Assembly: GCA_946965045.2 (NCBI GenBank)
Contig: OX337233.1
Location: forward strand, 2,604,001 to 2,668,000
Length of the DNA: 64,000 nt
DNA from: Epithemia pelagica
Taxonomy: Eukaryota > Protista > Bacillariophyta
Reading direction: 5' to 3'
Part shown: positions 1 through 64,000 of the stretch, in pieces
Layout of the letters: each line of letters starts with the position of its first letter
How positions within the stretch are numbered: the first letter of the stretch is position 1
Notes under the pieces: model-generated
What the model saw: only the letters and a program-made list of their open reading frames with translations
Told to the model about the DNA's origin: nothing
The model's database searches: none
Translations under genes and position numbers: made by a program

Positions 1-997
1 TTGGAATTTTTGGAAAGGAAGACTCCAAGGCGAACAGGGACACCACATCATCTGCCAGTGCAGGCTATTGTATGGCCCATGTGGTCCCCATTGTCATGCA
101 TCACTTGTCATTCACGCAAAGCTCGCATCACCACAATGCGACATCTGAAATTATGTCGTGGCTCACATATTCTTACTCTAACAAAATAGCAGACAATAAG
201 GGTACGACACATATCAGACTCTAAAAAGACATATCAGATTTCGCCTTGCACAGAATTTTCTGAGATATTAGACGTGCACGTGTACAAACGCACTCGTGTT
301 CGCGTAAGCAGTCGCGCGGAAGTGGGACTCATATCTCATCTCCACACTCTACTAGGGCGTAATAAAGTTGGATCACGCGTGACTGACACGATGTGGGGCA
401 TCCACCCCACAAGGAGAAAGGATGCTATCCACTCTACCGCCTCTTGTTGGACAACCTGGGGGAATAGCTCGTAGACCGACATGAAACTAGGAGTACTCTC
501 TTGACATTCGCCCTGAGATTATCGAAGATGAAGGTTCATGGGAAATGGAAACGGCAACCAGTGCCAGCGTGTTACCGATTCTCCAGTCGAAGGCTTCGCA
601 AACAAAAATAGAAAGGTGCGAAAAAGCCTTCAGTGAGCAACTGCTTGGCGAATGCCTCGTGCAAGGAAAGGGATTGAGGCTATTCCGTGTCAGGACAATA
701 TCCGCCTGTCCTCCCTTGTCTTTTCTTGCCTCCACATCAAAAAGAGTAAACGCTACAAAGCCCGGGAGACTGAGATGAAAAATTTAGAATATTAGCAAAT
801 ACAAAGGGAAAGTTCCAGTGCTCCAGTAAATCTACGAAAGACGGAGAGGGCGCTCCGTCGTGCTATCCAGAAGTCATGGACGCCCGCAGCTGGTGATGCG
901 TACACTCTCCAGTCCGTCCACGATCTGCATGGCCCAATGTATAGTTTGCGTGAAGGACAACAACAACAAGAGAGCTCGTCCTCATTTGTTCCACTTC

Positions 998-2285
998 TCA
1001 TCGGTTCTTACCAGCCAATTTCAGACCGCTTTCCGAAGCATTCATGTGAGCAGGTATTAGTTTTTCCAATACGTCTGGTGCAACTGATAACTCATGGCTC
1101 GTGAACTCAAAGAGCAATGGAGGAAGGTTTCCACCACCGTTAGGAAGTTTCGTAGATTCTTGTCTAAGCTCGTCAAAGAACGGGTGAGCACAGCCTTCCA
1201 AAGGAGCAATGCGTTTGGAAGGAGTATAAGCCAACGTTCTCGCAATAAAGTCCATCGCGTCTACAGGTGTTTTATTCCGGAAGATCTTCTTCCATTGACA
1301 CCCTTTGATCTGAGGAAATTTAAACTCCATATAATTGGAGTTCATGCTCCTTATCTCTTCCTTTGTTGGAGTCCCCAATACCTTGATAATTTCAACGAGT
1401 TGATCAACTCCCGAGTCTCCAGGGAACAACGGTTGCCCCAGCAACAGCTCTGCCCCCACACACCCCTGTGACCAAATGTCGATTGCGGTTGTGTAGTCTG
1501 TAGATCCAAATATGAGTTCCGGAGCACGATAGTATCTCGAGCATATGTAACTAACATTTGGTTCACCTGGAACAAGCGCTTTCGCACTGCCAAAATCACA
1601 AAGCTTAAGTTCCTGCGTTTGAGGATTCACCAACAGATTCTGCGGCTTAATATCTCGGTGGCATATACCCAAAGTGTGTATGTGTGCCAGAGCCCGGCTA
1701 AGTTGATACAAATACATCTTCACGAGAACTAGCGGTAAGTTCATCGCGTGCTTCTGATGTCGCCGGCTGATTGAATAAACCGTCTCTGGCACAAACTCAA
1801 GCACAAGGTTCAAATACAGATCGTCTGGCTTTTCTCCCTGAAAAGAACAAAAACAAACATCAAGTCGAGAATCAGCGTACCGTTTCCATTCAGGAAGGAT
1901 ATGACAGTAAACGAACATGAAAACTTACCTGAGAATAGAAGCAATGCTTCAAGGCAACGATATTTGGATGTGGATCTTTCACTAGCTGTCTCATAATCTG
2001 TAATTCTCTGTTCTTAAATCTCTTGTCCTGAAGGACTTTCTTGATGGCAACCACTTCTCCCGTTTCCACAACTTTCGCTTCGAAGACTACTCCGAATGAT
2101 CCATTTCCGATTATGCGTTCGGCTGCATATGAGATATTTTGTTCATTGTTGCTGCTGCTAACTGCAGATGATGATGTGCCACCCAAGCGAGAAGAGTCGC
2201 CACCAGCAGCGGAAGTCGGCGCGCTCGACTCTGCCATTACGCTGCTGATGTTATTCTGCTGCGGTAAAACCGATGCCATGTACAA
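998..2285 (-). CDS. GSK3: Glycogen synthase kinase-3/shaggy-like kinase; 2 exons (2285-1930, 1837-998)
   Basis: Motifs [64 protein letters not shown] 92-nt GTAAG...CAG intron (1929-1838) joins YSQ|GEKPD in frame. Confidence 0.97.
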
Positions 2286-3161
2286 GTATCCGGATTGTCC
2301 CGATGCTCTTTGTTGTATGAATTGATTCCGAACCTCACCGACGACGGCACAGCGACCAGAAGCGGTGACACCAACTAAGCGATCTGTGATTTGTCGCTCA
2401 CCCTACATACAATGCCTTACGTAGCTTTTCGTAGGATCCCTACGACACGGATCTTCCACTAAAAAATTCTCGAAAATGGTACGCCGACCCCACCCTTCCC
2501 AAAGCCAATGGTGGTACTGAAGTCAACGATGTTAGAGAAAGGGTCGATGATAATACCCTATTCGACTCTTTCCAACGATGAACTTAAAACAGCAGACTCA
2601 AATGGATCCAAAGTCGTCTGCCGTCGTCGTTTGATGCGAGAGCTGCGGCTCCGATCTTTGGCCGTGTCGGTGTCGGTCGCAGCACGCAGTCTTGATTTCT
2701 CGCACAGAACCCAAGACAAAATTCTACCATATTCTTCGGTTGATGATTGATGATATAGTTGATACAGGATACTGCCCTTTTGTGCTACAAAACACTACCT
2801 CTCGGAATACTTCGGAGTAGCTAATAAGATACGACTCTAGCTCGGATCTCAAGTCTCAAGCAGACGGCTGGATTCTGATGCCGTCCCAAGTTTTGGTGTA
2901 TACCATTCGGCTCATGGACGACTAGCTCCATTTCGGCTAGATCATCAATATCGAGAGCAAGAGTTACGCTCTCTCCCACTGTTTGGTCACAGCAAAGTTC
3001 AGAAGTCGTTGTCGTACGCTTGCCAATTTCGATGGAGTTTTGTTGATGCCAAACCGTCTGCGGACAACAACGACTTTCACTCCTCGCTGTGTTACAATAC
3101 CCAACTATACCAGGCAAACAACCAACCCTCAGCGCGAGTCGCTAACGGAGAAAAGCGAAGG

Positions 3162-4634
3162 ATGGAAGACGGTGACTCGCGTCCCCTTCTTGAGCAAATC
3201 CTATTGGAGCTGCATCACCTGCGCCTCTCAACACAGCGTGGGACAACTGATCCTTCACCAACCCCATCCACTCTTGGTTCGCAAGCAGTGGATGCGTTGG
3301 AACAGTTTAATGGGTTTCACGTGGTATCCTCAGATACTTTTCCGGGAGAACCGACAACGCCTTTCTTGAGCAACGAACGAATGTCGGAGCTTCAAACAGC
3401 ATCCTTTAAAAACGAATCCGAGCTTGTTCAATGGTTCGAGCCTTGTTTTCGAGAGATCATGGCAGAAGCAAGTGATGAAGTTGGATTCAAGATGATTCTG
3501 CTCAACACAGAAAGGCACCCTTGGGTCGAATGTCCACAGGGCGGTGCTTCCCCGAAGCCTGATGGTGTTGGACTTGCTGTTGAATTCGCAAGCTTCCACA
3601 TAACGAGCGGTGACGAGGCCTACCAGAACGTTGGTGACAGCAATTTCGGAAGCTTGGCGGCTTGGGTTCTACGAGACTCGATTGAATTTGTTACCAAATG
3701 GAAAGTTGGTTCAAGTTTTGCTCAAGGGCTTGGCGAGGGGATTGAGTACCACCGACGAATCAAGTCAAACTATAAGAAAGATCGTCATGTACAGGAATCG
3801 AAGAGGACCACGGATGTACTTGTTGCAAATGAAAGCGGTTTTAATCTTGTCAGATGCTACGATGGAGAAGCACGATCGCTGTACGCCTCTACCTGGAACT
3901 CCCCATGCTCCAAAGTGGCTCTTTTCAAGTTTGTCGTTGGGTCTTTATGGCCCAGACCGCGAAAAAGGATTTGGAAAACGGCAGTGGATCACCTATGCCA
4001 GTTGCTGAACGTAGAATTGGTGGAATCCGTGGCCGGACAAAACTGCTTCCTCGGCTATGGCTCGAGCGGTCGGGTTTTTTTGGTTCGGAGACAAGATGCC
4101 GACGCGGACGAGGGTTTTCTGGTCCTGAAAGTTGCCGCTGCAGAAAATCTTACTGAAGCAAAAAGTGAGATTCTCACCATGAAGTATTATCAAGACAGGC
4201 TTGCCCGGGCTGGAGTTACCTCACAACTGGTGTCGTCAGCAATTCGAATTTCAGAGGGTTACGCTGGTCTACTGCTGACGCCTTTCGGGAGGGTGTTACG
4301 GCCGTTGAAAACAGACGTGTCTAGTGGGCTTACTTCCTTGCGAGCGCTGCACTTGGCCGGGTTTGCTCATCGAGCTAGTAGGAGGCAGAACGCCATCATG
4401 ACAAGAGACGGTCAATGCAAATGGATAGATTTGCGTACACTTGATGACTTAGAGGGAGAAGGCGATGAGGCGAAAAATGATATCTTCTCGAGAGACGTAT
4501 GCACCATGGTTGAGTCTTTCGGTGTAGTCACGAACTTTGAGGTGCTCCGTCCTCACGCAGCTGCCTACTTACGAGGTGGTGAAGACCATCTTCACGCTCT
4601 ACTTGAGGAGATAGCAGGGATATGGCGAACATAA
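3162..4634 (+). CDS. Crinkler/CR-type REase-fold plus kinase-like protein with degenerate catalytic motifs
   Basis: Intronless ORF (open from 3009; first ATG at 3162). PKPDG...WVLRDSIEFVTKWK resembles a PD-(D/E)xK fold. The C-terminal kinase-like part has LGYGSSGRVF, VLKV, AHRASRRQN and WIDL. Confidence 0.6.
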   Translation: MEDGDSRPLLEQILLELHHLRLSTQRGTTDPSPTPSTLGSQAVDALEQFNGFHVVSSDTFPGEPTTPFLSNERMSELQTASFKNESELVQWFEPCFREIMAEASDEVGFKMILLNTERHPWVECPQGGASPKPDGVGLAVEFASFHITSGDEAYQNVGDSNFGSLAAWVLRDSIEFVTKWKVGSSFAQGLGEGIEYHRRIKSNYKKDRHVQESKRTTDVLVANESGFNLVRCYDGEARSLYASTWNSPCSKVALFKFVVGSLWPRPRKRIWKTAVDHLCQLLNVELVESVAGQNCFLGYGSSGRVFLVRRQDADADEGFLVLKVAAAENLTEAKSEILTMKYYQDRLARAGVTSQLVSSAIRISEGYAGLLLTPFGRVLRPLKTDVSSGLTSLRALHLAGFAHRASRRQNAIMTRDGQCKWIDLRTLDDLEGEGDEAKNDIFSRDVCTMVESFGVVTNFEVLRPHAAAYLRGGEDHLHALLEEIAGIWRT

Positions 4635-5463
4635 ACCAGGTTTTACCAACGTCAATGCAACAGAACGAGGAAGAAAGTAGCAGAGAAGAGATTTGGAGCA
4701 ACGCTGGCTTCCAAGCAAATAGATCTGTCGTATTCGTTGATTGTACCAGTTTCACGTTTGACGTCTGTCAGTGGAGACAGTAGCAATCTGGGTATGTGGG
4801 CGTCAGGCAATGGGCGTGGGGCACAATGCTGTGAAACGGGATTCCTGTCTATCCTCGCCGCTGACAAGACAGGAAAAAGGAAAAAAGTTGACTTATACGA
4901 GGCATATAAGACAGATTGAACGATGTCATTTTCGTCCTCATGCGACGCGAAAAAGTTTCCCTTGTCAACTGGAGGCAATAAGGTTTATGTCAGCTCCCTT
5001 ATCGACGACGAGAACGTTATTTAACACGTTTTGAGCCTCGCCAAGAATCGAAGATGACCTCCCTAATTCATAGGAGTAGGTCTTGCTATTGGTATTCGAT
5101 TTCTGACATGAATTTCTAGCCCAAATCGCCATGGAGACCAAGAATGCCAACAAAACTGAAGTACTCCTAGAGGAAAACGGTGGAGAGGCGAGAAGATTTG
5201 TAATAGTAACTCATGGATTAGTAACATTAAAGCAATGCGTGATTTTGTATGCGAATAGTTCAGAGGAGAACTTAGTGTAGATGTTATGATAGCAGGGTAG
5301 GTAACATCATGGCAAAGAAGAATGCATGACAATGTGCATTCGGTAGGTCAACTGACATACTTGTTTGACCCGGGGACTAGTAGGTGAAGACCTGAAATGA
5401 GTCCACGTTTCTTGAATGCCCGCCTGATACCTCTTGTTGCTGGCATCCCAGTCGAGTCACCAT

Positions 5464-8400
5464 CTAGACTTTTGGATGCAAGGTTGCGGAAGAAGGCGAT
5501 CTTAGCATGGAACTGCTGCCGGATTGCGACAACGCCACTGATCGCGGACTCGCCTTGCTTCTCATCATTTGGAGTAATTCGGCCAAGAGAGCACTCGCGG
5601 TGGAATCTGCTCCGGCACTGGGACCCTGGATCGTCAGCGGGTATGCCATGTGGCGCTGTGTAAAGAATCGAACACACTCACAGCTTGGAGGATTGACCGC
5701 AAAAACATGATGATCTGGGACTTCTACCAACTTGATCTCTACTCGTTGCTCTTTGACGTTGATACTTGCCACATGACGAAGGACACATCCTCGTTTTCGC
5801 GCCGCGTCCACCCGCTTCTTCACGTGCTCGTCCACTTCGGGTGAAAGATTGTTGTAGTCAACCTCGGAATGGAGAATTGACTCCACTACTTTTTCGCTAC
5901 TGTCTTGAATTTCCCCTAGCTCAAGGTTTTTCATACCCAGTTCGCCTGCGAGGATCATGAGGACTCGGCACGTGTATTCGTTGTTGAGATCCTTGGTCGG
6001 ATCCTCTTCCATGAGACCCAATTCAATGGCCTCCTTCACCGCTTCACTAAACCGACATGGCTTTCCAATGCTGGGAACAAAGTCGCCTTGAAAGGCTCCT
6101 TTGCTGGTTTGCTCGTCGTAGGAATGGCAGACCGAAATGTCGGATGGCGGGGAGATACGAAACATGATGAAGGACAAAGACACAGACAAAATACCATCAA
6201 TGTGCCGAATGCGGTCCCCCGATTGGAGCAGCGTCCTCATTGTTCCAATGATGGGCAAGGCACCACCGACAGTGACTTCTCGTAGATACTGGGCCGATTG
6301 TTTGCCGTTGGCCTTGGTCGCGGCAGCAATCTCTGACCGTTGTTCTCTTGATCCGGACAGACCCGTGTTATTGGCTGTAACAACATTGATACCTGCACGA
6401 AGCCAATCTGCGTGGCAACGACCAGCATCTTCGTCATTGGTACAATCGAAAATGACGTGATTGGCGTAATCACTGCGGAACAAATGCTTGGGTATGAGAT
6501 CCAATCCTTGGGATCTGATCAATTGGGCGGACTCCTTGTCCTCGAATGAGGTTTTCTTGTTCATGGCAATCTCGGTCGACTCTGGTTGCGTGCTCATCAT
6601 TGCTAGTGTGTAATCGTTGCTACTAATGGTTTCGGAACCACCATCCAAATCTCGTTTGAGCACCACGGCATCGCCAAGTGGATCAGTCTTCGGCAAAATG
6701 ACGCAGACTTGGAGTTCCAAATCAAAGGTCGAACGGAGCGATTCTCGTTGCTCGTCGAGAAGACGAAGAAGAGAATGTCCCAAATCGTTCATGCCAATGA
6801 TTCCCACACGAATGGTAGTATGAGAAAGACGAAAGGCCGCATGGACGGCACGCAAGGCACGAGTGGAATCTTGCGAAAGCACCACGGCAGAAATGTTGCG
6901 CTCCGAAGATCCCTGCGCCACGGCAAGGACGTTGATCTTGGCATCGCCCATGGCCGAAAAGAAGCGGGCCGAAACACCAGTGGTATGGGCCATACCATCT
7001 CCAACTGCAGCAATAATAGCGCATGGGGCAATCACATCGACACTGGAAATGTGATTGGCCTTTAATTCTCTATGAAACTCGTCTTCAATCGTTTCCTGAG
7101 CCAGTTCTGCCATGGAGGCAATGGTGGCAAAGGTAATGGTATGCTCCGAAGAAGCTTGCGAGATGAGAGTCACATTAATGTTGTTCTCCTCCAATCGTCC
7201 AAACAAACGTTTCGCTACACCAGGAACACCCATCAAACCAGATCCTTCCACATTAATGAGAGCCATGTTTTCCGCACTGGAAAATCCACAAACAACCTTG
7301 TCCAGATCCGAATGACGAGTGGAAGACACAAAGATGCGTGTACCTGGGAAGGATGGCTCAAAGGTATTTCGGATGTAAATGGGGATTTGATTAGGCCGAG
7401 CCGAAATGGCTGGTTGCATCGTTTTGGGATGAATCACCTTGGCTCCAAAATAGGCCATTTCCATGGCTTCATTGTACGATACTTCTGGTACTACTTGTGA
7501 ATGTGGAACGCGACGTGGATCGGCGGTCAATACACCATTGACATCGGTCCAAATGGTAATGGAATTTGCCTGCAACAATCTGCCCAAAATGGAGGCTGAG
7601 TAGTCTGATCCATCTCGTTGCAAGGTGGTTGCAACACCCTCTGTATTACTCGCCACATATCCTGTCACGACAAAATGCAAAACAGTGTTTGATTTTTGCT
7701 TGTCATCAATCTTGGCCCACTCTTCTTCGTACACCTGCTCCAGCTTGGCTTGAGACATGTCCCATTCAATGGCCCCACTTTGTACGGCTTCCTCGTCAAC
7801 GACAATTAAACGTCGCGCATCAATGTAGGCAAACTCATGATGAGTCTGCGAGGGATGCGTGGGAGGGGAAGCGCGATCGTGTCTGGAAGAAAGGGAGGTG
7901 TCCAAAACATTGCTGCCAATGTCATCTTCCGGTGTGGAGGCCGACAAGGCATCGGACGAAGAGAAGGATGACGAGGATCGAGCTTGTCGACGTAGCTTTA
8001 AGTACGCCGTGAGTATTTGAGCCGACCAAAGCTCACCATATCCGGATACCAACTCGGAGATTCGTGAGGCTTTCCATTTCATTAAGGAGACGGTCCGCAA
8101 AATATCGGCAATGTTTTGGACGTCTTTGCGAATGACGCCCAGCAATCGATCGTGTACTTCCTTGTTTTGAGCAAACAAATCATCCAATACTGACTTTTGC
8201 TTATTGATAATATCTTGAAGAGTCGATTCGACGTCTTTTCGTTCGGCCGCAAAAGTCACACTTTGCAGCAACAAATCGGTCGTCTTGGGTTTACCACCAA
8301 TCGCCGACACGACCACTGCAATCGAACGGGGAGACGGTTCTAGGCCATTCTTTCGGTGTAGGGTGGTGGTAGGTCCTACGACTTGACCATGCAGTTCAAT

Positions 8401-8556
8401 AATGTCGGCGACGCGTCCAAAGCAGTCGGCATTGGCTACCGATGTGCCACCAAATTTGTGAACCAGCCAACACTTGTCTTGAAATCCACGATGCATCTCT
8501 TCTTCTACTTGTTTGTCAGTTTGAAGGATGACATTGTTCTTGGTTTCCTTTGTCAT
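5464..8556 (-). CDS. Aspartokinase-ACT-ACT-homoserine dehydrogenase fusion (HSDH domain looks degenerate)
   Basis: 1030-aa ORF with KFGGTSV, SGYGELWSA, TTLQRDGSDYSA and WTDVNGVLTADPR, two ACT domains, and a C-terminal HSDH fold (VTVGGALPII). No N-terminal signal peptide seen. Confidence 0.93.
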   Translation of the reverse strand: MTKETKNNVILQTDKQVEEEMHRGFQDKCWLVHKFGGTSVANADCFGRVADIIELHGQVVGPTTTLHRKNGLEPSPRSIAVVVSAIGGKPKTTDLLLQSVTFAAERKDVESTLQDIINKQKSVLDDLFAQNKEVHDRLLGVIRKDVQNIADILRTVSLMKWKASRISELVSGYGELWSAQILTAYLKLRRQARSSSSFSSSDALSASTPEDDIGSNVLDTSLSSRHDRASPPTHPSQTHHEFAYIDARRLIVVDEEAVQSGAIEWDMSQAKLEQVYEEEWAKIDDKQKSNTVLHFVVTGYVASNTEGVATTLQRDGSDYSASILGRLLQANSITIWTDVNGVLTADPRRVPHSQVVPEVSYNEAMEMAYFGAKVIHPKTMQPAISARPNQIPIYIRNTFEPSFPGTRIFVSSTRHSDLDKVVCGFSSAENMALINVEGSGLMGVPGVAKRLFGRLEENNINVTLISQASSEHTITFATIASMAELAQETIEDEFHRELKANHISSVDVIAPCAIIAAVGDGMAHTTGVSARFFSAMGDAKINVLAVAQGSSERNISAVVLSQDSTRALRAVHAAFRLSHTTIRVGIIGMNDLGHSLLRLLDEQRESLRSTFDLELQVCVILPKTDPLGDAVVLKRDLDGGSETISSNDYTLAMMSTQPESTEIAMNKKTSFEDKESAQLIRSQGLDLIPKHLFRSDYANHVIFDCTNDEDAGRCHADWLRAGINVVTANNTGLSGSREQRSEIAAATKANGKQSAQYLREVTVGGALPIIGTMRTLLQSGDRIRHIDGILSVSLSFIMFRISPPSDISVCHSYDEQTSKGAFQGDFVPSIGKPCRFSEAVKEAIELGLMEEDPTKDLNNEYTCRVLMILAGELGMKNLELGEIQDSSEKVVESILHSEVDYNNLSPEVDEHVKKRVDAARKRGCVLRHVASINVKEQRVEIKLVEVPDHHVFAVNPPSCECVRFFTQRHMAYPLTIQGPSAGADSTASALLAELLQMMRSKASPRSVALSQSGSSSMLRSPSSATLHPKV

Positions 8557-9074
8557 GGTAAGGTGCTATAGATCCTGTTCGACGTTGTTTCACCTTGACA
8601 GAATTTTCTGTGTGGTGGCGATGGATGGATGAACGATGCGTGACAAAGACACGAATCGATGCAGAACAGATGGGAGAAGAAATTCCCGAAAAGTGAAAGA
8701 GGAGGAACGCGTGTTGGTTGTTGGTTGTTGGCTGTTGGTGTTGACTGTTGACGTTCGGACACCGCGTCTGGGCAGCAGTTCTGATTCGCTGATTGGCGGC
8801 TGAAGTGTGGCGGGCCGCACTCCTGGGGGAGCCGGACTGACGTGTGGGGGAATTCCGTTCGGCCAGGTGCTCTTTCATCCTGTTCTTCCGAATGGTGACC
8901 ACCAATTGTCAAGGATATTCGACTGCTAGGTATTTTTCTTGAGCTACCTCAATCCTCAGGGGAACATTACAGCTAGCTGCTCCTCTAGTAGTAGCTACCG
9001 AAGGCAAAATCGTTGGAGAGGACCGACCGTATCAATTTATTCGTATGAGAGGATGTATGATGAGTGTAACCTTA

Positions 9075-9522
9075 GGCTGTTCCTCGAGCACGACAAAACC
9101 AATCTGAAAACGTGACACGTCATCAATTTACATCATCTTGACGTCATATTTCACTGCACAGTTTTTGTCGGCCCTCCATTCCGACAAATCCAAAGCTCAG
9201 GATTTGTCGGCCGACAAATCCTGAAATAGCATTAGGGATTGTGTTATCTTTATTCTAGTGTACATATGGGATACAGAAACTTCCAGCGCGCGTTCTGGAC
9301 TTCAGCGGCGCGCGACGGTCCCCCAATCCCTAATGAAGTATTCCAACTTTCGAATAGTATTGGTATTCAATTCCACAGAGTACTTTTGGGGAGTGTTGGG
9401 GACCTAGGCGCGGGCTCTTGTTTTGGTTTTGGTTTTGCTCGAGGATGGAAAAACTGGCCAATGTGAAAATTCTCCAAGATGTCACGTTCTCAAATTGGTT
9501 TTGTCGTGCTCGAGGAACGGCC
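9075..9522. mobile_element. Non-autonomous PIF/Harbinger-type MITE (448 bp)
   Basis: TIRs of about 43 bp: GGCTGTTCCTCGAGCACGACAAAACCAATCTGAAAACGTGACA versus the reverse complement of the right end, GGCCGTTCCTCGAGCACGACAAAACCAATTTGAGAACGTGACA (3 mismatches). Flanked by TTA at 9072-9074 and 9523-9525. No coding capacity. Confidence 0.88.
9197..9224. repeat. Perfect 28-bp palindrome inside MITE 1
   Basis: TCAGGATTTGTCGG|CCGACAAATCCTGA. A second TTTGTCGG...CCGACAAA hairpin lies just upstream (about 9163-9188). Confidence 0.9.
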
Positions 9523-9525
9523 TTA

Positions 9526-10023
9526 GAGCATGCGCAGCCGTTGGAACAAAATTAGAACAAATGTGCGTGACTCACGCAGTCTTATTCCCATAATGGACGT
9601 CTTGCGTCGTTATTCGTACGTTTGATCAAATCTGTGCAGCCGTAAAAAACAAAAATGGAGCAAAAATGGAAAAAAAAATAGAAGTTTTGGCGCGCCCGCG
9701 ACATTGGCTTGCGTGTAGCGGTTTGAAGTCACGCCCGTCATCCTGTCACGTTGCTGACGCGCGTGCATTGGTATAATAATAATGTAGATTCAGATTGTAC
9801 ATATGGACAGCATGTCTCGTGACTCATGTTCCAAGACTCGTATGCTCCAACTTTCTGCTAGAGAAAACAGGGCACAGATTCGTGGTATCTGTGCCAAAAA
9901 AAGGAAGAATAACTCAGATTTAAATTTGTTCCAGGTTTGTTCCCCGCGCTGCAGAGCCATTTTCATGGAATAGCACAGATTTGCCGATTTGTTCCTATTC
10001 TATTCCAACGGCTGCGCATGCTC
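9526..10023. mobile_element. Second non-autonomous PIF/Harbinger-type MITE (498 bp), different family
   Basis: TIRs GAGCATGCGCAGCCGTTGGAA (21 bp perfect, extending imperfectly to about 38 bp). TTA at 9523-9525 and 10024-10026. Confidence 0.88.
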
Positions 10024-10106
10024 TTATCTGATGGAGTGTTGGCAAGGCTCGATCTTCCATGCACGCGGCCTGTCAGCATGGGATAAGGTACAAGTCGCGG
10101 TGGCCT

Positions 10107-10123
10107 AAAAGCAAAATGCAAAA
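10107..10123 (-). terminator. Putative Pol III terminator (three T4 runs)
   Basis: Minus strand TTTTGCATTTTGCTTTT, starting 10 nt after G37 of the 5' half. Confidence 0.55.
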
Positions 10124-10133
10124 GAAGCGATCT

Positions 10134-10211
10134 CTGCAATCGAACGCTCTACCACTGAGCTACTAGTGCCGGACGAGCACCAGACGTGAGTCGAACACGT
10201 GACCATTCGAA
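10134..10211 (-). tRNA. Circularly permuted tRNA-Cys(GCA): 3' half (nt 38-73; 10211-10176), spacer CGTCCG (10175-10170), 5' half (nt 1-37; 10169-10134)
   Basis: The minus strand reads T TCGAA TGGTC ACGTG TTCGACT CACGT CTGGTGC T cgtccg GCACTAG TA GCTC AGTGGTA GAGC G TTCGA TT GCA G. Swapping the halves gives a 72-nt cloverleaf with all four stems paired, a GCA anticodon and U73. Confidence 0.9.
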
Positions 10212-10250
10212 GTTTGTTTTAATTCACTATCTTAGACCGATGATTTTAGA

Positions 10251-10257
10251 ATATATA
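10251..10257 (-). promoter_or_regulatory. Putative TATA element for Pol III transcription of the permuted tRNA
   Basis: TATATAT on the minus strand, about 40 nt upstream of the tRNA 3' half. Confidence 0.45.
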
Positions 10258-10317
10258 CACTAACATTGGTTTTTCTATTGGGGGATTGAGATTTGAGAAC
10301 AAACGCAACATGTCGTC

Positions 10318-11988
10318 ATGGCATCAAGGCAAGGGAGCAGTAAGAAGAAGACACCACGAAAGAAAGAAGCACGTGATAGGAATTCAACGTACAGTTGCCA
10401 CAGACTAAAAGGGGGAGTCGTACTGTGGTGGATTCTCACTGCATGCGTGTGCTATGCCGTTGTATGGATCGTTACCTTTGCATTCCACGTGCACATTGTT
10501 GTGGACCATGGGCAACTCATTATTCAATTGATTCAGAACGACACCAGCATCGCCGCTGGATCGGAAGACTCGTATTTGACGCACTTTGGCACTCCAGTGG
10601 ATGTTGCGAAACGGAGTTTTATGCGGCGCCAACAACATGAGCAGCTTGCCAACAAACATCCAACCAGGCGACACCCACAATCAGCTCATATCAATTTTCT
10701 AGACAAAGAATTTCATCCCTTGGGTGACAAGAGAGATCATATTATACATTCGAGAGATGGCGGGCTGTATCGAATTGGGAGAGGTGGAATGCTTCAAAAA
10801 TTGTCCTCCAAGAAAACCACTACCCAAAACAGCACGATTCGTGACTCTTATGCACCCACGGGTGGTGCATTACCAGTACTGGAACGAGGTGTCTTTTCGG
10901 GAGATTCCTATCAACGTTTGGGGGAATGGCCAGAAGTGGATCAATTTCAATGTCTTAGAAAAAACACGTCAGATCCACAATCAGACCCTTATTTCGAATG
11001 GCAGAAACGAGCCCCGTACGTGATTATTCTCGGTGCCATGAAGGGGGGAACTCAGGCCTTGACGACACATTTGTGGCAACACGAACGATTTGTAAAGCAA
11101 GATGTCTCCACGGAGCTGCATTTCTTTGGTCATTTGGATTACCAACAATCCTCACGGGGCATTCCCATTGGTTCAAATCAAAAAGCCTACGCCTACCGAT
11201 TTCAAAAAAGTCACAGTGGCTTGTTTGACCCCCACACGCATCCGCCCCGCACCAGTGCCAAGCCGCACGTATTGGCGATTGACAGCACACCCTATTATCT
11301 GCTGATGAGCGACGTTGTGCCCCAAGCCATTTGTTGCGTGGCACCCTGGGCCAAGTTGGTGGCACTCCTACGAGACCCTGTGGACCGTATCTTATCCCAT
11401 TATCGGTATTTGCACGAATCTCGATGGCGTAGCGGCAAGGCCATGGTCGACTGGGATGCCTGGATTCATGCGGATTTGCAGTTGCTACGCGAAACCGGTG
11501 TTTGGCAAGATTGGACCAAGGTGGATTTTGACACCTTTTCTGGAAGTGTACAAGAGTTTCAAGCCTGGAAACGTTATGTCCATCATGAGCAGAATGTACA
11601 GTACGTTGTCGGAAGAGGCATGTATGCGATTCAGTTGGAGCATTACTACAAAGTGTGGGCCGCCTGTCCTCGCATGCAACAATATTCTCCCGATTCACCC
11701 CCGCTCAAGGCGGTGAAATCCGAAGAGTTTGCACGGAATACAAACCGTGTGTACAATGAGATTTTGAAGTTTTTGCAGCTGGATCCCGTGAATTTGACGG
11801 ATACGAAAGCCAAACACGAGACCATGAAACTGAGCAGCGAAATACCAATGCCGGCCCACATTCGACAAGAGTTGCAAGCCTTTTATCGACCTTACAATCA
11901 ACGACTGTACAAATTACTGAATTGGACGGCGTCGATGCAATGGCCCCTAACACCACAAGACGATTTCAAAAGCCAGGAGAAGCTGTGA
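10318..11988 (+). CDS. Type II membrane sulfotransferase (heparan-sulfate 3-O/N-sulfotransferase-like)
   Basis: N-terminal TM segment, 5'-PSB motif IILGAMKGGTQAL, 3'-PB motif LLRDPVDRILSHY, C-terminal FYRPYNQRLYKLL. Confidence 0.88.
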   Translation: MASRQGSSKKKTPRKKEARDRNSTYSCHRLKGGVVLWWILTACVCYAVVWIVTFAFHVHIVVDHGQLIIQLIQNDTSIAAGSEDSYLTHFGTPVDVAKRSFMRRQQHEQLANKHPTRRHPQSAHINFLDKEFHPLGDKRDHIIHSRDGGLYRIGRGGMLQKLSSKKTTTQNSTIRDSYAPTGGALPVLERGVFSGDSYQRLGEWPEVDQFQCLRKNTSDPQSDPYFEWQKRAPYVIILGAMKGGTQALTTHLWQHERFVKQDVSTELHFFGHLDYQQSSRGIPIGSNQKAYAYRFQKSHSGLFDPHTHPPRTSAKPHVLAIDSTPYYLLMSDVVPQAICCVAPWAKLVALLRDPVDRILSHYRYLHESRWRSGKAMVDWDAWIHADLQLLRETGVWQDWTKVDFDTFSGSVQEFQAWKRYVHHEQNVQYVVGRGMYAIQLEHYYKVWAACPRMQQYSPDSPPLKAVKSEEFARNTNRVYNEILKFLQLDPVNLTDTKAKHETMKLSSEIPMPAHIRQELQAFYRPYNQRLYKLLNWTASMQWPLTPQDDFKSQEKL

Positions 11989-12661
11989 TTTGTCGTTAAA
12001 GATCATATCTGTTGTGAACCTTATCACATTTTGCCATATCATTTTTACACTGTTCTGACTTTTTGTGTGAGAATGGGGCTTCCCCATGAGGATATCGAAC
12101 TCGTAGCGAGTTGGCCGGCAAACTCGCGTTGGCCCATGAGAATGTATGCTTGTGTTTAGCTTGTTGCGCCTGTCCCTTCCTAGTTCAAGCGCCTTACTCT
12201 TGAAGTTGTTTGCAGTGTTATGACCCAACCCAACGCATTGTCGCAGGGCAGGGTCACTTGAGACACTGAGATTTTTCTCAGTGCCACCTTTTAGAATAAT
12301 AAAATTGGTGGGGCATATCAATATCAAATCCAACAGACAGTTGGAGTCTTCCCAAAACGTTAGAATGGTTTGAGGGCGCACGCCCCAAACCCCAAACACC
12401 CAAAAAAGGAGATGCATCCAATCTTTGTTTCGATGGTTGACTCCGAAGGTCATCCTTTATAAGTTTGTGCTGAACTCTATCTATTCCACAGGGGAAACGA
12501 TCAAGCTCTTCTTGTGTTGTGACTTGTGACAAGGCAAATAATAGCAGCTCCACTTTCCACACATTACTGTGACGTGCAATCCATCCCTCTCTGTCAAACA
12601 GCAACCCCATTTCACCTTTGTGTCATTCGAGTTCGCCTCTAGAACTTGAGGTTATTTCACA

Positions 12662-14842
12662 ATGTTAAAGCGTGTCGGGTCGAGAAGGAAAGTGAACTCA
12701 CCGGGTATTGGGGAAGCATCACCCACAAGCTCCAAAGAAAATGTCAAGGTTGGAGCGGGCGACAAGTTACCCGATGCCGGTTTGAATGACACCATTGCAT
12801 CCAACGATCATGAACGACTCATCAAGGCCGCAGTAGCACGATCCAAATCCTCTTCCCGATTGTTTGGACGCGGTCGACGAGGATTTACCGAAGAAAAATT
12901 GGCTCCCAAACAGGGTGGCAGCAGTAGTGGTACCGGAAGCGCGCCCTCACGAGGTGTACGTCGCCATCATTCGACCGACGCCGCGAAAGCACTCGCCGGT
13001 GAGTCCAGTGCCAGTGGTTCGGCACCGTTTGAATACAGAGAAGTCGTAGTCAATGGAAAGAAAAAGAAGGTTCGTGTCAAAAAGAAGAGTGCTGCGGAAG
13101 CGGCGGCCGATGGCGATGGACACCGCAAACTGGTCAAAGTCAAGGTGAAGCAGGTCATGAAAAAACATACACAACAACAAAATGAGCTTCAGAATTCGGT
13201 TCCCATCAAGGTGGGGATTCCGGCCAATCATCAATTGCGCAAACCATCCACGGCGCAGTCCTCCAAGTACATGCAGGCTTCGGACAATGTCTCAGGTGTA
13301 TGGTCCAAGGCCGCTCGGTCCATTTTCTCCTTTGGCAATGATAAACGAAGTAAAGCGTCATCCGGAGGTGATCCGGAGGAAATGGATTTGGTCTTTGAGC
13401 CTGAAGCAGGAGGAGAACGACAAAAGGAAGAGAATGAAGAAGAACCGGTCCATGCGCAAGGACACGACGACACGGGCAAGCCATCGATGGATGCTGCACC
13501 AGAAACACCCGAAGGAGTCAAGCCAACCCTTTCCAAGGGCTACAAACCTCCAACTCAGTTGAATGGAGAGCCTGGATTACTGCAGGCCAAGAAGAAAGAA
13601 GCTCCTCCAACAGAGACTGGGAACGAAGCAAACAACAACAAAAATGAGACCAAATCGGTCAAGAAAGACGCTCCCGTTTCACCAAGACAACCAGAGTTCT
13701 TTGCACGCTACGTTGCTGGTCCAGGTGCTGGTGGGGACTATGATTTGCAAGACGGCCCACCCATGGAAATTCATACCAATGCCATGACAAAGACCAAATC
13801 GAAATCGGTTTTTCAATCGGAATCCATGATCCGCCGCCAGTTTATCCAAGACCAGTGGCTTTCGGGTGGGTCCAACTATCAGGTATGGGAAAAGGCGGCT
13901 GCCAACAACCTGATTGACATGTCGGTTGTCACGTCCGTCACTGAGTGTACGACGGATGTTTCCACCAAAGACCCTACGAGCGACGGTGAAGATGCCATGG
14001 ACGACGACGTATCCGAGATCACACACGAAGACCTTGTCCCCGATATGCTCATGGAAGTCAAGCAGACCAACGAATTGGAACTCTGGGAAGCCTTGTGTGC
14101 CCATCGAATAAATCTCTTTGGCCCTCGCAGTGCCTTGACGGCGGAATCGTTTGTGAATCGCGGCATTGCTCAGTTACAGGCCGGACGTCTGGAAGAGGCA
14201 GCCGATTCCTTGTTGAGTGCAGTCTGTTTCCTCGAAGAAGTTCATGGCACCATTGATCACACCGATCGCAATGGCAATGGTGGAGCACCACCCCATATGC
14301 ACATGGCACAAGCCTTTTACTTCCTCGGCAAGGTTTACATGTTGCAGGAACAGTATCCCATGGCAGAATCGGCCTTTTACAAGGCGCTCAACATTCGCCA
14401 ACAACATTTGGGCAAGGTCCATCCGGATGCGGTGGAATGTTGGGAACAAATAGGCTTGTCGTATGTTCAACGAGCCGATCAGGCCCAGGGAGAGGAACGA
14501 CAGATCTTGGAACGACGGGCCATGGATATCTTATCACAGGTGTTGAAGTTGAAACGTGCCATTTTCGGATCGATTGATGTCTCGGTTGCGCGAACGGCTC
14601 GTGCCGTGGCCAAATTATGCGCCATTCGCAACGAATCGGAACGGGCCCAGCGATTGTACAAACAAGTCCTGAATGTGCTGGCTCAAATGGATAAGGATCT
14701 TACTTCCATGATCAATCCAGACTTTCCTGATCCACGTGATGTGGCCAAACATAAGGAACGGAAACGAGAACTCACCAGCATTGAAGAGGAAATGAGACGG
14801 TACGGCGTCAAGGAGGTCAAGGAGGAAATTCTGGAGATCTAA
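12662..14842 (+). CDS. Protein with a low-complexity N-terminus and C-terminal TPR repeats (kinesin-light-chain-like)
   Basis: 726-aa ORF with helical repeats such as AFYFLGKVYMLQEQYPMAESAFYKALNIRQQHLGKVHPD. Confidence 0.8.
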   Translation: MLKRVGSRRKVNSPGIGEASPTSSKENVKVGAGDKLPDAGLNDTIASNDHERLIKAAVARSKSSSRLFGRGRRGFTEEKLAPKQGGSSSGTGSAPSRGVRRHHSTDAAKALAGESSASGSAPFEYREVVVNGKKKKVRVKKKSAAEAAADGDGHRKLVKVKVKQVMKKHTQQQNELQNSVPIKVGIPANHQLRKPSTAQSSKYMQASDNVSGVWSKAARSIFSFGNDKRSKASSGGDPEEMDLVFEPEAGGERQKEENEEEPVHAQGHDDTGKPSMDAAPETPEGVKPTLSKGYKPPTQLNGEPGLLQAKKKEAPPTETGNEANNNKNETKSVKKDAPVSPRQPEFFARYVAGPGAGGDYDLQDGPPMEIHTNAMTKTKSKSVFQSESMIRRQFIQDQWLSGGSNYQVWEKAAANNLIDMSVVTSVTECTTDVSTKDPTSDGEDAMDDDVSEITHEDLVPDMLMEVKQTNELELWEALCAHRINLFGPRSALTAESFVNRGIAQLQAGRLEEAADSLLSAVCFLEEVHGTIDHTDRNGNGGAPPHMHMAQAFYFLGKVYMLQEQYPMAESAFYKALNIRQQHLGKVHPDAVECWEQIGLSYVQRADQAQGEERQILERRAMDILSQVLKLKRAIFGSIDVSVARTARAVAKLCAIRNESERAQRLYKQVLNVLAQMDKDLTSMINPDFPDPRDVAKHKERKRELTSIEEEMRRYGVKEVKEEILEI

Positions 14843-15178
14843 ATGAAGCCAAAATCGATATTCGATCTTCCTTTTCATGCAGGGTTCACCCGACCACATA
14901 CCTGGAGCGATATGAATGAAACGCTCAAAGCAGAAATTCTCGCAAATTGCTTTGTTCCTACAGCCCAAACCGGACGCACACGTTGTTTAAGGCCTACCTT
15001 ACAGTATTGCAACAGTTCCCATTTTAAAAACCCCTCTATGATAACACTGTGGTTGCTACTACATATATCTCGCCAGATGCAAACTTCATTTTTGCGTCTG
15101 TTACATGAAATGTAGGTCCAGAGCAAATCTCCCCCCATACAAAAATTCTGCTGTCGTTGTTTTCCATAAAAGAGCCCT

Positions 15179-17452
15179 CTACTCTTCGGCGCTGATGGCG
15201 TACAAGAAATCTCGCGGTTTCAAGGATGACGACACGACGGAATGCATGGGGCATTCTTCTATTAATCGGGCCAGGGTTCTTTCAATCAGCGACAATGGAT
15301 GGTTCTCCATTGGATTCGGTGGTGGTTTGGAATGTCCTTCAGTCGAAACACGTGGTGGTGACCTTGAGTGGATGCTGCTTGTTTCAGTGGCCCATCGATC
15401 GTTGGAAGAAGTATTTGCCGTTGATGTTCTTGTGGAAGTACCTGCAACGATGGCTGTATCCTGAATTGCTCGTGGCTGAGATGGTGGAGGGACCGGAGAC
15501 GCTTGTCGCGATTCCAACAGTAAGGGCAGCGTCACCATGAGGCGTGGATTCGCATCGATGGACACAACTTTTTGTCGTTTCATCACGGTCGGTGACGTCT
15601 TTTCCGCTTCCTTGTAGGCTACTTCAATTTCCTTGTCATTGGCATCTTCCAAAGCGATTGGCTGAGCCGCATTCTCCTTGTCGTCCGTCGGTGATTGTGG
15701 TTCCGACCTTGAAGTTCCAGGAGCGTTGGCCAAAGTTGCTGGTTGTGTCTCAAACGGGTTGGTCACATTGGAAGTCGTCGATTCCTGAGTGTAGGGATCC
15801 AACGCAGCAGATTCCGACACCAATGCTTGTGTATCGAGTGGAGCAGCTGGAGAATTCACCTCCTCTGACTCTGTTGGCTTTGTAGTGCTGGGATCTTCCA
15901 TTAACGAATATTTTCTTTTCCTGCCAGGAGCCGCAACGTCCATAAAGCCAAAGTCACTGTCATCGTCTTCTTCGTTGTCGTCAACTTGCTGTCCTGGGCG
16001 TTGTTCACGTTGAGCTTTTGTAGTATTTACGGAGAGTTCCTTTTCTGGATTGGGTTCACCAGAGTCTTTTGGACTGCTCGTCATTGCATCGCGAGGGAGA
16101 ACCTCGGGAGGTTGAGATACCAACATGGACTCAATGCCCATGTCGTCATCGTCTTCTTCCTCCTTCTCTCCTCCACTCTCTGGTTGCTCCGTCTCCAACA
16201 TTGAAATTCGATCCACGACATGGTGGTTGTTGTTGTTACTGGAAGCCTCGGGTTGGACTGTCTCAAGAGTTGGACCCTTTGACAATGCCTGGTTGTGAAC
16301 CTTGGTGTTGTTCGGTTTCTTATAGGGGTTAGGGATTCGTCGAGTGGTATGATCCCGTACAGTAGCATCCAAATTCGATGCGGGTGGTCGTTGGATCGTT
16401 GCACAAGTCGCTGCAGCGTTTGTTTGTAGTCGAGCGCCTTTCGGATTGGTTGTATCTCGGTCCACACCTGGGTGGTGGGTGGATCGTAAGCGTGTTGTCT
16501 CCTTGGATGGAGGAGGTTCGGATGGCGCATGCAGGGCTGGGGCTAACTTGCGTTTGGCCGAGACGACGTGGTTCGAGATTGCCTGCAACAGACTGGGACT
16601 CTGGAATACCTTGGAAATGTCTCCCATGTGCACCGTGGAGGACGACGACCGAGAACCCGTGGGTTTGTTGTTGGTGGTTGTTGTCGTTCGAGGCGAGCGT
16701 TCTTCGCGGGTGTCCGCCGCAACTACGAGGGGAGGGGAGCCCGGTGGATCGGGAGATGCCAGAGTCCTCCTCCTCCTTTTCTGCGGGTTGGGACTTGGTA
16801 GTGAACCCTGCAAGTGCCATCGTACTTGGTTCCAATCATGCTGAAACTCGAGCATGCATTGTTTGACCCGTGTACAGAGTTCGACCGACAAGGGATTCTT
16901 GACAGTCCCAAAGCCGTGTCCACCCCATACCGTGACCTTGTGGATATACAAACACAAGGAATCCTTCTTCTTGCCGTTGTGGTTGAGGTGGTTGTTTGGG
17001 AGGCCCCGGCGGATGGATCGAGGGGCTGCCTCGTCGGTTGGAGGCAATCCTCCTTGTTGTTGTTCTTGTTGCCATGCTTGTTGCTGGGTCATGACGAGCC
17101 ATTTTTGGAGACACACCAAACAGCCGGAGGATGCATGTTGTCGTTCCAACTCCAACTGTGCCGACGAGGATAAGACGCCACGAATGAAATGTGTGCCATC
17201 CGAGAGACGCAACCACCAACGGCCAGTAGTAGTAGTCGTCGAAGTGTCGCTATCTGCATTGCTGGAACCCTTTACTTTTTCCATTTCAATGATTTGTGCC
17301 ACGACGGCTTCTTCCTGGAGTGGCATCCGAGTGGTTGTCAGCGTGTTCCCACTTGTTGTTGTTGTTGCATCACGTCGTGATTGCAAGGACTGGACGACGG
17401 CTGCTTCAATCCATGGCTCTTGTGCCGTCGAACCCGACAAAAAACTACTCAT
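15179..17452 (-). CDS. N-terminal OB-fold protein, TPP1/Est3-like, with a long disordered C-terminus
   Basis: 757-aa ORF. EPWIE...AQIIEM...LRLSDGTHFIRGVLS...GCLVCLQ...LYIHKV matches the order of TPP1 OB elements. The remainder is S/T/P/E-rich. Confidence 0.6.
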   Translation of the reverse strand: MSSFLSGSTAQEPWIEAAVVQSLQSRRDATTTTSGNTLTTTRMPLQEEAVVAQIIEMEKVKGSSNADSDTSTTTTTGRWWLRLSDGTHFIRGVLSSSAQLELERQHASSGCLVCLQKWLVMTQQQAWQQEQQQGGLPPTDEAAPRSIRRGLPNNHLNHNGKKKDSLCLYIHKVTVWGGHGFGTVKNPLSVELCTRVKQCMLEFQHDWNQVRWHLQGSLPSPNPQKRRRRTLASPDPPGSPPLVVAADTREERSPRTTTTTNNKPTGSRSSSSTVHMGDISKVFQSPSLLQAISNHVVSAKRKLAPALHAPSEPPPSKETTRLRSTHHPGVDRDTTNPKGARLQTNAAATCATIQRPPASNLDATVRDHTTRRIPNPYKKPNNTKVHNQALSKGPTLETVQPEASSNNNNHHVVDRISMLETEQPESGGEKEEEDDDDMGIESMLVSQPPEVLPRDAMTSSPKDSGEPNPEKELSVNTTKAQREQRPGQQVDDNEEDDDSDFGFMDVAAPGRKRKYSLMEDPSTTKPTESEEVNSPAAPLDTQALVSESAALDPYTQESTTSNVTNPFETQPATLANAPGTSRSEPQSPTDDKENAAQPIALEDANDKEIEVAYKEAEKTSPTVMKRQKVVSIDANPRLMVTLPLLLESRQASPVPPPSQPRAIQDTAIVAGTSTRTSTANTSSNDRWATETSSIHSRSPPRVSTEGHSKPPPNPMENHPLSLIERTLARLIEECPMHSVVSSSLKPRDFLYAISAEE

Positions 17453-17755
17453 GATTCGTCTCCTTTCGAATCACAAACGGAGATTCTGGTGCGTTCTTTC
17501 TTTCTTGTCTTTTTCATGGACAATCACCGCCTTGGAAGCCCTGTTGCAGCATGACAGCAAATGCTCATCCAGCAGATTGGGGCAATAAAAAAATGCTCAT
17601 CGAAAACACTCCTGAGCGTTAGCGTAGTTTCGAGAAAAAATCTCAACACCCACAACAGCAACAACAACCATGTAGAATGTGTACCTTACCTTTTGCTCGT
17701 TCGAGACGAATCGCAGCAACCACCAGGACAGCACAAGCGTTGCTACTGTCTGACC

Positions 17756-19579
17756 ATGGGAGACGGGGTTGCTCCGGTGAGGCCGATGAGCTTGAGTCAA
17801 CATAGCGGTGTGGACACGACGCTACGAGATTGGTTTTATTTTGATACGAAATATATCCGTTCCCCGGCGACGTTGGTCGATCCCAAATCCATGGACGAGG
17901 GCTTTGTGTCTACGGTGATGACTTGGTTGAAGAAGTCAACAAATGAGAGTCAATTACAGCAAGGCTTGTTCAACTCAATGGCTCGTTTGTCGACGATTAC
18001 CGTTCCTGCTGAATCCAAGAGGCTGCCGAAGGAAAACGAACAAACTTTCTTTAGCAAGCTTGTAAATGCCATGTATCCAGCTTCGTACCAAGAGAAGGAC
18101 ATGAGAAGTCTTCTGGATTCGTACGCTACGGATCATCTCTCTTCATTAGTCGGTGACGAATCTCTTGAGAAAATGAAAGGCGTCCAACCGGGACTCTTCC
18201 TTCGAGCAACCTCTCGACCCGATTTGTGCGTCATTGTCCAAGATGCCACCGACTCGGACGGTGCAGATATCGCCATTGGCGAGGTCAAGAATGACGACAA
18301 GTACAGTGTGAGAGATGCTGTGACACAAACCGGTGCATACTTGATGCTCCTCCTCTATTGGTGGAGAGCAGTCGTGGGTCGTGACGTTTCTTCGGTTCAC
18401 GGATTCACAGTGGGTGGCCCGTATTGCCGTAATCTCAAGCAGCAGCGAAAACGAAATAGATGTGGCAGTTCGAAATGTCAAGCACAGTATTCCGTCTGCT
18501 TATTGGAATTGTCTGCTTCAAAGGACCTAGGAGGCATACCTTGTCTCACCTGTTTCCAGGAGACTTGCTCGCTGAATGATGACTCAGCGGTTCGCCATCT
18601 TTGCCAGTTTCTCATGAACCGACAAATGTGGGGTCAAAAGACTACCACAGTCATACCAAACCCCTGCCCGGCATTCTTTTCGGCACAAGCAAACTTTGCT
18701 TCGAAACTTCCCGGCAAAAATTGGACGCTAGTACAGAACGGCACGACAGCTCTTGTCTTCAAATGTCGTGGAAAGCAGGGAGTCATGGAAGTATTACAAA
18801 TGGCAAATGACCAGATTTGTAGTCGTTTTTTTCAATTGTGGAGTAAATACCTGGACGAACAAGAGAATAAGGGTGATTCAGAAAAGCCAGTGTTCTATGT
18901 AAAGGTTGTCACTGCGGCTACCGACCCGAATTTCATGAAGGTCTTGTATAGCCTCCGGGGGGACGCAAAGATTCTCAACGACGAAGATTTCTTGCGTACG
19001 TATCCAGTGGATCCCATCATGGGACATACGTGCTATTTCTTGTTAATGGCACATCGCGGTGCTCGGATTGATACATCCTTTCATTGGACATACGTGCTAT
19101 TTCTTGTTAATCGCGGTGCTCGGATTGATACATCCTTGAGTTGGAAGGGTGATGAGCTTCAAAAGATGTTTCATCGTCTTTGGACACAAACCACCGCATT
19201 GAGCGAGATGGCGTGGCTTCAACATGGGGACATTGCCAGGCACAACATTTTGCTTGAACACGATGTCAACGATGGTGACCGCCGCCTCGTCCTCATCGAC
19301 TGGGATGAGGCACGTCTCCACCCAAAGTCGAGAGTATCGCAAGGTGATGAGTACTTGCGTCTTCAACACCCCGAGCTCTTGAGAAGCAAGCCTTTACTGT
19401 ACACAAAGGTGCAACTAGCACTTTTATGCTGGGACTTGGTTGGGTCAAAGGGTTCTAATGATGCATGCTCTGGGCTACAAGACTACGCGACTTGTTTGAG
19501 AGAAGATGACGGGAGGTCGATCGTCGAAAATGCAGAAAAGTTCGTGTCAAACACTGAAGTCCAGTTTCAGAGATGCTGA
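17756..19579 (+). CDS. Crinkler/CR-type PD-(D/E)xK endonuclease-fold plus protein kinase
   Basis: Intronless (frame open from 17561; likely ATG at 17756). SRPDLCV...IAIGEVK nuclease motif; kinase catalytic loop HGDIARHNIL and VLIDWD. Confidence 0.7.
   Translation: MGDGVAPVRPMSLSQHSGVDTTLRDWFYFDTKYIRSPATLVDPKSMDEGFVSTVMTWLKKSTNESQLQQGLFNSMARLSTITVPAESKRLPKENEQTFFSKLVNAMYPASYQEKDMRSLLDSYATDHLSSLVGDESLEKMKGVQPGLFLRATSRPDLCVIVQDATDSDGADIAIGEVKNDDKYSVRDAVTQTGAYLMLLLYWWRAVVGRDVSSVHGFTVGGPYCRNLKQQRKRNRCGSSKCQAQYSVCLLELSASKDLGGIPCLTCFQETCSLNDDSAVRHLCQFLMNRQMWGQKTTTVIPNPCPAFFSAQANFASKLPGKNWTLVQNGTTALVFKCRGKQGVMEVLQMANDQICSRFFQLWSKYLDEQENKGDSEKPVFYVKVVTAATDPNFMKVLYSLRGDAKILNDEDFLRTYPVDPIMGHTCYFLLMAHRGARIDTSFHWTYVLFLVNRGARIDTSLSWKGDELQKMFHRLWTQTTALSEMAWLQHGDIARHNILLEHDVNDGDRRLVLIDWDEARLHPKSRVSQGDEYLRLQHPELLRSKPLLYTKVQLALLCWDLVGSKGSNDACSGLQDYATCLREDDGRSIVENAEKFVSNTEVQFQRC
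19022..19137 (+). repeat. Intragenic tandem duplication (64-nt unit; second copy has a 7-nt deletion)
   Basis: GGACATACGTGCTATTTCTTGTTAAT at 19022 and 19086; CGCGGTGCTCGGATTGATACATCCTT at 19055 and 19112. Confidence 0.9.
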
Positions 19580-20039
19580 AACACCTGGTAATGGTATGTT
19601 GTATATTGTGAGAAGCCAATCTAAATTAATATCTTCAGTGTGTATTGCCTAATCGCTAGGTAAAATCCACTGAACGGAAAATGACTACAACTTTCGAAGT
19701 TGTCGGCACATTCGTAGGGATACGCTTATTTACAATCATCCAACTATTACTCCTTGCATAGATTGGGGTGGTTTCTGCCAAATGCTGCCAGTTCATGTGC
19801 AAACAGACGACAAAAAGGCGATGTCCACCATTTCCATCCTAAATATCAGAATGCTGCCCGCCGGGCAACGGTCTTTTAAAAGCGACCCAAGCGCTTTTCC
19901 ATGATGACATCAAAATGGAGTCAGGCACGTCATTCTCCATTCCATTCCATACCAATCATCAAACATCTTGTTATATCCACAAGCCGCGGTTGGGATCGTT
20001 TTGTTCTATCAAGTCGCATATCGGAAAAGTGGTAATGAG

Positions 20040-21754
20040 ATGAGCAGGTACACGGCAATATCCGTTTGCATACTTCTTTTGTCTCTCTCCCAGTGTGCCT
20101 TGGACGGTGCACAAGCCTTTTTGTTGGAGACACCCTCGTTTGTACGAACCACGACGGCACACTCGAGAAGGTCGCAACAGCAAACGACATGGTCCTCTAC
20201 TTCTACCTCGATTCACATGGTGTTTGACTTTGTACGGGATCGGTCCAAGGAGGGATTCGACCAATTGGAAAATTTGGGAGACAAATTCAAACGAGGTCAG
20301 CTGGGACAAGGCTTGTTGGATATTGCCGCCTATACGGCCAAAACCAACCAAGCCTTTGCCATGGGTCTCGCTCGCAGTCGAGATAAATTACGGGAGAGTT
20401 TGGAGTCCTTCTTTACGGGTGTGTCGTCTGAAGACATGTTGGAAGATTTGGTCGATGTTCTCATTCAAGCCGATTTGGGCATTGCCACCGCCGAAGACAT
20501 TGTGGCCGAAGTCAAGAGTTTGCGCGGCGACCAAGCACTCACGCGCGAGGACTTGAAATCCATTATGCGCGGCAAACTGATTGAATCGTTGGAGGAGACC
20601 CAACAAGCAGGTGCCATTCAGTTCAGCTCTGTTCCCAATCAACCGACGGTACTCTTTGTCATGGGAGCCAACGGAATGGGCAAAACGACCACGATCGGTA
20701 CGTACCAATGGGAGCGCCTTTATGCGTCGAATCGAAACGCCCAAAGCCACACATTTCCCTGGATTCTCCTAGTGAGACTCATTGCTGTGTTCGCTGACAT
20801 TGGTGGTATCATCGTATGTCGTTTCTACGGTTTCTAGGAAAACTCGCGCATCGCTTGCGAACGGAGCTGAATCAAACCGTCCTACTGGCAGCATGTGATA
20901 CCTTTCGAGCGGGTGCCGTGGATCAACTTCAACTCTGGGCGGATCGTGCCGAGGTGGATCTCGTGGGGCCCGAGGAGGGATCCAAACAGTCTCCCAGCAC
21001 GGTCTTGTTTGGTGCTTTGGAAAAGGCGGTAGCCGAAAACTACGACACCTTGTTGGTCGACACCTCGGGACGTCTCAGTAGCAACGATCAACTTACACAG
21101 GAACTGGCCAAGATGAAACGAGTCATTCAAAAGCAAATGTCTGTGGAATCGGACGATGAGGGAAAACCCATTTTCAACACGGCCGTTCCACATGAAACGC
21201 TACTCGTCTTGGAGGCTTCACAGGGACGCATGGCACTGGACTCGGCCAAAGTGTGGGAAGAGGAAATTGGATTGACGGGCCTGATCCTGACCAAGTTGGA
21301 TGGAACGGCACGAGGTGGAAGCATTGTGTCCATTACGCGAGATCTCAAACTCCCGGTCAAGCTTGTCGGAGTGGGAGAAGGGATTGAGGATTTGCGGGAT
21401 GTAAGTAATCGTGAGGAAAAGGCTACGTGAAATACGAGGTGTACTAACGAAATGAATTCGTCCTGCTTCGATTCTGTCCTCTTTTGATGCGTTCTGCAGT
21501 TCAACCCTGAGGCTTTTGTCGATGGATTACTAGGTGTAGGAGAGGCAGGAGGTGGAAAATCGAAGGATGAAGGGGAAACCTTGGCGGCCAGGCTTGCGGC
21601 CATGAGAAACGAACGAGATGTCCGGGCCGTGGAACGCAAAGCGGAACTCGCTGCAGCTGCCGCAAGTCGAAGAAACACTGTTCCCTCTTCGGCCAAGCCA
21701 AACAACAATAGCCAACCAAAAAACAAGAAGAAAAAGAAAAAGAATAAACGCTAG
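20040..21754 (+). CDS. ftsY: Chloroplast SRP receptor cpFtsY; 3 exons (20040-20697, 20838-21400, 21500-21754)
   Basis: Bipartite presequence (...GAQAF). GANGMGKTTTIG|KLA joined across a GT-AG intron; DTFRAGA, DTSGR, TKLDGTARGG, GVGEGIEDLRD|FNPEAFVDGLLG. Confidence 0.93.
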
Positions 21755-22342
21755 AAAGACATTGGCAAAGTTCCTCTAGGAGTGGTAGCCCAGTCCGTAG
21801 ATGTCGAATAGTTGATATTGCTCCATGATCAATTTTTGCCTTCGTCAAAAGCACATTCCGTACCACGTCTTCACATATCAGCCTTATCAAACTAATTTGC
21901 AAATCTCAAATGAATTGGCCCCGTTTGAATCAGAGGAAACATGTGTTGCAAAGATGCGCCTTGTATTGCAAAGATGCGCCTTGGGGCTACGAACGTAATT
22001 TGTGAGGGAGGACTGGACAGTGCGTTGGGGTTGCGGGGGAATAGTGGACGGACTTGGATCGGATTGGATCTCTGGATTTCACTTAGGGCAACGCGCAGAA
22101 CCGTCACTTATTGGAATTTTCTTTACGCTTAAACGCATAACAATTTAGCTTTTCAACGCACGATCGCGGGACTTGACCGCTGAAATACATACAACTCCTT
22201 CCGTACGTCCAATCCGTTAGACTCTCCTGAGACGCGTGTTCCTCTTGTTAATGCCAAAACATGTTCACAAAATCTTTGAAGAGAACAGGGGAGCAGGGAG
22301 TAGCAACAAGACCAACGCATACATACACATTCGTAGACTTCT

Positions 22343-23706
22343 TTGGAGACGATGGGAGCGACAAAGACCATGACTCGCTGTAGACTTTACGCATTTGGGG
22401 CATCGATAGTGCACTTGCTTGCTTTTCTTCCTTTGTCGCAATCATCCAGAGTTGTTCATCAAAGCGCAACAAAACGATTATTGCGGAAAAGCGATGCCAT
22501 TGCCCGGTCCCATCGGAAATTGCCCCTACTTGGAGGCGGCAAGAATGGAGGGAAAGGAGGCAATGGCGGATCTAGCTCGTGTTCAGGTTCATACTGTGGG
22601 TGTCTGCTAATGACAGACTACGAGCTAGATGAGGCTTGGCATGGTTCTGGCAAACGACCTGACTGCAAATACCATTACGATGATGGAAGTGGCGATGGAG
22701 GAAGCGATGGCGGAGGCAGTGATGGCGGAGGCAGTGACGGTGGAGGGGGAGGTGACAACGGTGGGGGTGACAACGGCGGTGGTGACAACGGCGGTGGTGA
22801 CAACGGTGGGGGTGACAACGGTGGGGGTGATAACGGAGGCGCTGACAACGGAGGCGGTGATGACAACGGTGGAGGTAATAACAGTAATGGATCGAATGGG
22901 AATGACGGGCGAAACGGAGGAGGGGGTGAGGTTACTAATGGAGGCAAGTGGAAACTGGCAGAGAAACAACACAGTTGTCCCTAGATGCTAACTCTACTCT
23001 CTATGTTTGGCTCGTTGTGTCAACTGCAGATGTTACGGGGGACGGAGATGGCAACAACAACAATCAGCAAGGTGCCAATGGTGGAGATGGCACGGATCCT
23101 TTCGAAAGCTTCAATATTAAAGATTGTGCCACTTACGAAAGTCTATGGACATGGGATGCCATATTGACGTGTTCTGACGAGGCTCCTTCCGACTGTAGTT
23201 GTGGATATGCTGAAACCTTGATGGAAAACGAGTTCCTGACCTGTGCCGACATGGAATCATGTCCAGCTGAATGCCAAATCTGTGAATCTTGTATGCAACT
23301 TCTTGGCTGCGAACGTACAGTGGCAGCTGGTACGAATCGGTCCGGTGTCATCCGATCGACAAGGTGGTACATCATCGCGGCTGCTGCCGCAGTGGTCCTT
23401 GCCGGTGCCTTGTACTCGTATGTTCGGGTTCGACGTGACCATGTGGATGCCGAACTTACCCACCAACTTTTGGAAGAACCGGAGGGAGCGGCGGCCGCGG
23501 CGGCATCGGCAAGTCCCGGAGGGTCCTCGGGTGTATGGCTTGCCCCGGATACAGAGGTGGACCAGTTTGAACCAAGTATGAGAGCCGCCCTTACCTCGTA
23601 TACTGCCGCTGCACCTGCTGTAGTGGGCGGTGCAGAGGCTTTTGCGGCAACTTCATCAATCTCCGGCCCATCGGAAGAAGACGTCTGGCTGGCTCCGGTC
23701 ACGTAG
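22343..23706 (+). CDS. Secreted type I membrane protein with an RXL motif, Cys-rich domains and (GGGDN)n repeats; 2 exons (22343-22925, 23030-23706)
   Basis: Signal peptide, RKL motif, and a 104-nt GTGAG...CAG intron with a GCTAAC branch point that joins the two listed ORFs in phase. Cys-rich CPAECQICESC region, TM helix WYIIAAAAAVVLAGALYSYV, cytosolic tail. Confidence 0.75.
22681..22875 (+). repeat. Coding 15-bp minisatellite (GGTGACAACGGYGGK; GGGDN and GGSDG repeats)
   Basis: At least 7 consecutive 15-nt units from 22751, preceded by DGGGS units. Confidence 0.9.
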
Positions 23707-25012
23707 GTAACTTTGGCTAAGGGCACCCGTACTACTACTACTACAGGTACTTTCGTATGACAAGGATCATGTACTCAAGCTCAACAAATCAATCGACGGT
23801 GAAAGACTGCATTTAGAAGCAGATGGAAGAATTGGCCCCCCAAATGTCGGCATTTCCAGTTGCTCCACAACCAGTTTAGGAGTAACTTGTATTGCTCTTA
23901 CTAGATATGAATATTCCAGTGAAATCTAAGGTATTTCCAGGTTTACCATCACTCTCTTGGGTCTTGCGAAGTCGGAAGACGTATCTCCTACTCCGTACTC
24001 CTAGTAGAAGAGTCCTATGGAACGGCTTCTCCTTGGAGAAAGTTAGCTACCCAAATCGGTTCGTAAGGTAGACGATTCACCCCTTTTATTTCACTTCTTG
24101 TGACGTAAAATCATACCCCTTCACCCCCATTTCTCATTCCCCCATTTTTTCTAAAACCCTATTTGGATGTCATTAAATTGCCTTGAAGGAGAGAGCAAGG
24201 CATAGATCTGTTGGACTGTCCGAGGCACGATCACACCCTAATCATAAATGTCACTATTCAATTACTTAGTCGATGAGCACGTGCAAACGGGATCAAGAAA
24301 AACGACAGCTCATTTTCAAAATATCCAGCGTCTATGGAACAGAACGTTGTGATATGGATTACGACACGAGAAACATTCATCATTCCAGGAGTAGCTATTG
24401 GACAATCTGAGTCGTGCCGCGTGCTTCGAGCGTGGAACTCCAATTCAACTACTCCTTAGCATGTAAGATACTTCCGCGCGCTGGAAATTACGGGACTGAT
24501 TGCATGCTATACTTACGAAACAACCGTCATGTTATGTAGAACTATCAAGCGCTCATAATTCACTATCTCTGGAGTGTAGTCCTTGCTATTTGGGGCTATT
24601 GAGACTATCGCCAGTCGCTCCTGCTGTTGCGCACCCTTCAACGCCATTCACAATTCGAAGCAGACCGTAAGTTCACCAATAAAAACCTTTTGTACTGAAA
24701 CGCAGCATACTCAAGGCTTGTGTCGCAGCTGCGAAAACTGCAAGCACCATGCAGTTTTAACGTCGTGGTATTTTGTCATTCGCTATATACCGCCAGAATA
24801 ACAGTAACAGATCCAATCAACAAGAATCTCGCAGTGACAGCAAAAAGACCCTTGCTGTTTTGATGTCTGGAAGACTTTAGAAGAGAGATCAATGACGAGA
24901 TAGAGTTTTGGACGTTGGAACTACATCCATCCATTCTTTACTTCCTCTCGTGACTCGGATCGTGTGAACAAACGAGGCTGTCTTCTCCAGTTCTTTGAAG
25001 CTGTCAGTGGCA

Positions 25013-27050
25013 ATGTCTGCCCGGCAGAATGATTCGGATTTCTTACTTGAGGACATGGAAATGATATTTGACGATGACAGCGAAGGTGTGGGGGATTTCT
25101 CATTCACCAAGAACGGGCACAGAGACAACGCGGAAGACAGTGCGGAGAACGATGCCAAGAATAGTGCCGAGGCCAGCGGAAGCGGTGTCCACAATGAGCT
25201 GCAAGAGGGAACTCTAACGAGCAATGTCTCCTTTGATCCGAGAGTATCCAATAATGCCGAATCAAGGTCACCCGTCGCGTCTCTCAATGCTATGACCGGA
25301 GAGGAAACCAAAATACACTCTTGGGATGCCGAAGCGGCGGAAAAAGGCGTTCGTCAAACCATGATACTGGAAATGTAAGTTGAATGTCATGGTCTTCTTC
25401 CATGTCTGGATTATTTTGAATGTGCGGTCATTGACTTGTGTCTTTCTTCTTCTCTCGCTTTGAACGTATCATTAAACGTGATGCAGAGCTCGGCTCTTAA
25501 AATCACGAAAAAAGACACAACCGTCCAACGAGTGGTTGCAACAGCTCCCTCACAAGGCGCGGAAACTCGAGGAACGACTTTATCGGGCAGCACCATCGCT
25601 CAGTGCGTACCAAGACCTTTCCACTCTCAAAACTCGCTTACAGATGGTAGCACAAATGATTACCAATCAATACGCTGCGGCCAAAAGCCGTCACTCGTTT
25701 GTGGTGGGTGGCTCCCGACGAATGAGTGCGCTCACCGCCCTTCGGAATTCGTTCAGTTCCACACAACACCGAGGATCGGTCAACTCGCAGGATGATGTCG
25801 CAAGCTTGCTCAGCAATCCAGGAGCTTTTTTCGGACCTTCTGGAACCAACGATGCGGCCGGCGTGGACAAGAATGAAGGAATGATGAACGATATGGGGGA
25901 ACACAAGCCCTTGACCTCGGATATTTCGAAACAGCAACGAGGCAGTGTCTCGTCCATGGCGTCGACCAACTCTCAACCAGTCGGATTACCGGTACCCAAT
26001 GGTACTGGAAGCGCGGCTCCCAGTCACAATGGTTCTACTAATAGTAGTAGCCTATCCATACTCGAACAACAAAAAGCGGTGAACGAAAGCTTGCGGTTGC
26101 AAATTCAAGAAAACATTAGAAAGCAAAATGAATGGTTTCGGCAAATGCAGGCACAACAGGCACAACCACTTGGCAATGCGAGTGTGACGAGCGCTGGAAT
26201 CGTACCACAAACTACAGCCGCCATTCCGCCGACCACAGGTTCCGGTTTGAATGTACCAATAGGCGGCCAAGCTGGTGCCATGGGAACATCCGAGACAAAT
26301 CCATTGACGGCGGCGGCTTCCGCAAACCAGTTTGGAACCATGTCCAAACACATGGCAGCCATGGGTATGGCGGCTGGCATGCAACATGCACAAGCGGCCA
26401 ACATGCCCGGAATGCAACAACCACAACAACCGCAAGCAGGGAGCATGCATCCAGCAGGTATGGCGACTGGATTCCCTTTTGTACAGAATTCTGCGGCACT
26501 CATGAACAATCCTGCCGCTGCCGCACGATTACAAGCGCTTCTATTACAACAACAACAACAACAACAAAATGGTCTACCAAACTCCATGAACATGATGTCA
26601 TCGCGAATACCACCACCCCAACAAAATCAGTTTGCCCAATCGCAACAACAACAAGCAAGAATGTCACTGGGTTCACATCCACCGCAGTTTCCACAACAAC
26701 AACAACAACAACAACAGCAAGCACCACCAGGTGTGGAGAACCTGTTGGGCGGACCGTCCGTGGTACCCAGTGCTTCCGTGGCCACGGCGAACAACAACAA
26801 CAACAACAACGCCAAAAGCAGCTCTGGCAACTCGGCTATGCAACCTCCACAACATCCATTGTCTTCCACAACCATGGCGACACCGCCCAACTCACTCAGC
26901 AGCAGTTGTGGTGGTAGTGGAACCATGCCCCCTCCGGCATTCGTGGGTTCCAAGTCCAACCACGACAACAAGGATAGTGGTAGTGGTGGAGAACCAACCA
27001 ATAAACCACCGGGGAATCGACCACTGTCGCCGGGATCCTTTCATTGGTAA
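25013..27050 (+). CDS. KIX-like domain, Gln-rich transcriptional co-activator-like protein; 2 exons (25013-25374, 25487-27050)
   Basis: A 112-nt GTAAGT...CAG intron joins MILEI|ARLLKSRK...WLQQLPHKARKLEERLYRAAPSLSAYQDLSTLKTRL, a KIX_2-type pattern. Poly-Q/N C-terminus. Confidence 0.7.
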
Positions 27051-27148
27051 AACGAACACAAAAGAACCTATAAAGTTTTGTACTATACACATGCTACTCC
27101 TGCAAACTATGTTTTATATTTGCACGCTACTCCATAGGGCGGAGGGTG

Positions 27149-27294
27149 GAATCGAACCGGATTCTCGCAACATTCATTGGTTGGTTGATATGGATGAACG
27201 TATCATCGTAGTCCACCCTCCGATTGAATCGAACCGGATTCTCGCAACAGTTATTGGTTGTGTGACATGGACGACCGTATCATCGTAGTCCACC
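27149..27294. repeat. 77-bp-period tandem duplication in an intergenic region
   Basis: GAATCGAACCGGATTCTCGCAACA... at 27149 and 27226; 7 mismatches over 69 aligned nt. Confidence 0.85.
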
Positions 27295-28430
27295 ATATCC
27301 AGCATCATGATTCCGAAATCGCATTCATGCTACCATATCTAATGTCGTCAAATCCACTTTCTACAGCCTAGGTAAAGAGACTATCGAATGGGTACCAAGG
27401 GTTCCATGACAGTTCCATTTTGGAACTACCTCCAACGACCATTCGTGCAGGGAGGGACAAACTTCGCGACCAGAGAACAAGACTTTTCACTGCCATTCAT
27501 TTCAACATGCGTCGTGACTTTCAGCGAACCATTCGCCCATTCCTGCTCAGGCTCCAACGGTAGTAGTTTCGACAGAGATCGATCCAAGTTGGAACCAAGT
27601 TGTCAAGACCCTGACGACGACGACGACAAGTCGTACGGATTCTGGAGAACAATCGCCGTGAACATGGCAACTCTCCGACAGGTTCATTTTCATGGTAGAG
27701 ACGTGCCAAGAGCAATGCTTCCCGAGCTAGAACGAGCTCATCGGTCGTCCGTCCAAAGTCTTGGTGGGGGTAGGTCTGGAGCTGAAACGAACCAGCGATG
27801 AAACCAACAAACGGATCGTGTTGTTTCACCAGTGTTCATGGTCCCATTCGTACATTCACCGAAAGATCTCATCGCTCCAACAAAAGGGTTCTCAGAGATG
27901 GAAGTGCGCTTCGTCGAGCAATGGAATGTGAATGACGTGCTCTTCTTCTTGCTTCTTTCACCAACAACAACCCTTGTCTCCCAGACATGGAGCAAAAGTT
28001 TTGTCCAAGAGTGGCCACATACTCATGCCCAGGCGCGACATCGACATGGCTGTGAGAGTGCGATCCCTCACTTCGAGATATAGGCCTAAAATTAGTAGGG
28101 TGTCTGTAGTTTGGACGAGAAGTGTGGGCGTGTGGGTGACATGCTTTTCGTCCCGTCCCGGGGAAAAAAGAGCGCGCTGGCAATTTGAGTCGCACACGCT
28201 CCAGCGCCGTTGCAAATGTCCACCTCAGTTTCTGGGTCACTCAACTGTCGCTCGATTTGTACTTTCATTTTGCATTCTGTCCCCAGGCACGCCAAGACGT
28301 GGATACGTCCGCATTGACTGACGTACGCTTGATTTCACCCACTGCCCCCATCATTTGCAAATCTTTCTCTTCGTATCGACAACAACAAGGACACAATTTG
28401 TGATCTCACGAGAACATCAAGACTGACAAC

Positions 28431-29704
<1,274 letters not shown>

Positions 29705-29934
29705 ATATATATTTTGGCCCTGTTGAATAAACTCGCGCACTCCCACAAGCTTCACCAAAAAGTAATTTTACGAAATAGCTGTTCGTATAAACCCTAAACT
29801 CTTATACCCTCTGAAACAATACTTCAAGATTATCAAACTACTAGCGACCATTGTTGTTTGGAGCAAGAGGATTGTATCATTTCGAATTAGTGGACAGAGC
29901 ACTGGTAAACTGTAACTAGTGGACAGAGCAGTGG

Positions 29935-31152
29935 CTACGCCAGGTAGCCAATATGTGGGACGATGTTACCAGGCAGTGGTTCCTCCACAGTTCCACCAAC
30001 AAGGTTGATCATATCCTTTGCTCCAGTGACACCGGTCATGACAAGAACCGTGTGCATACCCGTGTCGACGCCAAATCGGATATCCGTATCAAGGCGATCT
30101 CCTACAAACAAGGCTCGTTTTCGGTCCAGGCCATAGAGGGAATCCAAAAGGTTGGCCAACACGGGGCTTGGTTTCCCACAATTGACGGCTTGCCGTTGAG
30201 AGCAATGTTCCAAAAATCTCACGGCTCCACCATTTCCTGGAATGTGCCGAGCATCGAGACCTACGAGATCATACGAATCTAAATTGGTCGCCACCAAGGG
30301 AGCTGTTGGATTTCGTTGCAGCAAGACATTGGCAATGCACAGTTTCCGGAAACTGAGATTTGTATCATGTCCGACAACCACGGCATCAATAGCATGTTGA
30401 GGAAAGTCATACTCTGCCAGCTCGTCTCGGCTCATGGAAGAGGGTTCGGTGCTGGAGTCTAAAACCTCAAACCCCGTTTGACAAAGTTCGTCACGCAACC
30501 CTGCACTCCCAATGACATACAGGCACCCACTGCCCTGTTTGTCCAGGATTGTTTGTTTCAGATATTGCGCGGCAGAGAATGCACTTCCCACCATCATCTC
30601 TTGCTTCAATTGACCCGGCATTTCCAGTATGGATTCGAGTTTGTTCTTGAGCTCGAGTCGCGAGGCGGACGCATTGTTGGTGACAAAAAAGAGTTGTTTT
30701 CCCTGGGCAATCAAATTCTGTATACATTGACGAGCACCAGGTGCCGGATCAGGCGTTCGATAAATGACTCCATCACAGTCAAACAACACGGAATCAACTT
30801 GTTCCTGAAGAAAGGAGGAGGCCTCGAGAGGCGATGAAAAAACTTTGGGTACGGATCGTCCAGTTTCCGAGAAGGACGACAAAACTTGAGGGTTGCTGTA
30901 GTGACGGGACAGAGCTTGAGCTTCTCGTTCCGATTCCTCTTGCATTCGTTGTGTGACCACGGATATTGTTGCGGACGAACTTGGTGTACCAACCTTGTCC
31001 GATGAGAGACTCGACGACGACGACGACGCTGCCATACACCGTTTTGTGAACATGGACAAGGGCTGGCGCCGAGCCGTCGTCAACACATGGGCTCGAGAAG
31101 AAGAACCCAATGCAATCATTGTTAGCAGTCGTTTGGCTTGCCTTCTAATCAT
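29935..31152 (-). CDS. HAD-IIA phosphoglycolate/4-nitrophenyl phosphatase with an organellar presequence
   Basis: LFDCDGV, FVTNNA, CGKPS, FVGDRLDTDI. Likely ATG at 31152 (frame open from 31329). Confidence 0.9.
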   Translation of the reverse strand: MIRRQAKRLLTMIALGSSSRAHVLTTARRQPLSMFTKRCMAASSSSSSLSSDKVGTPSSSATISVVTQRMQEESEREAQALSRHYSNPQVLSSFSETGRSVPKVFSSPLEASSFLQEQVDSVLFDCDGVIYRTPDPAPGARQCIQNLIAQGKQLFFVTNNASASRLELKNKLESILEMPGQLKQEMMVGSAFSAAQYLKQTILDKQGSGCLYVIGSAGLRDELCQTGFEVLDSSTEPSSMSRDELAEYDFPQHAIDAVVVGHDTNLSFRKLCIANVLLQRNPTAPLVATNLDSYDLVGLDARHIPGNGGAVRFLEHCSQRQAVNCGKPSPVLANLLDSLYGLDRKRALFVGDRLDTDIRFGVDTGMHTVLVMTGVTGAKDMINLVGGTVEEPLPGNIVPHIGYLA

Positions 31153-32327
31153 CGCTGTCTTGCATCGGAAGAAGGAAGGGAAAGGGGGCAACCTCCTGAT
31201 GATGTAGGTTTTCCAATTTCCAATGGCAGGAAAGTAAACGATGATGGAGGTGATGTGGCTTTTCCCGCAAAACCTCGATCCAACACGTACACCATTTAAG
31301 ACGACTCTAAGGCGACCCGCTCGCTTCACAACTGTCCGATCCGGCGGTGTGTATAACTTCTTTCATCCATCCGACATTTTTCTTTTTTCATTTTAGTTTT
31401 TACTTGAAATTATAACTCAGTTTTTTTCTCTAAAAGCAGTAATTATAACGTCCATAGCAACTGTCATAACTGGCTTCGCGCGCTTCGCCCTGGCTTTGGC
31501 TTGATACGGAGCACGACGCGAACCCACACAAGGATGAACAGTGAACACACACGTGAAACAGAAAAAAACATGCACAAACACAAGACAAGTGGCAATGGCC
31601 CACAACAAGGAAAGCTCTGAGTACATTGACTGCAACTAAAATACAAGCATAGTCAACTCTATATGTATCTAGGTACTCCTCCTATTTGTTTAGGCTTCCT
31701 GGCCCTATCCATTGTATTGTGTCCTTCCTTAGACTCTGATGTCGTCCACACACTGGTTGATTGTCATCTTGTCATTTTTCATCCTTCTTCTCATTCGGTT
31801 GATTGCCGCGTTTACTGATGATCCAGGGGGTAGATCTTGACAGTAGTATTCATGCTATGGTCATTCATTTTGCTGGATTGTTCGATTTTGTTGCAGCCCC
31901 ATTGTCATTTCTTGTGGTTCGTCGAAAAGTGAGAAGTGAGACGATTCATGGCACAAAATACGAGGCGAGGCCGGCGTTCAGATTTCAACGATCGAAGGCA
32001 GGCTGACGATTTGACATGGCAGGCGCTTTGGAAAAAAAACAAGAGGCCAAAGTTGGGCAACGCACGAAGGACAGAAAATATACACCTCTTGAATCGTTCC
32101 CTTAAGAAAGCGACCATGACGACGACGGGCGTCTACGTCTATAGTCTATACCCTCTGTCTACAATAGGCGACTTCACCTGCTCCGGCGAGCATGTGTTGA
32201 TGCTTGGATTTTAATGCGTCCATTATACACATGTGCTCGAAGTAACATCATGATACTTACTGGGAAGCTACTCTCTTGATACTTGAGTAAGGACAATGCA
32301 CCAGTGTAGTAGTCTTTAGTCATTTCG

Positions 32328-34139
32328 CTATTCAATTCCTAGCTCTTTCTTGAGCTTATCAAATTCCTCGTCGACTTTGATTTCCCGAAGTCTTCTCTTG
32401 TCGTCCGAATAGCTTGTGTATGTTCTTCGATGTGGAGGGACTTGCGATGTTGAGGATTGACTTGGTGATGATTGTGCCGACGACCTCGAACGGCTTGATG
32501 TTGTCGACGAGGAAGGTGGTCGAGTGGATTCCGAAGATGATGACGACGACGAGTAGGATTGCGTTCTACTGTCATTGGTGGTTGTTGATTGACTGGTGGA
32601 TGCTCTCCCGGTTCGTCGTCGAGACGAGGAACCACGACCTCGGCCCCGTCCAAAAGATCCAAAACTATCGGATTTCCAAGCATCTTCATCATTCTTGTCA
32701 CCAGCACTGCTGGTACGAGTGCTTGTGTTTGTTTCTGCTCGTGAGCGAGAGGCCCCTGGTTGTTGTTCGGAAGAACTCCGTCGTGAGAAATCATCGTTTG
32801 GGGTTCGTTCCGTGGCATCCTCCCATACGGAGGAACGCGAAGACGAACGAGTACGACTACCACCACCCGCCTTGAAATCATTTTGACCACGGGCAATGAG
32901 ATCTTTGTACCGAGTTCGGAGTGCGAGGAGACGTTTCCGAGCTTTCTTCAAGTATTCTTGCACGACCGAGACACGGGCTTGAACAGAAGCCAGCTCTTCT
33001 TGCAAGGACATTTTCTCGTTCAGTCCAGTGGCAAACTTGAGATCTGCCGACAAGGAAATGATATCTTGCTGCAAATTGCTGAGTTTGGTTTTCAGTTGTT
33101 GCTCAACCAATACAGCATCATCCATTTCTTCGCCAATTTGTTCCAAGGTACCGGTTCGCAGCAGCTCTCGTAACTCATCGTCCAGCGACGTGGACGACGA
33201 TGACGAAAATCCAGAGTCGGCAAACCCAGAGACAGTGGAACCCGCTTCATTTTCTAGAAATTCGACAAAATCTCTCAAGACCCCTCCTCCACCCACGACA
33301 CCGGCACCCGCAGCCTTGAACAAATCGGCAAAGATTGCTTCAAAGGAATCACCGTTGGAACTGTAATCTTCTTCGGCATCTCGGTTGCCGTAGTTGGGAA
33401 TATAATCTCTCCAGTCGGTGGAACGACCACCGTTTGAGGACTGTGAAGAAGCTCTCGAATAGGACTGCGATCGTCGATGAGGAGGTGTCCATCCACCCGA
33501 TTTCCTGTACGTCGAGGATTGTGACTTGCTATCCGAAGAGGAAAAGGGACTATTACCCGAGTCCTTCCCCGACAAGGTTTGATAGGCCCAATTGATTTTG
33601 GCAAATCGATCGTTGGCCACCTTCTTTTCGTCGGCAGTGGAATCCTTATTGGTGGTGACATCGGGATGAAATCGAACCGCCATGCGTCGATAGGCTTTTC
33701 GAATTTCTGCGGCGTCGGCAGTCGGGGAGTTTATTTGAAGAACACGAAAGGGGTCGTCTGAATCCAAAAACGAAACATCTTCTGCCACATTCGGGTCGGT
33801 CGACGACGAGGAAGCGAAGAGACCCGACACGAAGGGCCATCGTATCAAACCACGACGGTGTGTCGGAATATCATTCGGTGCTATCGGAGAACAACCATCA
33901 AAACCAGTCCAAATGGCTAGTCTTTTTACATCGACTGGACCGGTGAAAGCCAAATCTCCTCTTGCCACGCAAGATGGGTAAACTGACGTAAAGGCTGCTT
34001 CGGTCGTGACGAAAAATGTGTCGAAGATCCAAAGGGTGGTAGCTGAAGAAACAAGGGTGAAGGCGAACGACAATGCATTCGCCTTTGTTCGGCATCTCGT
34101 CATTCTTTCTTCCATGTTGGAAACGTAGGTCCTTTTCAA
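32328..34139 (-). CDS. DnaJ-domain protein, probably plastid-targeted
   Basis: J-domain PFRVLQI...IRKAYRRMAVRFHPD...FAKINWAYQTLS. Hydrophobic N-terminus ending TEAAF; coiled-coil and Ser-rich C-terminus. Confidence 0.85.
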   Translation of the reverse strand: MKRTYVSNMEERMTRCRTKANALSFAFTLVSSATTLWIFDTFFVTTEAAFTSVYPSCVARGDLAFTGPVDVKRLAIWTGFDGCSPIAPNDIPTHRRGLIRWPFVSGLFASSSSTDPNVAEDVSFLDSDDPFRVLQINSPTADAAEIRKAYRRMAVRFHPDVTTNKDSTADEKKVANDRFAKINWAYQTLSGKDSGNSPFSSSDSKSQSSTYRKSGGWTPPHRRSQSYSRASSQSSNGGRSTDWRDYIPNYGNRDAEEDYSSNGDSFEAIFADLFKAAGAGVVGGGGVLRDFVEFLENEAGSTVSGFADSGFSSSSSTSLDDELRELLRTGTLEQIGEEMDDAVLVEQQLKTKLSNLQQDIISLSADLKFATGLNEKMSLQEELASVQARVSVVQEYLKKARKRLLALRTRYKDLIARGQNDFKAGGGSRTRSSSRSSVWEDATERTPNDDFSRRSSSEQQPGASRSRAETNTSTRTSSAGDKNDEDAWKSDSFGSFGRGRGRGSSSRRRTGRASTSQSTTTNDSRTQSYSSSSSSSESTRPPSSSTTSSRSRSSAQSSPSQSSTSQVPPHRRTYTSYSDDKRRLREIKVDEEFDKLKKELGIE

Positions 34140-34539
34140 TTTTCAAGGTCCTCTTTCTTGTCGTGAAGTTACTTGGAGATCAATGTCAAGAGAGAGAGAG
34201 AGAGATTGCGAAGAAGCGGTGACCGCCGCGTGTTGGCACTTCAGTGGGAATAGTCTATTGTATTCTTCCAGCTGCCGCGCCTACCCGCTAGGGTACGGTC
34301 GACCGACTGCCCTGTGGCGCCAACAGTGGATCGACCTCAGTCGCGGATCGCGACGGGGAAGCTGACGCAGACAAAGAAGTATTGTAGGTAGATCTTCGAA
34401 AATCCTGCATGGCGGGGAAGACGGGGAAGCTAGAAATGATGCGAATGCGTGTTTCCCACGGAGAAGACGTCGAAGCTTGAATAAACATTACATGAGCTTT
34501 GGTAGCCATTTGATTCAAAACCCGGCCTTTCGAAACAAC

Positions 34540-35564
34540 ATGTCAGGATCTGCTATTCAACAGTATGTGACGTACCATGCTTTTCATCAGGAGCTTTATG
34601 AGCTATGAACGATCATGGATTGTCGTCCCAGGATCATGTTACGACGTCGAGACTGTGACGTTTTACTTCATTGTCTGCATTCCCAGGTATCTCAACCCGA
34701 TTCTTCTTAATTGATCTTTCTACAACTTTTTATTCACTACAACATTTTTCACTGGATTTCGTTCTGGAACGTCATTGCTGCCAAAAACACAGCATTGTGG
34801 TGGCCGTTGCCATGGAGGCCGAAGCCAAACCCTTTGTCGAGCATTTGGGTTTGGAAAAAGACGACCAACTATTTGAATCTCATTTGCCCTTCGTGGCCTT
34901 TACGGGCCTCCACAAGGAAGCCAAAGTCACAGTTATTACCAATGGCAAAGATTCTGTCTATAAGACGGGCGTTGACAATGTAGGAACCGTACCGGCTGCA
35001 TTGGCCACCTATTTGGCCTTGCACAAACTGCAAGATCAAGTGGATCTTCTCATCAACGCTGGTACTTCGGGTGGCTTCAAGCGTAAGGGAGCGGCCATTG
35101 GTGATGTCTTTCTGACCAGCGCCGTCTCGCATCACGATCGACGCATTGCCATTCCTGGATTTACCGATTATGGAATTGGCCGTCTGGATTCCAAAAGTAG
35201 CAACGACGACGCCAGTAAGGACTCAGACACTGTGATCAATCCACAAAAGTTGGCGGACCAGTTGCAATACAAGACAGGTGTCGTGTCGACGGGCAACTCC
35301 CTCGACAAGACGGACGAATGCGACAAACACATGTTGGCCAATGACGCTTCCGTTAAGGATATGGAAGCGGCCGCGATTGCGTGGAGTTGTGCCTTGATGC
35401 AAAAACCCTTTTTGGGCGTCAAAGTCGTTACGGACATTGTCGATGGGGATGTCCCGTCACACGAGGAGTTTATGGCCAACTTGGCCGCTGCTTCAAAGTC
35501 CCTTCAAACCGCGCTTCCTCTTGTGTTGGACGCCGTTGTTGGTAAGACATACAGTGACCTATAG
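34540..35564 (+). CDS. MTN: MTA/SAH nucleosidase, copy 1 (no signal peptide); 2 exons (34540-34562, 34793-35564)
   Basis: AMEAEA, GVDNVGTVPA, LINAGTSGG, STGNSLD, KDMEAAAIA, KVVTDIVDG. A GTATGT...CAG intron gives MSGSAIQH|IVVAV; an in-frame ATG at 34492 is an alternative start. Confidence 0.9.
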
Positions 35565-35739
35565 ATATCTACTTCTAATAGACAGTTAAAATATGCTCAT
35601 GGGATATAAAATCGTTCGTCTATTTGGTCTATCGTCGGCATTCGCGAGTCGACCAACCTTCGTCTTGAAAGACGACCGAGGAACGACTCTAAAGCGACCG
35701 ATTCTCATCAGGTGTTTTGATGCAGCAGTTTAATGAGGA

Positions 35740-37383
35740 TTGACCATGAACAAGTACAATGTTCGAGCCATTCGCAAAGATCTTGATGATTGCATTCTAC
35801 ATGCAAAGTGGAAACAGTTTCAATCTAGGTTTCGCATGATCAATCAAGAACTGAAAAAAGCAATCATTGACTACCAACCAAACTCTACTAACAACAGTCG
35901 AAAGCGATCCAACAAACAACCTTCTTCTTCATCATCGTTGTCATCAAATGGAAAATCGCTGGTTCATGCCCTTTGTCGATGCGGACGATTCGAATCGTTG
36001 CCTCCACTGGAAGTCTTTGAGGAAGTGATTCGTGCGTGTCCTCCCCATATTTTGTCGCTTAAACCAACTCCATTGTCTGTTCTGTTGCAGAATGGAAAAG
36101 CGTCGATCGCTGCGGTTCAATGCCTTTTGAAATACGATGTCAATCGACAACAAACATTGTCTTGTATCGATGGTAATGGCGAAACGCCTCTCTTACAAGC
36201 TGTCAAGAAACATGGATCTACGGGTGGAATGGGGGAAGATATCGTGCGCATCTTGGTACAACACGATGCACCCCGATATGAATCCTTGCTCGTCGAATCC
36301 TGTCATTCCAGATGCCGTGTGCCTTTGTACTACATGGCAAATCATGATTGGTGGTTTGTTGAGAATCCGGGTAGATTACCGGAACTCCTGGAATACATTC
36401 TCGTCCGGACGCACAGAGCTTTGGATATACAAACAGGACGGATGCAACCTTTGTTGGAAGGAGACGATCTCGACTGCACGGACACGATTCACGTTTCTGA
36501 TAACAGAAATGATGGGTCACAATGGCAAGACACTTCTCTGGAAACTCGTATTGCAGAGACATTTCATTTGCTGTCTTCTACCATTGCATGCGCTCACCTT
36601 ATGGGCGACAAACACACGGGCAAGATAGTTCGGTATTTGCTCGAAAACACTGATCATAGCCATGACATGCTTTCGTTCCTCGATGGCCAGGGCGAAACAC
36701 TCTTACATCACATTGCTCGTGCAACAAACTTATTTCAAATGCCCATGATAGAGCGTCCTAGTCCTGTAAATGACAAACAAGACGACGACGTCACCATTGG
36801 AGAACCAGTTGGTTTGCTGGAGTATCTATTGACAACAACACCTCATTGTCTTCTCAAGTACAATAAGAGCGGCCAACTTCCGATTCATGTTGCTATAGAA
36901 ATGAGGAAGCCATGGGTATGGTTGCACCATTTGGTTGAGGCTGCACCAAACACTCTAGAGCTACCAACCCAAGGACTGACACCACCAAAGCACGGAGTGG
37001 GACGAGTTGCCCTGCATTTAGCAATCAATCACTACTCTGGTTTGAATGAAAATTCCGAAATAGAATTCATTTGGAAGCGATATCCAGAAGCTGCCGGTGT
37101 GCGCGATCCATATGAACGGCTGTATCCCTTTCAACTTATCGCCAACTCCCGCAATACAAAAGCGCGTGGGGAAAAGTCCACCAAGTCCACGAAAACGGCA
37201 CTGTCCAAGATCAGCAAACCAAAAGCCAAGTCAGATGTGGAGAACGAAACAGAAACCCAGAGCTTTGAGTTGGTCAGTCTTTCTACCTCGTTCCTCTTTC
37301 TACGTGCTTGCCCTCAAGTTCTTGACGATTACTCCAGATGTTGCATTGACCAAAATGAGTCTCTCAACAGAAATTCATCGTAA
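35740..37383 (+). CDS. Ankyrin-repeat-like protein
   Basis: 547-aa ORF with ankyrin-type motifs GETPLLQAV, GETLLHHIA, GQLPIHVAI and GRVALHLAI, plus the PFQLIA tail often seen in diatom ankyrin proteins. Confidence 0.7.
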   Translation: MTMNKYNVRAIRKDLDDCILHAKWKQFQSRFRMINQELKKAIIDYQPNSTNNSRKRSNKQPSSSSSLSSNGKSLVHALCRCGRFESLPPLEVFEEVIRACPPHILSLKPTPLSVLLQNGKASIAAVQCLLKYDVNRQQTLSCIDGNGETPLLQAVKKHGSTGGMGEDIVRILVQHDAPRYESLLVESCHSRCRVPLYYMANHDWWFVENPGRLPELLEYILVRTHRALDIQTGRMQPLLEGDDLDCTDTIHVSDNRNDGSQWQDTSLETRIAETFHLLSSTIACAHLMGDKHTGKIVRYLLENTDHSHDMLSFLDGQGETLLHHIARATNLFQMPMIERPSPVNDKQDDDVTIGEPVGLLEYLLTTTPHCLLKYNKSGQLPIHVAIEMRKPWVWLHHLVEAAPNTLELPTQGLTPPKHGVGRVALHLAINHYSGLNENSEIEFIWKRYPEAAGVRDPYERLYPFQLIANSRNTKARGEKSTKSTKTALSKISKPKAKSDVENETETQSFELVSLSTSFLFLRACPQVLDDYSRCCIDQNESLNRNSS

Positions 37384-38232
37384 CAGCCTGTTGTGTGGGA
37401 TGGAGATCTCAATTTTCGGAGCTCCTTGTAAACTAACAGAACTTTCATGTGGGAACTAACCACAGGCCCGGATACATGCAGATCAAGACCAAGTCATGGC
37501 GCTGCCCCATCTCAAGTTGATGGGATGCTCCCGAGCAGCAAATTGTGGGAAAGAGAATCATGCTGTCACGTGATATCGCGCAAATTCTTGTCATCTTTTC
37601 ATAGAAGAATTGTGTCATCTTGTTGCTGAAAAAGATGTTTCAATGCAATGCTTGTTGCCAGTATATCCATGAAACCTCCTTCGCTCTGTTGGCAAAAATG
37701 ACAAGAGGCGGTTCAGAGAAGTATATCACGAATCCTCTTTGGCGTTGTGAGATGCTGTCAGCTTGGCAGATTCACAGCCTTTAACTTCCCAGGTGCTGTA
37801 TTATGGGCATAGTTTGTCGAGCATGGATATGACGAGAAATTCTACAGTTCTGTTTCACAATTGTCTTGTGGCTCCCGTGCTTAGAGCTCAGATGCAAAAA
37901 GCTTCAATCCTGTCTCGCTTGAAGCTCTCGCTATACTCAAGCTGATGCCTTTGTGAGCCCAGTTTCTCACTTGTCTCGTTGCAACTGACTTGGGTATAGA
38001 GGATAAGGTTGGAGTAGATAGACATTTCGAATGCGCAATTCTTAGATTTTCTGGTGACGAAGATACGCGCACGTGTACGGACACGCGAGGCCAACTACAA
38101 TGCCTAATATTATTAAACTACAAAACACAAGACTAGGTAATGATATTTAACGCTTATTTCCGTTGGATGCAATTCTGTATGGCACCTCATTTTCTCTCAC
38201 CTCGACCTCGACACAGTCGATCATCATTCATC

Positions 38233-39197
38233 ATGGTGGCCCTCAGCGTTCTCCTCCTTGCACTCCTTTCAGTGACAGCACCATCGCAGGCTGCTACCTC
38301 TGTGGACGCCTCTCCCATCCACCAGTAAGTATGATATAAACTTTGGCTAGAGTATGGCGGTCATCAGTAACTGTTTTAAATGTTGTTTCGTCCTCGTTGT
38401 GGTACACTTATCTTATATGTTTCTCCCGATGAACAAACTTGATCAGTGTGTTGGTCGCAATTGCGATGGAGGCAGAAGCCATGCCCTTTGTTGAGCATTT
38501 GGGCCTTGAAAAAGATGACGCGGTGTTTGAATCACACTTGCCCTTCTTGGCGTACACGGGAAATTACAAGGACGGCAAAGTCACCGTGATTACCAATGGC
38601 AAAGATACTGTGTACGACACGGGGGTGGATAATGTGGGAACCGTACCGGCTGCATTGGCGACCTATTTGGCCTTGCACAAACTACAGAACACTGTTGACT
38701 TGTTGATCAATGCCGGTACATCAGGTGGCTTTCAACGCAAAGGTGCTGCGATTGGTGATGTCTTTTTAACCACGGGCGTCACTCATCACGACCGTCGTAT
38801 TCCTATCCCTGGTTTTACGTCCTATGGCATTGGAAAATTGGAGAATGCTTCGTCCGAAACCATTGTCAGCCCTGAAAATTTGGCGCAACAGCTGAACTTT
38901 AAAATGGGAATTGTATCAACTGGCAACTCACTGGACACGACGGAAATATGCGACAAACACATGTTGGCCAATGACGCTTCCATCAAGGATATGGAGGCGG
39001 CCGCGATTGCTTGGAGTTGTGCCTTGATGGAAAAGCCCTTTTTAGGTGTTAAAGTTGTGACAGATGTTGTCGATGGAGACGTACCAACGCAAGAGGAGTT
39101 CCTGGCAAACTTGGCTGCTGCCTCCAAGTCGCTTCAAGAGGCGTTGCCGCTGGTCATTGAAGCTGTCGTGGGAAAAGCATACGCAGATCTTCGATAA
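38233..39197 (+). CDS. MTN: MTA/SAH nucleosidase, copy 2, with an N-terminal signal peptide; 2 exons (38233-38324, 38447-39197)
   Basis: Same catalytic motifs as copy 1. Exon 1 is MVALSVLLLALLSVTAPSQAATSVDASPIH; a GTAAGT...CAG intron falls in the equivalent His codon at the same phase. Confidence 0.88.
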
Positions 39198-39509
39198 GCG
39201 ACAACACATGTACGTGGCATCTGGAATTCGATAGAGAATAAAACAGACAAGGCGCAACCTTCATAAACTTGAATTATGATGGACTATTTTGTGCTTTCAA
39301 CAGTATTGTCTGTCAATTCGTCTTCCTTTTATCAAGCATAGAACATAGTGGTCTCAGAGAGCTGTCCCTACGAGCGACTGAACCAAAGTTAATAGTCACC
39401 ATACGTGCAAGGTTTTTCACAGTCCAGGTACACGTTGCATCATGAAATTCAGTGTATGTATCGAGTTGTTGTCTTTGTGACGAAAACATCACAGCACTCC
39501 AATACTCTA

Positions 39510-40814
39510 CTACAATGGCTCTCTTAACAACGCACGTCGTTCTTGTGGTGTCAATTCATAGGCCACGGTCCAATGTGCGTAGTAGAGAGCTCCAATATCG
39601 TATACGGCATGACAAATCATGGGTATCGCTAGATTTTGGTCCGTCCACAGGTACAAAAAGCCAAAATACAAGGAGGCCAAGGTTGCCAAAAAGGCATAGA
39701 GGGGTGTCACGGCATGCAAGGCTCCAAACAAGACACTGGAAGAAAGAACGGCAATCCAGGCTACATTTCCCACTGCCAAATTGTCCAATGAAGATCCACT
39801 GCCAGCTAGAAACTGTGTTAATTGAGTTTGCAAAAAGCCTCGAAACAACCATTCTTCTCCGACACCTGCCGCAATTCCCAAGGCAATTGCGACAACCAAT
39901 CCAGTGAGAGGCAAGAACTGTGCTCCGAGCAAACTCAAGACACTTCGTTGGGTTGCTTTGGTCACCATTTGTAGGGCTGGCACCGAATCTTCCACCAAAT
40001 CCAGTACAAAGGCCCAAAACGCCAAGGGGACAACAGCGAGTACACCCAACTGCCAGCTATCCATCGTCCACAAGGAAAAGTTTTCTCCCAAACCCAAGAA
40101 GCCAGGAGCCTTGCTCACCCAAATAGTCAAGGCCATGGCTAGAAAGATTACAGTCGACTGTCCACCGACCAGGGCAACCACTGTGTTCCAATCAAACTCC
40201 TCTTCGGAATCAGTGTATGAAGGATCCTCCTTGGAGCTTGAAAACGCAATCAATGGAGACGGATCTTCCACGTCGTTATCAGACCCAGATGCTCTCAGAG
40301 TGCTACGTCCACCAATGGGGCGAGTCACACCAAAGGAGTCGTTCGAGTGGGATGGGCCAAGGTTCATAGGTGAAGAGCTAGGTTGAAAGCGAGCGCCATG
40401 CTTGTTTCCCGAAGGAGCTTGATGATATGGTAGATGTGCTTGTAATGAAAAATACCTCTGTGGTGTCACGGAAGAAGAGAATGTTGATCTCCAAGAGGCG
40501 AGTCTGGTGTTTCTGTCACCGAGGGGAGGCAAGAAAGATGTGGAGAAATGATTGTATGGAGCACATGAATACCAATGGTTTACAGTTGGAGGGAATCCTC
40601 CCAAACTTGCACCGAAACCACAATGAGTTATGCCTTGTCTCGAATAACGAAATGTCATTGGATTCAATGACAAGCCATCCACATGTAGAAGTGGACCACC
40701 ACTGCTGGAATGATGCCAAGCGCCGTCAACCAACAACAGAAACAGGCAGAACGAGCCAGTTCCTGCTTTGGATGCCCCTCTAGGAATCATGGTGACGAGG
40801 ATCAAACGACACAA
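39510..40814 (-). CDS. CPBP/Abi (CAAX protease type II) intramembrane metalloprotease
   Basis: GVGEEWLFRG, SSVLFGALH, ICHAVYD; multiple TM helices; long N-terminal presequence. Confidence 0.88.
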   Translation of the reverse strand: MCRLILVTMIPRGASKAGTGSFCLFLLLVDGAWHHSSSGGPLLHVDGLSLNPMTFRYSRQGITHCGFGASLGGFPPTVNHWYSCAPYNHFSTSFLPPLGDRNTRLASWRSTFSSSVTPQRYFSLQAHLPYHQAPSGNKHGARFQPSSSPMNLGPSHSNDSFGVTRPIGGRSTLRASGSDNDVEDPSPLIAFSSSKEDPSYTDSEEEFDWNTVVALVGGQSTVIFLAMALTIWVSKAPGFLGLGENFSLWTMDSWQLGVLAVVPLAFWAFVLDLVEDSVPALQMVTKATQRSVLSLLGAQFLPLTGLVVAIALGIAAGVGEEWLFRGFLQTQLTQFLAGSGSSLDNLAVGNVAWIAVLSSSVLFGALHAVTPLYAFLATLASLYFGFLYLWTDQNLAIPMICHAVYDIGALYYAHWTVAYELTPQERRALLREPL

Positions 40815-41330
40815 TGGTACTTTTCAAGTCGGGGTCTGGGACAGGATTCTCTGGTGAAAAGACTGTTGAATGGTTAATGTTCCATTCTCTCATTCTCTCA
40901 ATGCAGAATTGGGTTCATTCTGCGTTCGGTTGATGGCTGATGGCTGATGGTGGGGGGGAGCGAAAGATGTGGAAGGAGTCGCGCGTATCACTCTCGAGCG
41001 TGTGCCGGCCGACTCCCCAAACAGCCATGAACGACGGGCGGGATGACGTGTGACCTTCTGCTTGACGTTCCAAGATGCCAATTGACATTGACATGTGGTG
41101 AAGACAAAGCAAGAAGCTATGTGATCATAGAAAAAATCTTTAGGCACACTTTGGCATGAAGAGCAAGATCAATGCCTCGTGTCAAGACAATGAAAGGGAG
41201 GGGGTATCACGATTCTTGTGAGCGAAGCTCTCAGAGTCTCCAAAGACATCTTCCACTCAAGGAGCAAACAACCGCAAGATGTTGCACAGATAGGAGTCTG
41301 TCACGGTGTCATCCTGGATTGTGGTTGGTG

Positions 41331-42152
41331 ATGTGTATGCTGTTGTTGGTCAGCTCAACATCATTCGTGTCCGCCTTTGCTCCACAAAATCCAACATATC
41401 AACAACAATTTCAAAAAAGACTTGGTTCTCCAATCGCAAGATCACAATCTACTTACTTTTTTGCCTCACAAACTGCCCTCCGTGCTTCGGATGAAGGCAA
41501 TGAGGACCTGCCTCTTTCTTCGGATGGAAACAGTGGAGGAAACAACAACGAAAATGGCGGTGCATTCGGTTGGCTCAAGAACTGGTATGATTCGGAAGAG
41601 GGAAAAGAGGATATTAAAACATACTTTATCAGTTTGTTTGTGGCGCTCGCGGTACGATTCACCATTATCGAACCTCGGTTCATTCCCAGCCTTTCCATGT
41701 ATCCAACCTTTGAAGTGGGCGATCAGTTGGCCGTCGAGAAGGTGACCAAAAGACTCAAGCCTTTTTATCGCAATGAAGTTGTTGTATTTCGACCTCCGCA
41801 AGCCTTTAACGACTTTTTGGCCAATGAGTTTGGGCCAGACAATAAGAGCAATCTCAATCGCGAAGCTCTCATTAAGCGGATTGTTGCCATTCCGGGCGAT
41901 GTTGTGGAAATTAATAATGGTAAACTTTTTATCAATGGCGAACAACAAGAAGAGCCCTTTACCAATGAAGATGCCATGTATCAATTTGGACCCGTCACGG
42001 TCCCTCCGGAAACAGTTCTGGTGCTGGGTGACAATCGCAACCATAGTTTGGATGGACATATCTGGGGCTTTTTGCCACAGAAAAATGTGATTGGAAGAGC
42101 TGTCTTTGTCTATTGGCCACCATGGCGAGTCGGAAATTCGGGTATGTACTAA
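41331..42152 (+). CDS. Thylakoidal processing peptidase (signal peptidase I, S26)
   Basis: VSAFAP bipartite motif; PRFIPSLSMYPT, LIKRIVA, LGDNRNHSLDGHIWG. Likely ATG at 41331 (frame open from 41172). Confidence 0.93.
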   Translation: MCMLLLVSSTSFVSAFAPQNPTYQQQFQKRLGSPIARSQSTYFFASQTALRASDEGNEDLPLSSDGNSGGNNNENGGAFGWLKNWYDSEEGKEDIKTYFISLFVALAVRFTIIEPRFIPSLSMYPTFEVGDQLAVEKVTKRLKPFYRNEVVVFRPPQAFNDFLANEFGPDNKSNLNREALIKRIVAIPGDVVEINNGKLFINGEQQEEPFTNEDAMYQFGPVTVPPETVLVLGDNRNHSLDGHIWGFLPQKNVIGRAVFVYWPPWRVGNSGMY

Positions 42153-42773
42153 ATTAGAATTGTTCCTACAAGTAGAACATTGATACAGACTGTAGTAGAC
42201 GGGACTTTTGTTCGGTTTTGCGTACGCGGACACAAAACAGATGCAAGACCTCATTGAATACTCGCATCGACCTTGTGTCAACCTTCTACGTAGGTGCCCA
42301 AAAGTTCCTCCTTTTGAAGAAGAACAGTCTGATATTACCAACTTCAGTCAAAGCAAATCTGTTGCGATAACTCTCCGACCTTCTCGGGGATGAATCTTTC
42401 TTGTAAACACTACGAATAGAAGCCATACATGGTCATTGTCCACATTGATCGAAACTGAGGACAAAAGGAAAAAACCTCCGTTACCAGTATTATACCTCTA
42501 AGAAAGAATGACTCCGCCCCTAAATCTCAAAAGTCGCTGACAAGAAGTGCTCAATCCTACAAAGAGAACGAAAGATATCCTGCTAACACTATAACGATTT
42601 AATAATTGAATTACCACGAGCCACATTTGTTCTTGAGTAATACTACCAGTAGAAAGAATTCGGACAATCAACATCAACGGTCCCCCCAGCGACCATCCTT
42701 CCACCCTCCTGGAGCACATCGAGTTATAACCGCCATTCCTCCTTCGACTGCTCCCATCCCATTCCAAACAGGC

Positions 42774-43496
42774 TCACATAATAGAGCACTTGCAGCCGGA
42801 ATCGGGGATCGCAGCGTAGCTCTTGTACATTTTCTTGTATCCACTCAGGTACATGAGCTGCTTTTCGTTAATGGCCCCTCGGCGCTTGGACTGCAAAAAG
42901 GAGACTGCTTCGACAGGGTCCATTCCGGCAAATTCCACAAGGGCAATCGCCACCATGACCGGGGCTCGGCCCAGGCCAGCCACACAATGAACCGCAATGC
43001 AGGGTCCATTGTTGGAGAGTGGACAGGAGGAGCGGCCCGAAAAGAACGTTTCCTCCACAAGCTTGAGCCAGGAATAAATAAGTTCTTTCTCCGGAGACGT
43101 GCCATCCTTGTATTCCATCTCGTGCAAGTTAATACCTGCCGCGGAGAATTCGGAACCGTACATGTAGGTAGGCTCACAGACGCGCACGACTTCCGAGACA
43201 TTATGTTTCTTCATTTCTTGAATATAAAAGGGTAAACTGGATTGAGTGGGAGCATCCATGATCAAAAATCTCATGGGGAACTTCTCCACTAGCGTCGGCT
43301 TGGTGCCAATGGTTTGCTTGAGGCCCGGAGGAGTCGCGGACTTGGCGAGACTCGTACCGCGGTGAAAACTTCCATTGTCAATCATGGGGGCCCCGTTCGT
43401 GCTGCGCGAGGAAGCACTAGCCACCCGCGTAATGCTGTTGCGGCTATTGTTCCTCACCAGGGGTTGTTCTTGACGGAGAGCTGAATTGTAGGTCAT
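42774..43496 (-). CDS. PRL: PRL/PTP4A-type prenylated protein tyrosine phosphatase
   Basis: FLIMDAP, VVRVCEPTY, HCVAGLGRAP; C-terminal CaaX box CSIM. Confidence 0.92.
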   Translation of the reverse strand: MTYNSALRQEQPLVRNNSRNSITRVASASSRSTNGAPMIDNGSFHRGTSLAKSATPPGLKQTIGTKPTLVEKFPMRFLIMDAPTQSSLPFYIQEMKKHNVSEVVRVCEPTYMYGSEFSAAGINLHEMEYKDGTSPEKELIYSWLKLVEETFFSGRSSCPLSNNGPCIAVHCVAGLGRAPVMVAIALVEFAGMDPVEAVSFLQSKRRGAINEKQLMYLSGYKKMYKSYAAIPDSGCKCSIM

Positions 43497-45033
43497 CTTG
43501 CGAATCCACTAGAAGCACTTGAAAGTACTACTTGCGCGAGCTCTTGGGGAACGGTGTTGTTGAAAAGAATTATGATAAGGCACTTTGCTGTACCTGCGCA
43601 AAACAGAGATCTCTTGCTCCTCTGCTGCGTCTCTTGATGCTGAAGGACCCTTAATCAGGCTTGTCTCGGCTCCCCGCGCATACAGACAGTCGGCCGAGTT
43701 GGGTGTGCAGTCGCCCAATAATGGCGGGCGCCAAGGAAGCTCCTAAAAGATTCTTTATGGTTGTTATTGTTTTGCTGAACGAGCAGCAGAACAACAGCTT
43801 GGATATGCTGGAGTGAATAGCTGGAAACGCGAACGGCACACGAATGGTGTGTGTCAACGGTGAGCAGCAGTTACGGCACGAGAACGTCCAAATGACAGCC
43901 TCGAGCTCGTTGAAAGGTTGATTGAAATAGACTCGAAACAAGCAATCGCCAGTTCAATGTCCAAACGCAAATGTGTTGTTGAGCGTAAAGAAGCAACAAC
44001 AACAAACAAAGATTTTATGGATCAATTGGACAGCAAAGGAGATGAAGGTTCTCGATTCTTGGACAGTTCTATGCCGTGTGTGTGGTTGGCCAGCACCAAA
44101 AGCGAAATCAGGCACCACTGCGGGAACTTGAACAGACTGGGTCTGACGATGGAGAGTGTGGGGTGTGGCGCGGACAAACCACAGCACAAAAACCGTACCG
44201 CAGCCGCCAGGTGCTTTTGCACAGAGACAGAGACGTGGCACGTGGCCCCGTCTCGCCCAAAACCACAAGTGCATCAGACGTACTACCTAGCGTGTATTAC
44301 ATGGTTTGGTCCTCCTCGTAGAGTGGGTCGTCCTCCACAGCGGGTTCTATTCGTACCTTATTCGTGGTCTGATTGGCCAATCGTAAAACTCCAAACGTGC
44401 GTGTCCGATGACTGCGTCTTAAATTTCAGAACGCTGGGATTGGATGGGGGGCGGTTGGACGTTTGCTTCTTGCGGGAATGCGGCATTCGTTTTGGCGGGA
44501 CAAAAATGTCCGTCCGTCCGCCCGTACACGCAGCTCCTCGTGTTATCGCGCGTGGGGGACACCAAAAATTTCCGCTGGGTCGCCGTTCATGGAGTGGCCT
44601 CGATAAGGGCTATAGTCAATTACTTTCTATGGGGCAATACATCAGGCGCATTATATAACTGTGTATAAAATACTTCAGATATGTAGATGAATCATAAGTT
44701 GGTGCTTCTCGTCCTCAAGCCAGCTCGCTCAAAGTCGGGTGAGCGGTCGACAAAATCGCTGGCGGTGACAACAAGCAACGGAACTCGAGGAGAGACAACA
44801 ATCGTTGTTTGGCGTTGTCCTTGTTCTCCCCACCATGGAAACGGAGTGTTGCGGAGAGATTAGAAGAAGATAACCATTGGCCTCTTGCGATACACTCTCT
44901 TGTCCCAATTTGCACATAGTATTGACGGAAGGACTCTGTGTGTGTCAACCTTTTGATAAACCAGGTCTCATTCGGTTCTTGTCGAACGCATTGAACAAGA
45001 GCAATAACAACAACAATCGACAGATTCTCAACA

Positions 45034-46815
45034 ATGAAAATGATTGAGCGGACACCTCTCAATCCAGACAACAGTGGATCAAGACGTCGCGATCCGACTG
45101 GACAAAACAGTAGTAGGGGACAATCCAAAGACCCACTCAAGACGTATGCACCACCTCATGTCACGGCCAGCAATGCGTTCTCTTCGGATGAGGAAGACGC
45201 TGCCTTTTCGAACCAAAGTCGGAGAAATAATAATAATGATCCAGAGGCAGCGCAACGACGTCCACAACAACAAAGTCGTCCGACAATATCGCCCCGAGGG
45301 TCGGCCGTGGACAGTCCCAAAGGAAGCACGGGCACTCCAGGGGTGGATCGGCCACCGGAAAAGGTTGTTTTCCCCAGAAAAAGAGATAGCTCGTCTGTAG
45401 CAAATGCGAATTCCTTTGCGCAAGGAAGTATTTCCGAATATCGCCGTCGGAGGGATGACGATGACTCGACGCTCGACGACAGTGTCACGATAGATTCCTA
45501 TCTCAAAGACAAGGCAGCAAAGCAACAACAACAACAAATGATGAGAGATAACAGACGTCATGGCAGAAACCGAGGTGCTAAGTCTTCCGGCGGCATAATG
45601 GGCTCGCTGACGGGCGATGAAGAAACGGAGGATGGCAATGGCACACAGGTATCGGTCTACCACCTGGCTCATGAGGATGTACGAAAGCCTTCTCCCGAAC
45701 ATCGGAAAAAACTAAACGAATGGTACAAACGGAACTCGAGATCAGCAGAAGATGTGGAGTATGCAAGAGGAGGAGGACATCATGCCATGTCCCCCAAGTC
45801 CGATCGGCGGCGTGGACGAGGCGGTGGCATCATATCATCGATATTTGGGAGCTCCCATGACACCACCGATGACTCGCACACCATGCATGGCGACGATCAA
45901 GCAGGAGGAGTCTTTCGTGTAGAATCGGCCGAATATTCTCCGGAAGCGGCAGCTTCCAGTAGCTTTTTCCTCGAACCGGGATCGACCGACGAAGACTATC
46001 TCAAGACCAAGCAAGAAACAGCCTATATGAGCATTGGCTTGACTGCGATACAACTGCTGGTTCTCTGTTTGCAGCTCGCCATGTGCGGCATTGCCAATTT
46101 GGATATCAATCCCTTTGTCGGACCGTACCCGGATGCGTTCTCGGAATGGGGTGGAAAGAACGCCTATCTCATGATTGAAAAGGATCAGTGGTTCCGACTG
46201 GTATCGCCGTCTCTTTTGCATGTTGGGATTCTTCATTTGTTGGCCAATGCATTTTGCCAATTAGAGCCCATTGCTCTCTTTGAGCGCGAATGGGGTTCTC
46301 TCCGATGGCTAATTCTGTATCTACTCAGTGCTGTCGGCTGCATGTCCCTTTCGAGTTTAGTGGACCCCGACACGGTTGCCGTGGGGAGTTCTGGATCTTT
46401 GATGGGCCTCTTCTCTGCTAAATTGGCACAAGTTATGAGCCACACAATCTTTGAAGTAAACAAGTCCAACCAAGACGATATGATTCGCCTGGATCAACTG
46501 AGTTCCGTCATTTGCGGGTTGACTTTAGTATCCCTCTTGTCCTTTTTTACCTACATCGATTGGTCCGGTCACATGGGAGGCCTGGTGGTTGGATTTTTTG
46601 GAGGAATGCTTTTCTTTTGCAACCCCATTCGAAGTTGTTGCTGGAAGATCCTGTGGGCCTTGATGGGTTTGCTTGGACTGGTTGGCTCGTTGGGCTACGT
46701 CTTTTACTCACTCTTATACTTGGCAGAACCTGCCGATGAAGAGTTGGCCAATGCCTGTGAATACTTTCGATATTTCTTCCCCGAAGACTACGAATGTGGT
46801 TGTTTGTGGAAGTAA
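45034..46815 (+). CDS. Rhomboid-family intramembrane serine protease
   Basis: WFRLVSPSLLHVGILHLLAN, GSSGSLMG, GHMGGL; long disordered N-terminus. Confidence 0.9.
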   Translation: MKMIERTPLNPDNSGSRRRDPTGQNSSRGQSKDPLKTYAPPHVTASNAFSSDEEDAAFSNQSRRNNNNDPEAAQRRPQQQSRPTISPRGSAVDSPKGSTGTPGVDRPPEKVVFPRKRDSSSVANANSFAQGSISEYRRRRDDDDSTLDDSVTIDSYLKDKAAKQQQQQMMRDNRRHGRNRGAKSSGGIMGSLTGDEETEDGNGTQVSVYHLAHEDVRKPSPEHRKKLNEWYKRNSRSAEDVEYARGGGHHAMSPKSDRRRGRGGGIISSIFGSSHDTTDDSHTMHGDDQAGGVFRVESAEYSPEAAASSSFFLEPGSTDEDYLKTKQETAYMSIGLTAIQLLVLCLQLAMCGIANLDINPFVGPYPDAFSEWGGKNAYLMIEKDQWFRLVSPSLLHVGILHLLANAFCQLEPIALFEREWGSLRWLILYLLSAVGCMSLSSLVDPDTVAVGSSGSLMGLFSAKLAQVMSHTIFEVNKSNQDDMIRLDQLSSVICGLTLVSLLSFFTYIDWSGHMGGLVVGFFGGMLFFCNPIRSCCWKILWALMGLLGLVGSLGYVFYSLLYLAEPADEELANACEYFRYFFPEDYECGCLWK

Positions 46816-47299
46816 AAAGTTCATCACAAACACACTCCTTCCGGCATTGGGCAGACGCACCTATGACAATCCTTCTCTTTTCCCCGTATGCGCGCCGAAA
46901 ACCAAACAAACAATATTATGATGACATCTTGTTCAATTTCACCATCATTTTTATGACGAATTATTATTATAATAAATAAACTTGTAGTGCTGTATGGCAA
47001 AAGGATTGTTCAAGTATAGCTATTCGTAGATGTAGTTTAGAACAAAAGAGAAAAGGTGGTGCTCCATCCTCCGTCGTACCCAACAACAACCCCAATTTGT
47101 GCGGAAGGGTTTCCCAACGCACCCACCTACACAACAATGAAGAGAAATAAAGAACATTGACACACGCGAAAAGTTCGTCCACATTCGGGTCAAAAAGGAT
47201 ATTCTGCTTCGAATTACACATACCCGTGACCCCCCAGAGAAAAAATACAAGCAACGAGACAAATAATACAGTGAAATATTTGGAACATGCGGATACGCA

Positions 47300-48745
47300 T
47301 CAAACCGATTCCAGGTCGTTGCGAGAAGCTCCTCCATCACCGCCTTCCATGTCCGACAACTCGTCGTCACCTGGGGTATTTCGTTTGGTTCTCCTTTCCG
47401 CGGAGCTTTCGACTTGTTGTGGATCAGTCGTCGAAGACCTGCGGCTTTTCACTTGTCGTTTCAGTCTCCGTTGATTTTGACGGTTTGCTCGGACTTGCTT
47501 GTAGACATCGTCTTCGTCAAAGAATGGAACCCGACAACAGGGACACTCGACTGTTGCTGGCCGTGACAGCCAATCGAGAAGGCATTCTTTATGAAACATG
47601 TGACTGCATTTCGTCGATGCATAGATCTCTACGTTTGTTGCCACTCTCACAGATGAATCATCGCCTTCTCCATCAGCGAAAAGACTCGATAGGCAAATTG
47701 GACACACTTGTGATTCAGCAGAAGAGCAACTTTCTGAATCTCGTTCACCACTGCTACTGATTTCCTTGTCTTGTTTGTCCTCATGTAAGGGGAGACTTTT
47801 TTTCATCCCAGATGGAGATCTCTGGTTCTCAATATCGCTTTCCACAGGGTTACCCTCCTGCCTCCCGAGTTCATCGTCTGATGCTCTCTGCGGGGAGCTT
47901 TTCCGTTTCTTCTTTTTCTGATCCAGCACATTCTTTTCTCCAAAGCACAAAGCTTTTGTACTTCTAGTGTCACTGTCAGAGTCAGATGACCTAGAATTTT
48001 CACCTTCCTTGTTCTTGCTGTCTGACGTATCGGGTGTGTCGGGATACTGACTGGCAAACATGGCGATGACAGTAGATAAGGAAATGGAGAGCTGTGATTC
48101 TTCTGTTCCATCCTCCTTTTTGTCGGAAAGGTTGTTTTCGTGTTTTGGAGTATTTGTTGCGGACGCTGCACTGGAACTGGACAAGGAATCGACGCTCAAG
48201 TTCTCGTTCATAGAGGAATCATCGGTGTTTGACTCTTGGTCAGCGAAGATGACCATGGCACTACTGTCATCCCGTTCCGCATCATGGACATTCATTGCTG
48301 GGTCAGGCAAATCCTTCTTTCCAGATTTGCGTGGTTTCTTTTGAGTGTGCTCTTCAGCTGAGTGCTGGTTTCCTAGACTCAGGAGAACCTGGACAGCATC
48401 CCGACGCTCTTGTCTGGTCATTACCTTGGCTTTGGACATTCGCTCTCTCTGCTCCTGGTCCCGAACACTGCTTTGGATGATCTGTCGGAACATCCATCCC
48501 ATGGGGATATAAAAATAGGAATACCACATGGAAAACTCGGCGTCTTCACGGGGACGTCGAAACAAGTAGACGCGGCCATACTCTGGGTCCGAAGGGCTGT
48601 GCTCAAGAAGCAAACCACGCGATCTCATATGAAAATACGTAAACACCGAAGCGGCGTAGATGAGAGCCAAAAGCATCCATACGGACGAGACGGCGACAAA
48701 TAGGATTGCCAGTACGTTAACAATGTCTCCCGACGAACTGCTCAT
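47300..48745 (-). CDS. Transmembrane RING-H2 E3 ligase-like protein
   Basis: N-terminal TM segment; CPICL...CSHMFHKECLLDW...CPCCR. Likely ATG at 48745 (frame open from 48814). Confidence 0.85.
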   Translation of the reverse strand: MSSSSGDIVNVLAILFVAVSSVWMLLALIYAASVFTYFHMRSRGLLLEHSPSDPEYGRVYLFRRPREDAEFSMWYSYFYIPMGWMFRQIIQSSVRDQEQRERMSKAKVMTRQERRDAVQVLLSLGNQHSAEEHTQKKPRKSGKKDLPDPAMNVHDAERDDSSAMVIFADQESNTDDSSMNENLSVDSLSSSSAASATNTPKHENNLSDKKEDGTEESQLSISLSTVIAMFASQYPDTPDTSDSKNKEGENSRSSDSDSDTRSTKALCFGEKNVLDQKKKKRKSSPQRASDDELGRQEGNPVESDIENQRSPSGMKKSLPLHEDKQDKEISSSGERDSESCSSAESQVCPICLSSLFADGEGDDSSVRVATNVEIYASTKCSHMFHKECLLDWLSRPATVECPCCRVPFFDEDDVYKQVRANRQNQRRLKRQVKSRRSSTTDPQQVESSAERRTKRNTPGDDELSDMEGGDGGASRNDLESV

Positions 48746-49481
48746 TGCCTTAGTGTTGCTCTGGTTCTTTTCACTTGCAATCAAACAGACGCCTCTCTGA
48801 CATTTCGAAACCACTCTTTCGAAGAAAATGGCATCATGTTAACATACATCAAGTCATGAGCTTTTGTACGGCGAATCCAATATGAATTGGCTTCGTATGA
48901 CAAGTGGAATGTTTGGGCCAGGTTTCGAGAGGCCACAAAACAATGTCTCTGAGAGGGTGGTCGGCAGGCGTTCCGTCTCCATGCATCACTAATCCCCCAA
49001 GGAAAAATCAGAGAAGCCTTCCCATTCAAAAGTACTTTTATATGTATAGTAAATACGGATATCGAAAATACAGTAGCTATTTCCTCGTGGAGCGAAGCCA
49101 AGTCATCTGTTTTAGATATGCCCTACGAACCACACAACAACGCGAGACACTGAATTTTGAATTTTGAATTTACGACCAACAAAGAACAAAGACTCATATC
49201 GCGAAGCCCCGACACCGACCTAATGGGAAGTTCCGAGTTCAGTCGCACTCTCTTTTGCGCAGAACGCAGGTAGGCCTGGTAGCTGGTAGTAGTAGTATTT
49301 GCTTCGCCTCTAGAAGGATTGGCTATGTGGATGGTTGTTCCAGAACTAGTTCTCAATCAATGATCATGGTGGATCAAAACGTTGTAAAGGATGGGATCTA
49401 AAGGCATAGCTTTATCCAGAACAGTGCACTTGATTTTTACAAGCAAGAAATAGTTTCTCATCATCATCGTCATCACATGAT

Positions 49482-50294
49482 TTATTCGAGAGCCTCATTG
49501 TCGGGATACTTCCATCCGTTGGGAGTAGTGGGGAAGAGATTGTCAAATTTGCGGGCATGGCGGGGTTCGGCCATCATATCGGCCACCGTATCACGCCATT
49601 CGGCATAATGGGCCGTTTCCTTGTGTGCCTTGGGGGCACTGTCGGCGTCCGTGTAGACTTCGACCAAAACAAAGGCATTGGGATCGTCCTTATCTTGCAA
49701 GACATCGAAGCGCACCACACCCGGTTCCTGTGCCGAGTTGCGTGCATTTTTCATAGAAGCTTCCTTAAAGGCGTCCTCGGTTCCTGGTTTTGTCTTTATA
49801 AAGACGTGGACTGTGACAACATGCGCAAATATGTAAATGAATTGTGTTTGTATATAGAGTGTGAGACGGTGGAATCGCTTAATTGTAAATGGATTGGTTC
49901 AGGAAGAAAATCTATTCTTCTCGGCCCAGGGTCGATCTTCATGAACAACGAGGAGCATTTTGGTCCAGCAAAATAAATCACCAAAAACGGTTCCTGGATT
50001 GCAAAGTACTTACCACAGTGAAATTTCGTAGCGGTCGACATGGTTCGAAAGGTAATAGGATTGCCCCAGCTACTCTTCTGTACAGAAATAATCACGCAGA
50101 CACGCAGAGAGGTGAGTCGAAAAGAACGTCATGAGAACAATGGTAGTCATAAATTCGTTCGTGACACCTACCAGCGCAAGTTTGGTGGCCGTTTGGGGAG
50201 AAAAATGAGACTTGGTCACAAACGAAGAGAGGTGTCTCCGAGACGAAGCGGTTACAAGGGAGGAAGTGCTGGCACGGAACAAACCAAGTACCAT
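49482..50294 (-). CDS. ABM/LsrG-like dimeric alpha-beta barrel protein with a putative mitochondrial presequence; 3 exons (50294-50172, 50077-50014, 49810-49482)
   Basis: Two GT-AG introns give 171 aa in frame: MVLGLFRASTSSLVTASSRRHLSS...CVHVFIKTKPGTEDAF...QEPGVVRFDVLQD...HKETAHYAEWRDTVADMMAEPR. Confidence 0.85.
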
Positions 50295-50590
50295 GGTTGT
50301 TGTTGGCGTATCGCTGTCACCTTCGTCCCTTCTTCGAATTGATCCAACCTTGCTTGAGAAAGATCCAACCCAAGATACTTAACAGAAAATACCGAAAAGT
50401 CAAAGTAGAGTGGTTGTATAGTGAAACGTGTGGGAATCCACATTTCTCTCGCTTCGGTGTAGGGGGAAGGGCCGACGCGCGCGTGCCGAAGAACCTCTGT
50501 ATGTGCGACCAGCATTGTCAACGCCCAAATCAAAAAAGGATTTTTTGTTCCAAAATTCCGAACTCCATAATTTCTCCCCCATTTTTCGCA

Positions 50591-52138
50591 ATGATGAAGG
50601 AATGGTACGGACTTCTTGTTCATCATCTTCTTCTACTTCTTCTTTCTCTCGAAGTGACTCAGTGCGTGGCGCTCGGAACGACAGATTCCAATACCATCGA
50701 GGATGAGATCGAGAATCGTGAATTAATTGTCAATGGCTATCCAGTGATTGATCCAGCCACACAATTCCCCTTTGTTGTGAGTTTAGTGGACGAGAGGGGA
50801 AGTCACCAATGCGGTGGAACCTTGGTGGCTTGGGATGTGGTATTGACGGCAGCCCATTGTCTCGATTCCATTCAGGGAGCTCGTATTTTTGTTCCCGATC
50901 CTGCCTTGAGCAACAGCACCGATGCCTACTTTGTCACCTACGCGTTTCGTCGCGTGCCGGGCAGCCATGGCGGACACATTTCTCATCCTCGATATCTCCC
51001 TCATGAATTTCATCAAGGCTCGTCCTCGTCCGAATACGTGGATGTCGATCCGTACGATGTGGCCCTACTGGCCTTGAATCGACCACTCCCTTCTGGTACT
51101 TCCTTCGAGGAAGAAGAACAGTTCCGTGACGGCCTTGTCAAATTGAATACAGACAAGGCCATCCCCTTTGATCGCCAGGGTCTCACCATTGTCGGTTGGG
51201 GCATTACCAACGCCGGTCGAAGACCGAGGATTCCTTCTCCTATCTTGCAAGAAACGGTCTTATTTCATATTCCCAATCTAGAATGCAGACAACTCAGTTA
51301 TACTTCTGCCAGAGGAACCCTGATATCTTACGACGAAGAAATTATTGCCGTCTCACTCTGTGCGTTTGACTACGAGTCACCACAGTCGGATGCCTGTTCA
51401 GGCGATTCGGGAAGTCCCTTGATGATTCAACAAGGCAGTGTTACGAACGAAGATGTGGAAGAGCCCACTAAATGGATCCAAGTGGGAGTTCATTCCTCCA
51501 ACTATGGATGTATGCATCCATCCCTTCCCTCCTTGAATGTACGGATTTCGGAAATTCAGCCTTGGATCCACGATACCGTTTGTCGCCTCACCGACGTCAA
51601 GGAGCCTGCCTTGTCTACCTTTCCCTGTCCCCCACCGGCTCGACACCCTCCCTTGATCTTGTCCACAACGCAATTCTTGTCTCTGCGTTTCCGCCTTGAC
51701 AATCACCCGACGGAAACTGGCTTTTACTTTCAAGCACGCATTTACAACAACTACAGTGACGCGATCGAATGGGTGACGATTGCGCAAGCCTTTCCGGGTA
51801 CCTATACCGAACCCAATGAGGTACTGGAACAACCTCTGTATTTGCTCGAATCGCCCAAGGCCCTGGAATACAAGTTTGTGGTGACGGACAATGAACACAA
51901 TGGAGGTCCTCAAACCACAGTCTGGTACGAACGAGGTCCTCAAAAAACCTTGGTCGTTGTGGACCATGGTTCCTTTTTCTTGGAAAGTCCCCACCAATTT
52001 CCTCCGCCACCGACCCTTCAGAGTAGTGATAGTAGCTGGGTTAGCAGCGCTCGCCGCCGTAACGAGCCCCAGAGAGGCGACAACCGGTGGTGGTGTCTTG
52101 TAGTCACTTCTCTCCTGGTGCTCGGCCTGTTGAATTGA
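50591..52138 (+). CDS. Secreted or membrane-anchored trypsin-like (S1) serine protease
   Basis: Signal peptide, IVNG activation site, triad LTAAHC / DVALL / GDSGSP, hydrophobic C-terminus. Likely ATG at 50591. Confidence 0.92.
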   Translation: MMKEWYGLLVHHLLLLLLSLEVTQCVALGTTDSNTIEDEIENRELIVNGYPVIDPATQFPFVVSLVDERGSHQCGGTLVAWDVVLTAAHCLDSIQGARIFVPDPALSNSTDAYFVTYAFRRVPGSHGGHISHPRYLPHEFHQGSSSSEYVDVDPYDVALLALNRPLPSGTSFEEEEQFRDGLVKLNTDKAIPFDRQGLTIVGWGITNAGRRPRIPSPILQETVLFHIPNLECRQLSYTSARGTLISYDEEIIAVSLCAFDYESPQSDACSGDSGSPLMIQQGSVTNEDVEEPTKWIQVGVHSSNYGCMHPSLPSLNVRISEIQPWIHDTVCRLTDVKEPALSTFPCPPPARHPPLILSTTQFLSLRFRLDNHPTETGFYFQARIYNNYSDAIEWVTIAQAFPGTYTEPNEVLEQPLYLLESPKALEYKFVVTDNEHNGGPQTTVWYERGPQKTLVVVDHGSFFLESPHQFPPPPTLQSSDSSWVSSARRRNEPQRGDNRWWCLVVTSLLVLGLLN

Positions 52139-52183
52139 TGAAACAACACTACGTTGTCCCAAGCCAAGCCACCTGATGATGGA

Positions 52184-53661
52184 TCACGATGGAGTCTTTT
52201 GTGACACGAAGATGATATCTTCATCGGTTCCAGAGGCTCGCCAGGATCGTTCCAAAAGTGCCGGTGATATGTACATGGCGCCCGTTGCATCCTCCATACA
52301 GGGATGGTGTCCTGGATTGTACGCGACAAAGCAGTAGTGTGATTCCTCATCATCATCGTCGTAGTGAGAGCAAGATTGGCCCACGTGGTGGGAATCCGAG
52401 CTTGTGCCAACCAACAAGATATAGTGACCAGCATACGAAGAACATGCCTCGAGACGATTCGTGCGCGAATCTCGGCCTCTGGAACCCTTCATGAGAATGG
52501 CATTGTCTACCAATACCATGGCCACCGACCTGGGATGATTGACAGCCCATATCAACAGTTGTAATGGCAACCGGTTGGTTTGGAGGGCCACCGGACAAGT
52601 CTCGGTTCGTTGCAACAGAGTCTGAAACCGATGGTGAATACGGGCTTGATCCTTGTCAAAGGTAGATTGATAAAACTCAAGGTTTCCATGTGAGGTATTC
52701 ATTTCCAGCAAGGTGGAACAAAACAAATAATTCACGCATCCTTTTGGGTGGAACGAGGATTGCAAGAGTTTGTCCAAAAGACACACAATATCGACCGTCC
52801 AGATGGATTCTGTTCCAAGTGTTTGAAGAATATTCTCCCGTTCCTTCTTCAAATACAACAACTCGTCCTCTTGAGACGGTTTGCAAAATGCCTTCTGTAG
52901 CCTGCGAAAGCACAGGAACCAAACAAACAAATCCAATGCCCAAGTTAGTTAATCTCACAAGGAATGTTAGATCCAATCACAAGCATTCGTTAGAAAACCT
53001 ACCAATCTGAGTCCTCGTTGTGAGTTTCATATGACACGATTTTATCATCCACTTGCAAGTTTGAGTCTCGGATCCACTGAAGCAGCATTTGGAGACAGGC
53101 AACACCGCAGTCCCAGGTTTCTCGTTGAGAGATTCGTCGCAACCAAGTAATCTCGGACGTTGTTTCTCCATTCTTCTTCAGAGTGTTACAACATTCGTTA
53201 GTCGTAGACACGGAACAGTCAAGGTCAGATGGAGGTGATTCAAACAAATGCGACATTGCTGCATTCCAAATCTGTCTCTGGTAGTTGTCCACTGGGTAAA
53301 ATGTTCCAGTTTGTTCGTCTTTCCCAAAATGTATACACTGAAAACCTTTCTTGTGTTCTCCTTTCGTATCATCCTCCCCATCCTCGTCCGAATGAAGTTG
53401 GAGTCCATCGCAGGACGGCAAGATTTCATTGTACATTGTATCTTCGTCCTCGTCTCGATGATGATTGTCCGCGGAGGCAGAAACTCCGCCACCCGTGTTG
53501 TTGTCCTCCAGTAGATCGTCCTCCAAGCATAATTTCCACCACAGGCCCCACGGCATTCTCTTTCTCCACCCTGTTCCGTGAGAGCGTGTCCAAGATGACG
53601 CCACTACCGTGCCCTCTTCCAGTGTGTTTGCGGTTGTTCCTCTCCCACCATGGTCGCCCAC
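52184..53661 (-). CDS. GUCD1: GUCD1-like (Guanylate_cyc_2 / C39-like fold) protein; 2 exons (53661-53003, 52901-52184)
   Basis: QRETWDCGVACLQM, SIWTVD, YAGHYILLVG, SWRASGTDEDIIFV; 101-nt GTAGG...CAG intron in phase. Confidence 0.85.
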
Positions 53662-55012
53662 TTCAAGCGTCGAGAAAAACTACCTCGTCCTATTTTCTAC
53701 TCCTAGAGAAGAAGGAGTCTTACGTAGGAGTAGTTTTTCCTCCTACTCCTAGTCTCTAGTTGTCCTCCAACCTGATGAGATGTTGTGGTAATCGGCAATG
53801 GATAGCAATGGAGGAGTATAGCCCATAGCCTTGTTTCGATACTTCGTCCTTTGTGTACGTTCCATCTTGAAAGTCGTAATCCCTATAGCTACAACACTAC
53901 GTAATTTGAGAACGTAATTGAAAAGAGAAAACTGCGAAAGTCAGGGCGAGCAACGATGTAGCAAGAGCATCGCTAAAAGTTATTCCAAAAACTGTGGATT
54001 TCCCGTTTCCAAACCAGAGATATCTCCGAGATCCTCCAAGGAATCAGTTGAAGAAAGCGTGGGTATGCCTGGTTTGATTGGAGAAGCTCGGTCCAATAAA
54101 CGGGAGTCAAACGTGCGACTTAGAACATTCTTAATCCGTGTTTTCTTTTCGACTTTCAGCTTTTGACAACAATCACTTCCATGAATGCTCACGAACGCAA
54201 TAAGGGTTCAGTTCCACACTTTATCATCAAACATGTAACAACCAAAGGTGCGGGAGCGAGGGCAAGTGACATTCTGTATCGGACGCCCACTGTTAGGTCC
54301 CATCCAAATCCTCTTTGTCATCTTCCAAACTATCTCCGACACTTCCACCACTCGAATTCTTTTTTCGAGAGTTCTCAGCTACTTGACAAATTGCCTGATC
54401 GATAGAATGCGAACAAAAGAAACCCGCATAATCGTAATGACCGCGATCGCGGTCACTCTTCCCATTACTCCGCTTTCCGAGTTCGGCACACAATGGGCAC
54501 ATAATCCGAAGTTTTTTTAGAAAGAGAAGAGACCAGTGAGAAAGTTATAGTGCTCGGACCGAGATTCGAATTGCAACCCGCAAAAGTCTTTAGCTTCGAG
54601 ATGGTCTCAAATTTTGTCGAGCGTCAAGCGTCACTGTGCCAATGAGAATGGTTGCGGCCCGTTCTACGACTAGAACCCACCAAAAGACCAGTCCCTGTGC
54701 CATGTCAGGTGGCCAGTGGCCATTCCCGTACTCACAGCCAGTCACGCACAACGCACATGCCCCATGATCAGTTCCGAATGAAGAAGAAGCCATCGATCTC
54801 TATGATTCGACTCCATCACAAAATTCTTGACAGAAAGCAACCGAAATGCCAACACCGAATGCAAGTGTGAAGGATTGTTCGGATTGTTCGTATTGTTGAT
54901 CGATCAACCAATCGAAGCCTTTCTCGTCTTCCAAACTTCCCATATTTTTTCCTGACACCCAAAAATCATCGACGACAAGATTTCAACGACAAAGAATATA
55001 TATCTCTCAACA

Positions 55013-55531
55013 ATGCAGCGAACACAGCAACTTGGACTACGAAGTGCTACCAAGACCATGATTCGATCAATGGACTCTGCGGTAGCAAATGATACAAGAA
55101 ACAATGGCAATACCAACTCCAGTTTGTACTATTCTACACGAAGACGGTACAATCAGGCACCAGTGTCTCCAAACGTCGCAATGACCTCGAATTCTACCAA
55201 CTTTGCTCCCAGTACGACCCGCAATTTCTACGGCAGTGCCGCAACGATCCACCCCATGGGCAGCAATACGAACGCTCACGAACAATACCCATCTAGAAGC
55301 TATTCGCCAGGGTCCTTCCGAAAACTACGTCGTATCAAGCGACGTCTATTGCTCGAGGCTGTGCAACAAGATGCCAACACGCCGTTGTATCAACAGCAAA
55401 TGGCATCCCTGTCGTCCTTGTCCCCGCAAAGCCGATTTTCCGAAGTTGGTGGAGACCCTAACGCAAGCAGTGGTGTTACGAGCCGGTGTGGCAGCCTTGG
55501 CTCTGTGAGTGACGAGTCTCAATGCATGTAA
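55013..55531 (+). CDS. Hypothetical low-complexity protein (172 aa)
   Basis: ATG-initiated ORF in an otherwise unoccupied interval; no recognisable domain. Confidence 0.35.
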   Translation: MQRTQQLGLRSATKTMIRSMDSAVANDTRNNGNTNSSLYYSTRRRYNQAPVSPNVAMTSNSTNFAPSTTRNFYGSAATIHPMGSNTNAHEQYPSRSYSPGSFRKLRRIKRRLLLEAVQQDANTPLYQQQMASLSSLSPQSRFSEVGGDPNASSGVTSRCGSLGSVSDESQCM

Positions 55532-56083
55532 CTGTAACATATTGTATCAAGAACAAACGCGGTGTCGATTCTCCTGGTAAAACGGAACCTAGAATGGCAT
55601 CGACTTGGCGTTCTACCCCCTGTCTCTTATTTGGCATGTCCCTCGTACTACAAGGTTCCTATTAGTCTTTCTGAGAATATCAGAGCAAAGACTCTTTTCT
55701 CAACGCAACGGATGCCATGGCTCCATACTTGAACCCCTCTCTCCCTGTCTCTTGGAGCACAAAGAGAAGTAGACATAGAACCTATTCTGTACAAAGTAGT
55801 AACAACATCCTTTGCTTTTCACGACTCCACATCTACGTTAAGTTTCTTACGTGTTCCACTTTGTTCCGTAGCAATGAAAAAGCGCAAAACCTTTGTAAGT
55901 ATCTTTTCGGAACAGGATGGACGCAAACTTCCAGCTGATGGCAAAGGATAATTATCCTTTTCTTTCTGTTCCAAAGGCTATGCTTTAGAATCACTGGTTA
56001 AGGTCGCACGAATGTTGCGGTGATACTCTGGTAAGAGGTATGCTGAGGCCAAACCGTTACTCCAAGACCAGGCCCCGTCTGCT

Positions 56084-58135
56084 TCATGTTTGCTCATCGT
56101 CCGGATCATCGTAAAAGTTTCCTTGCATGTAACGCAGCAACCGATTTGTCGCAGAAAAGCTGACACAATATACTGTCTTTCCGGGAGCGACATCCCGAAC
56201 ATTGTGCACATGAACATTACAGCCAAAGTTTTGGTCCAGTTCTTCCCATCGTGTCATGGTTCCAGACGAGGAGGCTTGTCCAGGAAGAACAGGGAGTAAA
56301 TGCGATGCCACTTCATTGACTGCCTGTTGTTCCAGCATACGATTCTTTTCTGCATTCGTCAGAGATTTTTCCGATTTGGATTCGCCTGGTTCCTTGGCAA
56401 AGAGATAGACATGGACACGTGGAACAACGTCGTCTTGCTCTTTCTCCGAATGTTTCTTTTTCGGGCCTCCTCGACGGCTTCCTCGAGAGCGCGAAGGACG
56501 CCACCATCGAAGGGCACCCAAGAAAGAGGCCGAATCCAATGGATAATTCAACACAACGTGATGGGGAAGGTCAGATGGCAAAGATCCGTTCCGTGAGTGA
56601 GAATCTGCTTCGTCATTTTGCCCATGTCGTAGTTGTGGTTGTTGTTCTTGGCTCGAGAGACCGAGACTGGTCAAGAATTCATAAGCATCACCACAGGTTA
56701 TTTGATGAAAGGAGTTGGTCAGTTTGTTGGACTTAACATTTTGTTTCAAAGCCTCTATGGCTGCCGGATTCCAGTCGTTGGCTGTAATGACACATTTCTT
56801 GTGTAGAGCTGCTTGTAGACACAAAGCCCCGACTCCACAAAACGCATCGGCAATCCATTGGCCTTTCCGAAATTCTTTCTGAATCAAACGTTTACGTTCT
56901 GTTGATAGACGACTGCTCCAATAAACGTCACGCACATCGAACTGTAGTCCAACACCCCACTCTGAAAAAGACACGACGGTACTGCTCTTCTTACCCGTAC
57001 TTTCTCCCGCGTTGTTTGTTGTCGCCTTGGCTCTGTCTCCTTCGTCGAGTTCTGCCACAATCTCGTAGGGATAGGTTCGATACGGACCCGACACTTCTCC
57101 CAGTTTTTGAATCACGGTTCTCAAACCAGGCACGACTCCCAGTATGACATCTCCAATCAAGTATCGGTACGGCAAATGGCCGGATCTCAAGTTTAAGTGA
57201 GCCACATGGCCAATTTGTTCATAAGACGAAGGTGGCGGATGGCACTCTTGGGGCAACAGGCGTTCCAGAATGTAGTCCACGGTGAAATCGGAATATCGCA
57301 TTTGATGATTGTACACGTGTGGAGTTCCCGAGTCGGGTGATGGTGGAGAAGTACCATCTACATTGTTTGATCGCAAGAGCTCTTGAAGAGTTTCGGGAAG
57401 ATCCTTGAAAAGTGGTGTATCCGGATGCAACAAAACAAGTTTATATTGATCGTCACGAGGGTCGGTCTGGATGAGGCGAACTTTTCGATTTCGACGTATA
57501 TGACACCAAGTCTCCATACGAGATGCCAAGTATTGTTGAGTCATTTCTGATTCTAAAAGTATTTGCAAGGCGGTGCTCCCTTGTTTGGGAACTCTCCAGC
57601 ATGGAAATCGTAGGATTGGATTGAGGGATGGAAGATCGCGCCAACCACGAGTCATTTGATCAATTTCAGCCATTGCCTCTACTGATAGGGGTTCCATGTT
57701 GTAGTTATTATTTGGAAAGATAGGGTCACTTTCATCCTTTGCGTGTTCGTTTCTTTCTTCCGCATCGAATGCTTGAAGAGAAGTGTACTTGGATGGTGAC
57801 GATAAGAAACGAGCCGATCCTCTCGGTGTCAAGGTGTAAGGACGTTTCCTTCTTCGATGCGTGGACAAAGAATGGAAACAACACTTCGTCTTTGACGTCC
57901 ATCTGTCATTCTCCTTTTCACTGCTCGTCCTCGGACTGTAATTATACGTGAACAATAATCGTCGAACGTCTGCCCCCGTTCTTGTGATACCACTACGGTG
58001 AGAGGCGAAGCAGAATTGCATGGAGGATAGCGACAAAATCACCATGGCCTGGAACACAACAATATTGTGGTGTTGAAGCCGTCTTTGTGGAGAAGAAGGA
58101 TGATGGCGATACTTGTTCCGACGATTCCGAGACAT
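56084..58135 (-). CDS. TRM5: tRNA (guanine37-N1)-methyltransferase, Trm5/Met-10+ family
   Basis: PSSYEQIGHVAHLNL, VYWSSRLSTER, DAFCGVG, ANDWNP, VVLNYP, VRDVAPGK. Confidence 0.92.
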   Translation of the reverse strand: MSRNRRNKYRHHPSSPQRRLQHHNIVVFQAMVILSLSSMQFCFASHRSGITRTGADVRRLLFTYNYSPRTSSEKENDRWTSKTKCCFHSLSTHRRRKRPYTLTPRGSARFLSSPSKYTSLQAFDAEERNEHAKDESDPIFPNNNYNMEPLSVEAMAEIDQMTRGWRDLPSLNPILRFPCWRVPKQGSTALQILLESEMTQQYLASRMETWCHIRRNRKVRLIQTDPRDDQYKLVLLHPDTPLFKDLPETLQELLRSNNVDGTSPPSPDSGTPHVYNHQMRYSDFTVDYILERLLPQECHPPPSSYEQIGHVAHLNLRSGHLPYRYLIGDVILGVVPGLRTVIQKLGEVSGPYRTYPYEIVAELDEGDRAKATTNNAGESTGKKSSTVVSFSEWGVGLQFDVRDVYWSSRLSTERKRLIQKEFRKGQWIADAFCGVGALCLQAALHKKCVITANDWNPAAIEALKQNVKSNKLTNSFHQITCGDAYEFLTSLGLSSQEQQPQLRHGQNDEADSHSRNGSLPSDLPHHVVLNYPLDSASFLGALRWWRPSRSRGSRRGGPKKKHSEKEQDDVVPRVHVYLFAKEPGESKSEKSLTNAEKNRMLEQQAVNEVASHLLPVLPGQASSSGTMTRWEELDQNFGCNVHVHNVRDVAPGKTVYCVSFSATNRLLRYMQGNFYDDPDDEQT

Positions 58136-58712
58136 GGCGCCTCCCGGATTTTGGAATGGACGAGAGACAAAAGAAAAAAGCGGTCCGAAGATCCATCATT
58201 CGGAGGAATCGCACTTTAGACGTGGATCAATGGCAGTTAAGGTGAGCCGTGCACACGTGCCCGGCATCGAGCCGAGCACGTGCACATGTTCCAATAAGTA
58301 TAACTACCTATAACTCAGTGTAATGAGCGCCGGGCGGTCCAGATCCTGTGACATCGGTTTCGGGCTGCATACAAATTCCCAGCACACCACCGAGAGCGAC
58401 AACACTGCCTAAAAATCTGCTATTGCCTGTAGAAGTGGGGACGGCGCTTTCCACGACGGCATCACTATCACTTCGATCACCACATTCTCTGTGGACGGTC
58501 TGTGTGTGGCCAATTGAAGTGTCAAAACGGATCACTCCCATCACTTGCTGTTTTTATGATAACAATGCTGAAATACCTTTTGTATGTGCAACGTACCTGT
58601 CAAAAGCCTTGAAACAGATTTTTGTTGTCTTTCCTTTACGACCACCATCCGTCCATTGGGACATTTGGGAAACCGACACACATTAGCGGTAGGATTGGGA
58701 ACCTGAGAGATC

Positions 58713-61700
58713 ATGGTTCTGGAACGATATTTGACCGACATTTTGGCCAGTCAGTTTGGTCATTTCGTGGAGGGCTTGGACAAGAATCAAGTGCGATTGT
58801 CGGCACTTTGGAAGGGTCAGGTATCGTTGCAAAATGTACGGTTGCGTCGACAGGCCCTCGACCATTTTCCCCTGGCGAGCAACAGCGACGTTAAGACACC
58901 CGTGGAAATTGCGCATGGTCATGTCGGAACCTTGCAACTTAACATTCCCTGGCAGGTCGTCTTGCAATTGTGGAAAGGGAGTGATCGCCACCATTTGTCC
59001 AAAACGAGAGGAACACCATCGGCTGCCTCCACAAAGAAACTCCGACGAACTCGCAACGCAATGGTCAAACAGGGTGGATCCGTGTCGTTGGTCCTCAAAG
59101 ATGTTCACATTTTGATTGTTCCAAGACGGAAACAAGAAACATTCAAAGAAGAAGAGCGCAGCTCTGAAAAGGACACTGAAATCAACACAAACAACGAAAC
59201 CTCAACGTACGACAGCACCAAAGTTAAGGATGGTGCCAACAGCAGTGATATTGAGATAGAGCAAGAAATTCAAGCTGCGTTAGAGGCCGAACTCGTTCGT
59301 CTGGCTACCAATATATCAAATAATAATCCGGCGTCCTCGGCAACCCATCCGCCTTTGGCCAGTCCGCAAGGAGATGGGACAAAGACCACCAGGCGCGGAC
59401 GAGCGTGGCATTTTTGGTTGCAAGAGCGGGTGGCTCATATATTAGAGAATCTCACTGTCACGGTTCAAAACATTCATGTTCGCTACGAAGATCCTGGCTC
59501 CTCATTGGGCTTTGTATGGGATCAAGATTCTGGAGTGACTGCAAGTGGCGACCACTCTGGCAACGGAAAACAGCATAGACCTTCCTTTTGCGTGGGGCTC
59601 ACGTTGAAACAATTCACAATTCATTCGATCCAGCATCCTACAACAACTAAGACATCATCGACCTCAGAAAGCAAGGAAGGGGGTGATGAGAAAGGATCTG
59701 CCAACTCTCCACAAGTCTCCAAAAATGCGGCACCAATGAAACCCACTGCCGCGGAAGCTAGTGGTTTTATGACGCGGTACAAACGAGCTGCCGCAGTGGA
59801 TCTGGCAGTCTATTGGAACAGTGGAACGCCAATTATGTCCCAAGTCAAGGAAAATGCCAATTACGGTGAATCGTTCTACGAGCATGCGTTTCTTGCCTTT
59901 CAGAATGGTGGTCAAAGCGATGCCAAGGAGGGATCGAGTTTATCCGAATCTGCGCGCACGGCTCTCTTTGGCCTTTTCCCACCTTCGTCTTCCAAAGATG
60001 GAAGCAATGACATGAACACTTATGTGTTGCATCCTTTCTCCCCATCAGTTACTTTTGAGGTTGTCCATTCTCGGAACCGACGGCCCCCAACTGGTAGCAC
60101 TATGTCAACACAAGTGCCTCCGTCCACGGTAGAGGCTCGATTGCCTCCCTGTCATTTCACTGTATCGAGAGATCTCGTGGAAGATTTGGGCTATTTAAGA
60201 AAATCCTTTGCCGTTTGGGTTCAGGCACGGAAGTACGAACATCTACGGACCGTTGTCAAAAAGCGACCGACCGTGTCGGTACATGAAGATCCGAGAGCTT
60301 GGTGGAAGTATGCCTTTGAATCTGTCTTGGCTGTGTTGCGGTGCTCGTCTGATGAACAAGAAAACCATGGGAAGCAACGTGATGAGACCATTGCATCCAA
60401 TCCCCGGCCTTCGGAAACAAAATCAACAGAGAAATTGCAATATCGATTGCCACCACACAGTCGTCAGGGATGGCATGCGCTCGCAAGTGCCATTTTGACC
60501 AGAAGAAAGTACATGGGACTTTATCGAGAATTCTTTGGTACCCACGGTCGAGATCGGTCGGCCCATGAGCAGCTTCAACAAATGGAGCGATATGAACTGA
60601 CGACTGAGGAGGTTGTTGCATTTCGTATCCATGCAGCTCGCCAAACACAGAGTCTCCCTATTCAGCATAGCATGTCGGACGGAAAGTTGGTGCATACAGA
60701 GGGCGATGACAATACCGAAACTTCAACTGAATCTGTCGCCCTGACTGGATCCGTCACGACCGAAGGGTCCTTGGAGAAGGAAATGGAGGAATCTGCTGTA
60801 TTGTCTGCAGAGCATCGTTTTCGCATGTTTGTCGAGATGAAGCAAACGCTCTTCGTCGCTGATGGAGGCAAGTTTTCGATCGAAGACGAGGATGATGATT
60901 CTTCCACTACAACTGCTACAACGAACTTCCACGAGCAGCCCTTTGGTTTGGACAATCCCAAGAATAGGTTGTCTTGGACAACACACATAAGCTGCTCTGA
61001 AGTATCCCTCCAAGTGAATGACAAGCGGATTAAACGCCGACATCGAGATGTGCCTGCACCTGTTGTTCGATTGCTTTTTGCCTTCATGCAAGAACAGCGT
61101 TTGTTCTTGGATGGTTCCTGGGAACTCGCATTGTCTGTTGGTTCTTTGCATGTCGAGGATCTTACCAGCACGGCGATCAATAATCCTATTTCCAAAATGT
61201 TGGGGCCAAAACATCGCCACTCTTTTCCACAGCATCAAGAGGATGACTCGTTTGTCCTAGAAGATGTTCCTCATATATGCTCAGGGAGCTTGCGAATACG
61301 GCGGTCTCAGCATGGCTTTCGTACTCATGAATTTGGATCCACGACGTGGACAGACGTGCGTGTATTGCCGTTGGAGATATGCTATTTCACAGCGCCCGTT
61401 GAAGCACTTGTACGGATCCTGAACACGGCAAACTTGGACTTTGCCTACGATTATCAGCGTTTGGGTGTACAGATTTATGAGTGGAGAGAACGACAGCGGA
61501 AAAGGCTCCTGGCAGCTCTTTCTCATAAGCAGAAGTCAATATTTGTTCAAATCAATGTCGGAGCACCAACAATTCTTCTTCCCGACGAGGATTCGTTGCT
61601 GATCGTGGACCTGGGCCACTTGACGTTTTCCAATGACGATATGAATAGACCTGCTGCAACAGGATTTCAGTATGACGACCATTGGAGACTTGAACTAGCT

Positions 61701-64000
61701 AGTATTCAAGTCCAATGCGCCAGCGTCAAAACGTACAAGTCAATATCGTCCCTGGCAGAAGTTTCCTCATACGACGAGGCACAGCGTACTGCTTCAGGTT
61801 CCGTGGATACGATGCAACAACTTATTGAGCCATTCTCTCTCATCTTTGCGGTATCCACCAAGTTTCATGACAACGGTACAACTAGAACTGATTCAGTGCT
61901 TGTTAGGGCCTCTCTCCCTCGGTTAGCTTTCAACTTAACCTCATCAGCCATACGGTTAGTTCAGCGGCTGCGGCAGCAATGGGATGAACGTCAGATCGAA
62001 ATCCGGTCGTCTCTTTTACTTCCAAGTAGAGTCTTGGGTGGACTTGCGGGAAAGTCGCCGATCGCAAATTCCAACAGATCGTATCGACCAAGCACCCGGA
62101 AAATTGAGTTCAATTTCAATGCGCCACTACTTCGCTTCAAATGCGAGAATGATGTAGATGGTCGTGACTGCAACAGCAGCAACACCAACTCAACACAGTT
62201 GCTGGATTTGTCGTTTCGCGGCATTGAAGGGTCCTGGACATCATCACTGCTGCCTTCTGGCGCTGTACACATTGCCAGCGAAGCAAAGCTGCGCGGTGTA
62301 GACTGTGTGGATCTGTACCAAGGGGCGGGAGAAGAATTTTCACTTCTCATCTCCTCAATCCCACCAGAATCGATATTTAACTCGGAGAACCGTTCTAGCG
62401 ATCGCTACATGAACAGCACAGACCTTGTGTCCGTCAATTTTGAGTCTTCGATTGGGAACACAAATCTTCAGTCAGGGAAAACAACATCACGCTTGAAAAT
62501 TGCGTCTCACGAACTATTTGTCGAATGGAATGCAGAGACAATTGCCGCCGTACAGAAAGCTTTCAAAGTTCCGAATGAATTGATTCTTTCCAAAGATGAC
62601 ACCGACTCCCAATCCGAGGAATTCTTTGACGCTGAAGAGGACGATTTTCACGATGCCGGTTCTGTCCTTACAGTGTCATCCGATGATGAATTCCCCCTGG
62701 AAGACATTCCGTCTCTGCAATATCCTTTGGAGAGATATCAAATGATGGTGCTGGAAAATGGTGGTCTGCTCAAGCGTGATTCTTCTCCCCCAAACCCTGC
62801 TGCATTGCTGTCATCTTTTTCGTCTTCTCCAACTACTGCTTCACCAGGCATCCCGCCATCGAATCCTAAATCGTTTGAAATTGCTTTCGATCTTTCCAAG
62901 TTGAGAGTGAATTTCAACAAAGAGTCAAGACATAGAAGAGTGGTTTCGGCTGAAATGGACAGAACTTCTGTCCATTATTCCTCCAGGGAGGAAGGAGGAT
63001 ATATGGCCAGCGTTACACTGGGTAACTTTGTTTTATCTGATGCCGACAGCGTTGACAATAAAACTCTTTACCGAGAGATAGTGGGACTGAAAACGGATGT
63101 ACCCCTTGATCGTGGCAAGCAAGCTTCTTTGCTGCAGATGAAAATTGTTAAGAATCCTCGTTTAAGGAGGTTTGTTTCTGAACAAGTTGAACGAGAAGAC
63201 AGTGGAACTGCAGACGAGGAAAGTGTCACTATTGATACATCCAACGCAATCGTACAGGGCTGTGACATATATTTCAAAGCGGAGTTCAGTCCAATGCGTT
63301 TCGTCTACCTACAACAATTATGGTTTGAAGTGATCGACTATTTCTTTGAAGGAATTATTGGCTACGAAGTTTGGGGGAACAAGCGCCCGGGCCCAGTCCC
63401 TGAAAGCCAGCTGAAGTTCGCTCCTACTAACGCAAATGACTTCGCATTTACAAGATTTGATATTTCTTTGGATTCGCCGGTGATTCTTGTCCCCGTGTCG
63501 TACTGCTGCACAGACTTTTTGAGAATTGAGACCGACATAATAAAAGTTGGAAATAGATACGATTACAGCCCTTTACGGACCGAAAGTTCCCAGGACCAGT
63601 CGAAGTCGATGCTCAAACAACAATGGTTCAACAACTGTACCGTAAAAATTGGGAATGTGACGCTCTCAAGTTGGTCTGGTCGACGTTTGAACTCCTCCGA
63701 TGATGAGGTGAATGCTCGTATTGAGATGAATTGGCCTGCTGGGCCGACTGCATTCTTGAACAAACCGAAATGGAAGGTTAAGTGCAGCTTCGACAAGACG
63801 GAGGTTTCGTTGCTGCGCGAGGACTATGCATTAGTTCAGCACATTGTTGCTTCCAACTTTGGTGAAGGTTCAAGGCACCTTGATGAGTGGGACGCACTGC
63901 AGAATCTACCACCGTTAGTGTTGGAAAGATACAAAGAAGATATCATGGTCCATTTTGGTTACGACAAGAAGGATGTCACACCAACGACTTTTTGTGTTGC
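58713..64000 (+). CDS. VPS13: VPS13-family lipid-transfer protein (partial; runs off the window end)
   Basis: Chorein_N start MVLERYLTDILASQFGHFVEGLDKNQVRLSALWKGQVSLQNVRL...GTLQLNIPW, then IQNIHVRYED- and WWKYA-type motifs. The frame appears open to the window end, which would explain its absence from the ORF track; not every codon was checked. Confidence 0.88.
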   Translation, partial: MVLERYLTDILASQFGHFVEGLDKNQVRLSALWKGQVSLQNVRLRRQALDHFPLASNSDVKTPVEIAHGHVGTLQLNIPWQVVLQLWKGSDRHHLSKTRGTPSAASTKKLRRTRNAMVKQGGSVSLVLKDVHILIVPRRKQETFKEEERSSEKDTEINTNNETSTYDSTKVKDGANSSDIEIEQEIQAALEAELVRLATNISNNNPASSATHPPLASPQGDGTKTTRRGRAWHFWLQERVAHILENLTVTVQNIHVRYEDPGSSLGFVWDQDSGVTASGDHSGNGKQHRPSFCVGLTLKQFTIHSIQHPTTTKTSSTSESKEGGDEKGSANSPQVSKNAAPMKPTAAEASGFMTRYKRAAAVDLAVYWNSGTPIMSQVKENANYGESFYEHAFLAFQNGGQSDAKEGSSLSESARTALFGLFPPSSSKDGSNDMNTYVLHPFSPSVTFEVVHSRNRRPPTGSTMSTQVPPSTVEARLPPCHFTVSRDLVEDLGYLRKSFAVWVQARKYEHLRTVVKKRPTVSVHEDPRAWWKYAFESVLAVLRCSSDEQENHGKQRDETIASNPRPSETKSTEKLQYRLPPHSRQGWHALASAILTRRKYMGLYREFFGTHGRDRSAHEQLQQMERYELTTEEVVAFRIHAARQTQSLPIQHSMSDGKLVHTEGDDNTETSTESVALTGSVTTEGSLEKEMEESAVLSAEHRFRMFVEMKQTLFVADGGKFSIEDEDDDSSTTTATTNFHEQPFGLDNPKNRLSWTTHISCSEVSLQVNDKRIKRRHRDVPAPVVRLLFAFMQEQRLFLDGSWELALSVGSLHVEDLTSTAINNPISKMLGPKHRHSFPQHQEDDSFVLEDVPHICSGSLRIRRSQHGFRTHEFGSTTWTDVRVLPLEICYFTAPVEALVRILNTANLDFAYDYQRLGVQIYEWRERQRKRLLAALSHKQKSIFVQINVGAPTILLPDEDSLLIVDLGHLTFSNDDMNRPAATGFQYDDHWRLELASIQVQCASVKTYKSISSLAEVSSYDEAQRTASGSVDTMQQLIEPFSLIFAVSTKFHDNGTTRTDSVLVRASLPRLAFNLTSSAIRLVQRLRQQWDERQIEIRSSLLLPSRVLGGLAGKSPIANSNRSYRPSTRKIEFNFNAPLLRFKCENDVDGRDCNSSNTNSTQLLDLSFRGIEGSWTSSLLPSGAVHIASEAKLRGVDCVDLYQGAGEEFSLLISSIPPESIFNSENRSSDRYMNSTDLVSVNFESSIGNTNLQSGKTTSRLKIASHELFVEWNAETIAAVQKAFKVPNELILSKDDTDSQSEEFFDAEEDDFHDAGSVLTVSSDDEFPLEDIPSLQYPLERYQMMVLENGGLLKRDSSPPNPAALLSSFSSSPTTASPGIPPSNPKSFEIAFDLSKLRVNFNKESRHRRVVSAEMDRTSVHYSSREEGGYMASVTLGNFVLSDADSVDNKTLYREIVGLKTDVPLDRGKQASLLQMKIVKNPRLRRFVSEQVEREDSGTADEESVTIDTSNAIVQGCDIYFKAEFSPMRFVYLQQLWFEVIDYFFEGIIGYEVWGNKRPGPVPESQLKFAPTNANDFAFTRFDISLDSPVILVPVSYCCTDFLRIETDIIKVGNRYDYSPLRTESSQDQSKSMLKQQWFNNCTVKIGNVTLSSWSGRRLNSSDDEVNARIEMNWPAGPTAFLNKPKWKVKCSFDKTEVSLLREDYALVQHIVASNFGEGSRHLDEWDALQNLPPLVLERYKEDIMVHFGYDKKDVTPTTFCV

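Follow-up and report, generated by a model that had tools for sequence, protein, structure and literature searches.

The locus studied here, on the minus strand of a 64 kb stretch of Epithemia pelagica DNA (the window, by which we mean the whole stretch that was analysed), raises the question of whether a tRNA gene whose 3′ half lies upstream of its 5′ half can be a working gene, and how its transcript would be matured. The 3′ half of a tRNA-Cys (U38 to U73) occupies positions 10211-10176 and would be transcribed first; it consists of U38, the 3′ strand of the anticodon stem (TCGAA, tRNA positions 39-43), the variable loop TGGTC, the T arm (ACGTG/TTCGACT/CACGT), the 3′ strand of the acceptor stem (CTGGTGC, 66-72) and the discriminator U73. 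It is followed by a 6-nt spacer, CGTCCG (10175-10170), which forms the loop closing the acceptor stem and contains neither CCA nor a run of T. The 5′ half (G1 to G37, 10169-10134), which would be transcribed second, comprises the 5′ strand of the acceptor stem (GCACTAG, 1-7), U8, A9, the D arm (GCTC/AGTGGTA/GAGC), G26, the 5′ strand of the anticodon stem (TTCGA, 27-31), and U32, U33, G34, C35, A36 and G37. The two halves were defined from the sequence and from ARAGORN run on the rejoined halves, and every element of the halves and spacer that had been described in the earlier note was found at these minus-strand coordinates. The rejoined halves were called by ARAGORN as a 72-nt tRNA-Cys(GCA) in which the acceptor stem has 7 bp, one of them G-U, the anticodon stem has 5 bp and both the D arm and the T arm are intact, in agreement with the mutual complementarity of the halves proposed earlier. 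The conserved tRNA nucleotides U8, A14, G18G19, U33, G53-T54-T55-C56 and U73 are present together with the anticodon GCA. U73 and GCA are established identity elements for CysRS. We consider it very likely that cytosolic tRNA-Cys(GCA) is encoded here by a working nuclear gene that is circularly permuted at the 37/38 junction (type II) and the transcript of which would mature via a circular intermediate.

When the sequence was left unrearranged, ARAGORN called no tRNA in the 64 kb window, and the Rfam search gave no match at gathering score. For an isotype-blind scan for permuted tRNAs, the 90 nt downstream of each position were joined to the 90 nt upstream of it, and ARAGORN was run with introns allowed. 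The scan detected exactly one locus within the window, which was the tRNA-Cys unit, and gave no matches in eight dinucleotide-preserving shuffles of the window (512 kb, both strands). No permuted isotype other than Cys was found in the approximately 0.9 Mb of loci scanned; the non-Cys calls of the scan were rejected, as they fell either on these Cys units, with the intron boundaries wrongly placed, or on adjoining canonical tRNAs.

The earlier note had placed the gene in a diatom and had asked for a search of diatom sequence with swapped halves. The proteins encoded beside the locus are those of a diatom, with the best named matches in Epithemia clementina (56% and 78% identity), and permuted units were found in relatives, for example in Phaeodactylum tricornutum and Fistulifera solaris. 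In E. clementina (L001), two ENA diatoms (L002 and L003), F. solaris (L120), GCA_025491035.1 (L119) and an Antarctic diatom contig (L116/L117), the unit adjoins the same sulfotransferase gene; in P. tricornutum (L121:22279-22363) and Fragilaria crotonensis (L123), it lies within 10 kb of the same aspartokinase-homoserine dehydrogenase gene. No unit was detected within 10 kb of the latter gene in Nitzschia inconspicua, Seminavis robusta, Mayamaea pseudoterrestris and Cylindrotheca closterium (about 23 kb each). The lineages thus named include raphid pennates (Phaeodactylum, Fistulifera, Epithemia) and the araphid pennate Fragilaria. Among metagenome sequences, 60 matches (46 of them unique) had the same order, and the unit also occurs in contigs that are Skeletonema-like, Chaetoceros-like (a centric) and Pseudo-nitzschia-like (a pennate), one of which (L074) was assigned to Skeletonema potamos by exact-cluster look-up. 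The GC-richer metagenome groups (L005-type, L006/L073, L105/L115 and L008/L046) could belong to Mamiellophyceae or other algae. In the Skeletonema-like contigs the permuted unit begins 6-12 nt after a tRNA-Ala; such an upstream tRNA-Ala was not found in the account of Cyanidioschyzon merolae given in the available part of the review PMC3978253. Contigs of the L011 type carry a canonical tRNA-Cys after tRNA-Ala and may represent the state before permutation. The presence of the unit at the syntenic site and beyond it, with compensatory changes between the halves, supports the earlier reading of a permuted tRNA gene in a diatom.

Permuted genes usually occur where a canonical gene for the same isoacceptor is lacking. 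The permuted unit of P. tricornutum is located at CM000617.1:738822-738906 and is invisible to tRNAscan-SE and ARAGORN. Two published papers described this diatom as being without a detectable tRNA-Cys gene, with the Cys tDNAs "not confidently annotated", and the permuted order of the gene probably accounts for this reported loss. Among the nuclear tRNA-Cys genes of diatoms, the permuted type is probably the main one or the only one, E. pelagica itself having been scanned over 64 kb.

To judge how the halves could be joined, the leader was compared with the anticodon loop. In tRNAs with an ordinary intron separating position 37 from position 38, the anticodon pairs with the intron, and the resulting 3-nt bulge and short helix are recognised by the splicing endonuclease. 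In the minimum free energy (MFE) fold of the window precursor, the last six leader bases, ACAAAC (10212-10217, minus strand), form a pairing and a bulge of this kind: leader positions −5 to −3 (CAA) pair with G34, U33 and U32, and positions −2 and −1 together with U38 make up a 3-nt bulge containing the 3′ cut site. This BHB-type helix is relaxed in the window, with three of four pairs and an A opposite C35. Among the 54 units of the family, leader positions −6 to −3 form all four pairs with U32-C35 in 36 and three pairs in 15, that is, at least three pairs in the exact register in 51 units. The complementarity is confined to the register that leaves a 3-nt bulge, the controls giving 2% and 15.5%. 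The leader pairing with a 3-nt bulge that had been proposed from this locus alone represents the weak end of a family-wide, register-specific helix. The geometry is the same as in the ordinary 37/38-intron tRNAs, with positions 32-35 paired to the bases immediately preceding the 3′ cut site; the difference is that here the "intron" is open, and its ends are the leader and the trailer. Because of this opening in the permuted gene, ligation would circularise the RNA instead of joining two linear exons. The MFE fold also predicted that AGUGA of the leader (10224-10228, minus strand) pairs with UCGCU of the trailer (10130-10126), which may give the BHB-like motif an outer helix. As a general feature, the leader-trailer helix was rejected, with a mean z-score of duplex energy of about 0 and a clear helix only in some relatives (L116, L006 and L121). 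The MFE z-score of the window precursor was −0.14, at which stability is uninformative.

The elements expected of a transcription unit were also compared. A TATA-like AT-rich box, TATATATT, is located at 10257-10250 on the minus strand, 46 nt 5′ of U38, and is a candidate upstream promoter element for RNA polymerase III. In 34 of the 54 units, a TATA-like 8-mer made up solely of A and T starts 31-60 nt upstream, and the P. tricornutum unit has TATATAA at −42 to −36; ordinary tRNA genes of P. tricornutum have an AT-rich region at −30 to −40 (PMC3531208). On the other side, the trailer and putative Pol III terminator region (10107-10133, minus strand) starts with A at +1 and contains T4 runs at 10123-10120, 10116-10113 and 10110-10107. 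The first of these lies about 10-11 nt past G37, and there is no T4 inside the unit; in 53 of the 54 permuted units the first run of at least four T occurs 3-14 nt past G37. The TATA-like box upstream and the T4 runs downstream had both been noticed before and are present as described. Judged from their placement in the sequence, these signals fit one transcription unit, with a TATA-like box upstream, a T4 run after G37 and none between. The B box precedes the A box in the unit, and both are only candidates for a promoter role.

By analogy to C. merolae, transcription, cuts, a circle and a mature tRNA can be envisaged as follows. RNA polymerase III would start 3′ of the AT-rich, TATA-like box and stop at the T4 about 10 nt past G37, giving a transcript in the order of leader, 3′ half, 6-nt spacer, 5′ half and short trailer. 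This transcript would fold as a cloverleaf in which the spacer closes the acceptor stem and the anticodon loop is open, and the last leader bases would pair with U32-G34(C35), so that the junction of the leader and U38 is placed in a 3-nt bulge, as it is where a 37/38 intron of the normal kind is present. Cuts before U38 and after G37 would then be made by the tRNA splicing endonuclease, tRNA ligase would join G37 to U38 to give the circular intermediate, and the circle would be opened at the spacer, which RNase P and tRNase Z would excise, after which CCA would be added. In P. tricornutum, tRNA genes for eight amino acids contain introns (PMC3531208), and therefore the splicing machinery is likely to be present.

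The reading that competes best with this pathway, albeit an improbable one, is that the gene is functional but does not pass through a circle. RNase P and tRNase Z would then remove the spacer first. Pairing in the acceptor and anticodon stems would keep the two halves together, and these would either be trimmed and ligated in a trans-like manner or work as a nicked tRNA. The order of processing is not fixed by the sequence, the acceptor hairpin with its 6-nt loop is by itself a plausible substrate for RNase P and tRNase Z, and in the Skeletonema-like contigs the processing by tRNase Z of the tRNA-Ala 6-12 nt upstream would define the leader. On the other hand, the register-specific BHB-type pairing of the leader indicates that the precursor is still intact when the splicing endonuclease acts on it. 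Moreover, expression through a circular RNA intermediate was found in C. merolae, the sole system with experimental proof of the pathway (reviewed in PMC3978253). The C. merolae genes (Soma et al. 2007) resemble the diatom gene in having the 3′ half before the 5′ half in one transcript and a BHB-type motif at the termini, while they differ in belonging to a red alga and in being eleven in number, with none for Cys and with four junction types, according to the same review (PMC3978253). Hence, we favor maturation of the diatom tRNA-Cys through the circular intermediate.

A functional tRNA is expected to leave its mark on the way in which the two halves have diverged. Against L003, none of the 72 mature positions differs, as compared to 40 of 216 positions in the spacer and flanks (Fisher p = 5.6e-6). 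The tRNA is identical to those of L001 and L002 at 70-71 of 72 positions, where the adjoining protein is only 51-56% identical, and the proteins adjoining the syntenic units in general have diverged to 43-56% identity with the unit remaining intact. The 3′ half is 100% identical in L003 and L002, the flanks of which differ; L002 has a C27-A43 mismatch. Among 25 distinct sequences, 99.4% of the cells compared for stem pairing do pair, and both sides have changed in 12 of the 21 pairs, including the pair 27-43 and all seven acceptor pairs, which link the two halves and all covary. The covariation score was 0.503, compared to 0.12 for shuffled data (0 of 500) and 0.03-0.09 for slid partners. The anticodon GCA, U73 and U33 are invariant across the family, and the spacer differs among species both in sequence (CGTCCG, CTCTCG, CTGTTG, TTCCTC) and in length (5-28 nt). 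The sequence comparison indicates that the arrangement is old and under selection in diatoms. Whole permuted units have also been duplicated intact, three of them being present in L015.

These data make it highly improbable that the unit is a non-functional remnant of a tandem duplication, in which the 3′ half of one ordinary copy is followed by the 5′ half of the next. Decayed second units do occur in L001 (9690-9767) and in L002 (about 9420-9507), and F. crotonensis has an orphan 5′ half whose anticodon is mutated (L123:21891), which fits the model in which permuted genes arise by tandem duplication (PMC3978253). Nevertheless, it is the truly redundant copies that have decayed, in contrast to the permuted unit, which is intact at the syntenic site, shows compensatory changes between its halves, and has kept its leader helix and terminator, with the halves 5-28 nt apart and without a T-run between them. 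The neutral decay expected of such a remnant or of a tRNA pseudogene is not seen: pairing is full in 25 lineages, and the mature positions of the window and L003 do not differ.

It is even less probable, to an almost negligible degree, that the element is a tRNA-like structural RNA of the Y RNA type rather than a translating tRNA. The only Rfam near-match was to the bacterial YrlA family (RF02553), over 10121-10230 on the minus strand, with 41.4 bits and E = 9e-08 across the full model. YrlA has a T arm, a closed acceptor-like stem and a D arm in the same 5′-to-3′ order, and the match appears to be explained by this tRNA-like module in permuted order and counts in favor of a permuted tRNA. The score is, however, far under the gathering score of 69, the columns of the outer Ro-binding stem are mismatched, and neither leader nor trailer shows conservation among diatoms, whereas GCA, U73 and U33 are invariant. 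Membership in the YrlA or Y RNA-like group was therefore rejected on the score and the flank comparisons: the diatom element belongs to a eukaryotic nuclear genome, lacks the conserved Ro-binding stem and retains the anticodon and discriminator of a translating tRNA. A bioRxiv paper on the tRNA mimicry of YrlA (10.1101/312249) reportedly mentions permuted tRNAs too.

A misassembly or collapsed array, which had been named beforehand as a refutation, can be dismissed with near certainty: Logan unitigs do break at the element edges in one run (X2 records 13-15) and the depth at 10128-10209 is somewhat above that of the flanks, which hints at another allele or copy, but read-derived Logan contigs built from this organism's DNA runs match 10001-10212 and 10183-10322 with no differences, one X1 unitig covering the former undivided and another the latter, and the same order recurs in at least eight other, independent diatom assemblies or contigs besides the metagenome matches, on which grounds an assembly artefact was rejected. 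The four runs examined came from one study; three behave as DNA, and the sole RNA-like run (X4) covers the adjoining mRNA and has neither coverage of the locus nor the joint, which is expected if it was a poly(A) library, its type being unrecorded.

The isoacceptor and the junction type of the diatom gene are not new, because permuted tRNA-Cys(GCA) genes with the 37/38 junction are known in Ostreococcus lucimarinus, O. tauri and Micromonas pusilla (tabulated in PMC3978253 from Maruyama et al. 2010). According to that source, the genes of these Mamiellophyceae share with the diatom gene the type II junction and the order of 3′ half, intervening sequence and 5′ half with no further intron, and O. 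lucimarinus also has an orphan extra 5′ half downstream, as in F. crotonensis; they differ in belonging to green algae and in having intervening sequences of 12-38 nt, as compared to 6 nt in the window and 5-28 nt in the diatom family. The archaeon Thermofilum pendens has permuted tRNA genes with intervening sequences of 1-7 nt, but their junction is at 59/60 in the T loop, they encode iMet and Tyr, and their BHB recognition is of the strict archaeal kind (Chan, Cozen and Lowe 2011, PMC3218864). The hosts of permuted tRNA genes listed in the earlier note agree with the 2014 review PMC3978253, and our literature search found no report of a permuted tRNA in diatoms or stramenopiles.

With this finding the diatoms, a major stramenopile lineage, join red algae, green algae and one archaeon as hosts of permuted tRNA genes. 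It is conceivable, though we regard it as rather unlikely, that the permuted gene is ancestral and the sole nuclear tRNA-Cys gene throughout diatoms and that it shares its origin with the mamiellophycean gene through endosymbiotic or horizontal transfer; if this were true, the gene would serve as a rare-genomic-change marker in the dispute over what green algae contributed to the nuclei of diatoms. The anticodons UAU (Ile), UAA (Leu) and UCU (Arg) have likewise been reported as "missing" in P. tricornutum, and it is conceivable that diatoms have several permuted tRNA genes, of which that for tRNA-Cys is one. The tRNA-Cys gene itself shows that diatom tRNA annotations are systematically incomplete, and Ile-UAU, Leu-UAA and Arg-UCU are candidates for permuted genes. 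The genetic tractability of P. tricornutum, a model organism, opens the whole pathway to direct tests, with regard to the circle, to Pol III initiation with the B box first, and to the essentiality of the gene.

On the minus strand of the window, the two halves of a tRNA-Cys(GCA) lie in reversed order. A leader ending in AAAACAAAC, upstream of 10211, precedes the 3′ half (10211-10176), which comprises U38, TCGAA, TGGTC, the T arm ACGTG/TTCGACT/CACGT, the acceptor strand CTGGTGC, and U73. The 6-nt spacer CGTCCG (10175-10170) separates it from the 5′ half (10169-10134), which consists of GCACTAG, U8, A9, the D arm GCTC/AGTGGTA/GAGC, G26, TTCGA, and UU GCA G, while the trailer AGATCGCTTC and then TTTT lie downstream of 10134. 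The 64-kb window as it stands gave no tRNA call with ARAGORN and no Rfam match at the gathering score. The halves rejoined in normal order were recognized by ARAGORN as a 72-nt tRNA-Cys(GCA) with a 7-bp acceptor stem containing one G-U pair, a 5-bp anticodon stem, and regular D and T arms, which confirms the permuted gene order claimed in the earlier note. The element is best explained, from the comparative sequence data described below, as a functional type II (37/38 junction) permuted tRNA-Cys(GCA) gene conserved across diatoms.

The window was also searched with an isotype-blind permutation scan, in which, at each third position, the downstream 90 nt were set before the upstream 90 nt, ARAGORN was run with introns, and only tRNAs with an intron across the artificial joint were retained. 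The data showed exactly one locus, the permuted tRNA-Cys, while eight dinucleotide-preserving shuffles of the window gave none. Misassembly, which the earlier note had named as a possible source of the reversed order, is ruled against. Logan contigs (assembled from reads) of DNA runs from the same organism, possibly identical to the source runs of the assembly, covered 10001-10212 and 10183-10322 without any difference, and so the half order is present in reads; the stronger argument is that many independent assemblies share it. The Logan RNA-like run of this organism covered only the neighbouring mRNA. A relaxed local Rfam scan gave one notable near-match, YrlA (10121-10230), but membership of this family is rejected, because the score of 41.4 bits is below the gathering score of 69 and a shared arm order accounts for the similarity. 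YrlA, a bacterial Y RNA that mimics tRNA, has a tRNA-like module of T arm, closed acceptor-like stem, and D arm, ordered as in a permuted tRNA, so that the near-match can be read as an independent recognition of the permuted topology.

The permuted tRNA-Cys adjoins an ORF for a sulfotransferase-domain protein (10318-11988, plus strand), and an ORF for a bifunctional aspartokinase-homoserine dehydrogenase is located at 5464-8556 on the minus strand. The closest relatives of both are all diatom proteins, the best named matches being from Epithemia clementina (56% and 78% identity, respectively). DNA around relatives of these proteins was retrieved, and the permutation scan was run on each locus. 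A permuted tRNA-Cys(GCA) was found beside the sulfotransferase gene in E. clementina (L001:9821-9898), two ENA diatom assemblies (L002:9622-9699 and L003:9816-9893), Fistulifera solaris (L120, 5′ half from 9802), GCA_025491035.1 (L119), and an Antarctic-lake diatom contig (L116/L117:7732-7821). It was also found within 10 kb of the aspartokinase-homoserine dehydrogenase gene in Phaeodactylum tricornutum CCAP 1055/1 (L121:22279-22363, which is CM000617.1:738822-738906) and Fragilaria crotonensis (L123, 5′ half from 21796). The search for swapped halves in other diatoms proposed earlier located the gene beside shared neighbours, and the scan gave no further permuted tRNA and no canonical tRNA in these loci. 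In a comparison with 5464-17452 of the window, linkage to the aspartokinase-homoserine dehydrogenase gene was seen in L003, L012, and L116-L121, and in L001-L003 and L116-L120 the tRNA is linked to the genes for the sulfotransferase and a TPR protein. The orientation of the tRNA relative to the sulfotransferase gene in the Epithemia-like group is opposite to that in Fistulifera and L116. About 90 nt past the tRNA terminator, at 9923-10045, the Logan word depth is 1200-3300 versus ~60-150 in the flanks, and many Logan contigs diverge at 9986-10030, which indicates that a repeat present in many copies, perhaps a fragment of a transposon, adjoins the gene.

A metagenome scan with the D-arm and anticodon-arm sequence as the query returned 112 loci. 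All collected loci together contained 127 pattern matches, comprising 60 permuted units, 50 canonical tRNA-Cys genes, and a remainder of other forms. Three contigs with permuted units could be placed by their proteins: L074 encodes one that clusters at 90% identity with a Skeletonema potamos protein, while the aspartokinase-homoserine dehydrogenases of L012 and L107 are closest to those of Chaetoceros neogracile (63-65%) and Pseudo-nitzschia (75%). Together with the diatom loci, these contigs place the permuted arrangement in both pennate and centric diatoms. Separately, in canonical-order tRNA-Cys genes of eukaryotes (L103, L018/L058, and L068), the T arm or T loop is seemingly split by a ~66-85 nt insertion, with matching T-stem and acceptor 3′ strands downstream, and these are candidate T-loop introns.

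The mature sequence is conserved against its surroundings. Compared with L003, where the sulfotransferase is 99% identical, none of the 72 mature positions differ, versus 40 of 216 aligned positions in the spacer and flanks (Fisher p = 5.6e-6). Compared with L001 and L002, the tRNA is identical at 70-71 of 72 positions, while the flanks are unalignable and the neighbouring protein shares 51-56% identity. The spacers of the window and L001-L003 are four different sequences (CGTCCG, CTCTCG, CTGTTG, and TTCCTC). When 25 distinct permuted units were aligned and compared with the permuted cloverleaf, 99.4% of the 525 cells were paired, and both partners had changed in 12 of the 21 pairs; the D stem and the greater part of the anticodon stem are uninformative on selection, because the search pattern had set them. 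All seven acceptor pairs, which join the upstream to the downstream half, covary, as does pair 27-43. The covariation score was 0.503, versus 0.12 for shuffled alignments (0 of 500 reached 0.503) and 0.03-0.09 when the pairing partners were displaced by 1-3 columns. Extra copies, presumably redundant, have decayed in E. clementina (L001:9690-9767) and in an ENA diatom (L002, ~9420-9507). The contig L015 (395-1520) carries three tandem intact units, each with an AT-rich upstream box, an AGCGAAA-type leader, and a T-run, a pattern indicating that duplication copies the permuted gene in its entirety. About 95 nt downstream of the permuted gene of F. crotonensis is an additional, orphan 5′ half whose anticodon loop is mutated (L123:21891), similar to the extra 5′ half reported for the permuted tRNA-Cys of O. 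lucimarinus. This orphan half and the decayed second units resemble intermediates of the tandem-duplication model.

Processing signals were counted over 54 non-redundant permuted units. Leader positions -6 to -3, most frequently GCAA, GCAG, or GCGA, are complementary to U32-C35 at all four positions in 36 units and at three in 15, versus 2% and 15.5%, respectively, at other leader offsets, and the signal is lost when the register is shifted by one or two bases. This pairing corresponds to the predicted four-base-pair central helix of a bulge-helix-bulge motif, in which leader positions -2 and -1 with U38 form the putative 3-nt bulge holding the 3′ cut. The geometry matches that of ordinary tRNA genes with 37/38 introns, where anticodon-intron pairing gives the same bulge. 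The window leader word, ACAA, forms three pairs, with A opposite C35. In the predicted minimum free energy fold of the window unit, there is a T hairpin, an acceptor hairpin closed by the spacer, and the anticodon stem as an enclosing helix; CAA is paired with UUG next to a 3-nt bulge, and leader and trailer form a 5-bp helix (AGUGA/UCGCU). This outer helix is strong in L116 and L006 and partly present in P. tricornutum, but as a general feature it is rejected, since only some relatives have it. Trailer position +1 is A in 36 of the 54 units. A run of at least four T begins 3-14 nt past G37 in 53 of them and is absent inside the unit, and 34 units have an all-AT, TATA-like word that begins 31-60 nt before U38. 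This word is TATATATT at -46 in the window and TATATAA at -42 to -36 in P. tricornutum, in which ordinary tRNA genes are AT-rich at -30 to -40 (PMC3531208), so the element holds the position before the first transcribed half that it holds before +1 in normal genes. The leader pairing with U32-U33-G34 beside a 3-nt bulge, the upstream TATA-like element, and the downstream T4 runs, all previously read from the window alone, are thus sequence signals that recur among relatives.

In Skeletonema-like and related contigs, the permuted tRNA-Cys is located 6-12 nt downstream of tRNA-Ala(UGC) on the same strand (L074:3198-3358; L013:341-497; L024; L079; L097; L086:677-839), and L039:1-241 contains tRNA-Ala, tRNA-Leu(CAA), and permuted tRNA-Cys in that order. 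In L024 and L079 the entire gap from tRNA-Ala is GCAATC, exactly the helix strand and two bulge bases. This spacing suggests polycistronic transcription, in which 3′ processing of the upstream tRNA would make the leader. The available part of a 2014 review (PMC3978253) gives no description of such a tRNA-Ala-led arrangement for permuted tRNAs. In L011:3158-3310, L010:808-961, and L023:1337-1491, tRNA-Ala(UGC) is followed by a canonical-order tRNA-Cys, with a mature sequence nearly identical to that of the permuted L086 unit, the same T arm, and one different acceptor pair; these contigs may come from a related lineage in which this locus is unpermuted.

By analogy with C. merolae, the permuted unit would be transcribed, cut by the endonuclease, and circularized, after which the spacer would be taken out and CCA added. 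In P. tricornutum, tRNA genes with introns exist for eight amino acids (PMC3531208), which implies that a splicing endonuclease and ligase are in use there. The 2014 review lists 34 permuted tRNA genes, from C. merolae, four Mamiellophyceae, the Bigelowiella nucleomorph, and Thermofilum pendens, and none from a diatom or stramenopile (PMC3978253). Among them is tRNA-Cys(GCA) with the 37/38 junction, whose intervening sequence is 26 nt long in O. lucimarinus, 38 nt in O. tauri, and 12 nt in M. pusilla, so the isoacceptor and junction type were already known. A 2025 preprint added Auxenochlorella. A 2026 review (PMC13578239), the PlantRNA papers, and the other literature found on permuted tRNAs likewise name no diatom or stramenopile, in agreement with the earlier note, which knew of no such report.

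In a published table, tRNA-Cys is counted as lost from P. tricornutum, neither Cys anticodon being present (PMC7678280). The permuted unit of this species probably explains the reported loss, and the permuted form is probably the main or only nuclear tRNA-Cys gene type of diatoms. In Mamiellophyceae, the Leu(UAA) and Arg(UCU) genes are also permuted. Since tRNAscan-based tables for P. tricornutum also lack the anticodons UAU (Ile), UAA (Leu), and UCU (Arg) (PMC7678280), diatoms may hold more permuted tRNA genes.
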